The notes: a model not told the origin generated them from the letters alone. 64,000 bases of DNA from an uncultured bacterium (GCA_963977015.1 CAXBMO010000002.1:352001-416000), one strand, 5' to 3'; counted from the stretch's first letter, positions 1 through 64,000 are shown. Made by a program: numbers and translations.

Positions 1-2
1 CC

Positions 3-3000
3 GCTCCGGCACCCACCACCGTTTACGTCGATGCAACGTTTACCGGTGATGGGACGGTGGATGGTGATCAGGAAGCGGCAAACTCGCAGGATGCCACGCT
101 CGGACGGGATGCGTTTGCGACCATTGCGGACGCCTTAAATGCGCTGAGCACGACCGAATCGGCTACGCTGATTATCAACTCCGGAACGTATGGTGCCCTG
201 GATCTGAGTGGATTCACAAACGACGTTACCATCAAATTCGTGGAAGGAAACAGCTCCATCACCTCGCTCACAGGCGGAGCGAATGTCGCAATCCACCTGG
301 ATGACGACGCGGAACATTCCTTCGCGACGACATTGACCGTGGGAGACGACACCGACACCACTTACTCCGGAACCATTAGCGGAACTGGAGGGCTGACCAA
401 AACCGGATCGGGAATCTTGACGTTGACCGGAACCAGCACGTTTTCGGGAGCCACCGCAGTCGACAATGGCACGCTCAGGCTGAACAAGTCCGGTGCGAGC
501 TTTAACGCTGGGTTGTTCACGAATACTTCTTCGATAACGATTGCCACCAATGCCACTCTGGAGGTAACCAGCAGTTGGAACGTCAAAGACACTACCCCGG
601 TTGTTGTGAACGGTGGGGTCCTCCATGTCACTTCGGCAGCCAATTACCTGAACGACCTTACCCTCAACGACGGAGCCCTGATCAGCGGGAATTTATTCCG
701 TGTGGGCTATTCCCGGGACGCATCGATCACCGTCGGCGGCTCCTCGGCGTCGACCATTAGTGCCGACATCTATTTGGTCAACAATTCCAATAATACGGGC
801 ATTCGTCAGGTCACTTTCAACGTCGCGGACCTCGCGACTGGAACGGACCTGGTTGTCTCCGGAGTGATCCGTGATTTGGGCCAAAACGGCACGTCTCCAA
901 CACTCCTGGGAACCGACCTGGTCAAAACGGGCGGTGGAACATTGACGTTGAGCGGTGCCAACACTTACACCGGGAACGTGAACGTTAATGCGGGAACTGC
1001 GGTGATCGGAAATCGCTATGCCTTCGGCACCCTGGATACCGCCGTCACCAAGGTGAATGTCGCTTCCGGGGCAACCGTTGATTTCAATGGCGTCAATAGC
1101 GCGACGTACGGTTACACCATCGCCGGAACTGGAGTTGGTGGCAATGGCGCCCTGGTGAACAACGGCTCCACCTTGGGAACTGGTATTGCCCAGGCATCCA
1201 ACATTACCCTGGCAGCGGATGCGACGATCGGCGGCACGGGTGACTGGGCGCTATTGGCTGCCAGTTATGGAGCGACGACCCTTGATTTGGCCGGCTTCAC
1301 CCTGACCAAGGCAGGCTCCAACACATTTACCCTGGTGAACGCCACGGTGACTGCCGGAGCCCTCAATATTTCCGAAGGCACAGTGACTCAGTACGACCAC
1401 AACGACCAGAACCCCGATGGCCACGACCTCAAAGACGTCGCGGTTACGCTCGCGGATACGGCGGGAGCCACCTTGAATCTGAACGACCTGAATCTCTCCG
1501 TCGGTTCGCTGGGCGGGGGCGGTTCCACCGGTGGCAATGTGAGCCTGGGCAGTGGCACGCTCACTGTCGGAAACCTGAACACGGATACCAGTTATTCCGG
1601 CGTGATTAGCGGTGACGGAGGAGTGACCAAGATCGGAACGGGAACGCTGACCGTTGGCGGAACGATTACTGCGCTCGGAGAAACGACCATCAGTGACGGG
1701 GTTCTAAAATTGGGAGCAGACGGAGCGCTTGGTGATAGCAGCAGTGGCAAAACCGTGATCAATGGGGGAACCCTGGACATCGCCGGATTTAGAGCGATCG
1801 GCGAGTTGGTCGAAGCTCAGGGGACCGGGTATCTGGATCAGGGCGCAATCACCAGCACTGGAGTTATTTCTCAAGCGAACGCCTTTAACAATTTGGTCTT
1901 CACCGGAGATACCACGATCAACAATCCAACCGATTTTCGTTTCGATGTGTATGGGAACGTGGACATGGGCGGTTACACGGTGACAAAGATCGGCGGTGGG
2001 CTGATCTACTTCAAGAAAATCACCCTTGCCAATCCCGGGAACGTCATCATTTCCGGAGGCAGGTTTTATCTGGAAGAATACACCGATTTCGACGGAACGG
2101 GGACGATTACGGTGGAGTCCGGGGGGATCCTCTACCTCAACCGAAGCCAACATGCGGACGGGTCCGACATCACGCATGACGGAGGCCTGGTGCTTAACCA
2201 TGGCAGCTTTCTGTTTTCGGGAAGTTATCTCGGAGTCGATGTCTATCCGACCATTGCCGGGGATGTCACGCTGGGCTCGGGAACAACGACGATTTCAACC
2301 AACAACGGTACTGCAGCCTCGGGCGAAACTGAGCCGAGCAAAGCACACCTGACCCTTTCCGGTGACATCAGTGGCGCGGGTGGATTGAACAAATCAGGGC
2401 CCAATAGCCTGACCTTGAGCGGGAACAATTCCTACACCGGCGACACCAACGTGACGAATGGCTCGTTGATCCTGAATTCCACGGGAACCGCAATCGCGGG
2501 GACGTTGAAAATTGGGGCGAGTGGTTCGGTCCAGTTGGCGGCATCGGACCAGATTGCCGACTCGGCTACGGTGGAGATCACCAATGGCGGCACCATGGAC
2601 CTGACCGGGATTGATTCCGTCACCGTTCTGAAGATCGGCGGCGTGGCCCAGGCTGATGGCACCTATGGAGCGACCGGCAGTGGAGCCACGTTCATCAATG
2701 ACAGCGTTTTCTCCGGAACCGGCGTCCTTGCCGTCGGGGTCTCCACCTTGAGTATTTCCGATGCGACGGCGACGGAAGGAACGGACAGCCATGTGGAGTT
2801 TGAGTTCAGCCTGGACAAACCCAGCCCCGTGGATCTGGCGTTCAGCCTTGTCCTGGCCGGGAGCGGCGGAACTCCGGCAACCATCGGCACGGACACCGGC
2901 AGCGGTATGGAGTTTTCCACCAATGGCGGCACGGACTGGAGTGCGGTAACTGGGAATGTGACCCTGACGGCAGGCGCGACCAGTCTCCTGGTCCGCACCA

Positions 3001-6000
3001 GCGTGACCGACGACTTCCTGGCGGACGATGGCGAAACGTTTACGCTCACCGCCACTCTGGAAAGCGGTGCCTTGACCAACACCGGCCCGGAAACGGCCAC
3101 CGCGACTCTCAGCGATGACACCGACACCGCCTTGGTCACCATCTCCGGCCCGGCCACGGTGAACGAAGGCGATACCACCGCAACCTACACGGTCACGGTC
3201 GATCAAACTCCGGTCAGCGATATCACGGTAAACTTGAGCTACAGCGGAACGGCCACCGGAAGCGACTACACCCAGCAGGCCAGCGTCACCATCCTGGCCA
3301 ACACCACCTCCGCCACGTTCACGTTGCCGACCGATGATGATTCGGATGTCGATCCTGACGAAACGATTGTGATCGATCTTGATTCCGTCACGGGCGGGGG
3401 ATTTGAGGCGATCGCGGAAGGGGCCACGAATCAGGTCACCACGGTGATCGCCGACAACGACGTCGTTTCCTCCACCACCGTTTACGTCGATGCGACCTTC
3501 ACCGGAAGTGGCACGGTGGATGGTGATCAGGAAGCGGCCGGATCGCAGGATGCCACGATTGGAACGGATGCGTTCGCGACGATTGCCGACGCCCTGGATG
3601 CGCTGAGCACGACCGAACCGGCAACGCTGATCATCAACTCCGGCAGCTACGACGCGTTGGATTTGAGCGGGTTCAGCAACAATGTGACCGTGAAATTTGT
3701 CGAAGGCGATAGCACGATCGCGTCCCTGACCGGCGGCGCCAACGTCGCGATTCATCTGGATGACGACGCGGAGCATTCCTTCGCCACGACGCTGACGGTG
3801 GGGGATGGGAGCGACACCGTTTTTGCCGGAGTGATTTCCGGAAACGGCTCGCTGCAGAAAATCGGCAGCGGAGAATTGACCCTGACCGGGCAGAGCACCT
3901 TCTCCGGCGACACCCGCTTGGATGAGGGGACGCTGACGTTGGCGGCGAGTGGTGGAGCGACCCTCGCTTCCGGAAGCGATCTCTCTGTGGGCGATCCTGT
4001 TTTGACGGAGTCCTCACCGCCCGCAGGCAGCGTTCAGGCGGTGATCGATAGGGGTGCTGCGGACGTGAACCTGAACGTCCAAGCCGACCAAAGCTTCGCG
4101 CGTTTGACCTTCGCGCGTCCCAGCGCAAGCCAGCATGATTTGACGATCGACTCCGGCGTAACTTTGACCGTGACCAGCGGATTCACGGTCAGCACCAAGA
4201 CCGAGTTTCAGGACAGTTCAGGCAATCGGAGTGTCCCGGGTTCGATCAAACTGGTCGTGACGGGTGAGGGCACACTCACTCAGACCGGCGGCGATTTTCG
4301 GGTGGAAAACGATGGCTCCTTTACCCTCAACACCATGCCTGCCGAATTGGACATGTCGGGCTTGGCGACCTTCTCGGCCTCGGTCAGTTCCTTCCTGGTC
4401 GGGTCTGGCAACGCGATGGGTTCGGTGCATCTGGCGCAGGACAGTGCGATTTCGACGACGAACCGGTTCTACGTTGGCGCTTATGGCAACTCCTCCCCTC
4501 ACGACAGCTACCTGATTCTCGGTCAAACCACGGTGATCAACACCGATGACATGCAGGTAGGAGTGAAAAAGACCAACGGAACGGTTCGGTTTGCCGACGG
4601 GCTCGTTGGCGCCACCTTGACCCTCCGGGGCGAGGGCGGAACCGGTGGCCCTGCTCTGGTGATGGGAGACCGTATTTACAACGGCGGAATCGGTTCTGAT
4701 GCGGGCGGCCTGCTCGATTTCTCCGGCGGAGCAGCGGATGTGGCCTTCGGCTCGATACTGCTTGGGAAAACCGGAAGTTCCTCCGGGACCAGTAGTGGTA
4801 GCGGTTTCGGTACGATTCTGCTGGATGCCGGAGACGTGCTTACGGCAGAGAGCCTCACGATGTCGGAAACCGACCCCACGCCGGGTTCCAATCCCAACAT
4901 GACAAGCCGGGGAACCCTGACGATCGGAACGGGTGCTTCCGCCACGATTGGCACTCTCACCCTGGGCAGTCGCCAAAGCGAGAGCGACACTCCGATTGAC
5001 GCGACCGTGAACGTGGATGGCGGCACCCTCACGGTGGACAAACTTCAGGGAGGAGCTGATCAGAACAACAGTCCGAACGACAGCCGAGTCGTCAATCTCA
5101 CAAGCGGAACTCTGGCGGTGGGAAGTTTCGATCAGGTTCCGGTGACGGGAGTCACGGCGGGTCCGGTCGTGCTCAATCTGGATGGCGGAACGCTGACCCA
5201 CCTCGCCGGGGAGGACCTGACGATTGCGTCGCTCTTCGATCTTCAGGTGCTGAGTGCCTCCACCATCCTGACCGATACCGGGCGCAGCATCAGCATCAGC
5301 GAAGTGCTGGATGGAGCCGGGGCTCTCACCAAGTCGGGAAGTGGGACGCTGACGCTGAGCGCGGAGAATACTTATGCCGGCGGAACCACCGTCTCCGGCG
5401 GTACCCTTTTCGCCACCAATACGGCAGGCTCGGCCACGGGCAGCAGTAGCGTGACGGTGGAAAACGGGGGAACCCTGGCGGGCACCGGAATCATCAGCGG
5501 ACAGACCACGGTGGAAAGCGGCGGCATTTTGGCGCCCGGCGTGGATGGAATCGGCACCTTGACGTTGGCAGGTGGCGGAATCGTAAATGGCAGTGTCATC
5601 CTGGAAGTGGATGGAACCGGAGCAGGAACCGCAGATTTCCTCGACGTCGTTGGAACGCTGACCGTGTCCGGCGCAACGATGGATGTGCGGGTAAGCGGGG
5701 CCGCTCCCGATGATGCAGCCTACACTCTAGCCTCGTTCGGCACGTTGACGGGAGCCGACACGACCACGGATCTCGTTCCAGCCGGTTATGAGTTGATCGA
5801 CCGGGGCGGAGAAATCCTCTTGGTCGATTTGGCCGACTCACCCACGGTGACCAGCCCCACCACGCAGGAGGACACGCCGACCACCGTCACCGTGACCCGC
5901 GCCCCAGGCGATCACGCCACCCATTTCCAAGTCACCAACATCGCGGGAGGTTCCATCACCGGCGTCAACGAGGGAGACTTCGTCGCATTTGGCTCCGGCG

Positions 6001-7175
6001 GCAGCGTCGCCCTGACATTCACCCCGGCGCCGGACGCGAGCGATCCCGGGACCTTCGGGGTCGATGTGCAGGCGAGCCGTAGCGCAGACGTTTCCGGACT
6101 GGGTGGAGCGATTGTTTCCTCGACGATTTCGGTTACTCCGGTTGCGGGATCTCCTGATCTTGCGGTCGCCAGCTTGGCGATCGATCCCACCGTTGGAGTC
6201 CCCACCAGTCTTGGCCTAAGCTTCACCGCGGGCGATCCTACCGATACGGATGAAACCGTCATCGTGACCGTCAGTGGAATCCCGGCCGGCACGGAAATTC
6301 TTTTGGGCGATCCGACGTTGTTCCTCTCCACATCGGCCAACAGCGGAGACGTTTCCGATGGGTCGGATCTGGTCCTCGAACTCGACCGATCCCAGTTCGC
6401 AGCGGCCACGGATCTGGATGTTTCCCTGACTTTCGCTGCGCCGGTTGCCGATCTGGACCTCACCATCACATCCGTTTCCACGGACGGCGTCGCCACGGCA
6501 ACCCAAACCACCGTTCTCCGCGCCAATGCCACGAATGCTCCCCGTGGCGAAGGAGGAGCACCTCCGGCCACTCCAAAGACAACTGACGACGCCGGGTCGA
6601 CGGGAACGCCAACTCAATCCACTCCTTCTGAATCCGGGAACTCCTCATCAGGCTCCGGGCCGGAAGCCAACCTCAACGACCTCTTCGATGCGCTGCGGAC
6701 CAACTCGGCCATCAACGAAGCCGAGTCCGGCTTGGGTCTTTCCTCCTCGACCCGCCCATCGCTCGAACTCTTCGTTGGAGTTCAAATGTCCGGATTGGAC
6801 GAAAGCGGGCTTCCATCGCAACGCGTTTCCTACTTCGCCTTTGTCGGTGGAGAAAGCGGCTCGACGGTCGAGATCAACCTGCGCTCCGGCGACCGATTGC
6901 TGACGTCAGGTCGCGGAACGGTGGATGGCAACGGCAATTTTGAACTGCAACTGACCAGCGTGTTCGACGATGGCGGCTTTTACGTCGCCGAGGTCACCGT
7001 CACACCACCGCCCCTTCCCGGGATCGATCCCCGGCCCTCCGAGGTCTACTACGTGGAGTTCAACGGCGGAATCCTGCCAACGTTGAGCGAACTGCAAAGT
7101 TTGGAGGAAGGCGACATCTTCGGCCAAATGCTCCAGGCGATACGTTCGCCGAATGGTCCCGTGGCGCTGGCTTAG
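3..7175 (+). CDS. Giant surface/secreted protein, 5' end outside the window. Contains autotransporter-associated beta-strand (PATR) repeats, two Calx-beta-like domains, Ig-like domains, an S/T/P linker and a C-terminal globular domain
   Basis: Frame is open from nt 3 (APAPTTVYVD...). Repeated GGLTKxGxGTLTLxGxNTYxG motifs; Calx-beta-like LSISDATATEG...DDFLADDGETFTLT and DDSDVDPDETIVIDL. No C-terminal autotransporter barrel or PEP-CTERM seen. Confidence 0.85.
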   Translation, partial: APAPTTVYVDATFTGDGTVDGDQEAANSQDATLGRDAFATIADALNALSTTESATLIINSGTYGALDLSGFTNDVTIKFVEGNSSITSLTGGANVAIHLDDDAEHSFATTLTVGDDTDTTYSGTISGTGGLTKTGSGILTLTGTSTFSGATAVDNGTLRLNKSGASFNAGLFTNTSSITIATNATLEVTSSWNVKDTTPVVVNGGVLHVTSAANYLNDLTLNDGALISGNLFRVGYSRDASITVGGSSASTISADIYLVNNSNNTGIRQVTFNVADLATGTDLVVSGVIRDLGQNGTSPTLLGTDLVKTGGGTLTLSGANTYTGNVNVNAGTAVIGNRYAFGTLDTAVTKVNVASGATVDFNGVNSATYGYTIAGTGVGGNGALVNNGSTLGTGIAQASNITLAADATIGGTGDWALLAASYGATTLDLAGFTLTKAGSNTFTLVNATVTAGALNISEGTVTQYDHNDQNPDGHDLKDVAVTLADTAGATLNLNDLNLSVGSLGGGGSTGGNVSLGSGTLTVGNLNTDTSYSGVISGDGGVTKIGTGTLTVGGTITALGETTISDGVLKLGADGALGDSSSGKTVINGGTLDIAGFRAIGELVEAQGTGYLDQGAITSTGVISQANAFNNLVFTGDTTINNPTDFRFDVYGNVDMGGYTVTKIGGGLIYFKKITLANPGNVIISGGRFYLEEYTDFDGTGTITVESGGILYLNRSQHADGSDITHDGGLVLNHGSFLFSGSYLGVDVYPTIAGDVTLGSGTTTISTNNGTAASGETEPSKAHLTLSGDISGAGGLNKSGPNSLTLSGNNSYTGDTNVTNGSLILNSTGTAIAGTLKIGASGSVQLAASDQIADSATVEITNGGTMDLTGIDSVTVLKIGGVAQADGTYGATGSGATFINDSVFSGTGVLAVGVSTLSISDATATEGTDSHVEFEFSLDKPSPVDLAFSLVLAGSGGTPATIGTDTGSGMEFSTNGGTDWSAVTGNVTLTAGATSLLVRTSVTDDFLADDGETFTLTATLESGALTNTGPETATATLSDDTDTALVTISGPATVNEGDTTATYTVTVDQTPVSDITVNLSYSGTATGSDYTQQASVTILANTTSATFTLPTDDDSDVDPDETIVIDLDSVTGGGFEAIAEGATNQVTTVIADNDVVSSTTVYVDATFTGSGTVDGDQEAAGSQDATIGTDAFATIADALDALSTTEPATLIINSGSYDALDLSGFSNNVTVKFVEGDSTIASLTGGANVAIHLDDDAEHSFATTLTVGDGSDTVFAGVISGNGSLQKIGSGELTLTGQSTFSGDTRLDEGTLTLAASGGATLASGSDLSVGDPVLTESSPPAGSVQAVIDRGAADVNLNVQADQSFARLTFARPSASQHDLTIDSGVTLTVTSGFTVSTKTEFQDSSGNRSVPGSIKLVVTGEGTLTQTGGDFRVENDGSFTLNTMPAELDMSGLATFSASVSSFLVGSGNAMGSVHLAQDSAISTTNRFYVGAYGNSSPHDSYLILGQTTVINTDDMQVGVKKTNGTVRFADGLVGATLTLRGEGGTGGPALVMGDRIYNGGIGSDAGGLLDFSGGAADVAFGSILLGKTGSSSGTSSGSGFGTILLDAGDVLTAESLTMSETDPTPGSNPNMTSRGTLTIGTGASATIGTLTLGSRQSESDTPIDATVNVDGGTLTVDKLQGGADQNNSPNDSRVVNLTSGTLAVGSFDQVPVTGVTAGPVVLNLDGGTLTHLAGEDLTIASLFDLQVLSASTILTDTGRSISISEVLDGAGALTKSGSGTLTLSAENTYAGGTTVSGGTLFATNTAGSATGSSSVTVENGGTLAGTGIISGQTTVESGGILAPGVDGIGTLTLAGGGIVNGSVILEVDGTGAGTADFLDVVGTLTVSGATMDVRVSGAAPDDAAYTLASFGTLTGADTTTDLVPAGYELIDRGGEILLVDLADSPTVTSPTTQEDTPTTVTVTRAPGDHATHFQVTNIAGGSITGVNEGDFVAFGSGGSVALTFTPAPDASDPGTFGVDVQASRSADVSGLGGAIVSSTISVTPVAGSPDLAVASLAIDPTVGVPTSLGLSFTAGDPTDTDETVIVTVSGIPAGTEILLGDPTLFLSTSANSGDVSDGSDLVLELDRSQFAAATDLDVSLTFAAPVADLDLTITSVSTDGVATATQTTVLRANATNAPRGEGGAPPATPKTTDDAGSTGTPTQSTPSESGNSSSGSGPEANLNDLFDALRTNSAINEAESGLGLSSSTRPSLELFVGVQMSGLDESGLPSQRVSYFAFVGGESGSTVEINLRSGDRLLTSGRGTVDGNGNFELQLTSVFDDGGFYVAEVTVTPPPLPGIDPRPSEVYYVEFNGGILPTLSELQSLEEGDIFGQMLQAIRSPNGPVALA
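13..450 (+). repeat. Intragenic direct repeat, copy 1 (about 145 codons; partner at 3472-3909)
   Basis: ccaccaccgtttacgtcgatgc...ggtggatggtgatcaggaagcggc recurs 3459 nt (1153 codons) downstream; protein TTVYVDATFTG...HLDDDAEHSFATTLTVGD is nearly identical. Confidence 0.95.
3472..3909 (+). repeat. Intragenic direct repeat, copy 2
   Basis: Aligns with 13-450 at both DNA and protein level. Confidence 0.95.
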
Positions 7176-7185
7176 ACCAGCTGGT

Positions 7186-7695
7186 TCAACTTTCCGACGA
7201 AAGATCCGCCGCCGAGGTTTCATCCGATTCACGAAACGAGGCAATGATCAGAATTCCCGCCGCGATGCAAATGGAAGCATCGGCTACGTTGAAGCTTGGC
7301 CAGCGATAGAAACCGAGATTGAAGTCCAGAAAATCGACGACGTAGCCGCGAAAAATCCGATCGAACACGTTGCCGGCAATCCCTGCCAACAACAACGCCA
7401 CCGCCGATTGTGACATCAGATTGGGAAATGCGCCCTTGCGCCAAAGGACCGTGATGAAGGTGACGGCCGTCGCTGCGATCAGCAGAAAGATGACGTTTGA
7501 GTAGCCCGTTCCATTGCCGATACCAAAGGCCATCCCCGTATTGTGAACCCGCACAAGATTGAAGAAACCAGGAATCACTTCGATGAAATTCCCTGTCTCG
7601 TAGCTGGTTCCCCCTGAAAAATGCCTCACCACCCACTCTTTCGTGATCTGGTCCAAAATGAACAGAGGCAATGTTAGGTAGAGGAAAATTTTCAT
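7186..7695 (-). CDS. lspA: Lipoprotein signal peptidase II
   Basis: DQITK, NTGMAFG, GNVFDR, VVDFLD and FNVAD motifs; hydrophobic segments. Confidence 0.95.
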   Translation of the reverse strand: MKIFLYLTLPLFILDQITKEWVVRHFSGGTSYETGNFIEVIPGFFNLVRVHNTGMAFGIGNGTGYSNVIFLLIAATAVTFITVLWRKGAFPNLMSQSAVALLLAGIAGNVFDRIFRGYVVDFLDFNLGFYRWPSFNVADASICIAAGILIIASFRESDETSAADLSSES

Positions 7696-7937
7696 GACAG
7701 GTCCAAAAGGGAAGGTCGCCAGTTTAGGTAATCGAAATCCACCGGCAAGCAGGATCGAGCTCTTTTGTCCGGACTTGGACGGAGTGTTGGCTCAAAACTG
7801 TGTCTGATTTTGCACAATGCGCCACGGAAGCCCGAGAGAGCGGACACGCAACCTTGACATCACCGGTCATGCCCTCCAAGTAGCTCCCCCCTTTTTCCAT
7901 AAGAGTTTTCATCTCGTTATCTCGTTTTCGTCGCCCC

Positions 7938-9686
7938 ATGAATCTGCGTTCTCCCAAATGGCAACAACTTTTCGACATCCTGCTTCCGTCCAGCAGCCCC
8001 TTGCACAATCGCGACATTACGCGCGGGCTGGTCATCGCCATCGTCGTTGGAGTCATTGCCGGTCTCGGTGCCGTGGTCTTTCGCAATTTAATCACGTTTA
8101 TCGAAACTCTTGGATTCGGGCATGGAAAAAGCGCATTGGGATTTTTGGGTGACTACTACATTGTCATCATCCCGGCACTTGGCGGTTTGATCGTCGGCCC
8201 GTTGATCTATTTTTTCGCCCGTGAAGCAAAGGGGCACGGCGTGCCGGAAGTCATGATTGCCGTGGCCAAGAACGGTGGCCGAATCCGAGGCCGGGTCGCA
8301 CTGGTAAAGATCCTTGCCTCAGCCATCACTATCGGGACCGGCGGCTCGGTCGGTCGTGAGGGGCCAATCGTCCAAATTGGCGCCACGTTGGGATCAACGA
8401 TCGGCCAGCGCCTGCGTTTACCGGAAGATTGGATTCGAACGCTGGTGGCATGTGGAGCTGCCGGGGGAATTTCCGCCACGTTCAATGCGCCAATCGCAGG
8501 GGTCTTTTTTGCCCTGGAAGTCATCCTGGGAAGTTTCACGACCCGCTACTTCAGCGTGGTCGTTGTCAGCTCCGTTGTGGCCGCGGTTGTCTCCCACGCC
8601 TTCTTCCCGGACATTGCCAACCTGATCGTCCCCGAATACGGATTGGAAGGGCCTCTGGAGATTCCGCTTTACGCCATTCTCGGAGTGTTGGCGGGAGCTG
8701 TCGGCGTGATTTTCATGATCGTGCTCTACTTTTTTGAAGACGCCTTTGATTGGTTGAAATTTCCGGAGTGGGGAAAGCCCGCGATCGGCGGCCTGATCAT
8801 TGGCGCAATCGGCCTCTATTCCACCGACCTGTTTGGGGTGGGTTACGGAGCGTTGGAGAGAGCCGCCAATGGCGAAATGTTGATGAAGACCGCCCTCATC
8901 CTGCTGGGCCTGAAGATCCTGGCCACCTCCATCACCATCGGCAGCGGCGGAAGCGGTGGCGTGTTTGCTCCCTCGCTGTTTCTTGGCGCGATGGTGGGGA
9001 CGGCGTTTGGATCGTTTGCCAATCAACTCTTTCCGGAGACGGCAGGCCCTATCGGTGCCTACGCCATCGTGGGAATGGCGGCGGTTTTCTCTTCCACAGC
9101 CCGCGCCCCCATCACAGCGGTCGTGATCCTCTTCGAGCTAACGCGGGACTACAATATCATCCTTCCCCTGATGCTGGGTGTCGTGGTGAGCACCGTCGTC
9201 TCTCAACTGCTCTACAAGGAAAGCATCTACACCAAAAAGATTCGTCGCAAAGGCATCAATCCGCCGGGAGAGGAAATGCTCGACGCGCTGGAAGGCGTCA
9301 TGGTTGGCGATGTGATGACCAAAAACTTTCAAAATGTCCCCAGTGGACTTCCGATCGAAACCTTGGAAGAACGCTTCAAGGAAGCCGGGCAACGTGGACT
9401 GCTGGTGGTCGATGAAAATGGAGAATTGGAAGGAGTCGTGACCGTTTCCGATCTGGAAAACGCATTGCGCGATGGTCTCAGCGACGCCACCGCCGGAGAC
9501 ATCGCAACTCAATCCGTCCTGACTGCCTATCCGGACCAAAGTTTGCGAAGCGCCCTCCTCCAAATCGGCGCCGATGAAGTCGGGCGTATCCCCGTGGTAA
9601 TGCGCGAAAATGAACGGGAGGTGGCGGGAGTCCTCCGACGGCACGACATCATTGGCGCCTACATCAAGGCGAATCAGCGCAAGTAA
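7938..9686 (+). CDS. ClC-family chloride channel/antiporter with C-terminal CBS pair
   Basis: GHGVPE, GREGP, FNAPIAG and GGVFAPSL motifs; CBS-like VGDVMT...GVVTVSDL and VAGVLRRHDI. Confidence 0.92.
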   Translation: MNLRSPKWQQLFDILLPSSSPLHNRDITRGLVIAIVVGVIAGLGAVVFRNLITFIETLGFGHGKSALGFLGDYYIVIIPALGGLIVGPLIYFFAREAKGHGVPEVMIAVAKNGGRIRGRVALVKILASAITIGTGGSVGREGPIVQIGATLGSTIGQRLRLPEDWIRTLVACGAAGGISATFNAPIAGVFFALEVILGSFTTRYFSVVVVSSVVAAVVSHAFFPDIANLIVPEYGLEGPLEIPLYAILGVLAGAVGVIFMIVLYFFEDAFDWLKFPEWGKPAIGGLIIGAIGLYSTDLFGVGYGALERAANGEMLMKTALILLGLKILATSITIGSGGSGGVFAPSLFLGAMVGTAFGSFANQLFPETAGPIGAYAIVGMAAVFSSTARAPITAVVILFELTRDYNIILPLMLGVVVSTVVSQLLYKESIYTKKIRRKGINPPGEEMLDALEGVMVGDVMTKNFQNVPSGLPIETLEERFKEAGQRGLLVVDENGELEGVVTVSDLENALRDGLSDATAGDIATQSVLTAYPDQSLRSALLQIGADEVGRIPVVMRENEREVAGVLRRHDIIGAYIKANQRK

Positions 9687-9817
9687 GCTTCCTGCCAAAC
9701 AATCCAAACGCCCTGAAGTTTCGGACGTTCTCGGATTCATGATGGGATTTCGGTTCGAGCCGAAGGCTTATTTTAGAAGCTGGCTCGAAAACCACCACAC
9801 ACCCGAGAGAACCGAGT

Positions 9818-10723
9818 TTAGAACATGATCTCGTTGACCGGTTCCTCGGTCGGCGTCATTTCCTTGACTTCGATCACGGCCTGAGTCCGCCCATCCTCGA
9901 TGGGGTATCGCATCGTTCCGGAAACCTTGATCCAAGACATCTCCTTGAACTCGGCCGTCTCTTCATCATTGACCACCGGAGCAGTTCCCGCGAATTCCAA
10001 GGGAATCGAGACGGGCTGAGCGTCTGCACGGCAACAGGTCACCATCAACGTAAATACCCGAACCCGTTTTCCTCCCGGGTTGTAACCAATTTCGGGCAAA
10101 ACCTGTCCCACCGTCTCCACCGGTTGGCCTTCCAACACTTTCTGAATTTCCTGATCCCCCGTCGTATAGAAAAGTTGATCGACCGTGAGCAGCAAATTTC
10201 CGGCATCACTGCGGTCCACGACCTTTTCCAGATCCTCGAGCGTATATTCCCAATCTTCTCCGGCACCGTCTTCGGCATTTGGAGCCTGAAAGTCGTCCTC
10301 AACACGGGCTTTGACGGCATTTGGGTCATCGACAAACCCCTTGTTGCGAATCGTTTGAGCGGATTGATATCCCCCCTCTGAAAACGCAGCGGCGGCGAGC
10401 ATTGGAATCACCATGACGAGAAACATTGCCGCATTTCCGGTAATCGAGGTGTCCTCGTGATCATGCTCGTGCTCATCGCCGTCCCCGTGATCATGATCAT
10501 GATCGTGGCAGCAATCCGTCTCCTTCTTCAAATTCATGAGGTTGAAGACAGCCAGAACTCCCAAGCCCAACCCGGCTAGCAAACTGCAAATCCGCAGATA
10601 CTCGGGGCGGATGAAGGATTTCACCTCCCCGGTTGCGTAAAATCCCAGCAAGACACCAGCCCAGATGAGCATGGCGATGATGCCAAACAGTCGAGCGATA
10701 TGTTCTCGTTTCAGTGATTTCAC
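9818..10723 (-). CDS. DUF1980/TIGR03943 (YcgQ-like) membrane protein with His-rich loop
   Basis: Three N-terminal TM segments, CCHDHDHDH loop, TCCRADA and WIKVSG motifs. GTG at 10723 overlaps the upstream TGA (GTGA). Confidence 0.8.
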   Translation of the reverse strand: MKSLKREHIARLFGIIAMLIWAGVLLGFYATGEVKSFIRPEYLRICSLLAGLGLGVLAVFNLMNLKKETDCCHDHDHDHGDGDEHEHDHEDTSITGNAAMFLVMVIPMLAAAAFSEGGYQSAQTIRNKGFVDDPNAVKARVEDDFQAPNAEDGAGEDWEYTLEDLEKVVDRSDAGNLLLTVDQLFYTTGDQEIQKVLEGQPVETVGQVLPEIGYNPGGKRVRVFTLMVTCCRADAQPVSIPLEFAGTAPVVNDEETAEFKEMSWIKVSGTMRYPIEDGRTQAVIEVKEMTPTEEPVNEIMF

Positions 10724-11778
10724 GGGCGAGGTTGGGGTAGAGTTTGTTGTCCCCACATGACGGATACAATCCAAACCAAAATAAACAATCCTACGGCTAA
10801 AATCAAAACAAAGCGGGGCTTAAAGACCGTCGAGTAGAGGAAAACCAGCTTCACATCCATCATGGGACCGTAAACCAGGAACGCCAATTTCGCGGCGTAG
10901 CTGAACTTCTGCAACGCCGCCGCAACAAAGGCATCGGACGTGCTGCAAAGAGACAAAATGAAGGCCATCACCATCAGCGCGGGCGAGGCGAGCCAGTCGT
11001 TTGACGCGAAGCCTTCCACCCAGCTCTTGCTGACATAGATGTTGAACCACGCGGTCAAAAAGACGCCAAACACGAAATACATCGCCACATCCGTGAAATC
11101 ATTCTGCGCCGTGCGCATGGCCTGAATCAGTCGAGAGCCTTCCACCGGGCTGTGATCGTGGTGGTCGTGATCATGCTCGTGGCCATCCCCATGTTCGTGA
11201 TGATGGTGATGATCCCCCTCATGCTCGTCTGCACCATGCTTGTGGTCATGCTCATGGTTGTGATCGTGCTCATGATCGTGGTGGTGTTCTTCGGATTCAC
11301 GATTCGATTTGATCGTCTTGAGCACCGCGTTCTTGAGGATCGCCTCCATCGGCGTTTTAAGAATCACAAAACCCACAAACACCGTGATTCCGTAAGCCAT
11401 GATTACCCGCGAAACCGCCACGTAAACCCCATGCGTCCCCCATTCCTGAAACGCGGCAATGGTGCTCGTGATAACCACCGGGTTCACAATGGGAGCCGAA
11501 AGCATGTAGGTTAGTGCGCAGGCCAGCGGCAAGCCTTTGGCGATCAATCGCCGAATCACGGGGACAATCGCACACTCACATACCGGGAAAACCGCTCCCA
11601 AAAGCCCGCTCACCAACACCGCGACATATCGATTCTTGGGCAGCCACTTATCCATCAAATTTGATGGCAGATAGGCATCAATGAACCCCGAAATCACAGT
11701 TCCGATGAAAATGAAAAAGGCTCCCTCCAGCAAAATGCTGAGAAAGTCCCCAAGCATGTCATTGAGAGCGGGGTCCAT
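10720..11778 (-). CDS. DUF318/ArsP-like (YcgR-like) permease with long His-rich loop
   Basis: PVCECAIVP, SAPIVNP, SLCSTSDAF and GPMMDVK motifs; multiple TM segments. Confidence 0.85.
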   Translation of the reverse strand: MDPALNDMLGDFLSILLEGAFFIFIGTVISGFIDAYLPSNLMDKWLPKNRYVAVLVSGLLGAVFPVCECAIVPVIRRLIAKGLPLACALTYMLSAPIVNPVVITSTIAAFQEWGTHGVYVAVSRVIMAYGITVFVGFVILKTPMEAILKNAVLKTIKSNRESEEHHHDHEHDHNHEHDHKHGADEHEGDHHHHHEHGDGHEHDHDHHDHSPVEGSRLIQAMRTAQNDFTDVAMYFVFGVFLTAWFNIYVSKSWVEGFASNDWLASPALMVMAFILSLCSTSDAFVAAALQKFSYAAKLAFLVYGPMMDVKLVFLYSTVFKPRFVLILAVGLFILVWIVSVMWGQQTLPQPRP

Positions 11779-11874
11779 AGGCGCGGAAGCGTGGCGCGGT
11801 ATCTCGCAAAATGCAAGAACGTCCCTAACCTCGAAAAAATTCGTAAACTATTGGATCCCTATTGGACTGATTGA

Positions 11875-13152
11875 GTGGCAAAGGTTTTCTTTCCCGCTCG
11901 CATGATCTCCCTTCAATCAACTTCCCGTTCCCGGTTTTCCCGTTCAACTACCCGGACGCGTTTTCTCCACATCACCGCCATCTCAGCGGCGGCGATTGGC
12001 TCCCTCTTCGCGCAATTTGATGAGAAGCCGGAGGCTCTGAGTGCCAAAGAGTGGTGGAACAACGCCAATTGGCTCAAAACCGATCTCTGGGAGGTTCGCG
12101 ACAGGGTTGAGACTACGGATTTCGACAATCATTATGTGATCGATTCGATTTACGGAACGTTTGATGCCTGGGGCGACGATCAGCTGAAAAAGCGGATCAA
12201 GGAAATTCAAGCGATCCACAGACTGCGTGAAAAAGGTGCCGCTCGCGCGACCAGTGACGGGCTGGTCAACGAGACGAAAAAGCGGATCAACGTTGCTGAA
12301 GATCTGGCCAAAACACCGGTCACCACGGTTTTGGATGTGCCCCGGGGTGCGCGGGCCATCGTTCGCCGGGCCGGCGCGTTCCAGCATCGCGAACGCCGCA
12401 AAGGCAACTACAAAGGCGACGGTCCCCTCAAAAGCTGGCTTGGCGTGGATGACCAGAAGCGGCAGATCGCGGCAAAACTGGGAATCGATCCCTACACCGA
12501 CAATCTCGTACTCCAGAAAGAACTCGACCGGGTTTCCACGATTGGCTCGCTGCCCGAACTGGCGGTCAATTACATCGATCCCGGCAGCGGACTCTTCAGC
12601 GTTCTTGAAAGCGGGAGACAGTCTCGGATGAAGGACGCCTACCTGAATTCGCCCTCGGAGCTGTTTGTTCAGAATCGGCGGACGTTGATTGAGGAGCTAG
12701 GTGCAAGCAAAGCCCTGGCGGCCCAGTTTCTCTCTGTCGAATTCGCAACGCCGGCCCAGCAAACGATTCTGGTGGAATCCCTGGTTCAACTGAAAAACAC
12801 CAAAAACCGGCTCCTGCTCGTGCAATTGGCCAACCTCACCAAGACGCGGGCCGAGTTCGAGGTCTATCGACGTTGTGCGGAGTTGCTCGCCTGGTATCAC
12901 TCCAACCGAAGCCCCATTTCCAAACTCACATCGCTGCGCTGGATGCCGGTTGGCGTTGACCAATCGGGAAACCGGGTCCTCCCCTTCCCCATCGACTTCG
13001 GCAGTTGGTGTCCGGAGTGCGGAGGATTCCTCACGGAATTTTCAGAAACGGGAGAAGGGGGAACGCTGGTGATGACCGGAAGGTTGACCGAGCGTGCCCT
13101 GAGCGAACTCGCGAAGCGCAACGTTGACGTGGTTTTTCTGGATCACGAGTAG
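11875..13152 (+). CDS. Hypothetical exported protein (start uncertain)
   Basis: 425-aa ORF with signal-like ITAISAAAIGSLFA; no family recognised. Confidence 0.6.
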   Translation: MAKVFFPARMISLQSTSRSRFSRSTTRTRFLHITAISAAAIGSLFAQFDEKPEALSAKEWWNNANWLKTDLWEVRDRVETTDFDNHYVIDSIYGTFDAWGDDQLKKRIKEIQAIHRLREKGAARATSDGLVNETKKRINVAEDLAKTPVTTVLDVPRGARAIVRRAGAFQHRERRKGNYKGDGPLKSWLGVDDQKRQIAAKLGIDPYTDNLVLQKELDRVSTIGSLPELAVNYIDPGSGLFSVLESGRQSRMKDAYLNSPSELFVQNRRTLIEELGASKALAAQFLSVEFATPAQQTILVESLVQLKNTKNRLLLVQLANLTKTRAEFEVYRRCAELLAWYHSNRSPISKLTSLRWMPVGVDQSGNRVLPFPIDFGSWCPECGGFLTEFSETGEGGTLVMTGRLTERALSELAKRNVDVVFLDHE

Positions 13153-13206
13153 CCTCGGGGGCGATCCAGGGTTGCGCCAAAGGTTGGTTTGCCTAACGTG
13201 CGCTCC

Positions 13207-13512
13207 ATGTTGATCCACAGTGTTTATTTTTGGCTCGATGAGTCACTCTCTTCAGCGCAGAAGGCTGAGTTTGAAGCAGGAATGAAAGCTCTTTTTTCCA
13301 TCGACGTGGTTGCGTCCGGTGAGATTGGAACGCCTGCCGCAACGCCGGAACGTCCTGTCACCAACAACACCTTCGACTACGCACTCTTCCTCAAGTTCGA
13401 GAAGGTGGAGGACCACAATGCCTACCAGATTCACCCCGACCATCAGGTCTTCGTTGACAACTTCAGCCAGTGGTTCAAGACCGTTCAGATCTACGATACC
13501 GAATACGCGTGA
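13207..13512 (+). CDS. Dabb family (stress-responsive alpha/beta barrel) protein
   Basis: MLIHSVYFWL...FDYALFLKF...HNAYQIHPDHQVFV pattern. Confidence 0.85.
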   Translation: MLIHSVYFWLDESLSSAQKAEFEAGMKALFSIDVVASGEIGTPAATPERPVTNNTFDYALFLKFEKVEDHNAYQIHPDHQVFVDNFSQWFKTVQIYDTEYA

Positions 13513-14231
13513 TGACCGCAGCAATCCAAAACCCCCAGGGCGAGCGGCTCGACTACTCCTTCCATCCGGCCTCTGATTCCACCCGCATCTTGATCATCGG
13601 ACATGGCGTGACCGGCAACAAAGACCGCCCCTGGGCCGAAGCGCTTGGGAACGCGGTATCCGCCGCCGGCATCCCCGCGCTACGCTTCTCGTTCGCCGGA
13701 AACGGTGAAAGCGAAGGCGCCTTTCGCGATTGCACGATCAGCAAGGAAGTCTCCGATCTCGGCGCGGTAATTGATGCCGTGGATGGCGACTACGACGAAG
13801 TGATCTATGCCGGGCACAGCATGGGCGGCGCTGTCGGTGTTCTTCGAACTGCTGCTGACGACCGGATCAAGAAACTGATTTCCCTCGCCGGGATGGTTCA
13901 CACCAAGCGATTTACCGAAGAGGAGTTTGGTGAGGTGACGCCGGATTCCGGCTTCATGTGGGAGGACGAAGAGTGCCCTCTATCGAGCGCTTACGTCAAC
14001 GATTTGACCGAAATTGGCTCCACCATCTCCAAGGCGAGCGAGATCAAGGTCCCTTGGCTGCTGATTCACGGCGACGCAGATGACGTCATTCCCATTGGAG
14101 AAAGCCGGGAAATTTTTGCCGAAGCGAACGAGCCCAAAAAGCTGATTGAGCTTCCGGGAGTGAATCACGTCTTCGCGGATGCGGGCCAAGCGCCGATGAC
14201 GGCGGCCGTTGTGGAGTGGCTAAACGCCTGA
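13512..14231 (+). CDS. Alpha/beta hydrolase
   Basis: HG oxyanion motif, GHSMGG nucleophile elbow, IHGDADD and terminal His (VNHVF); TGATG overlap with the Dabb gene. Confidence 0.88.
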   Translation: MTAAIQNPQGERLDYSFHPASDSTRILIIGHGVTGNKDRPWAEALGNAVSAAGIPALRFSFAGNGESEGAFRDCTISKEVSDLGAVIDAVDGDYDEVIYAGHSMGGAVGVLRTAADDRIKKLISLAGMVHTKRFTEEEFGEVTPDSGFMWEDEECPLSSAYVNDLTEIGSTISKASEIKVPWLLIHGDADDVIPIGESREIFAEANEPKKLIELPGVNHVFADAGQAPMTAAVVEWLNA

Positions 14232-14340
14232 AATTCGGCCAACCACGCCAAAAACAGACAACTTTGTCTGTAGGTTTTCGAGTCGTGATTGCGACAGAAT
14301 CAGGGAACCCCATGATTCCTAACCAATCCCCCTCAAAACC

Positions 14341-14568
14341 ATGTACGACCGCTCTGATATCCAGAACTTTCAAGCCCGCTATCAAATGACCTCCATCCCC
14401 ACAATCGTTCAGGATGGAAGCCTCTGGGACGCCGTTGCGCGTCACGAAAAGCACGACCAAAAAATGCTTCGGCTCAAGAAGTCACTCGGCATTTGCCGTG
14501 CCGCGCAGCTGCTTGGCAAGGACGTTTGCGAAGCGCCTGAACCGCTCGGGAAACCAGTGGCCGACTAA
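14341..14568 (+). CDS. Small hypothetical protein (75 aa)
   Basis: ATG-initiated ORF filling an otherwise empty gap; its stop overlaps the mlaD stop by 4 nt. No homology recognised. Confidence 0.35.
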   Translation: MYDRSDIQNFQARYQMTSIPTIVQDGSLWDAVARHEKHDQKMLRLKKSLGICRAAQLLGKDVCEAPEPLGKPVAD

Positions 14569-15773
14569 AAGCCCTCCTTCTTCTTTCGGAAGATTCGAAT
14601 CGCGCGGTCGTCCGCCTGTGCGTTCACTTTCTCCATCTCACCTTCGTCTTTCCTGCCGTTGCCAGGTTGAATCACCACGGGATAGGACTCCTTGCGCTCG
14701 ATGTAGTCGAGCAACTCTTCCTTGGTCGGAATGTCGTTGGTGCCATTGCCAAAGATGAGGCGATTCGGCTTCTCGGCGAGGGTGCCAGCGATGTATTGGC
14801 CCCAAACCGTCATCACATGAAGTTCCTGGGTTAGCGACTCCACCTTGGACGTGATGCCCAGGAGTTGTTGGCGAAGCGCTTCCTCCGGTTTGTCCTCGGG
14901 ACCGGCCAACAGGACGTGAATTTCCTCGGTAATGTTATTCAACTGGGTCCGCAATCCAGCCTCGTCTTCCGTGCCGCAAATCATCTTGTTCAGCTCCAGC
15001 GAAAAGGCGTCCAGATTCGTGACGATCCGCTTGGCCCCATCATTAATACCTTCCTTGCCCTCTTCCCCTACCATCAACACATTCAACCCTGAGGAAAGGG
15101 ACTCCAGATTGCCGAGCACTTCGTCGATTTGCCCCTTCATGCCCGGTTTCTCGTCATCGCCGGAAAACGCGGCGCTGAAGTCGGCGGAAACGTCCTTCAA
15201 ACTTCCCGTCAGTTCTTCGATGTTCGTCACGGAGGTCATCAAGCCTTTTCCGCTGTCACCATTGAGTTGAGCGACGACTCCATTCAACGTCACCACCAAC
15301 TCGTCAATATTCGCGACGATTTCAGACGACCCCGGAGCGATATCTTCCAACATCGACGGCGCAGAACTTGCCGAAAGGATCGTCCCGCCAGCGAGGAGCC
15401 CCTCCTCATCATCCACCCGTTTCAGCGCGACAAAGCGCTCGCCCAGCATCGACGACGAGGTGATCGAAACCTTTACGTTCGCGGGAATATCGATCTCCTC
15501 CAGAATCGCGACATTCATCCGAATGATCTCATCAGGATGTCTGCGTTCTTCGACTGATAGGTGCTCAATTTCACGAACCACCCCAATCGTCGAACCCGCG
15601 TAGCGAACCTCGGAATTCGTGCTGACTCCCGATATGTCCTCGAAGTCGACCGCAAACTCCAAATGCGGCTTCTCAAAGGGATTGCCAATGACCGCAAACA
15701 CCAAGGCCGCCAGCAGCAGCGCGGATGAAATGATCACACTAAGGGAAACAAAGAGATCGGATTTCTGGTTCAT
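14565..15773 (-). CDS. mlaD: MCE/MlaD-family protein with extended helical region
   Basis: N-terminal TM, MCE motif (SGVSTNSEVRYAGSTIGVV...SMLGERFV), C-terminal EKPNRLIFG; directly downstream of mlaF. Confidence 0.85.
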   Translation of the reverse strand: MNQKSDLFVSLSVIISSALLLAALVFAVIGNPFEKPHLEFAVDFEDISGVSTNSEVRYAGSTIGVVREIEHLSVEERRHPDEIIRMNVAILEEIDIPANVKVSITSSSMLGERFVALKRVDDEEGLLAGGTILSASSAPSMLEDIAPGSSEIVANIDELVVTLNGVVAQLNGDSGKGLMTSVTNIEELTGSLKDVSADFSAAFSGDDEKPGMKGQIDEVLGNLESLSSGLNVLMVGEEGKEGINDGAKRIVTNLDAFSLELNKMICGTEDEAGLRTQLNNITEEIHVLLAGPEDKPEEALRQQLLGITSKVESLTQELHVMTVWGQYIAGTLAEKPNRLIFGNGTNDIPTKEELLDYIERKESYPVVIQPGNGRKDEGEMEKVNAQADDRAIRIFRKKKEGF

Positions 15774-16624
15774 ATCTCAAAATCTGAGCCTAACAGCACC
15801 TCGCCATACTTCTCCCCTGCCGTCTTGTAGGGAATTGGGCCATGTGCCTGACCTTCAATAAATTGCTGAACAATGGGACTTGAATGGCTCCGAATTTCTT
15901 CGGGAGTTCCTTCCGCCACAATTTTGCCCTGCTGCTCGCCAGTGCCCAACATGATGATTCGGCTCGCGATGCGGAAAATGCTCGTCATATCGTGGGTCAC
16001 CACCACCACCGTCGCCCCAATCTTGCGCGTCAGGTCCTTCGTCAACTGGTCGACCACCGCAGTCATGATGGGATCCAGCCCCGCCGTCGGCTCATCACTA
16101 AAGATCAACTCCGGATCCAACGCCAACGCCCGGGCCAGGGCCACCCGCTTCTTCATCCCGCCACTAATCTCCGAGGGCATCTTCTTCCCATGCCCGGTCA
16201 GCCCCACCTGCTCCAACTTCATCTTCACCACAATATCCACCAAGTCCGCGTTGAGGTTTCCGTGCTCACGCAGAGGAAGCGCCACGTTGTCCTCCACCGT
16301 CATGGATTGAAGCAAGGCTCCGGACTGGAACAGCATCCCGATGCGTCGTCGAACCCCCTGCATTTGCTGGCTGCTCATTCGGGTAATGTCCTCACCAAAC
16401 ATCTTGATCACCCCCGACGTCGGCTTCTCCGCCCCAATCAAGTGCCGCAACAGCGTACTCTTGCCACAGCCACTTCCTCCCATAATCACAAAGGTATCGC
16501 CCGGATAGATCTTGAAACTCACCCCATTCAACACGGATCGATCGCCGAACTTCCGCACCAGATCGATCACCTCGATCAGCGGTTCGCCTCGCTCAGTACT
16601 GCTCGCATCAATCTGGGCCATCAT
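15770..16624 (-). CDS. mlaF: MlaF/Mkl-type ABC ATPase
   Basis: GGSGCGKS, ISGGMKKRVALARALALDP, DEPTAGLDP, VTHD. Confidence 0.9.
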   Translation of the reverse strand: MMAQIDASSTERGEPLIEVIDLVRKFGDRSVLNGVSFKIYPGDTFVIMGGSGCGKSTLLRHLIGAEKPTSGVIKMFGEDITRMSSQQMQGVRRRIGMLFQSGALLQSMTVEDNVALPLREHGNLNADLVDIVVKMKLEQVGLTGHGKKMPSEISGGMKKRVALARALALDPELIFSDEPTAGLDPIMTAVVDQLTKDLTRKIGATVVVVTHDMTSIFRIASRIIMLGTGEQQGKIVAEGTPEEIRSHSSPIVQQFIEGQAHGPIPYKTAGEKYGEVLLGSDFEI

Positions 16625-16769
16625 TTGGCTAGTCTAATATCGTCGCCATTGTCTGACTTTGTGACCATTACAGAATCACATGACCCAAAAAGTCAGCGTC
16701 TCGGGCCTTCCGGCGGAGACTATCGTCCCACCCCACGCATTGCAAGCCTCGCCTTACGGGGAATTTGCC

Positions 16770-16797
16770 GATGGAACCGCCAAGTCACGGTTCCATC
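16770..16797. other. Perfect 10-bp stem hairpin between mlaE and mlaF
   Basis: gatggaaccg-ccaagtca-cggttccatc; no U-tract. Confidence 0.5.
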
Positions 16798-16813
16798 CCA
16801 TCTCGCGCGATCC

Positions 16814-17557
16814 CTAAAAGAAGAATAACGCCGTCAAAAACGCATTGGCGACGAAGACGGCCAGGAGCGAGTAAACCACGGATTGGGTCGTCGCTTTGCC
16901 GACGCCTTCCGCTCCTCCCCGCACGTTCATACCGGCGTTGCAGGCAATGGTAACGACGAGGAAGGCAAAAACGGCACTCTTGAGCATGCAGATGCCGATG
17001 TCTTGCAACGTGATGGCGGATAAGGCGCGATTGACAAAGTAAGAGGTGCTCATTTCCAAAGCCGTCTTGGTGATGAGCCAGCCTCCAAACATTCCCACAT
17101 AAATGCCGAAAATGGTCAGAACAGGCAGCATGACCATCATGGCGAGGAAGCGGGGAAGAATGAGGAACGAGGTCGGGTGAATCGCCATCACGTCGAGAGC
17201 CTCAATTTCCTCGGAAACCCGCATGGTCCCCAGTTCCGCCGTTACCGAGGAACCGCTGCGCCCGATCACGATGACTGCGATGAGCAATGGCGCCAATTCC
17301 TTGAGCAGGCTCGCCGCAGTCAATTCAGGGACAAATGCTTCCGCTCCCATCGATTTGAGGGTCGCCGCAGATTGCATCGACAAAACCAGACCAATCGATA
17401 GCGCGGTGAGGGACGCCATGGGAACGGCTTGAACACCGATCTTCACCATTTGGCTGTAGGTGTTGCCCATGCGATAAAACTGGCCGCGAAGCGGAGCGAC
17501 AAAAAGCCACCATCCCAGACTTCGCACGAGCTTGACATACTGATTAACCCCGGTCAT
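16814..17557 (-). CDS. mlaE: MlaE-family ABC permease
   Basis: ELAPLL, GRSGSSVTAELGTMRVSEEIEALDVM and GGAEGVGKATT motifs. Confidence 0.92.
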   Translation of the reverse strand: MTGVNQYVKLVRSLGWWLFVAPLRGQFYRMGNTYSQMVKIGVQAVPMASLTALSIGLVLSMQSAATLKSMGAEAFVPELTAASLLKELAPLLIAVIVIGRSGSSVTAELGTMRVSEEIEALDVMAIHPTSFLILPRFLAMMVMLPVLTIFGIYVGMFGGWLITKTALEMSTSYFVNRALSAITLQDIGICMLKSAVFAFLVVTIACNAGMNVRGGAEGVGKATTQSVVYSLLAVFVANAFLTALFFF

Positions 17558-17649
17558 TCCGATTTCAGGCTTCGACTCATTTCTAGGACGACCCTAGCCT
17601 TTTCTTCTTCATGAGCCAAGCGTTAGGCTGCATTTTAGAACAACCACAC

Positions 17650-18498
17650 TTAGTCCCAGGTGGCGGGATCGAGCCCAAAGTAATCGACCAACTCTTGATA
17701 GAGCTCCGGCAGCTTGCGCTTCATCTTGGCCGGTTGCTCAAAGAAGGTTTCCGTCGACACGGCGAAAAATTCGGCCGGACTCAAGGCTCCGTAGGGATCC
17801 AAAAACGTCTTCCGCCCTTTCTCGGTATCCTCGACCAACTCGCTGTAACGGTGGCTGAAGACTTTGGCCCAGTCTCCGTATTCGCTCGGATCGGAGAGGA
17901 TGGGGACGCCATCGCCTCGCCCGTCTTCCTGATCCAACTGATGCGCAAACTCGTGAATCACGACATTTTGGCCATCATCCTCGTTCGCAGCCCCGTGTTG
18001 CACGCTGTCCCACGCCAGCACGACCGATCCCGTGGTCCACGATTCGCCCAACCGATGCTCAGGATCCTCCCGCAAGCTGAAGGTTCGCGCTCCTGAATCC
18101 AGATACGCAGTTGGATAGAGGATAATTGTGAAGAGTTCCGGGAAAAGGCGCCTGGGTCGCCGCCCGACCGTCAAAAGAGCCGCTTGAGCGAGAATCAAGA
18201 GCCGCATCTCGTCGGTGACCGGCCCCAAATCCGCGGGTGACTCGAACACCTTCTCCTCCATCATGATTCGCGTTTGAAATTGCAGCCTCTCGCGAAGCTC
18301 GGCAGGCAGTCTCGGGTAAATCTCAAACTTCCGGTTCAAGTAGGCATCCCACTCCGCCGGAAACTCTTCATTCTGAAAGTGCTCCACCATCCGGCGATAG
18401 CGCTGACGGCTCAACATCGGACGGACGACAAGATGGACCACCAAAAAGTAGACCGCAGCCATCACGATGAGAATTGCAATTCCGCTCAGGACGCTCAT
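17650..18498 (-). CDS. Zinc-dependent peptidase, M90/MtfA family, with N-terminal TM
   Basis: LGESW, NVVIHEFAHQLD and EFFAVSTETFFEQP motifs. Confidence 0.88.
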   Translation of the reverse strand: MSVLSGIAILIVMAAVYFLVVHLVVRPMLSRQRYRRMVEHFQNEEFPAEWDAYLNRKFEIYPRLPAELRERLQFQTRIMMEEKVFESPADLGPVTDEMRLLILAQAALLTVGRRPRRLFPELFTIILYPTAYLDSGARTFSLREDPEHRLGESWTTGSVVLAWDSVQHGAANEDDGQNVVIHEFAHQLDQEDGRGDGVPILSDPSEYGDWAKVFSHRYSELVEDTEKGRKTFLDPYGALSPAEFFAVSTETFFEQPAKMKRKLPELYQELVDYFGLDPATWD

Positions 18499-18509
18499 GT
18501 TCGCCTACC

Positions 18510-19613
18510 ATGGCACTCCCTGAATATTCTGAAAACCTCATTCGCCTTGCCAAGGCACTCATCAATCAAGAGAAGGCCAAAGTTCTCGTCCCACCACAAG
18601 ACAACTCGAGCGGCTACTGGTTTGGAGGCGGGAACGTGGTCCAGGCTCCCGACGGAAGCGTGCTGATTATCGGTCGATATCGCAATTATGGCGACTCGAG
18701 AACCGGGGTCGGGGCAGGCGAACGCGGCCTTGAGCTCGCCCTTTTTCGGGCTGAATCGGTCGACGATCCGTTTGAGAAGCTGCTGAGTTGGAACAAAGAG
18801 GAGCTTCAGTGCGGCGAAAAGGAAGTTGTCTCCATCGAAGGCGCGACGCTCCTGCTCGATGGAAATCAGGCCGAGTTGTTTGTCTCGACGGAGAAAGACA
18901 TCTCCTATCCGGACGATCTCGCGGACTTCCAGAAGGCAGGCACCGGCGTTTGGAGCATCGACCGCCTGGTGGCTCCCGTGGTGCTCGACCTCCAGAAGTC
19001 GCCCGTGGAAGAGGTTTTAACCGGTCCCGATCCCGCTCACCTTCATGTGAAGGATCCGAAGGCGTTTCATCTTCCCAACGGCAACACTGCGCTGATCTTT
19101 TGCAATCACCCCTACACGTGGTCGAGCTCAAACTCGGGCCTGGCCATCCGCAAACGCGGCGAGGAAACGTTTGAGACCGTGACCCACGATCTCCTGCCCC
19201 GCGGCCCGGTTTGGGACATCGCCGTTTCCCGAGTTACCGACCGCATGCCGGTTCCCAAGCTCGGCAAGTTCGTGGATCTGCCGGAAATGTGCCTCTACTT
19301 TTACTGCGGAGCCGAAAACCTGCGCCAATTGGATGACAATCCCAAAGCCGTGAAACGACCTCGCGGTTGGTCCTGCGAAGAAATCGGCGGAGTTGCCATG
19401 GGGATCGAGGACGAATTTCCGTCCTTGGAGCGACTTTCCGTCAATGAAGCGTTCTTCACCTCTCCTTATGGCACGGGTTGCAGCCGATACGTGAGCACGT
19501 TGATCACTGATCAGGGAATCTTTGCCACCTGGCAGCAATCTCAGGACGACCTTTCCCAACCACTCGTTGGCCACTTTTTGCCGATGAAAACGGTCGAGGA
19601 AATATTGAGCTAG
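18510..19613 (+). CDS. Hypothetical protein, possibly beta-propeller glycosidase-like
   Basis: 367-aa ORF from ATG 18510 with HVKDP and RY motifs reminiscent of 5-bladed propeller glycosidases; no signal peptide. Confidence 0.55.
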   Translation: MALPEYSENLIRLAKALINQEKAKVLVPPQDNSSGYWFGGGNVVQAPDGSVLIIGRYRNYGDSRTGVGAGERGLELALFRAESVDDPFEKLLSWNKEELQCGEKEVVSIEGATLLLDGNQAELFVSTEKDISYPDDLADFQKAGTGVWSIDRLVAPVVLDLQKSPVEEVLTGPDPAHLHVKDPKAFHLPNGNTALIFCNHPYTWSSSNSGLAIRKRGEETFETVTHDLLPRGPVWDIAVSRVTDRMPVPKLGKFVDLPEMCLYFYCGAENLRQLDDNPKAVKRPRGWSCEEIGGVAMGIEDEFPSLERLSVNEAFFTSPYGTGCSRYVSTLITDQGIFATWQQSQDDLSQPLVGHFLPMKTVEEILS

Positions 19614-19682
19614 AATCGATGGAGTTTCCCGTCAGTCCCCTTTAAGCGAACTTGACATTCCAGCGAAAAATCGGCCTATTAG

Positions 19683-21197
19683 GTGGCAATGCGGCTGCTT
19701 TGTTATGGCATTTTGGTGTTTCTTCCCTTTTTCGCTTCGAATGGGGCTGATACCGTTGATTTGAACCTCCCGGAAGCCCGCCTTTGGACCTATCAGGGCA
19801 CCTCGATGCGCGCCCGATTGGTCGAAATCGACACGCTGGCCGTCAAAGTGGTGATGGGGTCCGATGGTTGGTCGACGAAGTTTTGGCTGGATCAGTTGAG
19901 CGACAGCGATCGCGACTACGTCAGCGAATGGCGAAAACGGGGATTTGGAATCGCCCCGAAACCGATCGTCAAAACCCCTCGGAAGGAATGGCCCAAAGAG
20001 GTAACGCCCGATCTGCGCTTCAGCGCCAAACTCGTCACCAGCGGCACCAATTCCTGGACCTACGAAACCCCCAATTACCGCTACTACAGTGATGCGAAAC
20101 TCGCACCAAGCCTGATCGAAGAATACGCGATGTGGTTTGAAGGCACCTACGCGGCGATCCAGGAAATGCCTTTGCAGCTCAAAATGAGCCCGCCTTCTGA
20201 AAAATTCGTCGTGCGACTCTTTCGCAAGCAAAGTGACTACCTTCGCGCCGGTGGTCTCCAGGGTTCAAGCGGCTCTTACATCCCCAAAACTCAGGAAATT
20301 CTGGTTCCGCTCACCTCCCTGGGAGTCCGACTTTGGGGGGAACAGATTCCGTTGGATCGCCGGACGTTTGATTCCGGCCCCCTCGTTCACGAGATCACCC
20401 ATCAGGTAATGCACTACTGGGTCCAGGTGTTGCCGGTTTGGTTCGTCGAAGGAATGGCCGAATACATGTCGTCGGTGCCCTTCAACGGGGTTTGGTATGA
20501 TTTCGAGAACATCGAAGAAGGGATCCGCAAACACCTGGAGAAGGACTACGACTTCAGCCAGACCAGCGGCGGCGTCTTCAAGGTCGATATGGTGCCTCCG
20601 CGTGAATTGATGAACTTGAGCCACGAAGAATGGACCGAGGCGCTCCGCGTTGGCAAAGCCAGCCTCAACTACTGCTCCGCGCTTCTCATGGTCTATTTCT
20701 TCGCCCATCTGGACAGCGAAGCGGGCGAGCCATCACCACTCGTCAATTACCTGCAGCAAACGCGCGAGGGACGCGATGAACGGGAGCAATTTGTCGCCGA
20801 ATACAACAAGGCGATCGAAACCTACAAGCAGAACCTGACCGCCTTCAATGACAGCGTCGATGCCTACAACAAGGCGCTGTTGGAATACCGGCAACAAGCA
20901 CCCGACTACAACAAACGCGTCCGGATTCACAACGAGCAGGTCGCCAAAGGGATCCCTCAAGCGGAACGCATTGCGGTCGGTTTACCTCCAACTCCTCCCA
21001 ATCGCCCTTCTCCGCCCTCCAAACCACAAATCCTCGTCAATAATCCCAAAGTTGGGGCGATTGACCTGTCCGAGGCCGAATCTGAAGCCCGTGACGTGCT
21101 CCTTCAGGGGCGAAATCCGGATGATCTCTGGAAGGCCATGGAAGAGGCCTTCGCGAAGCGCCGGATCTGGATTCGCGCGGTTGGCGCAAATTCCTGA
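19683..21197 (+). CDS. Exported SHD1-like domain plus gluzincin-like metallopeptidase (DUF1570/peptidase MA-like)
   Basis: Signal peptide; RLWT...LDQLSDSDRDYV (SHD1-like); HEITH followed by WFVEGMAEY. Confidence 0.7.
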   Translation: MAMRLLCYGILVFLPFFASNGADTVDLNLPEARLWTYQGTSMRARLVEIDTLAVKVVMGSDGWSTKFWLDQLSDSDRDYVSEWRKRGFGIAPKPIVKTPRKEWPKEVTPDLRFSAKLVTSGTNSWTYETPNYRYYSDAKLAPSLIEEYAMWFEGTYAAIQEMPLQLKMSPPSEKFVVRLFRKQSDYLRAGGLQGSSGSYIPKTQEILVPLTSLGVRLWGEQIPLDRRTFDSGPLVHEITHQVMHYWVQVLPVWFVEGMAEYMSSVPFNGVWYDFENIEEGIRKHLEKDYDFSQTSGGVFKVDMVPPRELMNLSHEEWTEALRVGKASLNYCSALLMVYFFAHLDSEAGEPSPLVNYLQQTREGRDEREQFVAEYNKAIETYKQNLTAFNDSVDAYNKALLEYRQQAPDYNKRVRIHNEQVAKGIPQAERIAVGLPPTPPNRPSPPSKPQILVNNPKVGAIDLSEAESEARDVLLQGRNPDDLWKAMEEAFAKRRIWIRAVGANS

Positions 21198-21237
21198 AAG
21201 GTCGACCGCTGAACCATCGCAAAGCGCGATGGCCGGC

Positions 21238-21945
21238 TCAATTCGACAACGCGTCCATCAAGAACGCGATATCCGGAGGAATCAGGTCGTTGAAATTCAC
21301 GTTTTTGTCATCCCCAGACTCCAGCCGGAACACCCCGTTCGCCCCGTCGGCCTTGAGCAGCGCGCCGTGAAATTTCTCCCCGTTTTTCAACTCCCAATCG
21401 CGATATTCGGTAATCACCACGGCACCAACCTCCACATCCTCTTTCATGATCTGGAAGACCTTGCTGCTGCCTTCCAGGACTTCGCCCGTGGTGCTCGAAA
21501 TGACGGGCTCATCCTTGGCTCGCAATCCGGCCTCGACCAAGGCGGCGTGAATCATCCGGTCATAGTCATCCTGAACTTGAACGCCGTTCAGTCCCGGAAC
21601 CAACGGCTTGCCCTGCAAATTGGTGACCACGACCGCGGGAAGAACATCGATCTTCTGCGCGAAGTTCTTGGCGAAGAGAGACTGATTTTTGGACTCGCTG
21701 GAGTTGCAGAGAACCACGACAAACTCTTCGCCCTTCATCTTCAACTTGTTGTCGTTCAACAACGTGGCGAAGTTTCGTGACCCCTGATCAGAGCCATCCA
21801 ACAGCGCAAACAGGATGAGCGGTTGTTTGTTGGTGCGAGCGTAGGAAATCGCAGCGGATGCATCCTGCACAACGCGCGGCTTCTCCGCGAGACCAATCGA
21901 AACGGTGAGAAACGTGACGAGAAACGTAAGGGGGATCGTTTTCAT
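21238..21945 (-). CDS. Exported thioredoxin-like fold protein (no CxxC) with C-terminal SHD1-like domain
   Basis: Signal peptide; AISYARTNKQPLILF and LPAVVV; C-terminal RDWELKNGEKFHGAL...FNDLIPPDIAFL. Confidence 0.55.
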   Translation of the reverse strand: MKTIPLTFLVTFLTVSIGLAEKPRVVQDASAAISYARTNKQPLILFALLDGSDQGSRNFATLLNDNKLKMKGEEFVVVLCNSSESKNQSLFAKNFAQKIDVLPAVVVTNLQGKPLVPGLNGVQVQDDYDRMIHAALVEAGLRAKDEPVISSTTGEVLEGSSKVFQIMKEDVEVGAVVITEYRDWELKNGEKFHGALLKADGANGVFRLESGDDKNVNFNDLIPPDIAFLMDALSN

Positions 21946-22010
21946 GAGGGAGGCGGAAAATTCTTCAGTGCGAAGAAACTAGCACATCGATGAGAACCCG
22001 CAAAAGCAGC

Positions 22011-22649
22011 TTAGTTCACTTTTGGCGACGATTCCGGCTGAAAATTCTGCTTCACCCCTTCGCCAAATCGATAATGCCCGAGGACTTTCCAATCGAACAA
22101 CCGCTGTTCCAGCTTCGGCCCCGCCCCAATGTTGTGCACAATCCAGACACCCGATTCACCTTCCGGAGCGGGAACCACAATTCCAATATGCGTTAACCCA
22201 CGCCCATTCAGATCCCAGGCAACCAAATCCCCCGCCTTATAGTCGGCTTCGTCATCGGAGACCGGCAGGGCAGCCCCTTGGCGCTTGAAATATCGCTGCA
22301 GATTCGGAACCCGGCGATGATCGATGTTCTTGTCCGGCCGGCTCAGTCCCCAATTTTTCGGGTATCGGGAGAAATTGCGGCGCATGTCTTCGTGAACCAA
22401 CGCCTGAAGATCGATTCCAAGCGCGCGGTAGCTCCGAATCACCACATCCGTGCAAACACCGGTCTCTGGGGGCACGTCGCCTCCCGGATATTTCAAAACC
22501 ACGTAGGCCGGATCATAGCGAACGAAGGATTTCGTGCGCTCCAACGCAGCCTTCGCGAGACGATCATAAAACGTCGGTTCCTGCTCCTGAGCAGAAAGAA
22601 TTCCAGTTGCCAGAAGCGAGACCAAAACCAGTCCAAAACAGCATTTCAT
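22011..22649 (-). CDS. DUF1287 (YijF-like) exported protein
   Basis: YDPAY, YPGGDVP, GVCTDVVIR, NIDHRRVPNL, HIGIV and HNIGAG motifs. Confidence 0.88.
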   Translation of the reverse strand: MKCCFGLVLVSLLATGILSAQEQEPTFYDRLAKAALERTKSFVRYDPAYVVLKYPGGDVPPETGVCTDVVIRSYRALGIDLQALVHEDMRRNFSRYPKNWGLSRPDKNIDHRRVPNLQRYFKRQGAALPVSDDEADYKAGDLVAWDLNGRGLTHIGIVVPAPEGESGVWIVHNIGAGPKLEQRLFDWKVLGHYRFGEGVKQNFQPESSPKVN

Positions 22650-22681
22650 GCGGCCTTGGACGGCTTGCGAGGCAAACTTGA

Positions 22682-23278
22682 TCAACTATCAGCCTTCTCT
22701 TTTTTCTCAGCCTTGCCGGTTTCCTTCTTGGTCGCCTTTTCTCCGTCCTTGAAAGGAACAAACTTCAACACCGTTCCGTTGATGCAGTAGCGCTTGTCGG
22801 TCGGCGTATCGAAACCTTCACCTTCGAAAACGTGGCCGAGATGGCCGTCGCAAACCATGCATCGCACTTCCGTCCGGGCATAGCCCAAGTGGAAATCGGT
22901 CTCGTACTTCACGTTTTTCGCGTTGGCCGGATCATAAAAGGACGGCCACCCGCAATGAGAATCGAACTTCTCCTTGGAGCTGAACAACTCCGCGTTGCAT
23001 CCCGCACAGTAGTAAGTTCCACCGCCCTGCGCCTTGAACTCCTTGTAAACCTGACCGTTGGATCGCTCCGTTCCCGCCTGGCGCAGGATCCGGAATTGCT
23101 CCGGCGTCAGCTCCTTCTTCCACTCCTCCTCCGTCTTTTTTACCGGGCTTTTCGGTTGCTCCGGCGCCTTCTCCAGAACCTCGATCACCGTTTCTTTCTC
23201 ATCTTCAGCGTTCAGCGACAACGCGAATCCGGCAAACAGGCAAAGCAACGAAACAAACAGGGTGGAGGCTTTTTTCAT
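22682..23278 (-). CDS. msrB: Peptide methionine-R-sulfoxide reductase with signal peptide
   Basis: GTER, two CxxC Zn motifs, CGWPSF, HLGHVF, RYCIN. Confidence 0.95.
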   Translation of the reverse strand: MKKASTLFVSLLCLFAGFALSLNAEDEKETVIEVLEKAPEQPKSPVKKTEEEWKKELTPEQFRILRQAGTERSNGQVYKEFKAQGGGTYYCAGCNAELFSSKEKFDSHCGWPSFYDPANAKNVKYETDFHLGYARTEVRCMVCDGHLGHVFEGEGFDTPTDKRYCINGTVLKFVPFKDGEKATKKETGKAEKKEKADS

Positions 23279-23434
23279 TCCAGAAAATAGGAGCCTCCGC
23301 CGAAGTCGCAAACGCAAAAAGCAGCTCGTCGAAAGCGGTTATCAGGCAAAATCTCTCCTTCATTGGAAAATTGATGGACCGACAGCGTTGATCGTTGACT
23401 TCCTTCCACACATTGGAGAAAACCGGGGCGGGCT

Positions 23435-25648
23435 ATGAACAGATTTCCATTTCGTCGGGTTTCACACTTTTCATCGCGAGGCGCATCCCCTCGTTGGATG
23501 CTGCTTTTTCTTGCGATCACGCTCCCGCTGATCATTGCCACGGTCACCTTTTTGGCGCTCAACGGTTCCATTTCCATTCCGGAATCGCTTAGACCTGCTC
23601 CAACCGAAGTGCAGCGAATCGCACCGATTGAGTTTCCGGACGGCGTGCCGGATGCGTCGGATATCCGTCCCAAGGTTGAATCCTGGATGCGTAAAAACTG
23701 GATCAAGAACGCTCCGAACCGCACCAAAGCTGAAGCTGACTTTCTGACCGCCGCCATTGCCTGCGAGCTTGATGCCCCGAAAGCTCCCTCCTCCTCCCAG
23801 TTATCGATTCTGGCGGAAGCGCTGGAAGCGAATCCGGAAAGTGATCCGATCCTGGCTTACCTCGTCGGGATCTGGCATCGCGACAATGAAGTTGCCATCC
23901 CCTTGCTGAGAGAGTGCATCAAGCATCTCGACCAGACTCCCGGCCAGGAGTCGACGGCGTGGATGGCGGCCGTTCAATACGCCCGCCGGCTCTTCCGGTC
24001 CGGCAACCAGGACGATTTTCCCATTGCCCAGGCCGCCGCAACCCAGGCGCTCCAATTGCTAACGAAAGCTCTGGACGCCAATCGCGGATATGCGGACGAG
24101 GATGACTGGGTCGCAGAATATATTTTGCTCGGGTATGGAACCGGTCATCGGCGTCCGGGGAGAAAGGAGTTCCTCGCCGAGAACTACGCCAAGTTTGCCA
24201 CGGTTGCATCCAACCACCCCGACCTTCCCTCCTGGCTCAAGCATTGGATCCTCGGGCTCGCCTACAACGCGGAAGGCTGGGAAGCGAGAGGTGGCGGCTA
24301 TTCCGATTCCGTCACCCAAAAGGGCTGGGAAATCTTCTATGCGAAGATGGCGCAAAGCGCGGAACACCTCGAAAAAGCCTATCTTGAGAATCCGAATCAT
24401 CCCGGTCCGGCAGCCTCCCGCTGTTACGTTGCATTGACCTACAGCCAAACACCGATTCGAGAGATGCGACTGTGGTTCGATCGTTCCACCGCCGCTCAAA
24501 TCGACTATTCCCGCGCCTATCGAACGATGCTGTGGGGACTCCGGCCACGCTGGCATGGGAGCAAAGGAAAGATGCTCGAATTCGGCCTTCAATGCATGAA
24601 TTCCGGCAGATTTGACAGCGATGTGCCCTGGGAATACCTCACGGCTCACCGTGACATCGCCTCGGAGTGGGATCTTCCGGATTACTACTATATTGAATTG
24701 CGAAAACGGGCTGCGTTCGACTCGCTTTTCGCCGGTTACGAAGCATCGCCCGAGCGGGAACCCTGGCGAGAATTCGATCGGTCCCGGGCCGCCGTTTTTT
24801 GGTACAAATGTCAGGATTACACCAAGGCATGGCCGCTGCTCGAACAACTCGACTTCCAACTTGATCCGCGCGTTCTCGAAGAATGGGGACTGGAGAATTC
24901 CAGCTTTCTGGTTGGAAAAACCGCCGCATTTGCCAGCTCAGCCGGTGACAACCTCATCGAAGCCGAAGATGCGGAAGTCGATTTCGATGCCGAAACGGCA
25001 GTCACGCTCTATCGCCAGGCCCTCGATACCCCGGGTATGAACGAAAAAGCGAAGCCGTTCCTCCGTGACCGCGTTGTCATGATGGAGATGGAATCCCATT
25101 TGGCAGCCAATGAGGAAACGTCATTCCTGCCTCAAGCGGACTCGGACGGAGCCGGTTGGGTCCGCGAGGGGGATCATTGGTCTCTGGAAGACGGGCTAAC
25201 TTGGAACGGGGGAACCGGTCGAGCCCTCTTCACCGCATTGGCGCGAATCGGTCCGATTTTCACCATGACCGGCGAGATTGAAATCGACCCGGGAACGTCG
25301 GAACAAGCGTCGGCCTTTGTGGCTTATGGCTATCCCGGCGCCAACAAATGGAGCGATTGGGCCAGCGTTCGATTCCAGATCAACAAGGGCGAGGGAATCG
25401 TCTCGGCGGGACAAAGCTACGCTCGCCCCCGCGACTCCGCCCTTGCCCCCATTCAGGAACGCTTCACGTTCGAGCTGTCGGTCGATAAAATGATGATCAA
25501 CCTCAAGATCAACGATTCCCCGGTTATGACCGACGTTCGCCAAACAAAAGGCGTGGTGACCCAGTTTTACTCCCAACTTGGCCTCGGCATTTCTTCAGAC
25601 AATCCCGAGGCTTCCATCCGATTCACCAACGTGAAATTGCGGAAATAG
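23435..25648 (+). CDS. Membrane-anchored DUF4034-like/TPR-like protein with C-terminal beta-sandwich
   Basis: N-terminal TM; WEARGGGYSDSVTQKGWEIF and LRPRWHGS motifs. Confidence 0.65.
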   Translation: MNRFPFRRVSHFSSRGASPRWMLLFLAITLPLIIATVTFLALNGSISIPESLRPAPTEVQRIAPIEFPDGVPDASDIRPKVESWMRKNWIKNAPNRTKAEADFLTAAIACELDAPKAPSSSQLSILAEALEANPESDPILAYLVGIWHRDNEVAIPLLRECIKHLDQTPGQESTAWMAAVQYARRLFRSGNQDDFPIAQAAATQALQLLTKALDANRGYADEDDWVAEYILLGYGTGHRRPGRKEFLAENYAKFATVASNHPDLPSWLKHWILGLAYNAEGWEARGGGYSDSVTQKGWEIFYAKMAQSAEHLEKAYLENPNHPGPAASRCYVALTYSQTPIREMRLWFDRSTAAQIDYSRAYRTMLWGLRPRWHGSKGKMLEFGLQCMNSGRFDSDVPWEYLTAHRDIASEWDLPDYYYIELRKRAAFDSLFAGYEASPEREPWREFDRSRAAVFWYKCQDYTKAWPLLEQLDFQLDPRVLEEWGLENSSFLVGKTAAFASSAGDNLIEAEDAEVDFDAETAVTLYRQALDTPGMNEKAKPFLRDRVVMMEMESHLAANEETSFLPQADSDGAGWVREGDHWSLEDGLTWNGGTGRALFTALARIGPIFTMTGEIEIDPGTSEQASAFVAYGYPGANKWSDWASVRFQINKGEGIVSAGQSYARPRDSALAPIQERFTFELSVDKMMINLKINDSPVMTDVRQTKGVVTQFYSQLGLGISSDNPEASIRFTNVKLRK

Positions 25649-25750
25649 CCCGTCAACATGCAGTTGGACCGATTCCCAATAGTCGGGATTGATCTAAAAC
25701 TCATCTTCTTTCTTGCTTCGAACTCTGTTCTTCTCTATCAAACTATCGCC

Positions 25751-27226
25751 ATGGAGGAGAGTCATTTTATTGAAGCCCTGTCGCAGTCAGGGATTTGGAA
25801 ATTTTTTAGAGAAGAAGCTTTTTGGAAGCTCATAACCATTCTGGGGGCAATTGTCGCGGTTGGCAAAGCGATGCGTGAATACTACCGAATGAAGTCGGCC
25901 TTTCGCGAGAAAGAGAAGGAACTGCAAGACAGCAAAAACAACAATATTAGGCTAGCTGCCGAGTCGGAAAAGAAAATTGCTACGCTTCAAACGCGACTGG
26001 ATTATCAGGAAAAGACATTGTCGCTCTTTCAAGAAGTTGGTGCTGACGGTACAGAAGCCCCCGATCGTGTTCCGATTGACAAGAATGCCCTGCTGAATGC
26101 GGTAAAGAATGGAGCAAAACAAATGATCGAGTTGAACCGCAAATTAGAGGAGGCCAAGAAAAAGAGCGTCTGGTATTTGCCCGCTAAACGTACGATCCTC
26201 CCACGTGAATCCAAAACCAAGTTCATCGCCCTCGCTAATTTGAAAGGCGGCGTAGGCAAGAGCACTATTTCCGCGAACTTGGGGGCTGAGTTGGCTAGTC
26301 GCGGTAAAAAAGTATTGCTGGTCGATCTGGATTGGCAACAATCGCTGACCCGACTTTCGCTTACTAAACTCCAAACCCGCACCCATTTTGCCGGAGACTC
26401 CGGCGCGGTGAGCGATGCGCTTCTCCGCTACTGCAATGACGCTGAGGACGTTATGCACGAATTCCGCCCCGTTCGTGTTGAGCGCGAGAATACGGAACTT
26501 TACGTCCTCCCAGTGCCCTACCGGTTGATGTTCGCCGAAGATCTCGCTCTCATCAGTTGGTTTGCCGACGACTCTAAGGAGGATGCTCGATTCGTTGTCG
26601 CCAACCAGTTGCAACGTTGGGCGGAAAACTTTCAACCAAATCCCAATCATGATTCTACAGTAGATCTCGACTACGTAATCTTGGACTGCCCACCGCGATT
26701 GACCGTCAGCATGACCGCTGCTCTTTCCTGCGCCGATCTCGTTGTGGTGCCTAGCCTTCCAGATGAAACTTCACTCAATGGTGTGGGATTGCTCTTTTCC
26801 GAGCCACTCCGAGATTTACGCAATATCATTTGGCCTAAACCGGAAGAAGATCTTTTATCCACGACTCCAGTTTTCGGATTGGTTTCGAATCGTGTCTATC
26901 GAGCTGACTATATACCGGACGCGGTCGAGTCAGTTCGCGAAGTGGCTGAGGGGCTTAACCTTCAGCACCACGATTTCTCAATTCAAGCATCCACCACTGG
27001 CATTGCTCAGAATTCCGCGTTCCGTGATGCGGCCGAAAGTACGAGACAGGACCGCCGCCAATTCGCGATGGACTTTTCCGGAGATGGACCAAAAGAACAA
27101 CTCGCAGGTTTGGCTAACGATGTCGAGCGATGGTTGGAATCAACTCCGGCACGCCCTTCCGTTGCTCCATCAACCAATCGAATCGCCCAACTCACAGGCA
27201 ACCGCACTCAGGCATTAAGGCCATGA
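25751..27226 (+). CDS. ParA/MinD-family ATPase with N-terminal TM helix and coiled coil
   Basis: Deviant Walker A LKGGVGKST, A' DLDWQ, Walker B ILDCPP; hydrophobic FWKLITILGAIVAVG followed by a charged helical region. Confidence 0.88.
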   Translation: MEESHFIEALSQSGIWKFFREEAFWKLITILGAIVAVGKAMREYYRMKSAFREKEKELQDSKNNNIRLAAESEKKIATLQTRLDYQEKTLSLFQEVGADGTEAPDRVPIDKNALLNAVKNGAKQMIELNRKLEEAKKKSVWYLPAKRTILPRESKTKFIALANLKGGVGKSTISANLGAELASRGKKVLLVDLDWQQSLTRLSLTKLQTRTHFAGDSGAVSDALLRYCNDAEDVMHEFRPVRVERENTELYVLPVPYRLMFAEDLALISWFADDSKEDARFVVANQLQRWAENFQPNPNHDSTVDLDYVILDCPPRLTVSMTAALSCADLVVVPSLPDETSLNGVGLLFSEPLRDLRNIIWPKPEEDLLSTTPVFGLVSNRVYRADYIPDAVESVREVAEGLNLQHHDFSIQASTTGIAQNSAFRDAAESTRQDRRQFAMDFSGDGPKEQLAGLANDVERWLESTPARPSVAPSTNRIAQLTGNRTQALRP

Positions 27227-27675
27227 AGGTTGAAAAACTGATCCAGCTTCTCAAATCTAACGAGATTGCAGGGAACCTTTCCCTTCAGGAGCGCAACGAG
27301 CTTGCGTCCCTGATTCATGGTCTGAAACGGGTTGAACACCTTGATTTGGCGACCTTGGTCAAGGCTTGCCACACCATAAAGCTGCCAAAAAAACGAGCCG
27401 CATCGCCTAGATCATCAGCCACTGTCGAGACTTCCATTGCCCGGCTCAATTCCCTAAAAGAAGAAGTGCGTAAATGGACGTCGCCGGACTACGGCGAAGT
27501 TGATCGCGTTGTCAAAGCTGCCTGCAGCTCCCTGAAAAAATCTGAGGTCTCCCAAGTCGCCAAAGCCACACTTGGCAAAACCCATTCCAGTAAGACTAAG
27601 TCCGATATCATCGAAGCCATTGCCCGTCCATACCTCCGACAGCTGGAGCTTCGGTTCATGAACGCAGGCTCGTGA
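27223..27675 (+). CDS. Small basic helical protein with C-terminal HeH/Rho-N-like motif
   Basis: ATG 27223 overlaps the ParA stop (ATGA); C-terminus LKKSEVSQVAKATLGK...KTKSDIIEAI. Confidence 0.7.
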   Translation: MKVEKLIQLLKSNEIAGNLSLQERNELASLIHGLKRVEHLDLATLVKACHTIKLPKKRAASPRSSATVETSIARLNSLKEEVRKWTSPDYGEVDRVVKAACSSLKKSEVSQVAKATLGKTHSSKTKSDIIEAIARPYLRQLELRFMNAGS

Positions 27676-27735
27676 GGAGCCGATCTTCCAAGTCCGATAA
27701 GCCCCCTTACCTGTTGACTGAGAAGACTATTTCAT

Positions 27736-28476
27736 TCAGATCCGATTCAACAACTCGGATTTTTTCGCGGCAAACTCCTCGTCGGTCAACACACCGGCAT
27801 CCCGGAGCTTCCCAAGTTGCTCGAGCAAACCAACCACGTCAGCCGACATGGTGTTGCCGGTCCCAACTTGCTGGGGAGCAGGTGCCGCTGGAGGCTCTGC
27901 AAAATTGGTCGGCGGCTCCGGCTGAAGTCCCGGACCAGAGATCAAGGGCAGGCTCAGGGTCGAAATCGTTCCGTATTGGCTCGAAAACGTGAGCGAAGTG
28001 TTGCCCCCCTGCTGCTGGCTGACTCCGCTGATTTGGTGATCCAGGGTGTCAAAAACCGTGACCTGACCATCCCGCTGCACCACGAGGCGCCGAGCCTGCG
28101 GAAAAAAGGCATATCGGATATTGTTCTGCGAACCACTGCTGGAGGGAGCCCCGAGATCCCCGGGCCACCAATTGCTTCCACCCCAGGCATTCTTCGGCGG
28201 AGGCTGAAACATTTGGTTGTTCGCCAGCGCATTCGAAAGCTCGCTGCACAAATTGTTGACCGTGTTCTTGAGCTGATAGTTGAACAAATCGCCAACCATC
28301 GTCATTCCACCACTCATCCATTGCCCGCTCCCCAATTCCGGGCAACTGAACTGGGCCATGGTTCCGCCGCCATTGTTCACGGAGATCAGCATCGACACCG
28401 CCGAGTCAAAGCTGAGATTGTAGCGACGAGCAATGTCGTTGATGATGTTTTCTCCTACGGGAGTCAGTTGGTTCAT
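27736..28476 (-). CDS. SHOCT domain-containing protein
   Basis: C-terminal LEQLGKLRDAGVLTDEEFAAKKSELL; QWMSGGMTMVGD and NWWPGDLG motifs. Confidence 0.85.
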   Translation of the reverse strand: MNQLTPVGENIINDIARRYNLSFDSAVSMLISVNNGGGTMAQFSCPELGSGQWMSGGMTMVGDLFNYQLKNTVNNLCSELSNALANNQMFQPPPKNAWGGSNWWPGDLGAPSSSGSQNNIRYAFFPQARRLVVQRDGQVTVFDTLDHQISGVSQQQGGNTSLTFSSQYGTISTLSLPLISGPGLQPEPPTNFAEPPAAPAPQQVGTGNTMSADVVGLLEQLGKLRDAGVLTDEEFAAKKSELLNRI

Positions 28477-28620
28477 GGAAAGTTGGGAAAGCGGAACTGA
28501 TTATTGAAAGTCGCGCCTTCTAACCAACATGAGATCCAGAATTACACAAAGTATCTTTCGATTGTTCGTCACTACGGAACAACCTGACCGCTCAGAGAGT
28601 GATTTCGAACCCGCTACCGT

Positions 28621-28839
28621 CTAGCTGCGGTCTCTCAACGTAGGGGCTTTCTCCGATCTCCGGGGAACCGGCTTCATGGCCTCGGGAATCAGTCCCAATC
28701 GCTCGGACGGCAAAATCTCCCCGGACGAAAGCTGCTCAAGATACTCGGTCTCAGCATCCTCTTGAAACTCTTCAAGATATTCTGAACTCAGAGGCTCGCG
28801 GTGATTCCCCTCAAAGACTTTTTCCCAGTTGGTGGCCAT
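28621..28839 (-). CDS. Small acidic hypothetical protein (72 aa)
   Basis: ATG ORF preceded by an AT-rich intergenic region; no family recognised. Confidence 0.35.
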   Translation of the reverse strand: MATNWEKVFEGNHREPLSSEYLEEFQEDAETEYLEQLSSGEILPSERLGLIPEAMKPVPRRSEKAPTLRDRS

Positions 28840-28936
28840 GCTAACACTGAGATACTGATATTACGGAAAGTCAAAATAAAACCATGTTAGGGAAATCTTA
28901 GGAACGACGCAAGAATTACGTCCGATGGATTGCTTG

Positions 28937-29025
28937 GATTCGACTGTCAGTCGAATCTACGTGCTCGATGGACCTCGAAACTTGGTTCGTAGGGAGCGCA
29001 CTGTAGCTTCGATTGGCAATCGAAG
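28937..29025. repeat. Pair of GTAG-type REP-like palindromes in opposite orientation
   Basis: gattcgac-tgtca-gtcgaatc ending in ctac (28937-28960) and gtag-cttcgatt-ggc-aatcgaag (29003-29025). Confidence 0.6.
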
Positions 29026-29116
29026 TCGCGCGGCGTTTGATTCCGATTCACGGGTTGCCGAAGTTATTCCTGCGCCGTTCCTTAGGTGTGAACATCAGCA
29101 ACCCACAAGCAAGGTT

Positions 29117-32100
29117 CTAGGATGCGCCATTCCCATTCCCCAGCCCGTAAGCCGGATCGACACTTTCCGCGACGGTCTCGGCATTCGGATTGCCGCCGGG
29201 AACCGATTTCTTCGCCCGGTCGCCCGAGGAGCTGAATTTCATCCCGAGCGTTTTCGAAACCCCAAATTCTTCCATCGAGACGCCATACATCACGTCGCAA
29301 CGGCTCATGGTCCGTTTCGAGTGGGTCACGATGATGAACTGGCTTTCGTTGATGAAGCGGTCGAGCACGCGGATAAAACGCTCGATGTTGGCTTCGTCGA
29401 GCGGGGCGTCGAGCTCATCGAGGACACAGAACGGACTCGGCTTGACCATGTAGATCGCGAACAGGAGCGCGACCGCAGTCATCGAGCGTTCGCCTCCGGA
29501 AAGCAGACTGATCGATTGCAGCTTCTTCCCGGGCGGTTTCGCGATGATCTCAATTCCACTTTCGAGCGGATCTTCGTCATCGAGCAACACCAGATTCGCC
29601 TGCGCGCCTTTGCCGAACAACTCGGTAAACATCTCGCGAAAATTCTTCGACACCTTGACGAAGGTCTCCGCAAACATCGCCTTGGTCGTCTTGTTGATCT
29701 TCTCGATCACCTTAAGCAGCTCGTCCTTTGACTTCACGAGGTCGTCATGCTGCTCCACCATCAGGTTGAAGCGCTCCTCCAATTCGTCGTATTCCTGAAT
29801 CGCGTCGAGGTTGACCGGCCCCATCGAATCCAGCTTGCGGCGAAGTTCCACCGTCGCCTCTTCCACGAATTTCCAATCCGGCTGCGAATCATCGGGGATC
29901 TCGGGCATTTCCGACTCCGCCGCGTCGTCCTTACCAGGCGCAATTTTCAGCTTTTTCTGCGTTTCGGCGATCACGCCGAGAAGCTCGTGGGAATCCGGTT
30001 CGAAATTCTCCAACTCCACCTGATAGCGCTGCCGAATCGCGTCGTTCAAATTCTCCATCCGCAACTCCAACTGCGTCGAGCGAATCTCCTCGTTGCCGCG
30101 TTGTTCCGCCATCTTCGCGACTTGTTGCCGCATCGTCACCAGCTTTGCTTCGCCCTGCTCGATTTCACTGAGAAGCCCGCCGCGTTTCGTCTCCAAACTT
30201 CCCCGCCGGTCCAGCACTTCGCCACGTTGTTTGGTCAGCGACGCGATCTCGGTGCGCAACGTCTCGTTTTCCTCGGTCGCCTCATCGATCCGGACTTTGT
30301 AACCGTCGATATCCGCATTGCGACGTTGAATCACTTCCTCCAACTCCCGAAGCCGGCTCGACATCGGGGCGCGCTGTTGTTCGAGCGATTCCCGGGAGCG
30401 TTTTTCGACGGCCAGCGCCGTTCTCAACTCATTCAGCAACACCGTCGCTTCCTCTTCCTTCTCGCGAATCAGTTGATGACGGGTTTGCAACTGGCCGGTC
30501 TCCGTCTCCAGTTTTTCAATCGACTCACTCGCCTCCGCACGGCGCGATTCCAACTCGGACTGCTGCGCCTGGGCCGCGTCCATCCGCTTGACCAATTCCG
30601 TTTCTTCCCACGTCAGGCTTTCCAGTTTGCTGTCCTGTTGCTGAACCTCGCGCTGCACCATTGCCAGTTGACCTTCGACAGTCGAAATCTCGACTTTCAA
30701 CTTCTGCAGACGCTCGCGATGCGCTTCCACATCGACCTGGGATTCGGCAACCAAATCATCAAGGCCATTCACGCGTTTCCGCTCGGCCTCCAGCTTCGTT
30801 CGGATCTTCGCCGTCAGTTTCTCCAGCCCGCGAATTTCCGCCTGTCGTTCCAGAATTGAACCCGCGCCGCTTTCCTTGAAGCCGCCGGTCAGAACGCCAC
30901 CTGCGCTCAAAAATTCGCCGGTCAGGGTCGCAAAGGCCACGCCGGGCAATTCGTCGCGCAGCGCAAGAGCCCGGTCCAACGAATCCACGAGCAACACATT
31001 CTGAAGGAGGCCCTGCACCACCGCTTCCACGTTGGGTTCCGCGCTGACTTTGTCCGCCGCCCATCCCAGGGATGCGGGGTGAATGCTGAAGGAAGAAAGC
31101 TCGGGCTCCGATTCCTTCTTCAAAATCAAATCTTTCGGGATCAGCGACGCCTGGCCCAATTTTCCCTTCTGCAAGCGCCCCAAAATATCGCGAGCCGCCA
31201 CCGAATGCGCAACCAACACCGCCTGGAGATTCTGCCCCAACGCCGCTTCAATTGCCGGAATGAACTCCGGAGCCACCTCGATGAAATTCGCGATTGCTCC
31301 CAACACCTCACCTTTCATTCCCCCGCCTTCATCCTTCAGGACCTCCTGCGTTCCACGCTCGAACCCCTCCCCCGTTGCCACGAGTTGTTGCAGGGTTTCC
31401 AGGCGCGTCTGCTTCTTGGTGATCTCCCGCGTTAGCTCAGCCTCAGCTTCCCGCGCCGAAACCAAATCACGCTGCGCTCCCACGAGCCCGTCTTCCAACA
31501 GCTTCAGCTCCAGTTCCAACTCCGTGCGCTGTGCCTCGCGTCCCGTTTTCGCCTTCTCCAATTCCGTCAACTCCGCCACTTTCTCTTTTCGCTCCGTCTC
31601 GATTCGCCCTTTCTCGTCTCCCAGTTTACCAACCCGCTGCTGACTGCTCGTCATCTGACTCAAGCCATTCTCCAGCTGGGCCGTCAATGTCGTCACCAGG
31701 CTCTCCGCCTTTCCCAATCGACTGCGGTTTTCATTCAGCGCCTGCTCCACCTGACCCCGCTCGCGTCGAATCCCATCCGTCTGTTCCAGGCGCCGTCCGA
31801 GATCCGCCTCCTGCACCCCGATCTGCTCGGCCATCGCTTTCAGCGTCTCATCCGCCGCGCTCAAATCATCCCGTTGCGTCGCCAGTTTTTCACGACTCGA
31901 AGCGATATCCGCCTCGTTCCGCTCGATCAACGTCCGCATCTCCACCCCGCGTTCCTCGTTGAAGCGAATCCGGCTCGTCGCCTCCTGGATTTTCCCCTGA
32001 AGGTCCGACTCCCGTTGGCGCAAATCGCTGATCTCGCCCTCAATCGCCTGAAATGCCGCCCGCGTCTCATTAAGCCCCGTCTGTCCGCCCTCAATCTGGG

Positions 32101-32878
32101 TCTGCAATTCCTCGTGCTGGGTTCGCAACGCCCCGATGCTCGTGACCAACTCCCCCCGCTCCGCCCGCAGTTCCGCAAACTGCCGATGACTGAAATGCGT
32201 ATCGAGCACCCGCACCTGCTCCAACAGCGTCGCATACCGCCGCGCCTTGCTTGCCTGCCGTTGCAGACTCCCCATCTGGCGCTTTTGCTCCTCCAGCACA
32301 TCCACAATCCGCACCAAATTCGCCTCGGTGTAATCCAGTTTCCGCAGCGCCTCTTTCTTCTGCTGCTTGAACTTCGTGATTCCCGCCGCCTCTTCAAACA
32401 CCTGCCGCCGGTCTTCCGGCTTCGAGCTCAGGAGCATATCGATCTTCCCCTGCTCCATCACCGAATAGCTTGACCGCCCGATTCCCGTATCCATGAACAG
32501 GTTGTTGATGTCCTTCAACCGGCACGGCTTGTTGTTCAGCAAATACTCGGACTTTCCATCGCGATACACCCGGCGCCCGACACAAACCTCGTTGAATTCC
32601 ACGCCCAGCGCCCCTTCACAATCGCCCAGTGTCAGAAGCACCTCTGCCAACCCCAACGGTTTCCGCTTCTCCGTTCCATTGAAAATCACATCCGCCATCT
32701 CCCCACCGCGCAGCGCCTTCGCCGAAGTCTCCCCCAACACCCACCGAATCGCATCCACCACATTCGACTTTCCACACCCATTCGGCCCCACAACCCCCGT
32801 CACCCCCGGGTGAAACTCGAGCTTGGTGTTGTCAGCAAACGACTTGAAGCCGTTCAGTTGGAGCGAACGCAAAAACAT
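29117..32878 (-). CDS. smc: Chromosome segregation protein SMC
   Basis: GFKSFA, GPNGCGKSN, long coiled coils, hinge (IEAALG...TLTGE...GGVLTGG), LSGGE and LDELDAPLD. Confidence 0.97.
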   Translation of the reverse strand: MFLRSLQLNGFKSFADNTKLEFHPGVTGVVGPNGCGKSNVVDAIRWVLGETSAKALRGGEMADVIFNGTEKRKPLGLAEVLLTLGDCEGALGVEFNEVCVGRRVYRDGKSEYLLNNKPCRLKDINNLFMDTGIGRSSYSVMEQGKIDMLLSSKPEDRRQVFEEAAGITKFKQQKKEALRKLDYTEANLVRIVDVLEEQKRQMGSLQRQASKARRYATLLEQVRVLDTHFSHRQFAELRAERGELVTSIGALRTQHEELQTQIEGGQTGLNETRAAFQAIEGEISDLRQRESDLQGKIQEATSRIRFNEERGVEMRTLIERNEADIASSREKLATQRDDLSAADETLKAMAEQIGVQEADLGRRLEQTDGIRRERGQVEQALNENRSRLGKAESLVTTLTAQLENGLSQMTSSQQRVGKLGDEKGRIETERKEKVAELTELEKAKTGREAQRTELELELKLLEDGLVGAQRDLVSAREAEAELTREITKKQTRLETLQQLVATGEGFERGTQEVLKDEGGGMKGEVLGAIANFIEVAPEFIPAIEAALGQNLQAVLVAHSVAARDILGRLQKGKLGQASLIPKDLILKKESEPELSSFSIHPASLGWAADKVSAEPNVEAVVQGLLQNVLLVDSLDRALALRDELPGVAFATLTGEFLSAGGVLTGGFKESGAGSILERQAEIRGLEKLTAKIRTKLEAERKRVNGLDDLVAESQVDVEAHRERLQKLKVEISTVEGQLAMVQREVQQQDSKLESLTWEETELVKRMDAAQAQQSELESRRAEASESIEKLETETGQLQTRHQLIREKEEEATVLLNELRTALAVEKRSRESLEQQRAPMSSRLRELEEVIQRRNADIDGYKVRIDEATEENETLRTEIASLTKQRGEVLDRRGSLETKRGGLLSEIEQGEAKLVTMRQQVAKMAEQRGNEEIRSTQLELRMENLNDAIRQRYQVELENFEPDSHELLGVIAETQKKLKIAPGKDDAAESEMPEIPDDSQPDWKFVEEATVELRRKLDSMGPVNLDAIQEYDELEERFNLMVEQHDDLVKSKDELLKVIEKINKTTKAMFAETFVKVSKNFREMFTELFGKGAQANLVLLDDEDPLESGIEIIAKPPGKKLQSISLLSGGERSMTAVALLFAIYMVKPSPFCVLDELDAPLDEANIERFIRVLDRFINESQFIIVTHSKRTMSRCDVMYGVSMEEFGVSKTLGMKFSSSGDRAKKSVPGGNPNAETVAESVDPAYGLGNGNGAS

Positions 32879-33266
32879 GCGGAAAAAACCTCGTGGATTG
32901 GGAGAATTCGGTTAGAAAAAACTGATAATCAAGCGGGGAAGGCGGAAATTGCGGGTTTCGCCGGTGGAAGCGGCGATTTGGGGAGCGTTTGAAAATGAGG
33001 TCGAGTTGAGTGCTCACCGGTCAAATCAGGCCCATGCCGCCTCGAGATAATTCGCACCAGCTCCCCGGATTCTGTAGCCCAAATACTCCCATGCAATCTG
33101 CAATGTCTCAATTCGCCGTCCCCGTGCAGGATGCACCCTTTCGCCGAAATTACGGCCCAATTTACGGGGAAACCCGAGGAAAAAGGAGTTGGCACGAACC
33201 CAGCACTACAGAAGCCGACTGCGATGGCACAACGTTATCGCGCCTCAACTCTAAACCTACAAACCA

Positions 33267-33428
33267 ATGCTAAGCTGGACCGTATTCTTCCTCATTTTTG
33301 CCATTATTGCCGGAGTGTTAGGCTTCGGAGCCGTGGCCGGACTCGCTGCCACCATCGCAAAAGTGTGTTTCTTCCTTTTTCTCATCCTCTTTGTCGTATC
33401 CCTCATCACGGGACGACGAGCGGTATAA
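33267..33428 (+). CDS. DUF1328/UPF0391 (YtjA-like) small membrane protein, absent from the ORF track
   Basis: Manual translation: [53 protein letters not shown]. Confidence 0.9.
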
Positions 33429-33469
33429 CACCATCTCAAACACACCCAAAACTACTACCAACCAACAGA

Positions 33470-33610
33470 ATGAAACGAACCATCCTACCCATCAAAACCA
33501 CCGCAATCATCTTTGCCTCAATCCTGGCCCTCTTTTCGCTCTCGTCATGTAACGACGACGACTCCGCGATCGAAGAGGCTGCCGAAGAACTCGAAGACGC
33601 TGTGGATTAA
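33470..33610 (+). CDS. Small putative lipoprotein (46 aa)
   Basis: MKR N-region, hydrophobic h-region, lipobox LSSC, acidic tail NDDDSAIEEAAEELEDAVD. Confidence 0.7.
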   Translation: MKRTILPIKTTAIIFASILALFSLSSCNDDDSAIEEAAEELEDAVD

Positions 33611-33631
33611 AACCTGACTCTTCGACGCTTT

Positions 33632-33729
33632 AAAAAGCTGCGTCGGCGCACGCTTGCCTCGGCATTCCAAAGTATTCGCTTCCGCGTCTTGGAGTGTTGA
33701 AAGCAAGCAACGCGCCGATTCAGCTTTTT
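33632..33729. repeat. About 100-nt imperfect inverted repeat (REP doublet/REPIN-like) between convergent genes; may act as a bidirectional terminator
   Basis: aaaaagctg/cagcttttt, tcggcgc/gcgccga, gcttgc/gcaagc and cggcattccaa/ttggagtgttg arms around an 18-nt spacer. Confidence 0.7.
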
Positions 33730-33752
33730 TTGGGCCCGTGACAGGCCCGAAA

Positions 33753-35126
33753 TCAGAACCACACCTCGCTCAACGTTCCCGACTCCAGTTCGTTGGCGTA
33801 GCTGAGGTAGTAATTGCGATTCGGTGCGTTGTATTCCCGGGCAGCGAGACCGCGCAACGCTTCGATCTTCACCTTGCGAGCCCGTTTCAGATCGCCGTCC
33901 TCAAGCCATTTCAAATGATCGGAAAGTTCAAGCGCCCACTGATAGTCTTCCTCCTCCAGCGCCGCGTCCATCTGCTTGGTCAGCATCTCGGTGCCACCGG
34001 CAAGTTTGGCAACTTTCTGGGCCTTCAGCCTGGGCTCCATCGGGTTCAGGGTGGTGGGGTTACCGTCAAACCATCCCAATAAGCCCGCGTAAATCGCACG
34101 GACCGCATGGGGAACGGTGCCGTAGAACTCGACGAGATACGGCCTGTCTTTCAGATGCTCGGGCAACCCGACTTCGTGAGCGAGTTGATCGGGGCTCTTG
34201 CCTTGATTAATGCCGTCAATCGTCTGATCATAGATGCTCCCAATGGCCTCACTGTAATCTTTCAGCGATGCGGTTGCAGCCTCCTGACCGCTAATCGGCA
34301 TGGTGTGACCGGGCACCACATGGTGGGGCTTAAACTCGGCCATCCGCCCGACACTTTCCGACCAGTTCAGCACATCACGGTAAGCCGTCCCGCGGATTGC
34401 ATACAGATTGGGGAAGGCATGGTAAAAATTGTCCCCGGCAAACAAAACCTTCTCGTCAGGCAGCCAGATGAACATGGCGTCATCGGTCTCGCCCGGCGCG
34501 AGGTAGAACTCGAGATCAACCCCCGCAATGGTCTCCCGGTAGCCGTCTTCCGAGATCCGGATGGTGGGCGGAACATAGCCCTTCCCGCCATCTTTGTCGT
34601 GAGTGTTGGCCGGGGCCACACCGCGATTGGTTCGTTGCCCGACCGGAAGATCGCGGCCGAATTGCCGGATGTTGCGCAGGCCCTTCACCGGATTCACCGC
34701 CTTGTTCACGCCCTCGGCTGAGCCGAAACCCTCCGTTGCATAAATTTCGGGCTTCTCCTCGCCGACAAAGGCGCTGGCTCCGCCAATGTGGTCGCCATGG
34801 CTGTGAGTGTAGAGGATCGCTTTCACCGGCTTGATGCTGTATTTTCGAAACGCCTTGAGGGCCATCGCCGCACTGAACGGCCCACGAAGCGTGTCGACGA
34901 TAATGATCCCATCATCCCCCACAATCATCGATGTATTGGCGCCATGGAATCCAACGGCCGTGTAAACGTTCTCAGAGACCTGGATGATTTTCCGCTCGAA
35001 CTGATGATTCTGCGCGCCTAGCAGTTTCGAGGCACGCTCCGGTTCCACCTGGGTGTCCGCAGCGAACCCGCCGTAAGGCAGGGCCAAAGCAGCCGCGACA
35101 ATGAGTTTGATTGATGTAGCAGTCAT
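33753..35126 (-). CDS. Alkyl/aryl sulfatase (SdsA1/BDS1-like metallo-beta-lactamase fold), exported
   Basis: THSHGDH, APGET, FPNLYAIRG, PGH, LGWFDGNP and RNYYL motifs. Confidence 0.9.
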   Translation of the reverse strand: MTATSIKLIVAAALALPYGGFAADTQVEPERASKLLGAQNHQFERKIIQVSENVYTAVGFHGANTSMIVGDDGIIIVDTLRGPFSAAMALKAFRKYSIKPVKAILYTHSHGDHIGGASAFVGEEKPEIYATEGFGSAEGVNKAVNPVKGLRNIRQFGRDLPVGQRTNRGVAPANTHDKDGGKGYVPPTIRISEDGYRETIAGVDLEFYLAPGETDDAMFIWLPDEKVLFAGDNFYHAFPNLYAIRGTAYRDVLNWSESVGRMAEFKPHHVVPGHTMPISGQEAATASLKDYSEAIGSIYDQTIDGINQGKSPDQLAHEVGLPEHLKDRPYLVEFYGTVPHAVRAIYAGLLGWFDGNPTTLNPMEPRLKAQKVAKLAGGTEMLTKQMDAALEEEDYQWALELSDHLKWLEDGDLKRARKVKIEALRGLAAREYNAPNRNYYLSYANELESGTLSEVWF

Positions 35127-35229
35127 TTTACGGTATTCGTTTTTCTGTGGAACCAGCCTAAACAACACCAGCCACGCAACAAGGTGAGCAAGCGACAAGC
35201 GATGGTCAAAAATGGACAAACAGAGCCTT

Positions 35230-36024
35230 TCAGCTTCCGTTGCCCTGGCGAAACGCCTCCGGCGTGGTTCCCGCGATCCGTTTGAAAAACTTCACAAAGT
35301 TCGTCGCCTCGCTGAATCCAAGATCAAAGGCAATCTCTTCCACGGTTTCATCGCCCAGGACCAGCTTGCGTTTGGCCTCCAGCACACAGTGCAGATCGAC
35401 GAGCCGTTTCGGGCTGATCCCCCGGATCGTTCGGCAGGCCCGCGCCAAGGTTCTCGGGGTAACATGCAACTGGCTGGCGTAGGCGGATAGCGACTGCCGA
35501 ATCGGCTCGTCCATCAGCACGTTCTCAAGACCAAACACCAGCTCGGAAGCCCGGTTGTGAGCCGGCCCCCGAGTTTCCTCGTTGCGGCGGAGATAGAGAT
35601 CGGTCAGTCCGGAAAGAATCGCCTGCAACAACCCCGGCGCCATCGACGTCAGTCGCAACTCCTCCGGAACCTCCTCCATCTGCTGGATGAATTCCAACAA
35701 CTGCACCATGGAGGTATGATCGCGGGGCTCGAGCGAAAACGGAGCATCCAGATACACCGCAAGACGACGGATCTGCTCCGGCGAAACGGTCTCGGGACGG
35801 AAAACGAGCAGGAGCGCCTCATGATCGGACTCCGCATCAAAAGCATGCACCTGACCGGGCCGCACCTGCAAAACATCGCCTTGCGAAACGGAATACTTCT
35901 CGAAATCCACCCAATGCGAACCTGCGCCCCGAGTCACGAACTTCAACAGGTAAAACCGGTGGCGGGTCGGCGCCGCAATATCGATCTCCATCTTCCGATG
36001 CCGCAGCTCGGAAAGCCGGATCAC
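35230..36024 (-). CDS. AraC-family transcriptional regulator
   Basis: N-terminal cupin (HRFY...PGQVH) and C-terminal EIAFDLGFSEATNFVKFFKRIAGTTP. Confidence 0.9.
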   Translation of the reverse strand: MIRLSELRHRKMEIDIAAPTRHRFYLLKFVTRGAGSHWVDFEKYSVSQGDVLQVRPGQVHAFDAESDHEALLLVFRPETVSPEQIRRLAVYLDAPFSLEPRDHTSMVQLLEFIQQMEEVPEELRLTSMAPGLLQAILSGLTDLYLRRNEETRGPAHNRASELVFGLENVLMDEPIRQSLSAYASQLHVTPRTLARACRTIRGISPKRLVDLHCVLEAKRKLVLGDETVEEIAFDLGFSEATNFVKFFKRIAGTTPEAFRQGNGS

Positions 36025-36140
36025 TTCAATCGGCGTTCCCTGCCCTTTCGAATGAGCATAGTCAAGATCCTGAATTTCCGTTTCGATAAGCGAAGAATGT
36101 CAGGGATTTCCATCGAGGACCGGTGCCGCGCGATCCTAAA

Positions 36141-37436
36141 TCACTTTCCCGTCGCGCGAAAACGCTGCCAGGCCTTGGCGAAGGCTTCATTCGGAAGGTA
36201 GTTGGCCTTTTGCTTATCGCCCTGGTAAGTTGCGGCGGGAGCGATTTCCGGTTCTTGAAAGCTGTCTTTGGAGCGATCGAAGACATCGCCCAACCAGGCG
36301 TCTTGAAGGCTCTCTTCGAGCGGGCGGAACTGGGTTTCTCCGTTTTGGGTGCGGGTGTCGATACAGGCTTGAGAGAAGTCGGCGATGAGTTTGTAGGTGG
36401 CATCCGGGTCGCTGGGCCAATGTGCCATTCCGGCTTCCATGACCATGGTGATGGGGGCGTTTCGTTGGGTGCGCAGCTCCATCACGGTTTCGTCCTGCCC
36501 CTTGAGAAACTGATCGTTGGTGCCGTGCATGACGAGGCCTGGGGTGCGTTCGACGCCGGGGAACTCGAGGTGCCAGGTGCCGCCGGAATGATAGGAGATC
36601 CAGCAGATGGTGCGCTCTGGGCGAAGGGCCGGATAGAAAGCGGAGAAGCCGGTGCCGTTGGAGTGCCCGAACGTGATGTAGGGAACTTGAGCCAGCTCGG
36701 GATGCTCGAATTTTTCACCAATCATGGCGATGATTTCTTCCAGCTTGGACGCGGGATAAATGCCGCGTTGAATGGGGTTGCCGAGAAATCCGATCAGGGC
36801 ATAGCCATTTTTGTCAGCAAAGTCCCAGAAAATCTGGTGTTCCATCATCTTCGTGCCCATCCCGTGTTCGGAGATGAGCAGCGCGCCCTGAAGTTTCGCC
36901 GTCTTCTCCGGAAGGCGTAGACGGTAGCGAACCTGCTCCATCGCGTTTTCCTGGAATCGGGACGCCTTTTTCCACGCATCAAAAAGGCCATCATCCAACT
37001 TCCCGTCCTGCTTGTCCCGATCATTCTGGTTGAGCCATTCGGTGATGCCGCCGTGAATGGCATGAGCCTTGGAGACATCAATCACGCCAGCGGAAATGCC
37101 GTTGTTGTCAATGATCGGGGTTAGGTGCGGTTCAAGACGCTTCTCCGGTTCCTTGACAGGGAATTCCAGAGGAAGATAATCCGACTTGCTCAGGTTGAGA
37201 ATGACGGGTTTCCCTCCTTCCTGGTTGACCTTGAGGGTAAACTCACCGCGCTCATCACTCACGACGCTCTCACTTGAACCTGGATGGGTGACGGTGACGC
37301 CGGGCAGGTTGTTGTGACTGGTATCCTGCACGAGCCCCTTGAGGGTGATCTCTTCCGCGAAGCCCGCCGGAGCAGATGCCAGAATGAGGACGAACGCGGC
37401 TGGTAGGTCTGGATTGAGAAAGAAGGCTTTTTTCAT
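36141..37436 (-). CDS. Exported alpha/beta hydrolase with N-terminal carboxypeptidase-regulatory-like domain
   Basis: Signal peptide; LKGLVQD...SDERGEFTL; GHSNG, HGTND and His (MAHWP). Confidence 0.7.
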   Translation of the reverse strand: MKKAFFLNPDLPAAFVLILASAPAGFAEEITLKGLVQDTSHNNLPGVTVTHPGSSESVVSDERGEFTLKVNQEGGKPVILNLSKSDYLPLEFPVKEPEKRLEPHLTPIIDNNGISAGVIDVSKAHAIHGGITEWLNQNDRDKQDGKLDDGLFDAWKKASRFQENAMEQVRYRLRLPEKTAKLQGALLISEHGMGTKMMEHQIFWDFADKNGYALIGFLGNPIQRGIYPASKLEEIIAMIGEKFEHPELAQVPYITFGHSNGTGFSAFYPALRPERTICWISYHSGGTWHLEFPGVERTPGLVMHGTNDQFLKGQDETVMELRTQRNAPITMVMEAGMAHWPSDPDATYKLIADFSQACIDTRTQNGETQFRPLEESLQDAWLGDVFDRSKDSFQEPEIAPAATYQGDKQKANYLPNEAFAKAWQRFRATGK

Positions 37437-37521
37437 CGGTGGTTTTCAGTAGTTAGGGCTCTTCACGGTCCACTGCCAAAAGAAAAATCAGAAAGCACGC
37501 CCCGCTGAGCAGTCGCTTCGA

Positions 37522-38430
37522 TCAGGATTCCCCGGCCGTAAGCCGACCTTGGGAACGCCACTCGATGACCATGGCCCGAAACGCGTCCGCCGCCGGGTTG
37601 CGGGCATCATCCGACCAGACGAGCACCAGGGGAATCGTCCGCCGGGGCGACAAGGGCACCAGGGTCACGGCACGGGACTCGAGCCGGGCGCACTCGGGGA
37701 CGATGCCGTAGCCAGCTCCGCTCTCGACGTATTTCAGAATCGTTCCCATGAGGCTCGGGGTTCGTGTAATCTCGGGAATCACGCCAGCCTCGTGGCACGC
37801 TGCGAGGATCGTGTCATGAGAGCCGGCACCTTCCCGTCGGGCGAGCAGGATGAGGGGGAGGTTGGTCAGGGACTTCCACCGCAGGTTTCGGCGGCTGGCC
37901 AGTTCATCTCCGGTCGGCACGGCAAGACACAGGCGTTCCTCCCGGAGAAGAAGCGACCGGGGTCCGAGTTCTTCGTGAGCCCGGACCGGCCGGGTAAAGC
38001 CGAGCGACAAGCTCCCTTTCGTCACCATCTCCCAAACCCGTTCAGGGGTCCGCTCCTCCAGAAACAGGTTCACTCCCGGATGGGCGGCACGGAATTCGCG
38101 CAGCAAATCGCCGAGGAAGCCTGCGGTTGGTGGTCCAATGTAGCCGAGCCGAAGTTCCCCCGCATCACCGCGGGCCGCCTCGCGAACCCGGCGGATCGAA
38201 TCATCAACGCGCTCAAAGAGAATCCCACATTCCCTCAGCAAGGTCTCGCCGGCAGGCGTCAGCACGATTTGGCGGCGCGTCCGATCGATAAGGTTAGCCC
38301 CGATCTCGCTCTCCAGCTCGACAACGGCCCGGCTCAGCGCCGGCTGGGCGATTCGCAGGCGACGCCCCGCCTTGGAGAAACTCAGGTCCTCGGCAACAGC
38401 CTGGAAATAGCGAAAATGTCTCAGATCCAT
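37522..38430 (-). CDS. LysR-family transcriptional regulator
   Basis: MDLRHFRYFQAVAEDLSFSKAGRRLRIAQPALSR HTH. Confidence 0.95.
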   Translation of the reverse strand: MDLRHFRYFQAVAEDLSFSKAGRRLRIAQPALSRAVVELESEIGANLIDRTRRQIVLTPAGETLLRECGILFERVDDSIRRVREAARGDAGELRLGYIGPPTAGFLGDLLREFRAAHPGVNLFLEERTPERVWEMVTKGSLSLGFTRPVRAHEELGPRSLLLREERLCLAVPTGDELASRRNLRWKSLTNLPLILLARREGAGSHDTILAACHEAGVIPEITRTPSLMGTILKYVESGAGYGIVPECARLESRAVTLVPLSPRRTIPLVLVWSDDARNPAADAFRAMVIEWRSQGRLTAGES

Positions 38431-38432
38431 CG

Positions 38433-38469
38433 ATGCCGAAACGGTATCGTTCTCATGCCAATTGTCTAT
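38433..38469. promoter_or_regulatory. Tandem LysR T-N11-A boxes in the divergent lysR/tauE promoter
   Basis: ATGCcgaaacgGTAT (38433-38447) and ATGCcaattgtCTAT (38455-38469), 22 nt apart. Confidence 0.65.
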
Positions 38470-38519
38470 TTTCGTTACCAAAGAAGTTTGGCTATTCTCG
38501 ACTCGTCACCTTCGCAACG

Positions 38520-39575
38520 ATGTCGATTCTCCCCGCCCCAAAACGCCGATTGTGGATCTGGTTCCTCTGGCTCGTCGCCTTCTACGGCGTCTGGACCTGG
38601 CTCGTTGTCGGCAAGGGACTATGGCCAGAAGCCAAGGCGAACTGGCCGATGGCCCTGGCGATGGCGATCGGCAGCTATGCGGCAGGCTCGACCCCGATGG
38701 GAGGCGGCACGGTCGGCTTCCCCATCCTGGTGCTGCTCTTCAACAAGTCCGCCGAACTCGGTCGGGATTTCAGTTTCGCGGTGCAGGCGATCGGGATGAC
38801 GAGCGCCACGATCTTCATCCTAGCCCGTCGCCAACCGCTGGCCGGCGCTCTACTCAAGGGGGCGATCCTCGGCGCCACGGTCGGGGTTCCGCTGGGCATC
38901 TTCCTGGTGGCGCCCTGGGTTCCCGCCCTTTGGATCAAGCTCACCTTTGCGGTGGTGTGGGGAAGCTTCGGGATTCTCCACCTCTGGCGGATCCGTGAGA
39001 TCGCGTCGCACGAGGGGATGACCGAGTTCGACGAAGCCTGGGACTTCCGGCTTGGACTGATGACCGGGCTGGTCGCGGGCGCCACAGTCGTCTCGGTATC
39101 GGGAGTCGGCATCGACATGGTGATCTACACGATTCTCGTCCTGGTTTGCCGAGCGGATCTCAAGATCGCCATCCCGACCTCGGTGATCATCATGGCCTAC
39201 TGTTCCGTGCTCGGCATCCTGATCAAGCTGACCTTTACCGGGGTTGAGGAGGGCGTCTTCGGCAACTGGCTGGCTGCCGCGCCGGTGGTGGCACTCGGCG
39301 CCCCGCTCGGCGTGTTCGTGGTGAGTTTGATTGGGCGGAAGCCGACCCTGATTGTGGTGGCGATTCTCTGCGTGGGACAGTTGATCTGGACCCTGGTTCG
39401 CGAGCAGGCGGTTCTCGGATTCAGCGGACTTGCCCTCTCGATTCTGGCGGTCCTGGCTTGCCTCTACGGATTCGAACGGCTTCGGACCTGGGGCGCCGTG
39501 CTGGTGGGGGAAATTCGCAAGAAGAGAGAATCGCTTCAATCTCAGGACGCCCCCATCAATCCGTCAGTACCATGA
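38520..39575 (+). CDS. TauE/SafE (sulfite exporter, TSUP) family membrane protein
   Basis: GSTPMGGGTVGFP, QAIGMTSA, AIPTSVIIMA and APVVALGAPLG; many TM segments. Confidence 0.85.
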   Translation: MSILPAPKRRLWIWFLWLVAFYGVWTWLVVGKGLWPEAKANWPMALAMAIGSYAAGSTPMGGGTVGFPILVLLFNKSAELGRDFSFAVQAIGMTSATIFILARRQPLAGALLKGAILGATVGVPLGIFLVAPWVPALWIKLTFAVVWGSFGILHLWRIREIASHEGMTEFDEAWDFRLGLMTGLVAGATVVSVSGVGIDMVIYTILVLVCRADLKIAIPTSVIIMAYCSVLGILIKLTFTGVEEGVFGNWLAAAPVVALGAPLGVFVVSLIGRKPTLIVVAILCVGQLIWTLVREQAVLGFSGLALSILAVLACLYGFERLRTWGAVLVGEIRKKRESLQSQDAPINPSVP

Positions 39576-42500
39576 TCGGCCAAAATTGCGGATTGGCGTC
39601 GCAATGCGCCCCCTTTTTCGTGGCGAGGCTCATGCCCCTGAGTCCGGGAGTACCGTCATCCATCCGGTCGTTCAAAAACAACCCGAAGCCAACCTGCGAA
39701 CCAACCTCGAGCTCCATCGGCAAGATGTATTTTCGAGCGAAGGTAATGGTATAAGCATAGCGATTTTCGGAAAGGCGGGTGAATTCGGCCTGAATCCCCT
39801 GGGCGGCTTCTTCCTTGGTCGGAAACTCGACACCGCCGGCATATTCCAGGAACACTTCGCGGAAACGGCAGACCAATGCCGGGCCGGTTTGTCCCTCCGG
39901 ATTGTTCGCGCTGAAGTCGTAGCGATAGTCGTCCAAATCGAAGCCGCCGTTGTTGAGGCGCCCGTTGGCAGCGCAGTCGAGGTAGACTTCCAGACTGCCA
40001 TCCAGTTGATGAAGATGATTCTTTTTCGCGTCCGGCGAGTTCCAGAACGTTTGGTCGTCCACGTTGAAAATGTCGTCTTCCCCCTCGACGCGCAGGTAGA
40101 GGTTTTCCTCGTCCCAAGCGACTTGAAACTGGGCCGCGAGATCGCCGGGAGTCTGCTCTTGCGCCTTCACCGGGCCATAGAGATTGCTCATCTCAATGAC
40201 CGGGATCTCGCTCCAATCCGGAGCACCATCGACCTTGGTCGCATAGAAGTAGCCCATGTCCCATTGCGTGCTCACCGGGGCCTGCTCGGGCTGCTCCAAT
40301 TTGTAGGCGAGCGCCCAGTCGTAGAGTTTTCCGGCTTGAGGATCGTCAATGCCGGGAAGGGTGGCGCTGATCTGTTGTTTGGCCGGAATGTCGAAATCCA
40401 ACGCGCCACCGTCATACTTGATGCGCCCGGCTTGCGGACGACTGGTGAGATTTTCGATCTCCGCGTTCACTTCACCGTTTAAGCTTGGCTGGAAAGCGAT
40501 CCGGACGTTGGCTCCGGCGCCAACCACATCGGCGTTCTGCAAGGCCTCGGTCAGTGCTTCGATGTCGTCACCGACGAGGTAAAGCGGCGCGGGCGTGAGC
40601 CGGATATCAACCCAGCCATCTTCAGCCACGTTCAGCGCACTGCTTCGGCCCATCATGTCGACCAGCTCCGGCAGCTTGCCGTCGAACTTCACCCGCATGA
40701 CCGGACCACGGATAAAGCCGCGCTCCACATCATCGATGGTGCACCAGACAGCGGTCACGGCCCCCATGTGAGCATCTTCAAAGGCATAACCGCGCACACC
40801 TTGCGCCGGGCGGATGTCGCCAACAAACTTAGGATCGGCCAGCAGATCCGTCAGGGTGCTGATTCCGAACAGGAAGCTATTGGGCGTCAGGTTATAATCG
40901 ACGATGGTTCGGGTATCGTCCTGCCAGGTGTTGAAGTGCTCCAGCTGCGGCCAATATTTCAGGCACATAATATATTGGCGCACCATCTTGGAGGCGTGGA
41001 GGAATTCCGTCAGGCCGATATCATAAGACGGCTGACCACCGTCATAGGAATACGTTGGCCCGTCTCCCCAGAGATTCGCGGAACCACCGCCCCCTTCATT
41101 CAGGTAAATCGGCGTTTCCTCCCCGTAACCATACTCAGCCATGCTTTCGCGCAGCATTTGCAGGGATTCATCCAGATCGCCCGCGCCCAAAGTTCCATCA
41201 ATCGAACCGTAGGGATGCACCGCAACCGCATCCCATTTGACCTTGCCCTGCGTCGTGCGGAGAAAGCCGTCGATGTCTTTCTTTCCGCGCGTTTCGCCAT
41301 AACCGGATGTTCCTCCGGAGGGCAGCACGATGGCATCCGGGTTGCCCTTCTTGATGCCGCGATAAAAGGCGACCATCAGCTTGGCGAATTCCTCGTAGTC
41401 CTTGTTCTTGAAAATGGAGGGGAAGCAGATCTCCTCTTCGGTGCCGAACGACCAGACGCGGATGTAAGGACACTTCCGCGCTGCTCGCTCGCTCATTTCT
41501 TCGACCTGGGCCACGATCTCGTCCGAGTAAGTTTCGAGCAGCGTGACCGGCTCCCCTTTGTTCTCGAATCGCTTCCAAACCCGGAAATTCAGGCTGCGCA
41601 TCAACTGAAGATCCGGGTGCAACGCCCTGATTTCTTCCCGGGTAAGATGAGGAAAATTGGACAGGCTGTGCGTGTAGTCGGTCAGGTTGTATTTTTCGCG
41701 AATCTCGTAAAGGAGAGGTTCCTGGATTGCTCCGGCGCCGTAACTGGTCGAGCCGGTGAAGCCCATGCGCTGCATCAACTCGATCCGCTCCTCCTCCCGG
41801 TTGATCCGTGCCGTGACCAGGGCGCCGTAGAGGTCTTTGGTGACAAAGTCATTCGCCTTCGATTTGATGATGCCGAAGCGGTAATAATCATAATAAGCCT
41901 CCGCTCCCGGCAATTCAAAATGAGCCTTGAGCCCAAAACTGCCCCGCTCCAGCCCCAGTTCGTCGAACGGTAATTCAAGGGTTAACCCGCCGCGGCAGTC
42001 GTAAGTCTTCGTCCAGACCGGTTGTTTGAAAAAGTCTTCCAGCGTGAGGGTCACGTTGCCCAGGGTCGCCTCGTCTCCGCTGATCTTAAAACGAGCCGCA
42101 ACGGCCTGCCCCGCCTCGATATTGTTCTGAGGATGGGAGGTCACGAGCAGACCTTCCAAAGGAGGCGCGACAAACTCGGTCGGTTCGGCACCCGCTTCAT
42201 ACTGAATCCCGTCGATCCAGACTTTGCCTCGGTTGTTGGTCGCATTCACGACGAACGAAGTGGGCGTCCCGTCGGAGACAAACGAAAAGGAGAAGCGCTG
42301 CCATTCCGTAGTGAGCTTGTTTCGTTCCCCGCGATAAACGGTGCTGCGTGTAAACTGTCCGCCGTCCTTGCTGCTCAGGGGGGCGAGCAACACCCCCGCG
42401 CCCGCATTCTCGGCTTTCGCATAATAGCTGACCGTGTAAGTCTTGCCCTTGGCACCCGGCACCGAAAAGCTGCGCAGCGTCTGGCTCCCAAACTGAACGG

Positions 42501-43587
42501 GGTTGATGACCATGGCGCTCGATCCATCGAGGCCGCCCTCCGGATCCACCCCGAAACGGAGCACATCGGAACGTTCGTAGGTCGCGCCGCCATACCACCA
42601 ACGCCAATAGCGCATGCCCTGCTCAAAGCCGGGGTTGGGAAAGAGGTTGCGTGTCGGTGACTGCGGCAAATGCAGCGCATCCTGGGTCCAGAGATCGTGC
42701 CCTTCCACCGGCGGCGGCGCGTCTTGGTCCGGCGGAGCGACTTCACCAAAATCGATAATCATCGAGTCCTGGGGATTGGTGCCGCGAAACATGAAACCAA
42801 GGCCGATCCGTTTGTATTGATAGATTTCGCGCAGGCTCCCCTTGAGGCCGGACTTCGAGACGATCTCGAAACCGTAGAGCGGCTTGTTCGGCGCATAGGT
42901 CATGGTTTGCAGCGTGCCGTTCCAGATCGTCAGACGCTCATTTTCATGGGCTTTCAGCTCGTCGACAGGCTTCGGCACAATACTCGTGCCATCGATCTGG
43001 ATGTCATCCTTGCGGTAATCACCACCGATATCGAAGTAGATAAGATAACTCCCAATATTCTCGCCAGCCTTGCGGAATGTCTCGACCTGCTCCGCCGTGC
43101 AGCCGATGTCCCAACTCAGCTCAGCCCGGCTTTCACCCAACGATTTCAAGGTATAGGCGAATTCGGCTTCGGTTCCATCCGGCAGTGGATAGGGATTGCT
43201 CAGGCGGATGGTCCCCGTTTTCGGGTCGGCCTCCAATGCCATCGCTTCACTGGCCCCGTTTCCTACGAGGATACACTTCATGATCGGCTCTTCATTCACG
43301 TAGAGCGTCATCACATTATCTCTCCCCGTTTCCTTGACGTTGAGCTTTTGCTCTCGCGTCGCCACGCGCTTATTTCCGAAGACCAATGACGCCGCCAACG
43401 CGGGCTGATTGTTATCCCGCTTATCCAGGAAGGTCTCCGCGCGAAGTTCCCCGTCGACTCGCACTCCCTGGGTGATTTCGAAGGGCGGCGTATAGCCGGG
43501 GCCATTGAGGGTCGGATTTTCCTCAGCCAACGCGGTCAGGCTGAGACCCAACAGCAAACCGAGGGAGAGAGAAAGTCGAAGAATCAT
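39556..43587 (-). CDS. Large exported carbohydrate-active protein: CBM4/9-like domain, clan GH-A-like barrel and C-terminal CBM9/DOMON-like domain
   Basis: Signal peptide; NLFPNPGFEQG...WIDGIQYEAG; AVAVHPY and IYLNEGG; QVAWDEENLYLRVEGEDD...DGSLEVYLD. Confidence 0.7.
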   Translation of the reverse strand: MILRLSLSLGLLLGLSLTALAEENPTLNGPGYTPPFEITQGVRVDGELRAETFLDKRDNNQPALAASLVFGNKRVATREQKLNVKETGRDNVMTLYVNEEPIMKCILVGNGASEAMALEADPKTGTIRLSNPYPLPDGTEAEFAYTLKSLGESRAELSWDIGCTAEQVETFRKAGENIGSYLIYFDIGGDYRKDDIQIDGTSIVPKPVDELKAHENERLTIWNGTLQTMTYAPNKPLYGFEIVSKSGLKGSLREIYQYKRIGLGFMFRGTNPQDSMIIDFGEVAPPDQDAPPPVEGHDLWTQDALHLPQSPTRNLFPNPGFEQGMRYWRWWYGGATYERSDVLRFGVDPEGGLDGSSAMVINPVQFGSQTLRSFSVPGAKGKTYTVSYYAKAENAGAGVLLAPLSSKDGGQFTRSTVYRGERNKLTTEWQRFSFSFVSDGTPTSFVVNATNNRGKVWIDGIQYEAGAEPTEFVAPPLEGLLVTSHPQNNIEAGQAVAARFKISGDEATLGNVTLTLEDFFKQPVWTKTYDCRGGLTLELPFDELGLERGSFGLKAHFELPGAEAYYDYYRFGIIKSKANDFVTKDLYGALVTARINREEERIELMQRMGFTGSTSYGAGAIQEPLLYEIREKYNLTDYTHSLSNFPHLTREEIRALHPDLQLMRSLNFRVWKRFENKGEPVTLLETYSDEIVAQVEEMSERAARKCPYIRVWSFGTEEEICFPSIFKNKDYEEFAKLMVAFYRGIKKGNPDAIVLPSGGTSGYGETRGKKDIDGFLRTTQGKVKWDAVAVHPYGSIDGTLGAGDLDESLQMLRESMAEYGYGEETPIYLNEGGGGSANLWGDGPTYSYDGGQPSYDIGLTEFLHASKMVRQYIMCLKYWPQLEHFNTWQDDTRTIVDYNLTPNSFLFGISTLTDLLADPKFVGDIRPAQGVRGYAFEDAHMGAVTAVWCTIDDVERGFIRGPVMRVKFDGKLPELVDMMGRSSALNVAEDGWVDIRLTPAPLYLVGDDIEALTEALQNADVVGAGANVRIAFQPSLNGEVNAEIENLTSRPQAGRIKYDGGALDFDIPAKQQISATLPGIDDPQAGKLYDWALAYKLEQPEQAPVSTQWDMGYFYATKVDGAPDWSEIPVIEMSNLYGPVKAQEQTPGDLAAQFQVAWDEENLYLRVEGEDDIFNVDDQTFWNSPDAKKNHLHQLDGSLEVYLDCAANGRLNNGGFDLDDYRYDFSANNPEGQTGPALVCRFREVFLEYAGGVEFPTKEEAAQGIQAEFTRLSENRYAYTITFARKYILPMELEVGSQVGFGLFLNDRMDDGTPGLRGMSLATKKGAHCDANPQFWPIMVLTD

Positions 43588-43785
43588 CGTGTATGGGGTT
43601 ATGAAAGAGGGGTGTTTAGATTGTGGATTTGGACACCTCAGGTTGCAGCATCCCGCCAGCTTCGCCTGGATGACCTCCGTGATTGCTTCGGCCAAAGGCG
43701 GCACTCAGGAACGAGTATCCCTGCATGGATACCACCGCAGCTTCCGGAAACCAACGCGCCGGATGATCCGTGATCCACCACTGCT

Positions 43786-45078
43786 TCAGTATTTCGGAAA
43801 AATGGCCGGAGTCGGGAAGCGGTCTTCGTGGCCAGCTTTGTGATCTTGCAGATATTCCTCCCGCGGAATATGGAGATCGGGCCAACTGGCTGGGCGGATG
43901 CGAACCACTCGTGCGGGCCGAATGCCCTCGGTGATGAGATCGGTCTCATAGCGAATCCGGATGCCGCTGCTCCCCAGAGGAACCGCCCCGTCTGTTTTGG
44001 TGACTTCCTGGATGGGACCTCTCGAGGCCATTTGGGAGGTGCCTGCCGACCCACCGGCCCAATGCTTCAGCGTATTCTCGGACGCGGCCATCAGAGCCTG
44101 GCTCCCTTTCTTGAAATCGGCGTAGAGCGAATCGTCCATGCCGCCGAAAAGGGTCGCGGTCACGGTGGCGCGACCGAACTTGCCATACTCGACCGTATCG
44201 ACCCTGGCGGGCATCCAGCGGCTGCGGATGAAAGCCTTGTGCGTTTCATTCTGATTGCGGGCAGCGCGCTGCATCGCCGCGTCATCCAGCCAGATGTCCG
44301 AGATGTGAAACCGGGTGAACACTCCGCCCGGGGTGGGTTTCCAGGTGATCCCGAGCAGGACGGCTTGGTCATCGAGGGATTTCGTTCCGCTGGCCGGCCA
44401 GATGCCCTCGGCAACCAGGTCATTGAGTTCAAGGAACTCGCGACCGCGCCAGATGCGGGTGGCGGCGTCAATGGTCATCGTTTCTTCGCTGGCCTTGCCG
44501 TCTCCGCCCTCCTTCGGTTCGCGACGGGCGACGATCATCCCCTGGTTGTCCTTGAACTCCACCTGCTTCAGTTTCCAGACTTTCCCTTCGCGAAGGCAAT
44601 GGCTGGGCTCGTCTTCGAGGAGCAGAACGTGATTCTCGGCAGGAAAGATGCCCGCGCCCCGATTGTTGTCCGCGTCCCTCGTCTTGCTGTTGACCGGCAG
44701 CACCGGCACGGCAGAGGTCTTCGGGTCAGGCGGAAGAAAGGCGCGGACGTGCAGGACCGTCCCGAGCGGGATGTCCCGAAGGTCCGCCGACGCGCCGTGA
44801 TAGCGGACGATCCCGTAGGGGAGCATGGCGAAAGGATGCGGATCGTTTTTGCGGAAAACACCCGTCCCTTGCACGCGGATGCTGCCGCGACGGTTGGCGT
44901 GATCCACGAACACAAGTTCGCCCCGGTAGGTGTGCGCCTTTTCCAGGGGAGGAAACTTCCCGGCCTCGGGGCGGAAGGGTTCGGCTCCCGGTTCTTCGCC
45001 GACGGCAGCCGCATGGACGAAGAACGAACCAACAAGCGCCAGCAAAGGCGCAATCCGGTACAAAGAATGCGAAGCCAT
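43786..45078 (-). CDS. Exported hypothetical protein, tandem paralogue A
   Basis: Signal peptide; strongly similar to 45078-46400; TGATG coupling with paralogue B. Confidence 0.85.
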
Positions 45079-46400
45079 CAATATTTCGGGAAAATGTCAG
45101 GTGTCGGGAAACGGGCTTCAATACTGGTCAAGCCGTCGTCGAGATATTCCTCACGGGGAACATTAACCTGGGGCCAGTCGGCAGGGCGGACTCGGACGAC
45201 ACGACCGGGGCGGATCCCCTCGGTGATGAGGTCTGTCTTAAAATGGATCTGGATGCCGCTGCTGCCCAGCGGTGTCTCGCCTTCGGTTTTGATGACATCG
45301 AGGAAGGGACCTTTGCAGGCCATGTGTGCGGGGCCATAAGTTCCGTGACCATGCTTCAGGGTATTCTCGACCGGGCTCATCAGAGCGGAGACACCCTTCT
45401 TGAAGTCGGCGTAAAGGGAGGCGTCCATCCCGCCGAACAAAGTAGCGGTCACCTGCGCCTGGCCGAACTTGCCATACTCGACCGCATCGACCCGCGCGGG
45501 CATCCAGCGGCTTCGGATGAAGGCCTTGTGCGTCTCGGTCTGATTTTGGGCAGCGCGCTGCATCGCGATGTCGTCCAGCCAGACGTCCGAGATGTGAAAG
45601 CGGGTGAACACTCCGCCCGGCGTCGGCTTCCAAGTGATTCCGAGCTGGACCGCCTGACCTTCGAGAGGTTTCTTCCCGCTGGCGGGCCAGATTCCTTCGT
45701 CGATGAGATCCTTCACGCCGAGCTGCTTGCGACCGCGCCAGAAACGGGTGGCGGCGTCGAAAGTCATCGTTTCCTCCTCAGCGCCAGCGTCTGCGCCTTC
45801 CTTCGGTGCGCGTTTGGCGATGATGATTCCCGCGTTATTTTTGAGGTCCACCTCCTTCAGCTTCCAGACCTTGCCCTCTCGCTGGCAGTGACTGGGCTCA
45901 TCTTCAAGGAGCAGGACGTGGTTTTCGGCAGGCGCAATCCCGGCGCCGCTGTAACCCGCGGTTTTCTTCCGGTTATCGACCGGCAACACCGGCACGACGG
46001 ATGTTTTCGGGTCCGGCGGGAGAAACGCCCGGACGTGGAGGACGGTTCCGAGGGGAATGTCCCGGAGATCCGCCGGCGCGCCGTGATAGCTGACAATACC
46101 ATACGGGAGCATGGCGAAGGGATGCGGAGGGTTGCGGAAATACGTGCCCGCCCCTGCCACGCGAAGGCTGCCGCGGCGGTTGGCATGGTCCACAAAGACG
46201 AGTTCGCCGCGATAGGCATACGCCTTTTCCAGAGGGGGAAATTCCTCCGCTTTGGGGCGGAAAATTTCCGATTCAGGTTCCCCGGCCACGGCAGATGCGT
46301 GGACGAGAACCAAACCAGCAAGTAACAACAGCGATGAACGAAACATGAACTGGAAACTCGAAACCAGGAACCAGGGATGAGGAACAATAAATGGTTTCAT
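45078..46400 (-). CDS. Exported hypothetical protein, tandem paralogue B
   Basis: Signal peptide; ATGA overlap with the DUF1552 stop; shares [14 protein letters not shown] and the ...RFPTPxIFPKY end with paralogue A. Confidence 0.85.
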
Positions 46401-47752
46401 ACCTCGATCACGCTATTGCTATCACCAAACTGATCGGTCTCGACTCCCATGCGCTGGGCCATCAGCAGCAACAGATTGCTCATGTGGGCGTCCGAGTTTG
46501 CCGGGCGACTGCAAAGCCGGTAGTGTTCACCGGGCTTATCGAGTTGGTAACCGTCAAAGTGACCCTGATTGAAGTCGAGATGGCTGCCATGCTTCAGACC
46601 GAGGTCCGAACCGCCGGCGAACACCAGCGGCAGGTTGGCGTTGCCGTGGCTGTGGCCATAGGACATCCCGCTGCCGAAGAGCGCCATGGTTGAGCCGAGC
46701 AACGGCTGGCCGCCGAGGTCCTTCGTCTCCGCGAGGCGGGTGAGGAAGTAACCGAACTGCTCAATGGCGAAGGTGTCGTAGTTGGTAAGCTTCTCCATGT
46801 AGCCCTGATCTCCGCCGTGGTGACTGAGCTGATGGCGCGACTCGGTGATGCCAATTTCCGGAATGGCGATGGCCTGGCCTTCACCACCAAGGCTGAAAGT
46901 CGCCACACGGGTCACGTCCGTCTGGAACGCGAGCACCATCAAATCATAAACCGTGCGGAAGTAGTCGCCCGCCTGGGTTTTGGCGATGTCACGGTTGGTG
47001 CGCTTGCGGTCGGATTCGGAGATATCAGGAAGCGGGGTGTCGAGCCAGGTATCGGCCCGCCGGGTGCGGATCTCCGCCTCTCGCACGGAGGTGAGGTATT
47101 GGTCGAGTCGACCCTTGTCATCCGCTCCCATCTTTTTCTCCAGCCGGCGCACTTCGGCGAGGTTGTCATCGAGGACGCTGGCTTTGCGGCGCAATTCGTT
47201 TCGCCGGGCATCGATGCCGCCCTTTGGTTCCTCAAAGAGAGACGCGAAGATTTCGCTGCAACGACGCATTGCCGGCAGTTGGACGCCATCCGCGGTCCAG
47301 GCGAGAGAGCCCTGGGTGATGGCGATCTCCATCGAGGGGTAACGGGTATGTTGCCCGGTGATTTCGGCCATCTTTTGGTCCACCGAAATGGTATTGCGAG
47401 ACGACGGACCGATTTTTCCGCCGGTCAGAAAGATGTCGATGCAGTTGTGATGGTGGCCGATACTTCCCGGATGGTGCAGGCCACTAACGGGCGTGATAAC
47501 ATCACGGTGTTTCTCAAGCGGCTTGAGCGAGCGGGAAAACTCATAGTCTTTCCCCGGTGTGGTGATCTGGTAGTTCAGCGAATGAACTCCGTTCGCGAGG
47601 TAGATAAATGCACTGCGTCGGGGCGTGGTGGTTTTCTCCGCCGCCGCGAGCGGAACCATGCATTCCAGCATGGGCAGCGAGATGAAGGTGCCCATCGCGC
47701 GAAGGGCGTGGCGGCGGTCGATCCGCCAAGACTGGGTTTGAATATTGCTCAT
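46397..47752 (-). CDS. DUF1552 (HXXSHH) family protein
   Basis: RRHALRAMG Tat-like N-terminus, [29 protein letters not shown] and [10 protein letters not shown]. Confidence 0.92.
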
Positions 47753-47863
47753 GGGTTTTCAGTAAATTTTGTCCTTACTCCTACTTTGTTGAGTCCCCTT
47801 CATCAAAGTAGAATTAGGCAGATTTCCATTGGTGGTTAGGGCGGGCGAAGCTTGTCGGTGATG

Positions 47864-50800
47864 TCACCCGCCGAGAGAGCGAATGTAGAGAACCAGGGAC
47901 TCCAGCTGTTCTTCGTTGAGAACGCCCTCGTAGATTGGCATGCCGGCTTCGCCCGTGACGGCTCCTTCGGCGATTTTGGCGGCGGGATTGAGGATCGATT
48001 CGCGAAGCCAGGCTTCATCCGCGGTAACCGTTTCACCGGATCCAACAATTTTGCGCTTGAGACCGAACAGGTTCTTCCAGGTTGGACCGCTTTTGCCTTC
48101 CATCGTGCCATCGATGGAATGGCAGGCCACACAACCAAGCTGAGTGTAGAGCAGCTGCCCCTTTTCCGCGGTCGGCGTCATGGGAGCTTTGGCGATGACC
48201 ACGCCTTCCGAGGTAAGGTCCACTTCGTTATCCGCGAAGCCTAGTTGGGTGAGGTCGACGTTGCGCAGGAGATGCGCGGTAAGGAACGTCTGATGGGAAA
48301 TTGGAGTTTCGTCCGCAGCGGCGAGGTCGTAGCTGACTTCCAGCTGCATCACCTCGCGCATGTTCGGGATACCGAGAAAAACACTGCGCTTGTCGTTGGA
48401 GAGTTTGGCGGACGCGACCACGAGATCTTCGGTGCCCGGAGTTCCATCCAGTTTCAGGTTGGGCGATCCGTAGGCTTTCGTCCGCTGGTAATTCCAACGG
48501 CGAACGCCGTATGATTCGGTCGCTGAGGCAGACTCACTCAATGGCGAATCGAAGGTGAGGAGGATGCCGCGTTGTTCGACCCGCGCCGAAGCCGGGACCG
48601 TCCAGGTTCTGCTCGTGTCAGGACGAATTCGCCCAAACCAGGAAACCTCCGTCGCGCTGGTTCCCCAGATCTGAAATCCGGTGAGGTAGAGCAATCCATC
48701 GGCCGGATTCACAGCGCCTTTCAACAGCGGAGCGTTGAGGCTGACCGGCAATTCGGTAACGCCGCCCTGGGAAATGACATCATCGATATCCGTGTGAACC
48801 GCGAAGAGTTTCGGTGGATGATAGGATAGCAGAACCGCGTGATCGTTCAGGCCGCCCATCTGTGTGCCGCGCATCCAGACGAGGGAGGTGGACGAAGCGC
48901 AAGTTTGATGAGGGATCCAGGTGAGGGGCGGTGTGACGGGACGCTGGTTGTCCGCTTCGATTCCCGGGTGGCCGTAGAACGCACCCTGCTGAGCGAAGAT
49001 GACGGGCGTCGACGGAACCCAGTTTCCCTGCTGATCAGAAACTCCAATCGCGCCCGTTTTCGGGTCGTGCCCGAGGAACGGCTGGCGGAGCCCACGCGCC
49101 ACTTCGGTCACCGTTTTCCCATCCGGCGAAATCCGCAGGATGCTCCCGGAGGCGTTGCTGGACGCATTCTGGGCGGGCTTGCAAACGAGGAAACTGCCAT
49201 CGGCTTCCACTTCGATGGCTGAGGCGTATTCGCGAGTTTCGGCCGTCTGCACGATCTGTGAACAGAACAGTTCGTGGTAGTCGGCCTCGCCATTTTCATC
49301 GCGATCGACCAGCTGCCAGATTCCATTTCGATCGAACACGAACAGTTCGCCGTCGCGAACGCGGAGACCCTGCGGTTCGTGCAGCCCCGAGGTGAAACGA
49401 CTCCAGACGATTTCCTTCGAACCCGGTTTCAAACCGTCAGCCAGCCAGACGTCGCCGTCGAAGGTGACCATCGCGAGCCGACCGTCCGGGAAGAAGTCGA
49501 TCCCCGCTCCGCGAACGGCGCGATCCCACGGGTTCTCGATGGGGAGCGGGATCTGTTCGACATTCAGAGCGCTCTCCGTTGGTGAGTTCGGCAGGGGAAT
49601 TCGCACGGATTCCGGCCAACGTCGTTTTGCAACTGATGGAGCTGGCGCCGGCTTGATCGCGGCCTCCGGTTTGAAGAGAATGGTCGTCTTCCCGGTCGTT
49701 TCAGAAGCGGGAATTCGACACACGAGATTGAATCCCATGCGTTGAAGTGTCCCGGCTCCGCGAACTTCGAACTTCGCCGGATCCGCCGCCCGGGTGCTGA
49801 CCAGCAGATCAATCGTCTGATCGTGCGGCGCGACTTCGATCTGACGCTCCACGCCTTCCTTCGTCAGACGGAACTGTTCCCGGCAACGAGTGTCCCCCAC
49901 TTCGTATTCGATCGCGCCGCCATCCTTCAAATCGACGCCGAGAAACCGCGCCAACTGCGGATCAAGACCACCGCGGCCGACCTCCTTTTCATTGGGCTGC
50001 AACGGGCGGGGATCCCGCATGTCCGCGGGGACCGACAGCAGGTGATTTTCGAATCCCGGACCACTCCAGGTAGCCAACAAGGACTGTCCGCCAGCAAATT
50101 CGGTGAAGTCGACGCGGATCGGATGCTCGCCCGCCTCCAAATGAATCGTTGCCGGCGAGTCCGGGCCGTTGCCGACGACCCGTTCATCGTTGATGAACAA
50201 GTTTGCCCGATCGTCGGCGACCAACCCGAAGGTGTAGTCGCCCGTCTCCGGCACGTCGAGCCAACCCTCGAAGTTCATCAAATAGTGGTCTGCCACTTCC
50301 GTCACGTCCACATCCATCAACCCGTGTGGCAGTGATCCCTTCCCGGACGGCGGCTCCTTGCTTTTGATCACTCGCGGATCTCTCGTTCCCTCCCAGGCCT
50401 GCCAGGTCAGATCTCGAATCCCGCGATTGTCCGGGGATACATTCGGATACCGGTGAACTCCCGGATGGATGCCGCTTCCGAACCACAGATCGCCAATCGG
50501 CGTGGGGAGAGATTTCTGCCCCATTCCCACCTTCTTCAGCATATAGGGATAACTGTTAACCGACATGCTGGCATTCCGAAACGGTTCGCCCGCCGCCTGC
50601 CATACCGCGGCGACCCGAAGCAGATCCACATCCCAGGCCAGGTAGACATCCTGCCCTAACGGAAACACCAAAGCGCGCGGAGCACGAGTTCCCCGAGAAT
50701 CCACGACGCAGGAGAAGAACGGCATTTCGCCCTCAATCCAACGCTCCCACGGTCCCTTTGGAGTCTGTTCGGCAAACTTCGCCGGGCGTCCGTAAATCCG

Positions 50801-51481
50801 GACATCGTCAAAATCATTCATGTCATCAAACGAACCGATTCCAATCCTGCCCGTCCCAAAGGTTTCGTCTTTCACCGCCATGTGCGGCTTCTCCATGTCA
50901 TCGAAGTAGACCTCGATTGTTCCCGCCGCGGAATCACGAACGACTTTCACCTCATGCCAGTCATCCGTCCACGGCGTCTCCCGAGTGTTGCTGGTGATCG
51001 CGACGCGCGGTTCATCATTCACAATCATGATTTGGCCCGCGACCGGGTCCGGCTTCGCGCCAAGGTGAACGTAGTAGAAATTCTGAGCGTCCTGATGCCC
51101 AAAGAACACGCAGCAGTCGCGATGGTTTCCGGTGTCGTTTGTGCTCCGAACCCGGAACGTCATGACAAAGTCACCAACTTTCAACTCCTTCACCAAGGCG
51201 ATGTGGAAGGGACTACGCACAGCCGGTTTGTAGTCGCTGTTGCGCCGGTTGATCCCGAACACGTGGTTTCCATCCACATCGCGATGGGTCCAACTGACTT
51301 CGTCCGTCACCTCCCAACGGTCGCGACCGCTTTCGAAATCATCGGAAAACACCAGCGGCAGTCCGTTCATGGAGTCCGGTTGCTGAGCTAGGGAAATGGA
51401 CGAGCAGACGAGGAAGCAGGGCAGAATCAGATTCACCATCTGGATGCGGAAACGTTGTAGGGTTTGAAAAGCGGGGTTCAT
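47864..51481 (-). CDS. Exported multidomain c-type cytochrome: ConA/DUF1080-like, DUF6797-like, PA14, sugar-dehydrogenase-like beta-propeller, C-terminal cytochrome c
   Basis: LAWDVDLLRVAAVW; PA14-like FEGWLDVPETGDYTFGLVADD; SGLHEPQGL, RGLRQP and DQQGNWVP; CVACH...GPTWKNLFG...RESILNP...MP. Confidence 0.8.
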   Translation of the reverse strand: MNPAFQTLQRFRIQMVNLILPCFLVCSSISLAQQPDSMNGLPLVFSDDFESGRDRWEVTDEVSWTHRDVDGNHVFGINRRNSDYKPAVRSPFHIALVKELKVGDFVMTFRVRSTNDTGNHRDCCVFFGHQDAQNFYYVHLGAKPDPVAGQIMIVNDEPRVAITSNTRETPWTDDWHEVKVVRDSAAGTIEVYFDDMEKPHMAVKDETFGTGRIGIGSFDDMNDFDDVRIYGRPAKFAEQTPKGPWERWIEGEMPFFSCVVDSRGTRAPRALVFPLGQDVYLAWDVDLLRVAAVWQAAGEPFRNASMSVNSYPYMLKKVGMGQKSLPTPIGDLWFGSGIHPGVHRYPNVSPDNRGIRDLTWQAWEGTRDPRVIKSKEPPSGKGSLPHGLMDVDVTEVADHYLMNFEGWLDVPETGDYTFGLVADDRANLFINDERVVGNGPDSPATIHLEAGEHPIRVDFTEFAGGQSLLATWSGPGFENHLLSVPADMRDPRPLQPNEKEVGRGGLDPQLARFLGVDLKDGGAIEYEVGDTRCREQFRLTKEGVERQIEVAPHDQTIDLLVSTRAADPAKFEVRGAGTLQRMGFNLVCRIPASETTGKTTILFKPEAAIKPAPAPSVAKRRWPESVRIPLPNSPTESALNVEQIPLPIENPWDRAVRGAGIDFFPDGRLAMVTFDGDVWLADGLKPGSKEIVWSRFTSGLHEPQGLRVRDGELFVFDRNGIWQLVDRDENGEADYHELFCSQIVQTAETREYASAIEVEADGSFLVCKPAQNASSNASGSILRISPDGKTVTEVARGLRQPFLGHDPKTGAIGVSDQQGNWVPSTPVIFAQQGAFYGHPGIEADNQRPVTPPLTWIPHQTCASSTSLVWMRGTQMGGLNDHAVLLSYHPPKLFAVHTDIDDVISQGGVTELPVSLNAPLLKGAVNPADGLLYLTGFQIWGTSATEVSWFGRIRPDTSRTWTVPASARVEQRGILLTFDSPLSESASATESYGVRRWNYQRTKAYGSPNLKLDGTPGTEDLVVASAKLSNDKRSVFLGIPNMREVMQLEVSYDLAAADETPISHQTFLTAHLLRNVDLTQLGFADNEVDLTSEGVVIAKAPMTPTAEKGQLLYTQLGCVACHSIDGTMEGKSGPTWKNLFGLKRKIVGSGETVTADEAWLRESILNPAAKIAEGAVTGEAGMPIYEGVLNEEQLESLVLYIRSLGG

Positions 51482-51541
51482 AAAAAGCTGACCGAGGTCT
51501 AGGGAGAGGGGACAAAAGGCGTGATTGGGTCGTGTGGAGCG

Positions 51542-53974
51542 CTATCGTTTTTGGAGAAGATCAGACAGCGCTACCGCACGGACGATATCCTCAACCCGGT
51601 AGTTACTCTTCTCAGCCTCGACCAGGATGGCGTCGAGGTCATCCTGGTCGTCAAAAGTGAGCACGCGACGAAGGGCGTAGGTGCTAAGATGTTCGATGAA
51701 AGCCCGTGCAACCTTGTCACGGTCCTCGAGCAGGCGCTGCTTGAACTCATTGGCATCCTTGAACGGACGTCCATCGGGCATCACCCCGGTCGCATCGACC
51801 AACGGATTCGGCCCCTTGCCGGTCGGGACCAGCTCATGGGTGCGCCATTGGCCAATCGCATCGTATTGATCCCAGGCAAAGCCCAGAGGATCGATGTTCG
51901 CATGGCAGGACGCGCAGTTCGCGTCGGTGGCGTGCACTTCCAGTCTCTGGCGGACGGTCACCTTGTCACCTTGAGGCGGAACGGGCTCGATCGGATCCAC
52001 GTTTGCCGGCGGAGGCGGCGGCGTCTTGTTGAGAATCGCTTCACTGAGCCAGACACCGCGGTGAACCGGGCGATGGCGGGTGCCGTCCGAAGTCAGCCCG
52101 AGCACGGCGCCCATTGTCAGGAGGCCGCCGCGCTTGTTCTCCGGCTGGAGCGAGACGCGCTGAAAGTCGCCGGTCTTCGGCTCCGGCAGTCCGTAAAAAT
52201 CACAGAGCCGGGCGTTCACCATGGTCCAGTCGGAATCGAGGAAATTATCGATCGGCAGGTTCTTCGTCAGCATCTCGCGGAAAAACTCCACCGGCTCGGC
52301 CCGCATGCTCGCCTCGAGCCAGTCGTCATAGGCCGGGTAGAGCTTCTTGTCGGGCGGGAACATGCCCACGCGATGCAGTTGCAGCCATTGCCGCGAGAAG
52401 TCGTCGATGAAGCGATTGATTCGCTTGTCGGTCAGCATTCGGTCCACTTCTTTTCGCAACCCGTCGCCATTCAGCGAGCCGCCTTTGGCCGCGTCGAAGA
52501 GACCGGCATCCGGCATGGAACTCCAGAGGAAATACGAGAGCCGCGAGGCGAGTTCCCACTCGGTGATTCGTTCGCGAGCCTCGGGATCGCCCTCGACCAG
52601 GTAGATGAAGTGTCTCGAGGTCAGCACTCGCAGCATTGCCCCGCGCCAAGCATTGGCCGCCGTTTCGCCCGCCTCGCGATCGGCGTGATAGGAATCCAGA
52701 TAGCCTTTCAACTCCTCCTGCTTCACCGGCCGCCGCCAGGAGCGTTCGGCGAAGCGTTGCAGATGCTCCGCGACCACTTCGGGAGTCGCATCATCGGGAG
52801 GCAGCAAGCCATTGCGGCGGGACTTTTCGGCGTCCGATACCAACGGCCCCTCCCATTCGACCCAATCGAGGATCACCGTCGAAAAGATCCCGTTGCCTTT
52901 TTGATCAAACATCTGCGGGGCATTCGGATTCAGGAGCTGGGTTTCGCTGCTGTGGGTGAAAATGTATCCACCCCGGCTGGCGAGCGCATTGCGGAAGGCG
53001 GCTCCGGCTCTTCGGTCGACCACATCGGTGGCGACCACCGCGCAATGCAGGGTCGTCGGCATTTCGAGAAATACTTCAAACTCATAAACCTGCGGACTGT
53101 CTTCGGGGGCTGTGATGTCGAATTCGATGAGCCCCTCCACATTCTCCTCACTGGTCTTCATGCCGATACTGAGGTGGGCCGGTTGGCCGCCCGGTGGACG
53201 AATTCCACTGGCCTGAAGGCGAAGCTTATAGAGTCCGCTGTGTTCCGGTCCGGTCTTTCCAAACCAGTTGGAGGACAGCGCGGGCTGGACTCGACCGGGA
53301 AAAAGAAGATACCGCAGCGGTCGCTTGATGCCGAACCGGTCCAGCGCTTCCTGCTGTTTCTCCCCGCCGCTGTAACGCAACTCTGCCGCTGTCTTGTGGA
53401 TTTTGCGAGCCTCGCTGGTCGTGGCCGGGAACGCGCGGTCGAGCACGATATCCGCCGCGCGGTAGTAGCGATCCACATGCGAAGGCGAGAGCGACAGCTC
53501 GGATCCGATTCGCTCAAACCCATGCCAGAGGGTGTCTTCATTCAACTCCCCCGGTTTGGCCGGATCGTAGCGCACGCCGAGCAGATCATAGACCGTGTTC
53601 TGATACTCCTTCCGGCTCAGGCGATAATGCGCCACCGCCGGTCGCGCCGCCATCCGTGCCGCCTTGCCCTCCTTGATGCGCGCATCAAGAGTGGTAATAA
53701 ACGCTTCGATCTCCTCCTGGGTCAGTTGCTTCTTGGGCGGCATATCGCCGGAATTGACTTGCTCAATCACTTCCGCCCAATGGTGCGTATCCACGCCCTG
53801 CTTAAAGTCGCGCGAGAGTTGGTCGATCCGCAGATCTCCCTTTTCTTTTTCGGGACCGTGGCAACGAATGCAATTCTCTTCGAGGAAGGACTCGAACGAC
53901 GCTGGCTCCTGGGCCACAACCGGAGCAATCAACACGGAGACAATGAAACAAATGCGGAACATGAAAGGGTTCAT
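51542..53974 (-). CDS. DUF1592 domain protein (planctomycete cytochrome c, DUF1587/1595/1592/1588/1585)
   Basis: [55 protein letters not shown]...DPLGFA. Confidence 0.93.
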
Positions 53975-54245
53975 CAAAAAGAGACAGTGGTTTCCTGAGA
54001 AATGACGATCAATGTCGCCGTCGGAGTTTGAAAAAATAGCCAAAGCGCGATGAGGTTTCCCATCTCTTACGTTGGGAAAAGCGAGGCTGTCAACTTTGCC
54101 GGTTTCACTTTTCGGTGTCACCAGATGTGGGTCGCGCGACTCTTCCTTTCTGCTTTCCGACGCCCAAATCCGCAATCGAGCAAAAACCCACCGCGTTGTC
54201 GATCACCACAGCGAGAACTCAATCGGAAAGAAGGCATCCAACGGC

Positions 54246-57200
54246 TTAATCATCGCGCAAGCTGGCGTGCTCTGGACTGCCGCCAGCCAGATAACCGCCG
54301 CTTTTGCCGGAGGCATCTCCGCTTACCCAAAAAGAGTAGAGGGAGCCGTTGCTCAGAGTGAAGCGCAGTTTGACCGGTTTTCCGGATAGGGTCGCGAGAT
54401 CATTGGCGCCCTGCCAGCGCAGTTCGGTTTTTGTTTGGTCCGCGCTTACCGGAATGCAGTTTTCGGCAGTGAAGGGCTCGATCACCTTCCCATCATCACC
54501 CACAATTTCGGCGATGAGTTTCCCTTCCGGCGCATCGACATTGACGAAGAGGTGTTTTCCGGAAAATCGAATCGGTCGCGTCTCCAATTCCCCACCCTCA
54601 GCAGACGCGTCCATGGAAGCAAAACCATCCCGGCGCAGACGCGCGATGCCCATGGAGGCGTTGGCATACATGCCGTTTGTGGTGACGTCGAAACCCTTTC
54701 CTTTTCGCGCGGGATCCCCGGCAAAACCGGTGTAGTAAAACCACAGTTCATCCTCCATCACGAGACAAAGCGCCGCATTGGAATGGAGATAGGCCCGGTC
54801 CCAGGTTCCCGCTTTTTTCGCGCCGGGAATGAACGGCGTCCTGTCACCAGAGCGTGACCAGTGGAAGCCGTCGCGACTGAACCCGAGATGGATTTCGGTC
54901 ATCTTCGGCACGCCTTCCGCCGCGCAGAAATGGTTCTCCGGCCCGGTCATGATGGTGAACGCCCCGAGCATGAGCGACTCGTAGGCCACGGCGTCGAAAT
55001 TATAGAGCGCGGGCTCTTTGACCGGTCCATCGCGATCGGGAAACGCGTAGAAATGACTCTCGGCCGGGAGATCGAGATTGTCGGTCCGCAGCCATTTGAC
55101 GCGATTTTTCAAACCGGCTCCTTTCAGGAAATCCGGCGACTCCGCGTATTCGCGACTGCGGCGACTCCAGTTTGAGCGAAGGCTGTAAACCCACACTTTC
55201 CGAAAGGGATTGTAGAAGATCGTGGAGCGGTCGCCGCTCCCGCCCCAGTGGATTCCGGTGCTCCAGTCAATGCCGTCTTCGGAAACATGCAGAAATCCGC
55301 CTTTTGGCCTTCCCCAGACCAGCATTTTATAGCGTTCACCACCCATGGGAGCGTCGGGATCCATGACAACGGCGGCGGAGTCACGCTCTCCTTCAGCGCG
55401 AACCACACGATTGGTTCCCGGTTCGACCTCGAGATCGGGGCGGGTCCAGTTGATGCCGTCGACACTCGTTGCGAAAGCCGTGCCATCGAACCAACCGGCA
55501 CAGTACCAGGCTTTGAAAAGCTTGTCGGAACCATCATACCAGACTCCGCCACTGAACGGGGCGGCCATCGACGTGTGACCGCTTTTTTCGGCACGTTCGA
55601 GGGATGTCTCCGGCTTCAGGACCGAATTGCGTGGATCTTTTTTTGCGTTGTGCCAGGTGCGGGTGAGCGAGGTTTCAGCAATGAGAAAATCGTCGACGAA
55701 AAGTTGGCGGCCCAGATCGACGGGGATCACGTCCGGCGGATTTTCGAGGTAGGGAACCGGCAGCGGATCCTCCCCATAGGCGGCCATGTCCGTCCGGTCG
55801 CGGGGATCGGATTCGATTTCGATGCCGTTGTAAAGCGTCACGGGGTTCAGGTTCTCACCCGGAGCGGCAGGGCGGGAATCCGGCGCGAAACCCAGCAGGA
55901 CGCACCATTTTCCGTAGTCGAGCTGTTCCCCCGGTTCGACCTGCTTCCGATAGATCCGAACCCGGTCGATGGCGTTTTTTCCGAAGAGTTGAAAATCCGC
56001 GATTTCGGTTACCCGCTCGAATCCTTCCTCTTCCAGCTCCTCCGCGATGGAGGCCGCTCCTTCGATTTCGGGATCCGGCGTCAGGACGGTGAGCAATCCG
56101 CCTTCCAAAACGATGGCCCGTGTGTTCGTGATGGAATGACGCAGAAATCGCAGCCCCTCAAGTTCCTTCGGGCATTCCGCGAGAGTGTAGGTGCGATCGT
56201 TGAACAAGGTTACGCCTTGTTGAAACACATCCGACTCCGAATCCGGCGATCCGAACCGCAATGTCGCGAGTTCGTCCTTCCCGGCTGCCAACGCATCGGT
56301 CTCCACAAGCGTGAAACGGGTGTTCATCACGGAATGCTTTTCGGGGCCTTCCCTGTACTTGAGATAAGTCGTAGCAATGATCGTCCCGTCAGGCAGCAGC
56401 TCGAGGTCGGAATAGCCACAATCGAAATTCCCCTGGCCCGGCTTATCCGTATCGTTGCGGATGGCGTTGTGAAAAAGCTTGATGCGGTAGTCGCCCGGTT
56501 CACCGGCGAGGATGTTTTCGAAACGTCCCACCCAGGCGACGTAGTGACCGTAGGCTGGGCTGCTTTTTGCCATGTCCCGGAATGCGACGACAAGACGTCC
56601 ATCAGGAGCGATCTTCGCGACATGGCGATCGCCGGTGAGGGCGGCGGGTAGTTCTTTCGGCTCGCTCCAGGTCTTCGCACCGTCCCGGCTGACCGAGAAC
56701 ATGGACTGGTATTTGCGGCTGTTTTCCCGCAACAGCATGAGGTGGGTTTTCCCGTCGACAGAACGGATCACACAGGGCTGGGACCATCGCTCCGGGAGAG
56801 CGAGAATTTTGCGACTTCCGCTCCAGGTCAAGCCGCCGTCGAGGGACTCGCTCTGGACGACGAATCCCGGCAAATCGCTCCACATCACGAGGCGCGTTCC
56901 CGCGTCGAACGAGAGAATCGTCTTCGGCGGGACTTCGCCTTCAACGCCGTTCGGAGCCATCGGCGTCCAGGTTTTTCCCTCGTCCTCCGAATAAGCCTGG
57001 TGCATCGGATAGGGCGGCTTGCCTTTGCGGCTCCAGTCGAGACCATCCGCGAAACAGAACAACCGCGCCGTGCCATCGGGCGCAACGAGACGATGCAACG
57101 CGGGCGTGTTCGAGGTTTCCGCCCAATTATCGGGAACGTCGAGCGGTTCGCTCCAGGTGCGTCCGGCATCTGAGCTCTTCGCGATCGGCCCGATCCATCG

Positions 57201-57458
57201 CGCATGGCCGAGACACCAGGCGGTGAACATCGTCTTGCCATCGGGCAGCAGAACCGTGTCGCAGTGCCCCTGGTAGACCGTTTCCGTGCCGGCGGCGACG
57301 ACCGAGTGTCTTTCCCGATCCGCCGAAAGATCCACAAGCGGCAGGTTGATCGTGTGCGGCACTCCGGGCGAGGATCCCTTGAACTCGGGAAGGTCGGCGG
57401 CAACGGAGGTGGTGATGTCAGCCAGGAGTATCGCAACAAGGAAGGATTTATAATGCAT
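54246..57458 (-). CDS. Exported BNR/sialidase-like propeller fused to a GH32/GH-J-like propeller
   Basis: Asp-boxes SSDAGRTW, SEDEGKTW, SLDGGLTW and SRDGAKTW; DCGYS; second half RQLFVDD, SVDGINW, SRDGFHW and LRRDGFASM. Confidence 0.8.
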   Translation of the reverse strand: MHYKSFLVAILLADITTSVAADLPEFKGSSPGVPHTINLPLVDLSADRERHSVVAAGTETVYQGHCDTVLLPDGKTMFTAWCLGHARWIGPIAKSSDAGRTWSEPLDVPDNWAETSNTPALHRLVAPDGTARLFCFADGLDWSRKGKPPYPMHQAYSEDEGKTWTPMAPNGVEGEVPPKTILSFDAGTRLVMWSDLPGFVVQSESLDGGLTWSGSRKILALPERWSQPCVIRSVDGKTHLMLLRENSRKYQSMFSVSRDGAKTWSEPKELPAALTGDRHVAKIAPDGRLVVAFRDMAKSSPAYGHYVAWVGRFENILAGEPGDYRIKLFHNAIRNDTDKPGQGNFDCGYSDLELLPDGTIIATTYLKYREGPEKHSVMNTRFTLVETDALAAGKDELATLRFGSPDSESDVFQQGVTLFNDRTYTLAECPKELEGLRFLRHSITNTRAIVLEGGLLTVLTPDPEIEGAASIAEELEEEGFERVTEIADFQLFGKNAIDRVRIYRKQVEPGEQLDYGKWCVLLGFAPDSRPAAPGENLNPVTLYNGIEIESDPRDRTDMAAYGEDPLPVPYLENPPDVIPVDLGRQLFVDDFLIAETSLTRTWHNAKKDPRNSVLKPETSLERAEKSGHTSMAAPFSGGVWYDGSDKLFKAWYCAGWFDGTAFATSVDGINWTRPDLEVEPGTNRVVRAEGERDSAAVVMDPDAPMGGERYKMLVWGRPKGGFLHVSEDGIDWSTGIHWGGSGDRSTIFYNPFRKVWVYSLRSNWSRRSREYAESPDFLKGAGLKNRVKWLRTDNLDLPAESHFYAFPDRDGPVKEPALYNFDAVAYESLMLGAFTIMTGPENHFCAAEGVPKMTEIHLGFSRDGFHWSRSGDRTPFIPGAKKAGTWDRAYLHSNAALCLVMEDELWFYYTGFAGDPARKGKGFDVTTNGMYANASMGIARLRRDGFASMDASAEGGELETRPIRFSGKHLFVNVDAPEGKLIAEIVGDDGKVIEPFTAENCIPVSADQTKTELRWQGANDLATLSGKPVKLRFTLSNGSLYSFWVSGDASGKSGGYLAGGSPEHASLRDD

Positions 57459-57491
57459 GGAATTGAGACTCTATGACCTGGTTCAGGGTCG

Positions 57492-57531
57492 CTCGATATC
57501 GAATTCGTGAGATTGCCATGTTATTGTAACA
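57492..57531. promoter_or_regulatory. Operator-like box (TGTTA-ttg-TAACA), copy upstream of the sialidase/GH gene
   Basis: ATGTTATTGTAACA is identical to 63294-63307; 31/40 nt identical to 63268-63307 without gaps. Confidence 0.7.
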
Positions 57532-57574
57532 ATTTTCCGAAACCACAGCCGGATTGATCGCGAACTCACGGAAC

Positions 57575-59314
57575 TTACTTTGCGAGAGCTTCACGGGTCG
57601 GAGCAACCCGCACATTACCAAATCCAACGTCGCCATTGTTGTGAAGGACGACCTTTGAAAGATTGGCGTCGCTGCGGCCTTTCCGATTCGTCAGCGTCCA
57701 GTTCGCCGGTTCGGCGGGAATTTCCCCCGGGACGCCGAGTTGAACCAACACCTCGTCAGGATTTTCACGATGACTGTGGAGACGAATCAAGACCGTATGA
57801 CGACTTCCTGGCTCGAGCTTCGGCCCGGTCACCGTTTTCTGGTAGAGTGCCGCGGTAAGCCGCCCTTGCGCGTCGATTCCGATCATGACGCGCTCTTCGC
57901 CGCGGGCCGTGGCCAAGGCGAATGACACCCGCTCGCCGACTTCAGGGACAAGCAGATCAGCGGCTGCCCACAGCGTCGCCCCTTCGTTCCCGAGATCGAT
58001 CCAGTCCACCGGCGGTTGTTGAGGTGCCTTTTTGACCGGAACATGCCTGGCCAACTCGACCGTGTCGGGCATTTCGAGACGCTCCAGCTCGTCGAGCGAA
58101 ACTTTCATGACTTCCATGGTTTGTTTCGCTCCGGAGAATGCGACCAGCAGATGATCGTCATGTTCGATGATGTGTGGGTAGTCGATATGGCGACCGCCAA
58201 TCAGCCAAAAGAGTTTGGTATAAACACGTCCGTCCTGACTGATTGCCAGGGTGAGCGGATTGCGTCCACGGGGATTGGAATTGGACACCATGACATAATA
58301 GCCGCGACTGGTTCGATGAACGAAAAATTTACTGGTGGCATCGGGGAAATTGGTGCGTCGGATCGGGCTCCAGGTCTTGCCATTGTCATGAGAAAACGTG
58401 CGGAGCAGGTATTTCGAACCTCCGTTGTCGCGAATCAGGCCGACGATCGTTTTCCCGTCGGGAAGGATATACCAATAAGGCTCCTCCGGGCGACCCTTAC
58501 CATCGTATGCGGCGAGAGGGTTGATCCGCCAATCATTGAAAGCTTTGGTTCCGCCGATCATGACCGAAACCTGGCGCTGATGATCGCGACGAGTCATCAT
58601 CCACTCGCCGGACGGAAGGAGCTTGGGCGGGAAGTTGTTCATGGAATCGTCAAGGACCGTGCCGTGGGGCACCCAATCCGACCCAGTCCAGCGAAACGCC
58701 TCCAAACTCAAACCGAGTCCGGCATAACCCGGTGCATTGAAATGGCTGGAGAGTGCGAGCAACTCCCCGTCGCGCTTCCACATCCCACGGGCAATCCACC
58801 CATAGTTTTCGATCCGGGGCGGGCCGGTCAAATCTGCGGGTTTGCTCCAGTGCAGGCCGTCCTTGCTCGTCGCATAGGAATTGCGGGTGTCCGGGCGATC
58901 GTGGCCGGGAACAATGTTCCGATGTTGCTCTGCGGTGGCGCCGGGCTTCGGCACTCCCGGACCATCGCTCCACATCGCAAAGAACAAGCCATCGTGATGG
59001 GCGAGGTAGGCATGTTGATGAACGCGGGTGCCGGCCTGGTCGCGGACATCGCTGATGATGGCGTGTTCGGCAGGAACGCGCGGAAGTTTTGAGGAGTCAA
59101 TCTGGTGCGGATCATCCGGCAACCAGTCTCCGGAGAGCATGATGGACGATTCGGAATCCATGTTGCCATCTTCCGCGTTTACGGAAACGACGATCAGGGC
59201 CGCCGCAATGGCCACTATCGATTTACGGACAGTCTTCCCGGGAAAGATATCTTGTAGAATAGGAGAGATTTCAGGGGACACTTTTTGATTTCGAAAACAG
59301 ATACTAGCATTCAT
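57575..59314 (-). CDS. Exo-alpha-sialidase-like (BNR repeat) protein
   Basis: Asp-boxes SKDGLHW, SHDNGKTW and SQDGRVY; RNPLTLAIS and DYPH; ATG 59314 overlaps the upstream stop. Confidence 0.8.
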   Translation of the reverse strand: MNASICFRNQKVSPEISPILQDIFPGKTVRKSIVAIAAALIVVSVNAEDGNMDSESSIMLSGDWLPDDPHQIDSSKLPRVPAEHAIISDVRDQAGTRVHQHAYLAHHDGLFFAMWSDGPGVPKPGATAEQHRNIVPGHDRPDTRNSYATSKDGLHWSKPADLTGPPRIENYGWIARGMWKRDGELLALSSHFNAPGYAGLGLSLEAFRWTGSDWVPHGTVLDDSMNNFPPKLLPSGEWMMTRRDHQRQVSVMIGGTKAFNDWRINPLAAYDGKGRPEEPYWYILPDGKTIVGLIRDNGGSKYLLRTFSHDNGKTWSPIRRTNFPDATSKFFVHRTSRGYYVMVSNSNPRGRNPLTLAISQDGRVYTKLFWLIGGRHIDYPHIIEHDDHLLVAFSGAKQTMEVMKVSLDELERLEMPDTVELARHVPVKKAPQQPPVDWIDLGNEGATLWAAADLLVPEVGERVSFALATARGEERVMIGIDAQGRLTAALYQKTVTGPKLEPGSRHTVLIRLHSHRENPDEVLVQLGVPGEIPAEPANWTLTNRKGRSDANLSKVVLHNNGDVGFGNVRVAPTREALAK

Positions 59315-60840
59315 AAAATTTGACCTTGTTGTTTCAGTGATTCGCGAAGTTCTCCCGATGGCACCTGCCGCGGTTGGCACCCCCGAGACAGAGCGATATG
59401 GGCCGCCGTTCCCGCGGCCTGCCCGAGACACATCCACGTCGGTTCCATGCGGATGGAGGAATAGGCGACGTGGGTCGTGCTGGCCGCGACCGGAACGAGA
59501 AGTCCGTCGATCGACTTCGGGATCATCATGCGGTAGGGAATCTGGTAGGGCCGCGTGACCGAATCGAGCATGCCAAGATAGCCCTCCAGCACCACGGTGT
59601 CGCCGGGTTGTCGTTTGCGGCAGGGAAAGCTGTCGATCGGGAATTCGCCGATCGCGACGGTGTCGGGATGACTGCGACCGGCGTCCGTCGTCATGTCGTG
59701 TTCGGTTAGGGTGTATTCGCCCACGAGACGGCGGGCCTCGCGGACGTAGAGTTGGAAAGGGAAGTGACCGTTGTCACCCCACTCATCACGCGGCAGATGA
59801 TAACTGCGCGCGATCTCACGGTGGGCTTCGGGAATCTCCTCGTCGTTCTGAAGAAAAAAAAGCAGTCCGAGAACCAGTTGACGGTGCCGTTCACAAATGC
59901 GCTGACGGGCGGCGGCGTCGCCTTCAACATAACCGGCGTTCTCTTCCGGGAACGGAAATCCAAGCGGACGCGGGTTGATGTTAACGTCGGTCTTCTGATT
60001 CGGGATTTCCGCGACGGACAGGGCGCGAACCATGGTATCGAAATGGGCTGGGTTGTAACCACGGCCGGCCTTGACCACCTTCGGCGCACCAAGTCGTCCG
60101 GCGGTGAGATCGTCGAAATATCCGACATAGTTTTCCCGATCGTAACCGGTTGGTGGTTCGGTCAGGACGTGCGCGTTATCCGGATTGGTCGTCAAGCAAA
60201 GGCGATAGGTGTAGGCGGGTAACCGGTCGTCGGCCTCCCCTGTCGATCCGGGGAGAAATTTGCCGCGCTGATAATCGAAGTAAACCACACCGGCATGTGG
60301 TTCCCCAAACTCTTCGCGCGATTCGCGCCCGAGGCGAAATTCCGCGCCAGCTGCGGCGTAGAGATCGCCTTCGTAGGTGGCGTCGACAAATACCTCTGCC
60401 GTAAGCCGACGAATCGCGCCCGACGATCGATTCATGATTTCAATCTCCGTCAGTCGCTGTTGGCTGGTGTGGGCGGATTCCAGACGCCAACCTTTCAGCC
60501 CGGTGATCCCCGGCTGTTCGGCAATCATCTCTTCAAAAACGCCCTCGGCGACCGAAGGCTCCGTGTAGTAACCATCCTGACAAAGCCGCGCATTTTCCGA
60601 ATTCTCTCCGTAGCGCTCGTGATAGAACCGACGCACCCGCGTCGTAAATTCCCGGAACAGGCCGCCGATCAGTTCGCGATTTTCCACGTCGCTCTTGCCC
60701 AGTCCGCTGGCCGTCATGCCGCCGATGTGATGGTGATATTCAACCAACGCAACCGACCGGCCCAATCGGGCGGCCGCCACCGCAGCGGCAATGCCTCCGG
60801 GTGTAGCGCCGAGAATGACGATCTCGAACGAGTCGCTCAT
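59311..60840 (-). CDS. FAD-dependent oxidoreductase (FAD_oxidored family)
   Basis: GATPGGIAAAVAAAR, FVDATYEGDL, YVREARR and SSIRMEPTWM motifs. Confidence 0.9.
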   Translation of the reverse strand: MSDSFEIVILGATPGGIAAAVAAARLGRSVALVEYHHHIGGMTASGLGKSDVENRELIGGLFREFTTRVRRFYHERYGENSENARLCQDGYYTEPSVAEGVFEEMIAEQPGITGLKGWRLESAHTSQQRLTEIEIMNRSSGAIRRLTAEVFVDATYEGDLYAAAGAEFRLGRESREEFGEPHAGVVYFDYQRGKFLPGSTGEADDRLPAYTYRLCLTTNPDNAHVLTEPPTGYDRENYVGYFDDLTAGRLGAPKVVKAGRGYNPAHFDTMVRALSVAEIPNQKTDVNINPRPLGFPFPEENAGYVEGDAAARQRICERHRQLVLGLLFFLQNDEEIPEAHREIARSYHLPRDEWGDNGHFPFQLYVREARRLVGEYTLTEHDMTTDAGRSHPDTVAIGEFPIDSFPCRKRQPGDTVVLEGYLGMLDSVTRPYQIPYRMMIPKSIDGLLVPVAASTTHVAYSSIRMEPTWMCLGQAAGTAAHIALSRGCQPRQVPSGELRESLKQQGQIL

Positions 60841-62375
60841 GAGGCGTCGCCTTTCTTTTTCAGGGTCCAGACGGTCAGTCCGCTGAGATCATTGCGATTT
60901 CGGCCACAGACCAATGCCGCGATTCCCGCTATCAATAGAAACGCGAGGTTAACCAAAACCCCGGTCCAGTAGGAATGAACCGGCAGGCTGAATCGATCCG
61001 GCAACCAATCCAACGAATTGACGCCCAAATATAGATTGAGGAAAACGGCACAGCAGAGGCCGATCAACGCAGCCCGGTTGCCGATTCGCGTCGTGAAAAA
61101 TCCGGTCATGAAGAGTCCCAGCAAACACCCGCCAAATACCGACGCGGCAATCCAACTGAGATCGTTGATACTTTCCTTTTCAATCGAGCTGAACAGGATT
61201 GCCCCCAGGATCATCAATACCGATGCGGCGATCGCCACGATTCGCGCCCAGCGGAGGTAAAAGCGATCGTCCCGGTTTCGGGCGAAGTAGGGTTTCATGA
61301 GATCGACGGTCACCACGGTCGAGATGGCGTTGATCGATGAATCCAGGCTCGACATCGCCGCAGCCAAAACCCCCGCGATTACCAACCCGGTTATCCCGAC
61401 TGGAACCTGGGTCAGGATAAAATAGGGAAATACCGCGTCGGCCTCCAGACCTGCTACCTTTTCGTCCGGATGGATGCTGTAGAAAACATAAACACAAGTC
61501 CCCAGCAAAAAGAAAAACGCCCACGTCGGCACCGCGATCGCGGAATAGATCGTGGTCGCTTTTCGCGCCTCCTTCAAGCTCTTCGCGGCGAGGTAGCGTT
61601 GCACGACATTTTGATCACTGGAATACATCGTCAGCCAACTAACGATACCGATCAGCGCCACCGTCCAGAAGGTTCGCTCGTTCAGATTGAATCCTAACGA
61701 ACCCATCGCAAACTTTTGATGTTGCGCCCCGACTTCAACGATCTGCCCGACGCCTCCCGGTAACTGCCAGACGACGGTCGCGAAGCAAACAATCCCACCA
61801 ACCCAGAGCACGATCGACTGCACCACATCGGTCCAGATGACCGCGCCGATACCGCCGGCGATGGTATAAAGTGAGATGAAGACGCCGACAAAAACGATCA
61901 CCAGCCGAATATCGAATCCCGTCAGCAGGCTGACCGGAATCGCGACGAGAAACAGCACTTTCCCCAGCCGGATCAACTGAAGCAGGATAAAACTCAAGGT
62001 TCCGTAAAGCCGCACGCCGGGGCCAAAACGATCGCCCAGATACTCAAAAGCCGAGGTGGTATTTCCACGCCGGAAGAAGGGAATAAAGACAATAATCGCC
62101 AAAACCGCGACGAACGGCAGCATCAGGTTCGAGACCAGTTGCCGCCAGTCCAGGGTGAAGGCCGCGGCGGGAAAGGCGAGAAAAGTGACCGAACTGATCG
62201 AAGTTCCGAGCATCGATATCCCGATGACCCACCCCGGAAATGCCCGCCCGCCGAGGAAATATTGTTCGGTCGTCGTGTTGCGGCGCGAAAACCAGATGCC
62301 CAGCGCCGCCATTCCCAGCAAATAGAGAATGATGACGGCGATATCAAGGGGGCGGGCCTGGATGGCGTCATGCAT
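60837..62375 (-). CDS. Sodium:solute symporter (SSS; SiaT-like)
   Basis: YFLGGR, SISSVTFLAFP, AVIWTDVVQ, DQNVVQRY and AAAMSSLDSSIN motifs. Confidence 0.92.
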   Translation of the reverse strand: MHDAIQARPLDIAVIILYLLGMAALGIWFSRRNTTTEQYFLGGRAFPGWVIGISMLGTSISSVTFLAFPAAAFTLDWRQLVSNLMLPFVAVLAIIVFIPFFRRGNTTSAFEYLGDRFGPGVRLYGTLSFILLQLIRLGKVLFLVAIPVSLLTGFDIRLVIVFVGVFISLYTIAGGIGAVIWTDVVQSIVLWVGGIVCFATVVWQLPGGVGQIVEVGAQHQKFAMGSLGFNLNERTFWTVALIGIVSWLTMYSSDQNVVQRYLAAKSLKEARKATTIYSAIAVPTWAFFFLLGTCVYVFYSIHPDEKVAGLEADAVFPYFILTQVPVGITGLVIAGVLAAAMSSLDSSINAISTVVTVDLMKPYFARNRDDRFYLRWARIVAIAASVLMILGAILFSSIEKESINDLSWIAASVFGGCLLGLFMTGFFTTRIGNRAALIGLCCAVFLNLYLGVNSLDWLPDRFSLPVHSYWTGVLVNLAFLLIAGIAALVCGRNRNDLSGLTVWTLKKKGDAS

Positions 62376-62445
62376 TCACCGGATCGTAAGCGTTTTCCGG
62401 TGGAAACCAATGGCAGTTCCGCGCATGTTTTTAACAAAAACGATC

Positions 62446-63189
62446 ATGCCGAATTCGATCATCTATGTGGGAGGCGCTCACGTCCGGTTCCATCAGTCCC
62501 TCCATCTCCGCCCGCGGCAGATCGGGAATTACCGTTTCCTTTTTGTCGAATCCGGCCGTGGTGAGTTCTTTTTCGCCGATGAATCCCTGCCGGTTCAAGG
62601 GCGAACCCTCCTGTTACTTTCGCCGGGCATGCGCGAGACACGATATTCCGATACCGAACCGGTTTCCTATTTCTATATCGAATTCAAAAGCCCCGACACC
62701 CTGATGGCGGATCCCTTTCTCAAATGCCTCGAATCGTCGCCGCATTTTCAAACGATCGTCTGCCTACTTCGATCGACTCTGAGAAAGAAAGGGGAAGCGG
62801 TTCATCTGCTTCCGGCCGCGATCGAGTTGACCTTGCACAGCCCGGGACGCGTGGGCTCCACCCGGGCGATGGATCCCCGAATTCGTCGCGTCCTACAGTT
62901 TATCGAAAACAACCTGGCGCGCCCGATGCTCGTCTCGGAATTGGCTCAGGAAGCCAGGGTTTCGGAACCGCAGTTTCGCCGGATTTTTCGAAATGCCATG
63001 TCGGTTGGCCCCAAGGAATATCTCCTGCGAGAACGGATGAATTACGCCCGCCGAATCTTGAGGAGTGAGGGACTGCGTGTCGGGGAAGTGGCTGATTTGC
63101 TACAGTTCGAAACGGTTTACCAATTTTCCAATCAGTACAAAAAGGTTCACGGCTGCAGTCCGGGGCAGGACTCGATCGCTCCCAACTGA
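62446..63189 (+). CDS. AraC-family transcriptional regulator (start uncertain)
   Basis: DPRIRRVLQFIE...ELAQEARVSEPQFRRIF and EVADLLQFETVYQFSNQYKKVHGCSP; divergent from the SSS gene. Confidence 0.88.
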   Translation: MPNSIIYVGGAHVRFHQSLHLRPRQIGNYRFLFVESGRGEFFFADESLPVQGRTLLLLSPGMRETRYSDTEPVSYFYIEFKSPDTLMADPFLKCLESSPHFQTIVCLLRSTLRKKGEAVHLLPAAIELTLHSPGRVGSTRAMDPRIRRVLQFIENNLARPMLVSELAQEARVSEPQFRRIFRNAMSVGPKEYLLRERMNYARRILRSEGLRVGEVADLLQFETVYQFSNQYKKVHGCSPGQDSIAPN

Positions 63190-63291
63190 ACCATCTCGGT
63201 CCTGGAAACAGGTTAGGTTCACGCCCTCGCTCCATCGGCCACCACGTCACCGGGAGTACTTTGGAAACTCGAACGCGAATTCATGGGCTTC

Positions 63292-63310
63292 TGATGTTAT
63301 TGTAACATCA
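63292..63310. promoter_or_regulatory. Palindromic operator abutting the lacI-family start codon
   Basis: TGATGTTA-TTG-TAACATCA, perfect 8-bp arms; the last A is the A of the ATG. Confidence 0.75.
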
Positions 63311-64000
63311 TGCCCCAATCACGAGTCACGCTGCGGGATGTTGCCCAACGGGCCGGAGTCACACCGATGACCGCTTCGCGAGCCCTGCGCAATCAGCCCA
63401 ACGTCGCGCCCGCGACCCGCGATCTGGTGTTCGCTGCCGCGGAGGAACTCGACTATCACATGGATCCGCATCTCTCCCGACTCATGAGCCGGGTGCGTTC
63501 GAAAAAGCAGCGTCCGATCCAGGCCGTCATTGCCGTGCTGCGTGAGGATCCGCCGGGCGAGAATTTTCCAGGGCAACCCTACCGGTTCGTGCCCCTCGAT
63601 TTCATCCGGGAACGGGCGCGATCCCACGGGTTCGAAGTGGAGGAATTCTGGCTGGGCCGGGATGGACTGACGCCGGAGAAAACGCGCCGAATTCTGAGAG
63701 CGCGCGGGATCGAAGCAGTGATCGTATCACCCCAGAGCGAACAACTTCCGTGCAGCCAGTTTGACTACTCGGGATTCGCGGCGGCTACCTTCGGATTTGC
63801 CATGAGCAAGCCGTCCCTGCACACGGCGGCGACGAACCTGCATCTCGGCATTCAGATCGCGACGGAGGAACTCATGGCTCGCGGCTATCGTCGTATCGGC
63901 CTCGCCGTCACCGAATGGCTCGACAGCCGCGTGCAAAACGGTTATCGCAGCGGACTCTATCTCCACCATCAACGGATTCGCGAACAGGACCGGGTGCCTC
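63310..64000 (+). CDS. LacI-family transcriptional regulator, 3' truncated by the window and absent from the ORF track
   Basis: Manual translation: MPQSRVTLRDVAQRAGVTPMTASRALRNQPNVAPATRDLVFAAAEELDY..., later ARGYRRIGL; no stop seen before 64000. Confidence 0.92.
   Translation, partial: MPQSRVTLRDVAQRAGVTPMTASRALRNQPNVAPATRDLVFAAAEELDYHMDPHLSRLMSRVRSKKQRPIQAVIAVLREDPPGENFPGQPYRFVPLDFIRERARSHGFEVEEFWLGRDGLTPEKTRRILRARGIEAVIVSPQSEQLPCSQFDYSGFAAATFGFAMSKPSLHTAATNLHLGIQIATEELMARGYRRIGLAVTEWLDSRVQNGYRSGLYLHHQRIREQDRVP

Follow-up and report, generated by a model that had tools for sequence, protein, structure and literature searches.

A membrane-anchored ParA-type ATPase and its small helical partner in an uncultured bacterium: a probable member of the ParA-HeH class

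Can a ParA ATPase serve by itself as an immune effector, or is it still a positioning machine? This question is raised by a minimal, effector-less gene pair with a predicted membrane anchor, found in a 64,000-nt stretch of DNA from an uncultured bacterium (GCA_963977015.1 CAXBMO010000002.1:352001-416000; hereafter the window). All coordinates given below are positions in the window. The two genes and their junction are as follows.

25751-27226, plus strand: gene of the anchored ParA-type ATPase, 491 aa (P0001; open reading frame, translation and Pfam AAA_31)
27223-27675, plus strand: gene of the partner, 150 aa (P0002; translation, and homologues located 3' of related ATPases)
27223-27226, plus strand: ATGA overlap, with the ATG start of the partner at 27223-27225 and the TGA stop of the ATPase at 27224-27226 (direct reading)

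The coupling of the ATPase to a 150-aa gene through ATGA, as claimed in an initial annotation of this DNA, was thus read at the junction. An alternative upstream start of the ATPase gene, at 25658, would give a protein of 522 aa. Since the closest homologues, P0004 and P0005, start near the position equivalent to 25751, the 491-aa form is favoured, but not proven. The catalytic part of the ATPase comprises the following features.

26219-27139, plus strand: ParA/MinD ATPase core, residues 157-463 (strands and helices of the AF2 model, Foldseek)
26237-26266, plus strand: deviant Walker A, NLKGGVGKST, residues 163-172 (translation, alignment A4)
26324-26338, plus strand: Walker A'/sensor-1, DLDWQ, residues 192-196, with D192, D194 and Q196 (translation, A4)
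26339-26671, plus strand: variable region from beta2 to the Walker B strand, residues 197-307 (indel-rich columns 415-560 of A4, AF2)
26684-26698, plus strand: Walker B, DCPPR, residues 312-316 (translation; invariant in A4)

The initial annotation had described an intact ParA/MinD core, and its KGGVGKST, DLDWQ and DCPP motifs were all found in the translation. Pfam AAA_31 matched residues 157-349 with E=1.2e-26 (CbiA, 2.3e-15). The elements that define ParA/MinD ATPases (SIMIBI, deviant Walker A) are present as KGGVGKST at residues 165-172, DLD at 192-194 and DCPP at 312-315, and the Walker A motif contains both the signature Lys165 and the catalytic Lys170. In the alignment of 25 sequences (A4), N163, K165, G166, G167, V168, G169 and K170 are invariant, as are D192 and D194, while Q196 is nearly so. 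The top Foldseek matches of the core were Soj/ParA structures (9a6n_A, 8ray, 6iub and 2bek; E of about 1e-13, target TM-scores of 0.78-0.79). In the AF2 model, beta2 (187-192) is separated from the Walker B strand (308-312) by 116 residues, and this variable region contains a clade-specific 13-residue insert at about 293-307 (FQPNPNHDSTVDL; A4). Because all the catalytic motifs of the Soj-like core are intact, ATP-dependent dimerisation and switching are expected. The core would dimerise on ATP and may act as a nucleotide-driven switch or as a multimeriser.

The core is preceded by an N-terminal extension of about 156 aa, which is made up of two parts.

25817-25867, plus strand: hydrophobic helix near the N-terminus, residues 23-39, predicted to anchor the protein in the membrane with N-out/C-in topology (Kyte-Doolittle, AF2)
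25868-26164, plus strand: charged helical stalk, residues 40-138 (AF2; low-confidence break at residues 97-104)

The top 19-residue Kyte-Doolittle window of P0001, residues 23-41 (AFWKLITILGAIVAVGKAM), has a borderline value of 1.64. Of the 25 family proteins, 23 have a best window of no less than 1.6, and many reach 2.2-2.7, the hydropathy of this segment being stronger in the paralogues than in the window copy. Two Lys or Arg residues are found in the 15 residues preceding the anchor and six in the 15 residues following it, which agrees with an N-out/C-in topology under the positive-inside rule. In the AF2 model of the ATPase (m60873d45ecf9, pLDDT 85), the anchor segment is part of an unbroken helix of residues 22-95, and a second helix spans residues 111-138. 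The hydrophobic N-terminal helix of the initial annotation was accordingly retained, as a single segment of borderline hydropathy that is helical in the model. Its coiled-coil-like stalk was retained in part: the long helical stalk is seen in the model, whereas the coiled-coil periodicity is not significant in the window copy, in which a crude heptad score was equalled by 73 of 300 shuffles. By the same crude test, the score was significant (at most 16 of 300 shuffles) in five of eight family members. The stalk is charged, with 21 Lys and Arg against 17 Asp and Glu in residues 40-140. The ATPase probably inserts into the membrane through the N-terminal helix, to judge from its sequence, and may dimerise through the stalk. 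One helix and a stalk of about 100 residues would then hold it to the inner membrane on the cytoplasmic side.

With its TM segment, helical stretch and ParA-like P-loop, the ATPase superficially recalls Wzc, and several relatives in the databases bear the automatic name "cellulose biosynthesis protein BcsQ". It might therefore be asked whether the ATPase is a regulator of polysaccharide export of the BY-kinase kind (Wzc/CapAB) or a secretion-system organiser of the BcsQ type. The NCBIfam matches that point in this direction are weak, far under the curated cut-offs (eps_fam, 28.1 bits against 108; BcsQ, 45.8 bits against 157.85), and cover the P-loop only. BY-kinases have two TM segments that flank a periplasmic domain, whereas the window ATPase has a single hydrophobic segment and no periplasmic loop. 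Since the final 60 residues of the ATPase contain no Tyr, it has no C-terminal tyrosine cluster. The BY-kinase motif is DxDxR, whereas the window ATPase has DLDWQ. Polysaccharide or cellulose genes, bcs included, stand beside none of the loci surveyed below. The scores under the cut-offs, the lack of C-terminal Tyr and the lack of such neighbours disfavour this explanation, which we regard as extremely improbable.

The partner protein was divided on the basis of its AF2 model (mbb085decc6a8) and the alignment of its homologues (A3).

27223-27375, plus strand: N-terminal helical domain, residues 1-51 (AF2 helices 3-12, 14-18, 21-35 and 42-51)
27376-27417, plus strand: basic linker rich in Lys, Arg, Pro and Ser, IKLPKKRAASPRSS, residues 52-65 (block of lowest pLDDT)
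27418-27660, plus strand: C-terminal four-helix domain, residues 66-146 (A3; AF2 helices 66-84, 90-101, 106-117 and 126-146)
27532-27627, plus strand: HeH/Rho-N-like helix, extended loop and helix, residues 104-135 (AF2 helix 106-117, loop of 8 residues 118-125, helix from 126)

The lysine-rich character noted earlier for the 150-aa protein is evident from its 17 Lys and its excess of basic residues (27 Lys and Arg against 16 Asp and Glu). The linker differs in length among the homologues (A3). The C-terminal domain, modelled with a pLDDT of 93-97, has invariant L78, W85 and L141 in A3, as well as the motifs PDY and, in its tail, RFMN. The stretch LKKSEVSQVAK...KTKSDIIEAI, in which the initial annotation had seen the end of the protein and a likeness to HeH/Rho-N folds, corresponds to residues 104-135, and the conserved tail ARPYLRQLELRFMNAGS comes after it. 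As to this likeness, the helix-loop-helix is present in the AF2 model, whereas the matches to Rho_N remained under threshold and no specific structural match was obtained. Positions 5-34 of Pfam Rho_N matched the equivalent segments of relatives with sub-threshold values (P0140, E=0.0017; P0138, E=0.033). Among the named Atlas clusters, the nearest was likewise Rho_N (0.83), and this is no more than a lead. Examples of Rho_N occurred in 3 of the 13 relatives' genomes searched, too few for a profile comparison. A Foldseek comparison of the partner model with the PDB, proposed in the initial annotation as a check of the fold, returned nothing at E<=0.001 (best, 0.29). A wide VIA-align search returned nothing specific (best Z of 6.4; the hits were of a generic helical kind and covered residues 63-150 only), and the best match of the partner profile among PDB sequences was to unrelated proteins (E=0.027). 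A word-index search recovered the query alone, and no Pfam or NCBIfam family matched the partner. The modelled helix-loop-helix and the sub-threshold Rho_N matches hint weakly at an HeH fold.

The partner would act as the specificity subunit, with two helical domains, a basic linker and an HeH/Rho-N-like helix-loop-helix in the C-terminal domain. It may bind nucleic acid, a foreign protein or both, and would control the ATPase. Binding of the partner to the ATPase and to DNA is presumed in this proposal; a prediction of the complex from residues 140-475 of the ATPase and the partner, with separate alignments, gave no answer (score 0.00) and is informative neither way.

The initial annotation had called the pair an orphan cassette. 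This description could not be kept, as the pair is both conserved and paralogous: the genome (G000) holds three ATPase-partner pairs and one solo ATPase, and the pair is present in all three congeners searched. The conservation of the gene pair among homologues was also examined, as had been proposed. Related loci were gathered with an ATPase sub-alignment, and the 14 family ATPase loci whose downstream DNA could be read were counted. A clear partner lies 3' of the ATPase at nine of them and a probable distant one at two; one locus has a positional analogue and two have no partner. The distant partners, both from Planctomycetota, aligned with hhalign at E=8.3e-5 (probability 61%) and were collinear over 139 columns; that of L022 is frameshifted. 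The positional look-alike (G031) lies 3' of the ATPase, and its homology to the partner is not demonstrable. A further locus from Eremiobacterota (L025) was left out of the count, its ParA being a 280-aa protein of 21% identity with neither extension nor partner.

The partner is rare. Its profile gave 23 hits in 1.84 billion representative proteins. Among 41 relatives' genomes it was found in four, namely G000 and the three congeners (0 of the 37 others), and in none of the family's 21 other genera; across the phylum it was found in G000 alone (1 of 401 genomes). The closest relative of P0001, P0004, has 56% identity to it, and a metagenome scan with P0001 gave a single match, an identical scaffold of 6.5 kb (L038). 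Between the orthologues of G000 and G003, dN was 0.059 and dN/dS 0.044 for the ATPase, and 0.258 and 0.20 for the partner; these values are rough, as dS exceeds 1. On this rough estimate, the partner is under purifying selection, and its rate of change is about four times that of the ATPase. The same partner family is also found with ATPases that have no anchor (L019, L020 and L021). Since it serves ATPases with and without the anchor, the subtypes do not form separate lineages.

The pair had further been presented as an undescribed module. Its architecture, however, matches subtype iii of the "ParA-HeH system" described by Li, Burroughs and Aravind (bioRxiv 10.64898/2026.10.19.760177, 22 Oct 2026). 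According to this preprint, the system consists of two genes, for a ParA homologue and a small, fast-evolving helix-extended-helix protein; in subtype iii, a TM helix and a coiled coil are N-terminal to ParA; and the clade is derived from classical ParAB systems (10.64898/2026.10.19.760177). The marks given there for PriB1/ConB1 are an Asn that is N-terminal-most in Walker A, a Gln at the second position after DxD and a Val within Walker A (10.64898/2026.10.19.760177). In the window ATPase these are N163, Q196 and V168, all three invariant, or nearly invariant, in A4. The variable insert after beta2 that is expected of a ParA-HeH ParA is also present, its richness in indels being judged qualitatively from A4. 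The conserved two-gene neighbourhood and the fast-evolving small protein were likewise found (nine of 14 loci clear; dN of 0.258 against 0.059), and the TM helix of subtype iii corresponds to the segment 23-39, which is borderline here (1.64), by hydropathy, charge and AF2. By the marks that the preprint describes, the pair very probably belongs to the ParA-HeH architectural class. The results thus fit a rare new member of a recently described class rather than a new kind of system. The initial annotation had taken a match to a characterised system as speaking against its view. Such a match was found, but in a weak sense, the description in the preprint being computational only.

For the ParA-HeH system, the preprint predicts an immune role, against phages or plasmids, from a computational description, and states that antiphage activity has been demonstrated in Salmonella for a subtype with an extra HEPN gene (10.64898/2026.10.19.760177). 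The genomic setting of the pair was analysed with respect to such a role. Within four genes of the pair, 80 neighbouring ORFs at 11 loci were surveyed, in which 75 Pfam families matched and the top 25 were examined. The neighbours are mostly housekeeping or metabolic genes, including smc, msrB-like SelR, DUF1287, folD, PPi-PFK, fabD/fabG, lysS, uvrA and sulfatases. No effector gene adjoins the pair, and no PADLOC family was seen in more than three of the 80 neighbours; the PADLOC matches included mad2, mad3, mad8 and PDC-S01. The setting of the pairs does not resemble a defence island. The lack of parB, minC/E, chemotaxis and microcompartment genes nearby, as stated earlier, was seen again in the survey, in which none of these families was among the best 25 of 75. 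The earlier remark that smc ends about 1.4 kb away, perhaps by coincidence, agrees with our reading: the end of smc (29117-32878, minus strand) lies 1442 nt away from the stop of the partner. The Pfam SMC_N matches among the 80 neighbours were exactly three ABC ATPases, namely SMC, UvrA and an unassigned 747-aa protein. At the other ten loci of the survey, smc is not a neighbour of the pair, and its nearness here looks coincidental.

The copies of the pair were compared in composition and position. The window pair has a GC content of 0.51 and a GC3 of 0.52-0.56, against 0.56 for the genome and a GC3 of 0.64-0.73 for the neighbours, and for the pair at C19, too, GC and GC3 are low in comparison with the genome. 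Both pairs look compositionally foreign. The window copy was not found in the three congeners, and the 737-aa gene upstream of it had no match in them (G001-G003); the SHOCT gene of the window locus had a match in G002:C19 only among the congeners searched. The low GC and the patchy distribution fit an accessory gene. The paralogous pair at C5 has a GC3 of 0.64, which is native-like, and lies between PPi-PFK and folD in G000, G002 and G003, species that have diverged past a dS of 1. Because it occupies the same place in three diverged species and has a native GC3, the C5 pair looks stably inherited.

These observations bear on a housekeeping role, in which the anchored ATPase and an adaptor would hold or position DNA of the chromosome, or some other cargo, at the cytoplasmic membrane. 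The fixed position and native codon composition of the C5 pair are what such a role would lead one to expect, as are the purifying selection on both genes, the lack of an effector or a recurrent defence neighbour, and the closeness of the core to chromosomal Soj/ParA in Foldseek. In positioning systems, moreover, a ParA/MinD ATPase with a small adaptor encoded next to it is the rule. The distribution is, however, patchier than would be expected of a housekeeping function (none of the family's 21 other genera, 0 of 400 other genomes of the phylum), and two ATPase copies have no partner at all. The foreign composition of the window and C19 copies, the roughly fourfold faster evolution of the partner and the lack of a linked cargo gene cluster at the surveyed loci also argue against it. 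We therefore consider housekeeping positioning rather unlikely. The same holds for its corollary, that the partner is the counterpart of ParB, McdB or MinE and that each paralogue serves a different cargo. A specific form of tethering without any immune function, in which an ATP-gated ParA dimer fixed by the stalk captures chromosomal DNA through the HeH partner, appears improbable. So does the accompanying proposal that the paralogues anchor different loci or cargos in large-genome PVC bacteria, with the C5 copy as the founding housekeeping member.

The foreign composition could also mean that the pair is the remnant or cargo of a mobile element, that is, a maintenance, partition-type or exclusion module that served the element and was left after integration, with no part in host defence. 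No integrase, transposase or phage gene was found among the best 25 of 75 Pfam families at the 11 loci, and there is neither a ParB nor a parS-type partner. A membrane anchor is not known from partition ParAs. The GC and GC3 of the window and C19 pairs, which are low for this genome, and the lack of the window copy and of its upstream 737-aa gene in three congeners would nevertheless agree with such an origin. The ATPase matches in a phage collection, which are phage and plasmid ParAs only (31 records, all below 34% identity over most of the query), and the derivation of the clade from classical ParAB systems according to the preprint (10.64898/2026.10.19.760177) point the same way. On balance, a mobile-element remnant seems quite improbable.

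DNA-to-membrane positioning and defence, both put forward in the initial annotation, are still the two leading functional readings. The explanation preferred here is that the pair is a subtype iii ParA-HeH module, whose most likely role would be to restrain incoming mobile DNA of a phage or plasmid at the membrane, the assembly of ParA on this DNA being the effector step. The window copy would be a later acquisition, one among several divergent paralogues. Taken as a whole, with the mechanism and the likely role, this explanation has in our view slightly better than an even chance of being right. The immune role itself stands at even chances.

The ParA-HeH system was proposed from comparative genomics, and its sole bench evidence comes from the nuclease-bearing variant (10.64898/2026.10.19.760177). 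The present genome offers a natural comparison set of three divergent pairs and a solo ATPase, one of the pairs being stable and two foreign-looking. Such comparisons, including that with the ATPases elsewhere that have the same partner family and no anchor, bear on the specificity of the partner and on the role of the anchor. Should the housekeeping role prove true, the pair would represent a new bacterial way of attaching DNA to the membrane.

Among known systems, subtype iii of ParA-HeH as described in the preprint is like the window pair in having two genes, a ParA and a small, fast-evolving helical partner, and a variable region after beta2; the class also includes systems with no third effector gene. 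Unlike in that description, the HeH fold is weakly supported in the window partner and the pair lies in a housekeeping-like context. The preprint has 22 PHeH clusters, and its main text contains no mention of Verrucomicrobia or Planctomycetes, whereas the partner here is restricted to PVC bacteria.

RemAIN of the Salmonella Gifsy-1 prophage consists of the ATPase RemA, the immunity protein RemI and the HEPN anticodon nuclease RemN (PMC13043305). We infer that it is the tested "subtype 4" example of the preprint. In RemAIN, as is proposed here, an ATPase and a small protein act jointly in anti-phage defence, and it would be the only tested relative in the class. It has a third gene, for the HEPN nuclease, which is absent from the window pair, and it is prophage-borne, unlike the window pair. 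When the ATPase core was compared by tblastn with 50,697 phage records, the 31 matches were to generic ParA proteins; none came from a Salmonella phage, and no link to Gifsy-1 or RemA was found.

ParABS (Soj/ParA with Spo0J/ParB) shares with the pair the closest solved folds, the deviant Walker A with its signature Lys and the adjacent downstream partner gene. It differs in that the window partner matches no ParB family, the ATPase has an N-terminal anchor and a stalk, and there are several copies per genome. Membership of ParABS was rejected on the scores, which are far under the cut-off for every NCBIfam partition model (for example ParA_partition, 76.4 bits against a cut-off of 180; RepA, 58 against 348) and on the lack of a ParB match. 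MinD/MinE and McdA/McdB similarly combine a ParA/MinD ATPase with a small adjacent regulator, and MinD acts on the membrane. MinD binds the membrane, however, through a C-terminal amphipathic helix and not through an N-terminal TM helix. Identity with MinD was also rejected (minD_bact, 44.9 bits against a cut-off of 212.9), and no minC, minE or carboxysome genes are nearby.

The sole match of the ATPase in the defence library was the PADLOC candidate PDC-M28B (E=1.6e-9), over residues 146-194 only, that is, the P-loop. In this model of 438 positions the P-loop comes after about 120 positions, and it may represent a similarly extended ParA; the partner matched none of the PDC-M28 models. PDC systems are candidates, not tested systems. 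In eukaryotes, the HeH/LEM proteins of the inner nuclear membrane, which tie chromatin to it, carry an anchor and an HeH element in one polypeptide, with no ATPase. With no claim of homology, the window pair resembles them in idea, in that a membrane anchor would be coupled to an HeH DNA-binding element.

The pair begins with the gene of the anchored ParA-type ATPase (P0001), the features of which are as follows.

25751-27226, forward strand: ATPase gene P0001, 491 aa (ORF and translation)
P0001 residues 22-95: unbroken helix (AlphaFold2)
P0001 residues 97-104: low-confidence break (AlphaFold2)
P0001 residues 111-138: second helix (AlphaFold2)
P0001 residues 157-463: ParA fold (AlphaFold2)
P0001 residues 157-349: ParA/MinD-type domain AAA_31 (Pfam, E=1.2e-26)
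P0001 residues 163-172: deviant Walker A motif NLKGGVGKST, with signature Lys165 and catalytic Lys170
P0001 residues 192-196: DLDWQ motif
P0001 residues 312-316: Walker B motif DCPPR

P0001 would be 31 residues longer if it started at an upstream ATG (25658); the shorter form was adopted because the two closest homologues start at about the position of 25751. The ParA/MinD motifs quoted in the initial annotation were all found, and in an alignment of 25 relatives NLKGGVGKST, DLDWQ and DCPPR are invariant or nearly invariant. The CbiA, MipZ and ParA models of Pfam rank under AAA_31 on P0001, and among solved structures its core is matched best by Soj/ParA proteins of chromosomal origin (E about 1e-13, target TM-scores of 0.78-0.79). 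The curated NCBIfam models for ParA partition, RepA, MinD, BcsQ and BY-kinase all score far under their cut-offs, mostly over no more than the P-loop.

The top 19-residue hydropathy window of P0001 (residues 23-41) scores 1.64, which is borderline for a membrane helix, and the hydrophobic segment is preceded by two basic residues and followed by six. A window of at least 1.6 is present at the N-terminus of 23 of 25 family proteins, P0001 counted, and reaches 2.2-2.7 in many. On the basis of the hydropathy and of the helices in the AlphaFold2 model (family alignment; pLDDT 85, pTM 0.73), a single anchor followed by a long helical stalk is supported for P0001. In a crude heptad test the stalk stood apart from shuffled sequences in five of eight relatives (reached by at most 16 of 300 shuffles). 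A true coiled coil is therefore likely in the family, although in this crude test the P0001 copy itself, whose score was reached by 73 of 300 shuffles, did not stand apart. Since three partnered ATPases (loci L019, L020 and L021) lack the hydrophobic helix, the membrane anchor is an optional addition to the ATPase-partner module.

The second gene encodes a basic protein (17 Lys; Lys+Arg 27 against Asp+Glu 16), and its start overlaps the P0001 stop as ATGA, confirming the earlier reading of this junction.

27223-27675, forward strand: partner gene P0002, 150 aa (ORF)
P0002 residues 3-51: helical N-terminal domain (AlphaFold2)
P0002 residues 52-65: basic linker, the lowest-confidence block of the AlphaFold2 model
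P0002 residues 66-146: four-helix C-terminal domain (AlphaFold2, pLDDT 93-97)
P0002 residues 106-117, an eight-residue loop and a helix from residue 126: helix-loop-helix (AlphaFold2)

P0002 matched no family in Pfam or NCBIfam. A profile of six partners gave 23 matches among 1.84 billion representative proteins, 18 of them at E<=1e-10, and with the resulting 23-sequence profile the source genome was the sole match among 401 genomes (185 genera) across the phylum. The P0002 model (23-sequence alignment) had a pLDDT of 88.6 and a pTM of 0.56. In the alignment, the C-terminal domain of the partners holds invariant L78, W85 and L141, a PDY motif and a terminal RFMN.

The small protein had been described as HeH/Rho-N-like (HeH, helix-extended-helix). 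The likeness concerns the helix-loop-helix of the model; structure searches with the model returned nothing specific. The equivalent segment of P0140, another protein with the partner-type domain, aligned with positions 5-34 of Pfam Rho_N (E=0.0017; 18.7 bits, under the cut-off of 24.9), as did one of the two tandem domain copies of P0138 (E=0.033). One more family member gave a short HeH/LEM match (E=0.0068) covering 13 residues within the second helix, and the closest named protein-atlas cluster, a lead only, is 68% Rho_N (score 0.83). The likeness is thus consistent but weak. P0138 itself is a giant protein of 4437 aa to which Pfam assigns no family at E<=0.001. At residues 1290-1500 or so the C-terminal domain of the partner occurs twice in tandem; the Rho-N-like segment of the first copy is near-canonical, and the second copy terminates in HRFANQGA, in the manner of free partners. 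P0138 may belong to a mobile element as a polyvalent protein.

The pair had been called an orphan, which proved incorrect. In a search of 41 genomes (the source genome and 40 relatives), the ATPase was found at E<=1e-20 in five, namely the source genome, all three congeners and a member of a different family of the order, and the partner in the source genome and the three congeners. The source genome holds three complete pairs, on contigs C2 (the window pair), C5 and C19; contig C22 bears a fourth ATPase. A scan with one genome per species added ATPase loci in Verrucomicrobiota and Planctomycetota. Among all 14 family ATPase loci with readable downstream DNA (not counting L025, whose ParA is short and distant and lacks the extension), a clear partner homologue lies 3' of the ATPase in nine and a probable distant one in two, both from Planctomycetota (hhalign E=8.3e-5, probability 61%, collinear over 139 columns). 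At one locus (G031) the ATPase is followed by a protein of 155 aa that shares the partner layout, its homology not being demonstrable (E=0.014, probability 3%). The remaining two, G000:C22:53723-55375 (L034:9224-10873) of the source genome and that on contig C8 of a congener (L023:5488-6876), are anchored and have neither a partner nor a detectable partner remnant downstream. In the former, the place of the partner is taken by a 193-aa ORF whose start resembles a lipoprotein signal. One Planctomycetota partner (L022:6575-7116) is split into two overlapping ORFs; in L024, from the sister genome, it is whole. Either a frameshift or an assembly error may account for the split. ATPases of the anchored type are far commoner than the partner, with 663 matches at E<=0.001 among 7999 candidates scored in a word-index search, and all 24 ATPase matches fetched have an N-terminal extension ahead of the P-loop.

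Between the C5-type orthologues of the source genome and the congener G003, the ATPase shows 89% identity (dN 0.059, dS 1.33, ratio 0.044) and the partner 65% (dN 0.258, dS 1.26, ratio 0.20). Both genes are real, and the partner evolves roughly fourfold faster than the ATPase; these values are approximate because dS is saturated. The C5 pair sits between a PPi-dependent phosphofructokinase gene and folD in the source genome and two congeners (G002 and G003), and its GC3 of 0.64 is native. The window pair, in contrast, has a GC of 0.51 and a GC3 of 0.52-0.56, against 0.56 for the genome GC and 0.64-0.73 for the GC3 of three neighbours, and the C19 pair is lower still (GC3 0.43-0.47). Two genes lie next to the window pair.

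23435-25648, forward strand: 737-aa ORF, hydrophobic segment at the N-terminus; 10 nt separate its end from the alternative ATPase start
27736-28476, reverse strand: 246-aa protein convergent with the pair, with a C-terminal SHOCT domain (E=1.4e-8)

Neither Pfam nor PADLOC assigns the 737-aa ORF to a family, and none of the three congeners has a match to it; its GC3 (0.64) is native, unlike that of the pair. The SHOCT protein is rich in Gly, Ser and Gln in its N-terminal part and has a homologue on contig C19 of G002 (44-53% identity). Because the C5 pair is native in place and GC3, the window and C19 pairs are low in GC3 and the 737-aa gene lacks a congener match, we read the set as one old resident copy (C5) and later arrivals. 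That the pair is a module of a mobile element seems quite improbable.

The survey of neighbours took in 80 ORFs, at most four to either side of each of 11 loci. Among the best 25 of 75 Pfam families the neighbours are mostly housekeeping or metabolic: SMC, sulfatases, Cys/Met PLP enzymes, FabD, FabG, FolD, lysyl-tRNA synthetase, glycerate kinase, UvrA, ADP-ribosylglycohydrolase and others. PADLOC gave 49 matched models, none in more than three of the 80 ORFs, led by ABC/SMC-type ATPases (mad3, AriA, AbiLi, LmuB, GajA). Exactly three neighbours are SMC_N-type proteins by Pfam, namely SMC, UvrA and a 747-aa SMC_N/AAA_23 ATPase (L037:12289-14529, reverse strand). The last, which may be the source of some of these PADLOC matches, lies three ORFs away from the contig C8 ATPase that lacks a partner. 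No defence-island signal was thus seen by Pfam and PADLOC in these 80 ORFs; a true defence gene may lie near one or two of the loci, the PADLOC matches being tallied by model and not by ORF. This result speaks against an immune role. On the other side, the distribution is patchy, the copies are several and divergent, two of them are foreign in composition and the partner is fast, all of which fits an accessory, conflict-type gene. The chances of an immune role appear evenly balanced, and a housekeeping tether or positioning role is rather unlikely.

A FabD-type acyltransferase gene lies at most two genes upstream of the pair in one Verrucomicrobiota locus (L016:3006-3956, reverse strand) and both Planctomycetota loci (L024:2287-3195 and L022:3033-3941, forward strand). 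This may be chance; Pfam found Acyl_transf_1 in two of the 80 ORFs, and inspection by eye picked out fabG and a plsX-like ORF among the neighbours. Sulfatase genes, found by Pfam in three of the 80, adjoin two paralogous ATPase loci (G000:C19:1271-2731, reverse strand, and G000:C22:51404-53623, forward strand; mutual identity 23%) and probably reflect the many sulfatases of these genomes.

The initial annotation was right in outline, but the module is not undescribed: its class has been described computationally, in the accessible text of a preprint by Li, Burroughs and Aravind (bioRxiv 10.64898/2026.10.19.760177, 22 Oct 2026), as the "ParA-HeH system". According to that text, a ParA of the ConB1 clade with a variable insert after strand beta2 shares a two-gene neighbourhood with a fast-evolving protein bearing a variant HeH domain, of which there are 22 divergent clusters; in subtype iii a TM helix and a coiled coil stand N-terminal to ParA. 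The HeH protein is predicted to sense invader DNA and keep ParA in check, the freed ParA to multimerise on DNA or block the invader's ParB, and the TM and coiled coil to serve localisation and multimerisation. A subtype with an extra HEPN gene is reported there as antiphage in Salmonella; we infer that it is RemAIN of Gifsy-1, which comprises, in the accessible part of its description, the RemA ATPase, the RemI immunity protein and the RemN nuclease (PMC13043305). The PriB1/ConB1 marks given in the preprint are all present in P0001 (N163, Q196, V168), and its beta2-to-Walker B region is long (116 residues) and indel-rich. The main text of the preprint names neither Verrucomicrobia nor Planctomycetes. 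The interest of the window pair is that of a minimal, effector-less, anchored version of ParA-HeH, with a natural paralogue series usable to test whether ParA alone can be an immune effector. We conclude that it is a new, rare and PVC-restricted addition to the computationally described ParA-HeH class.
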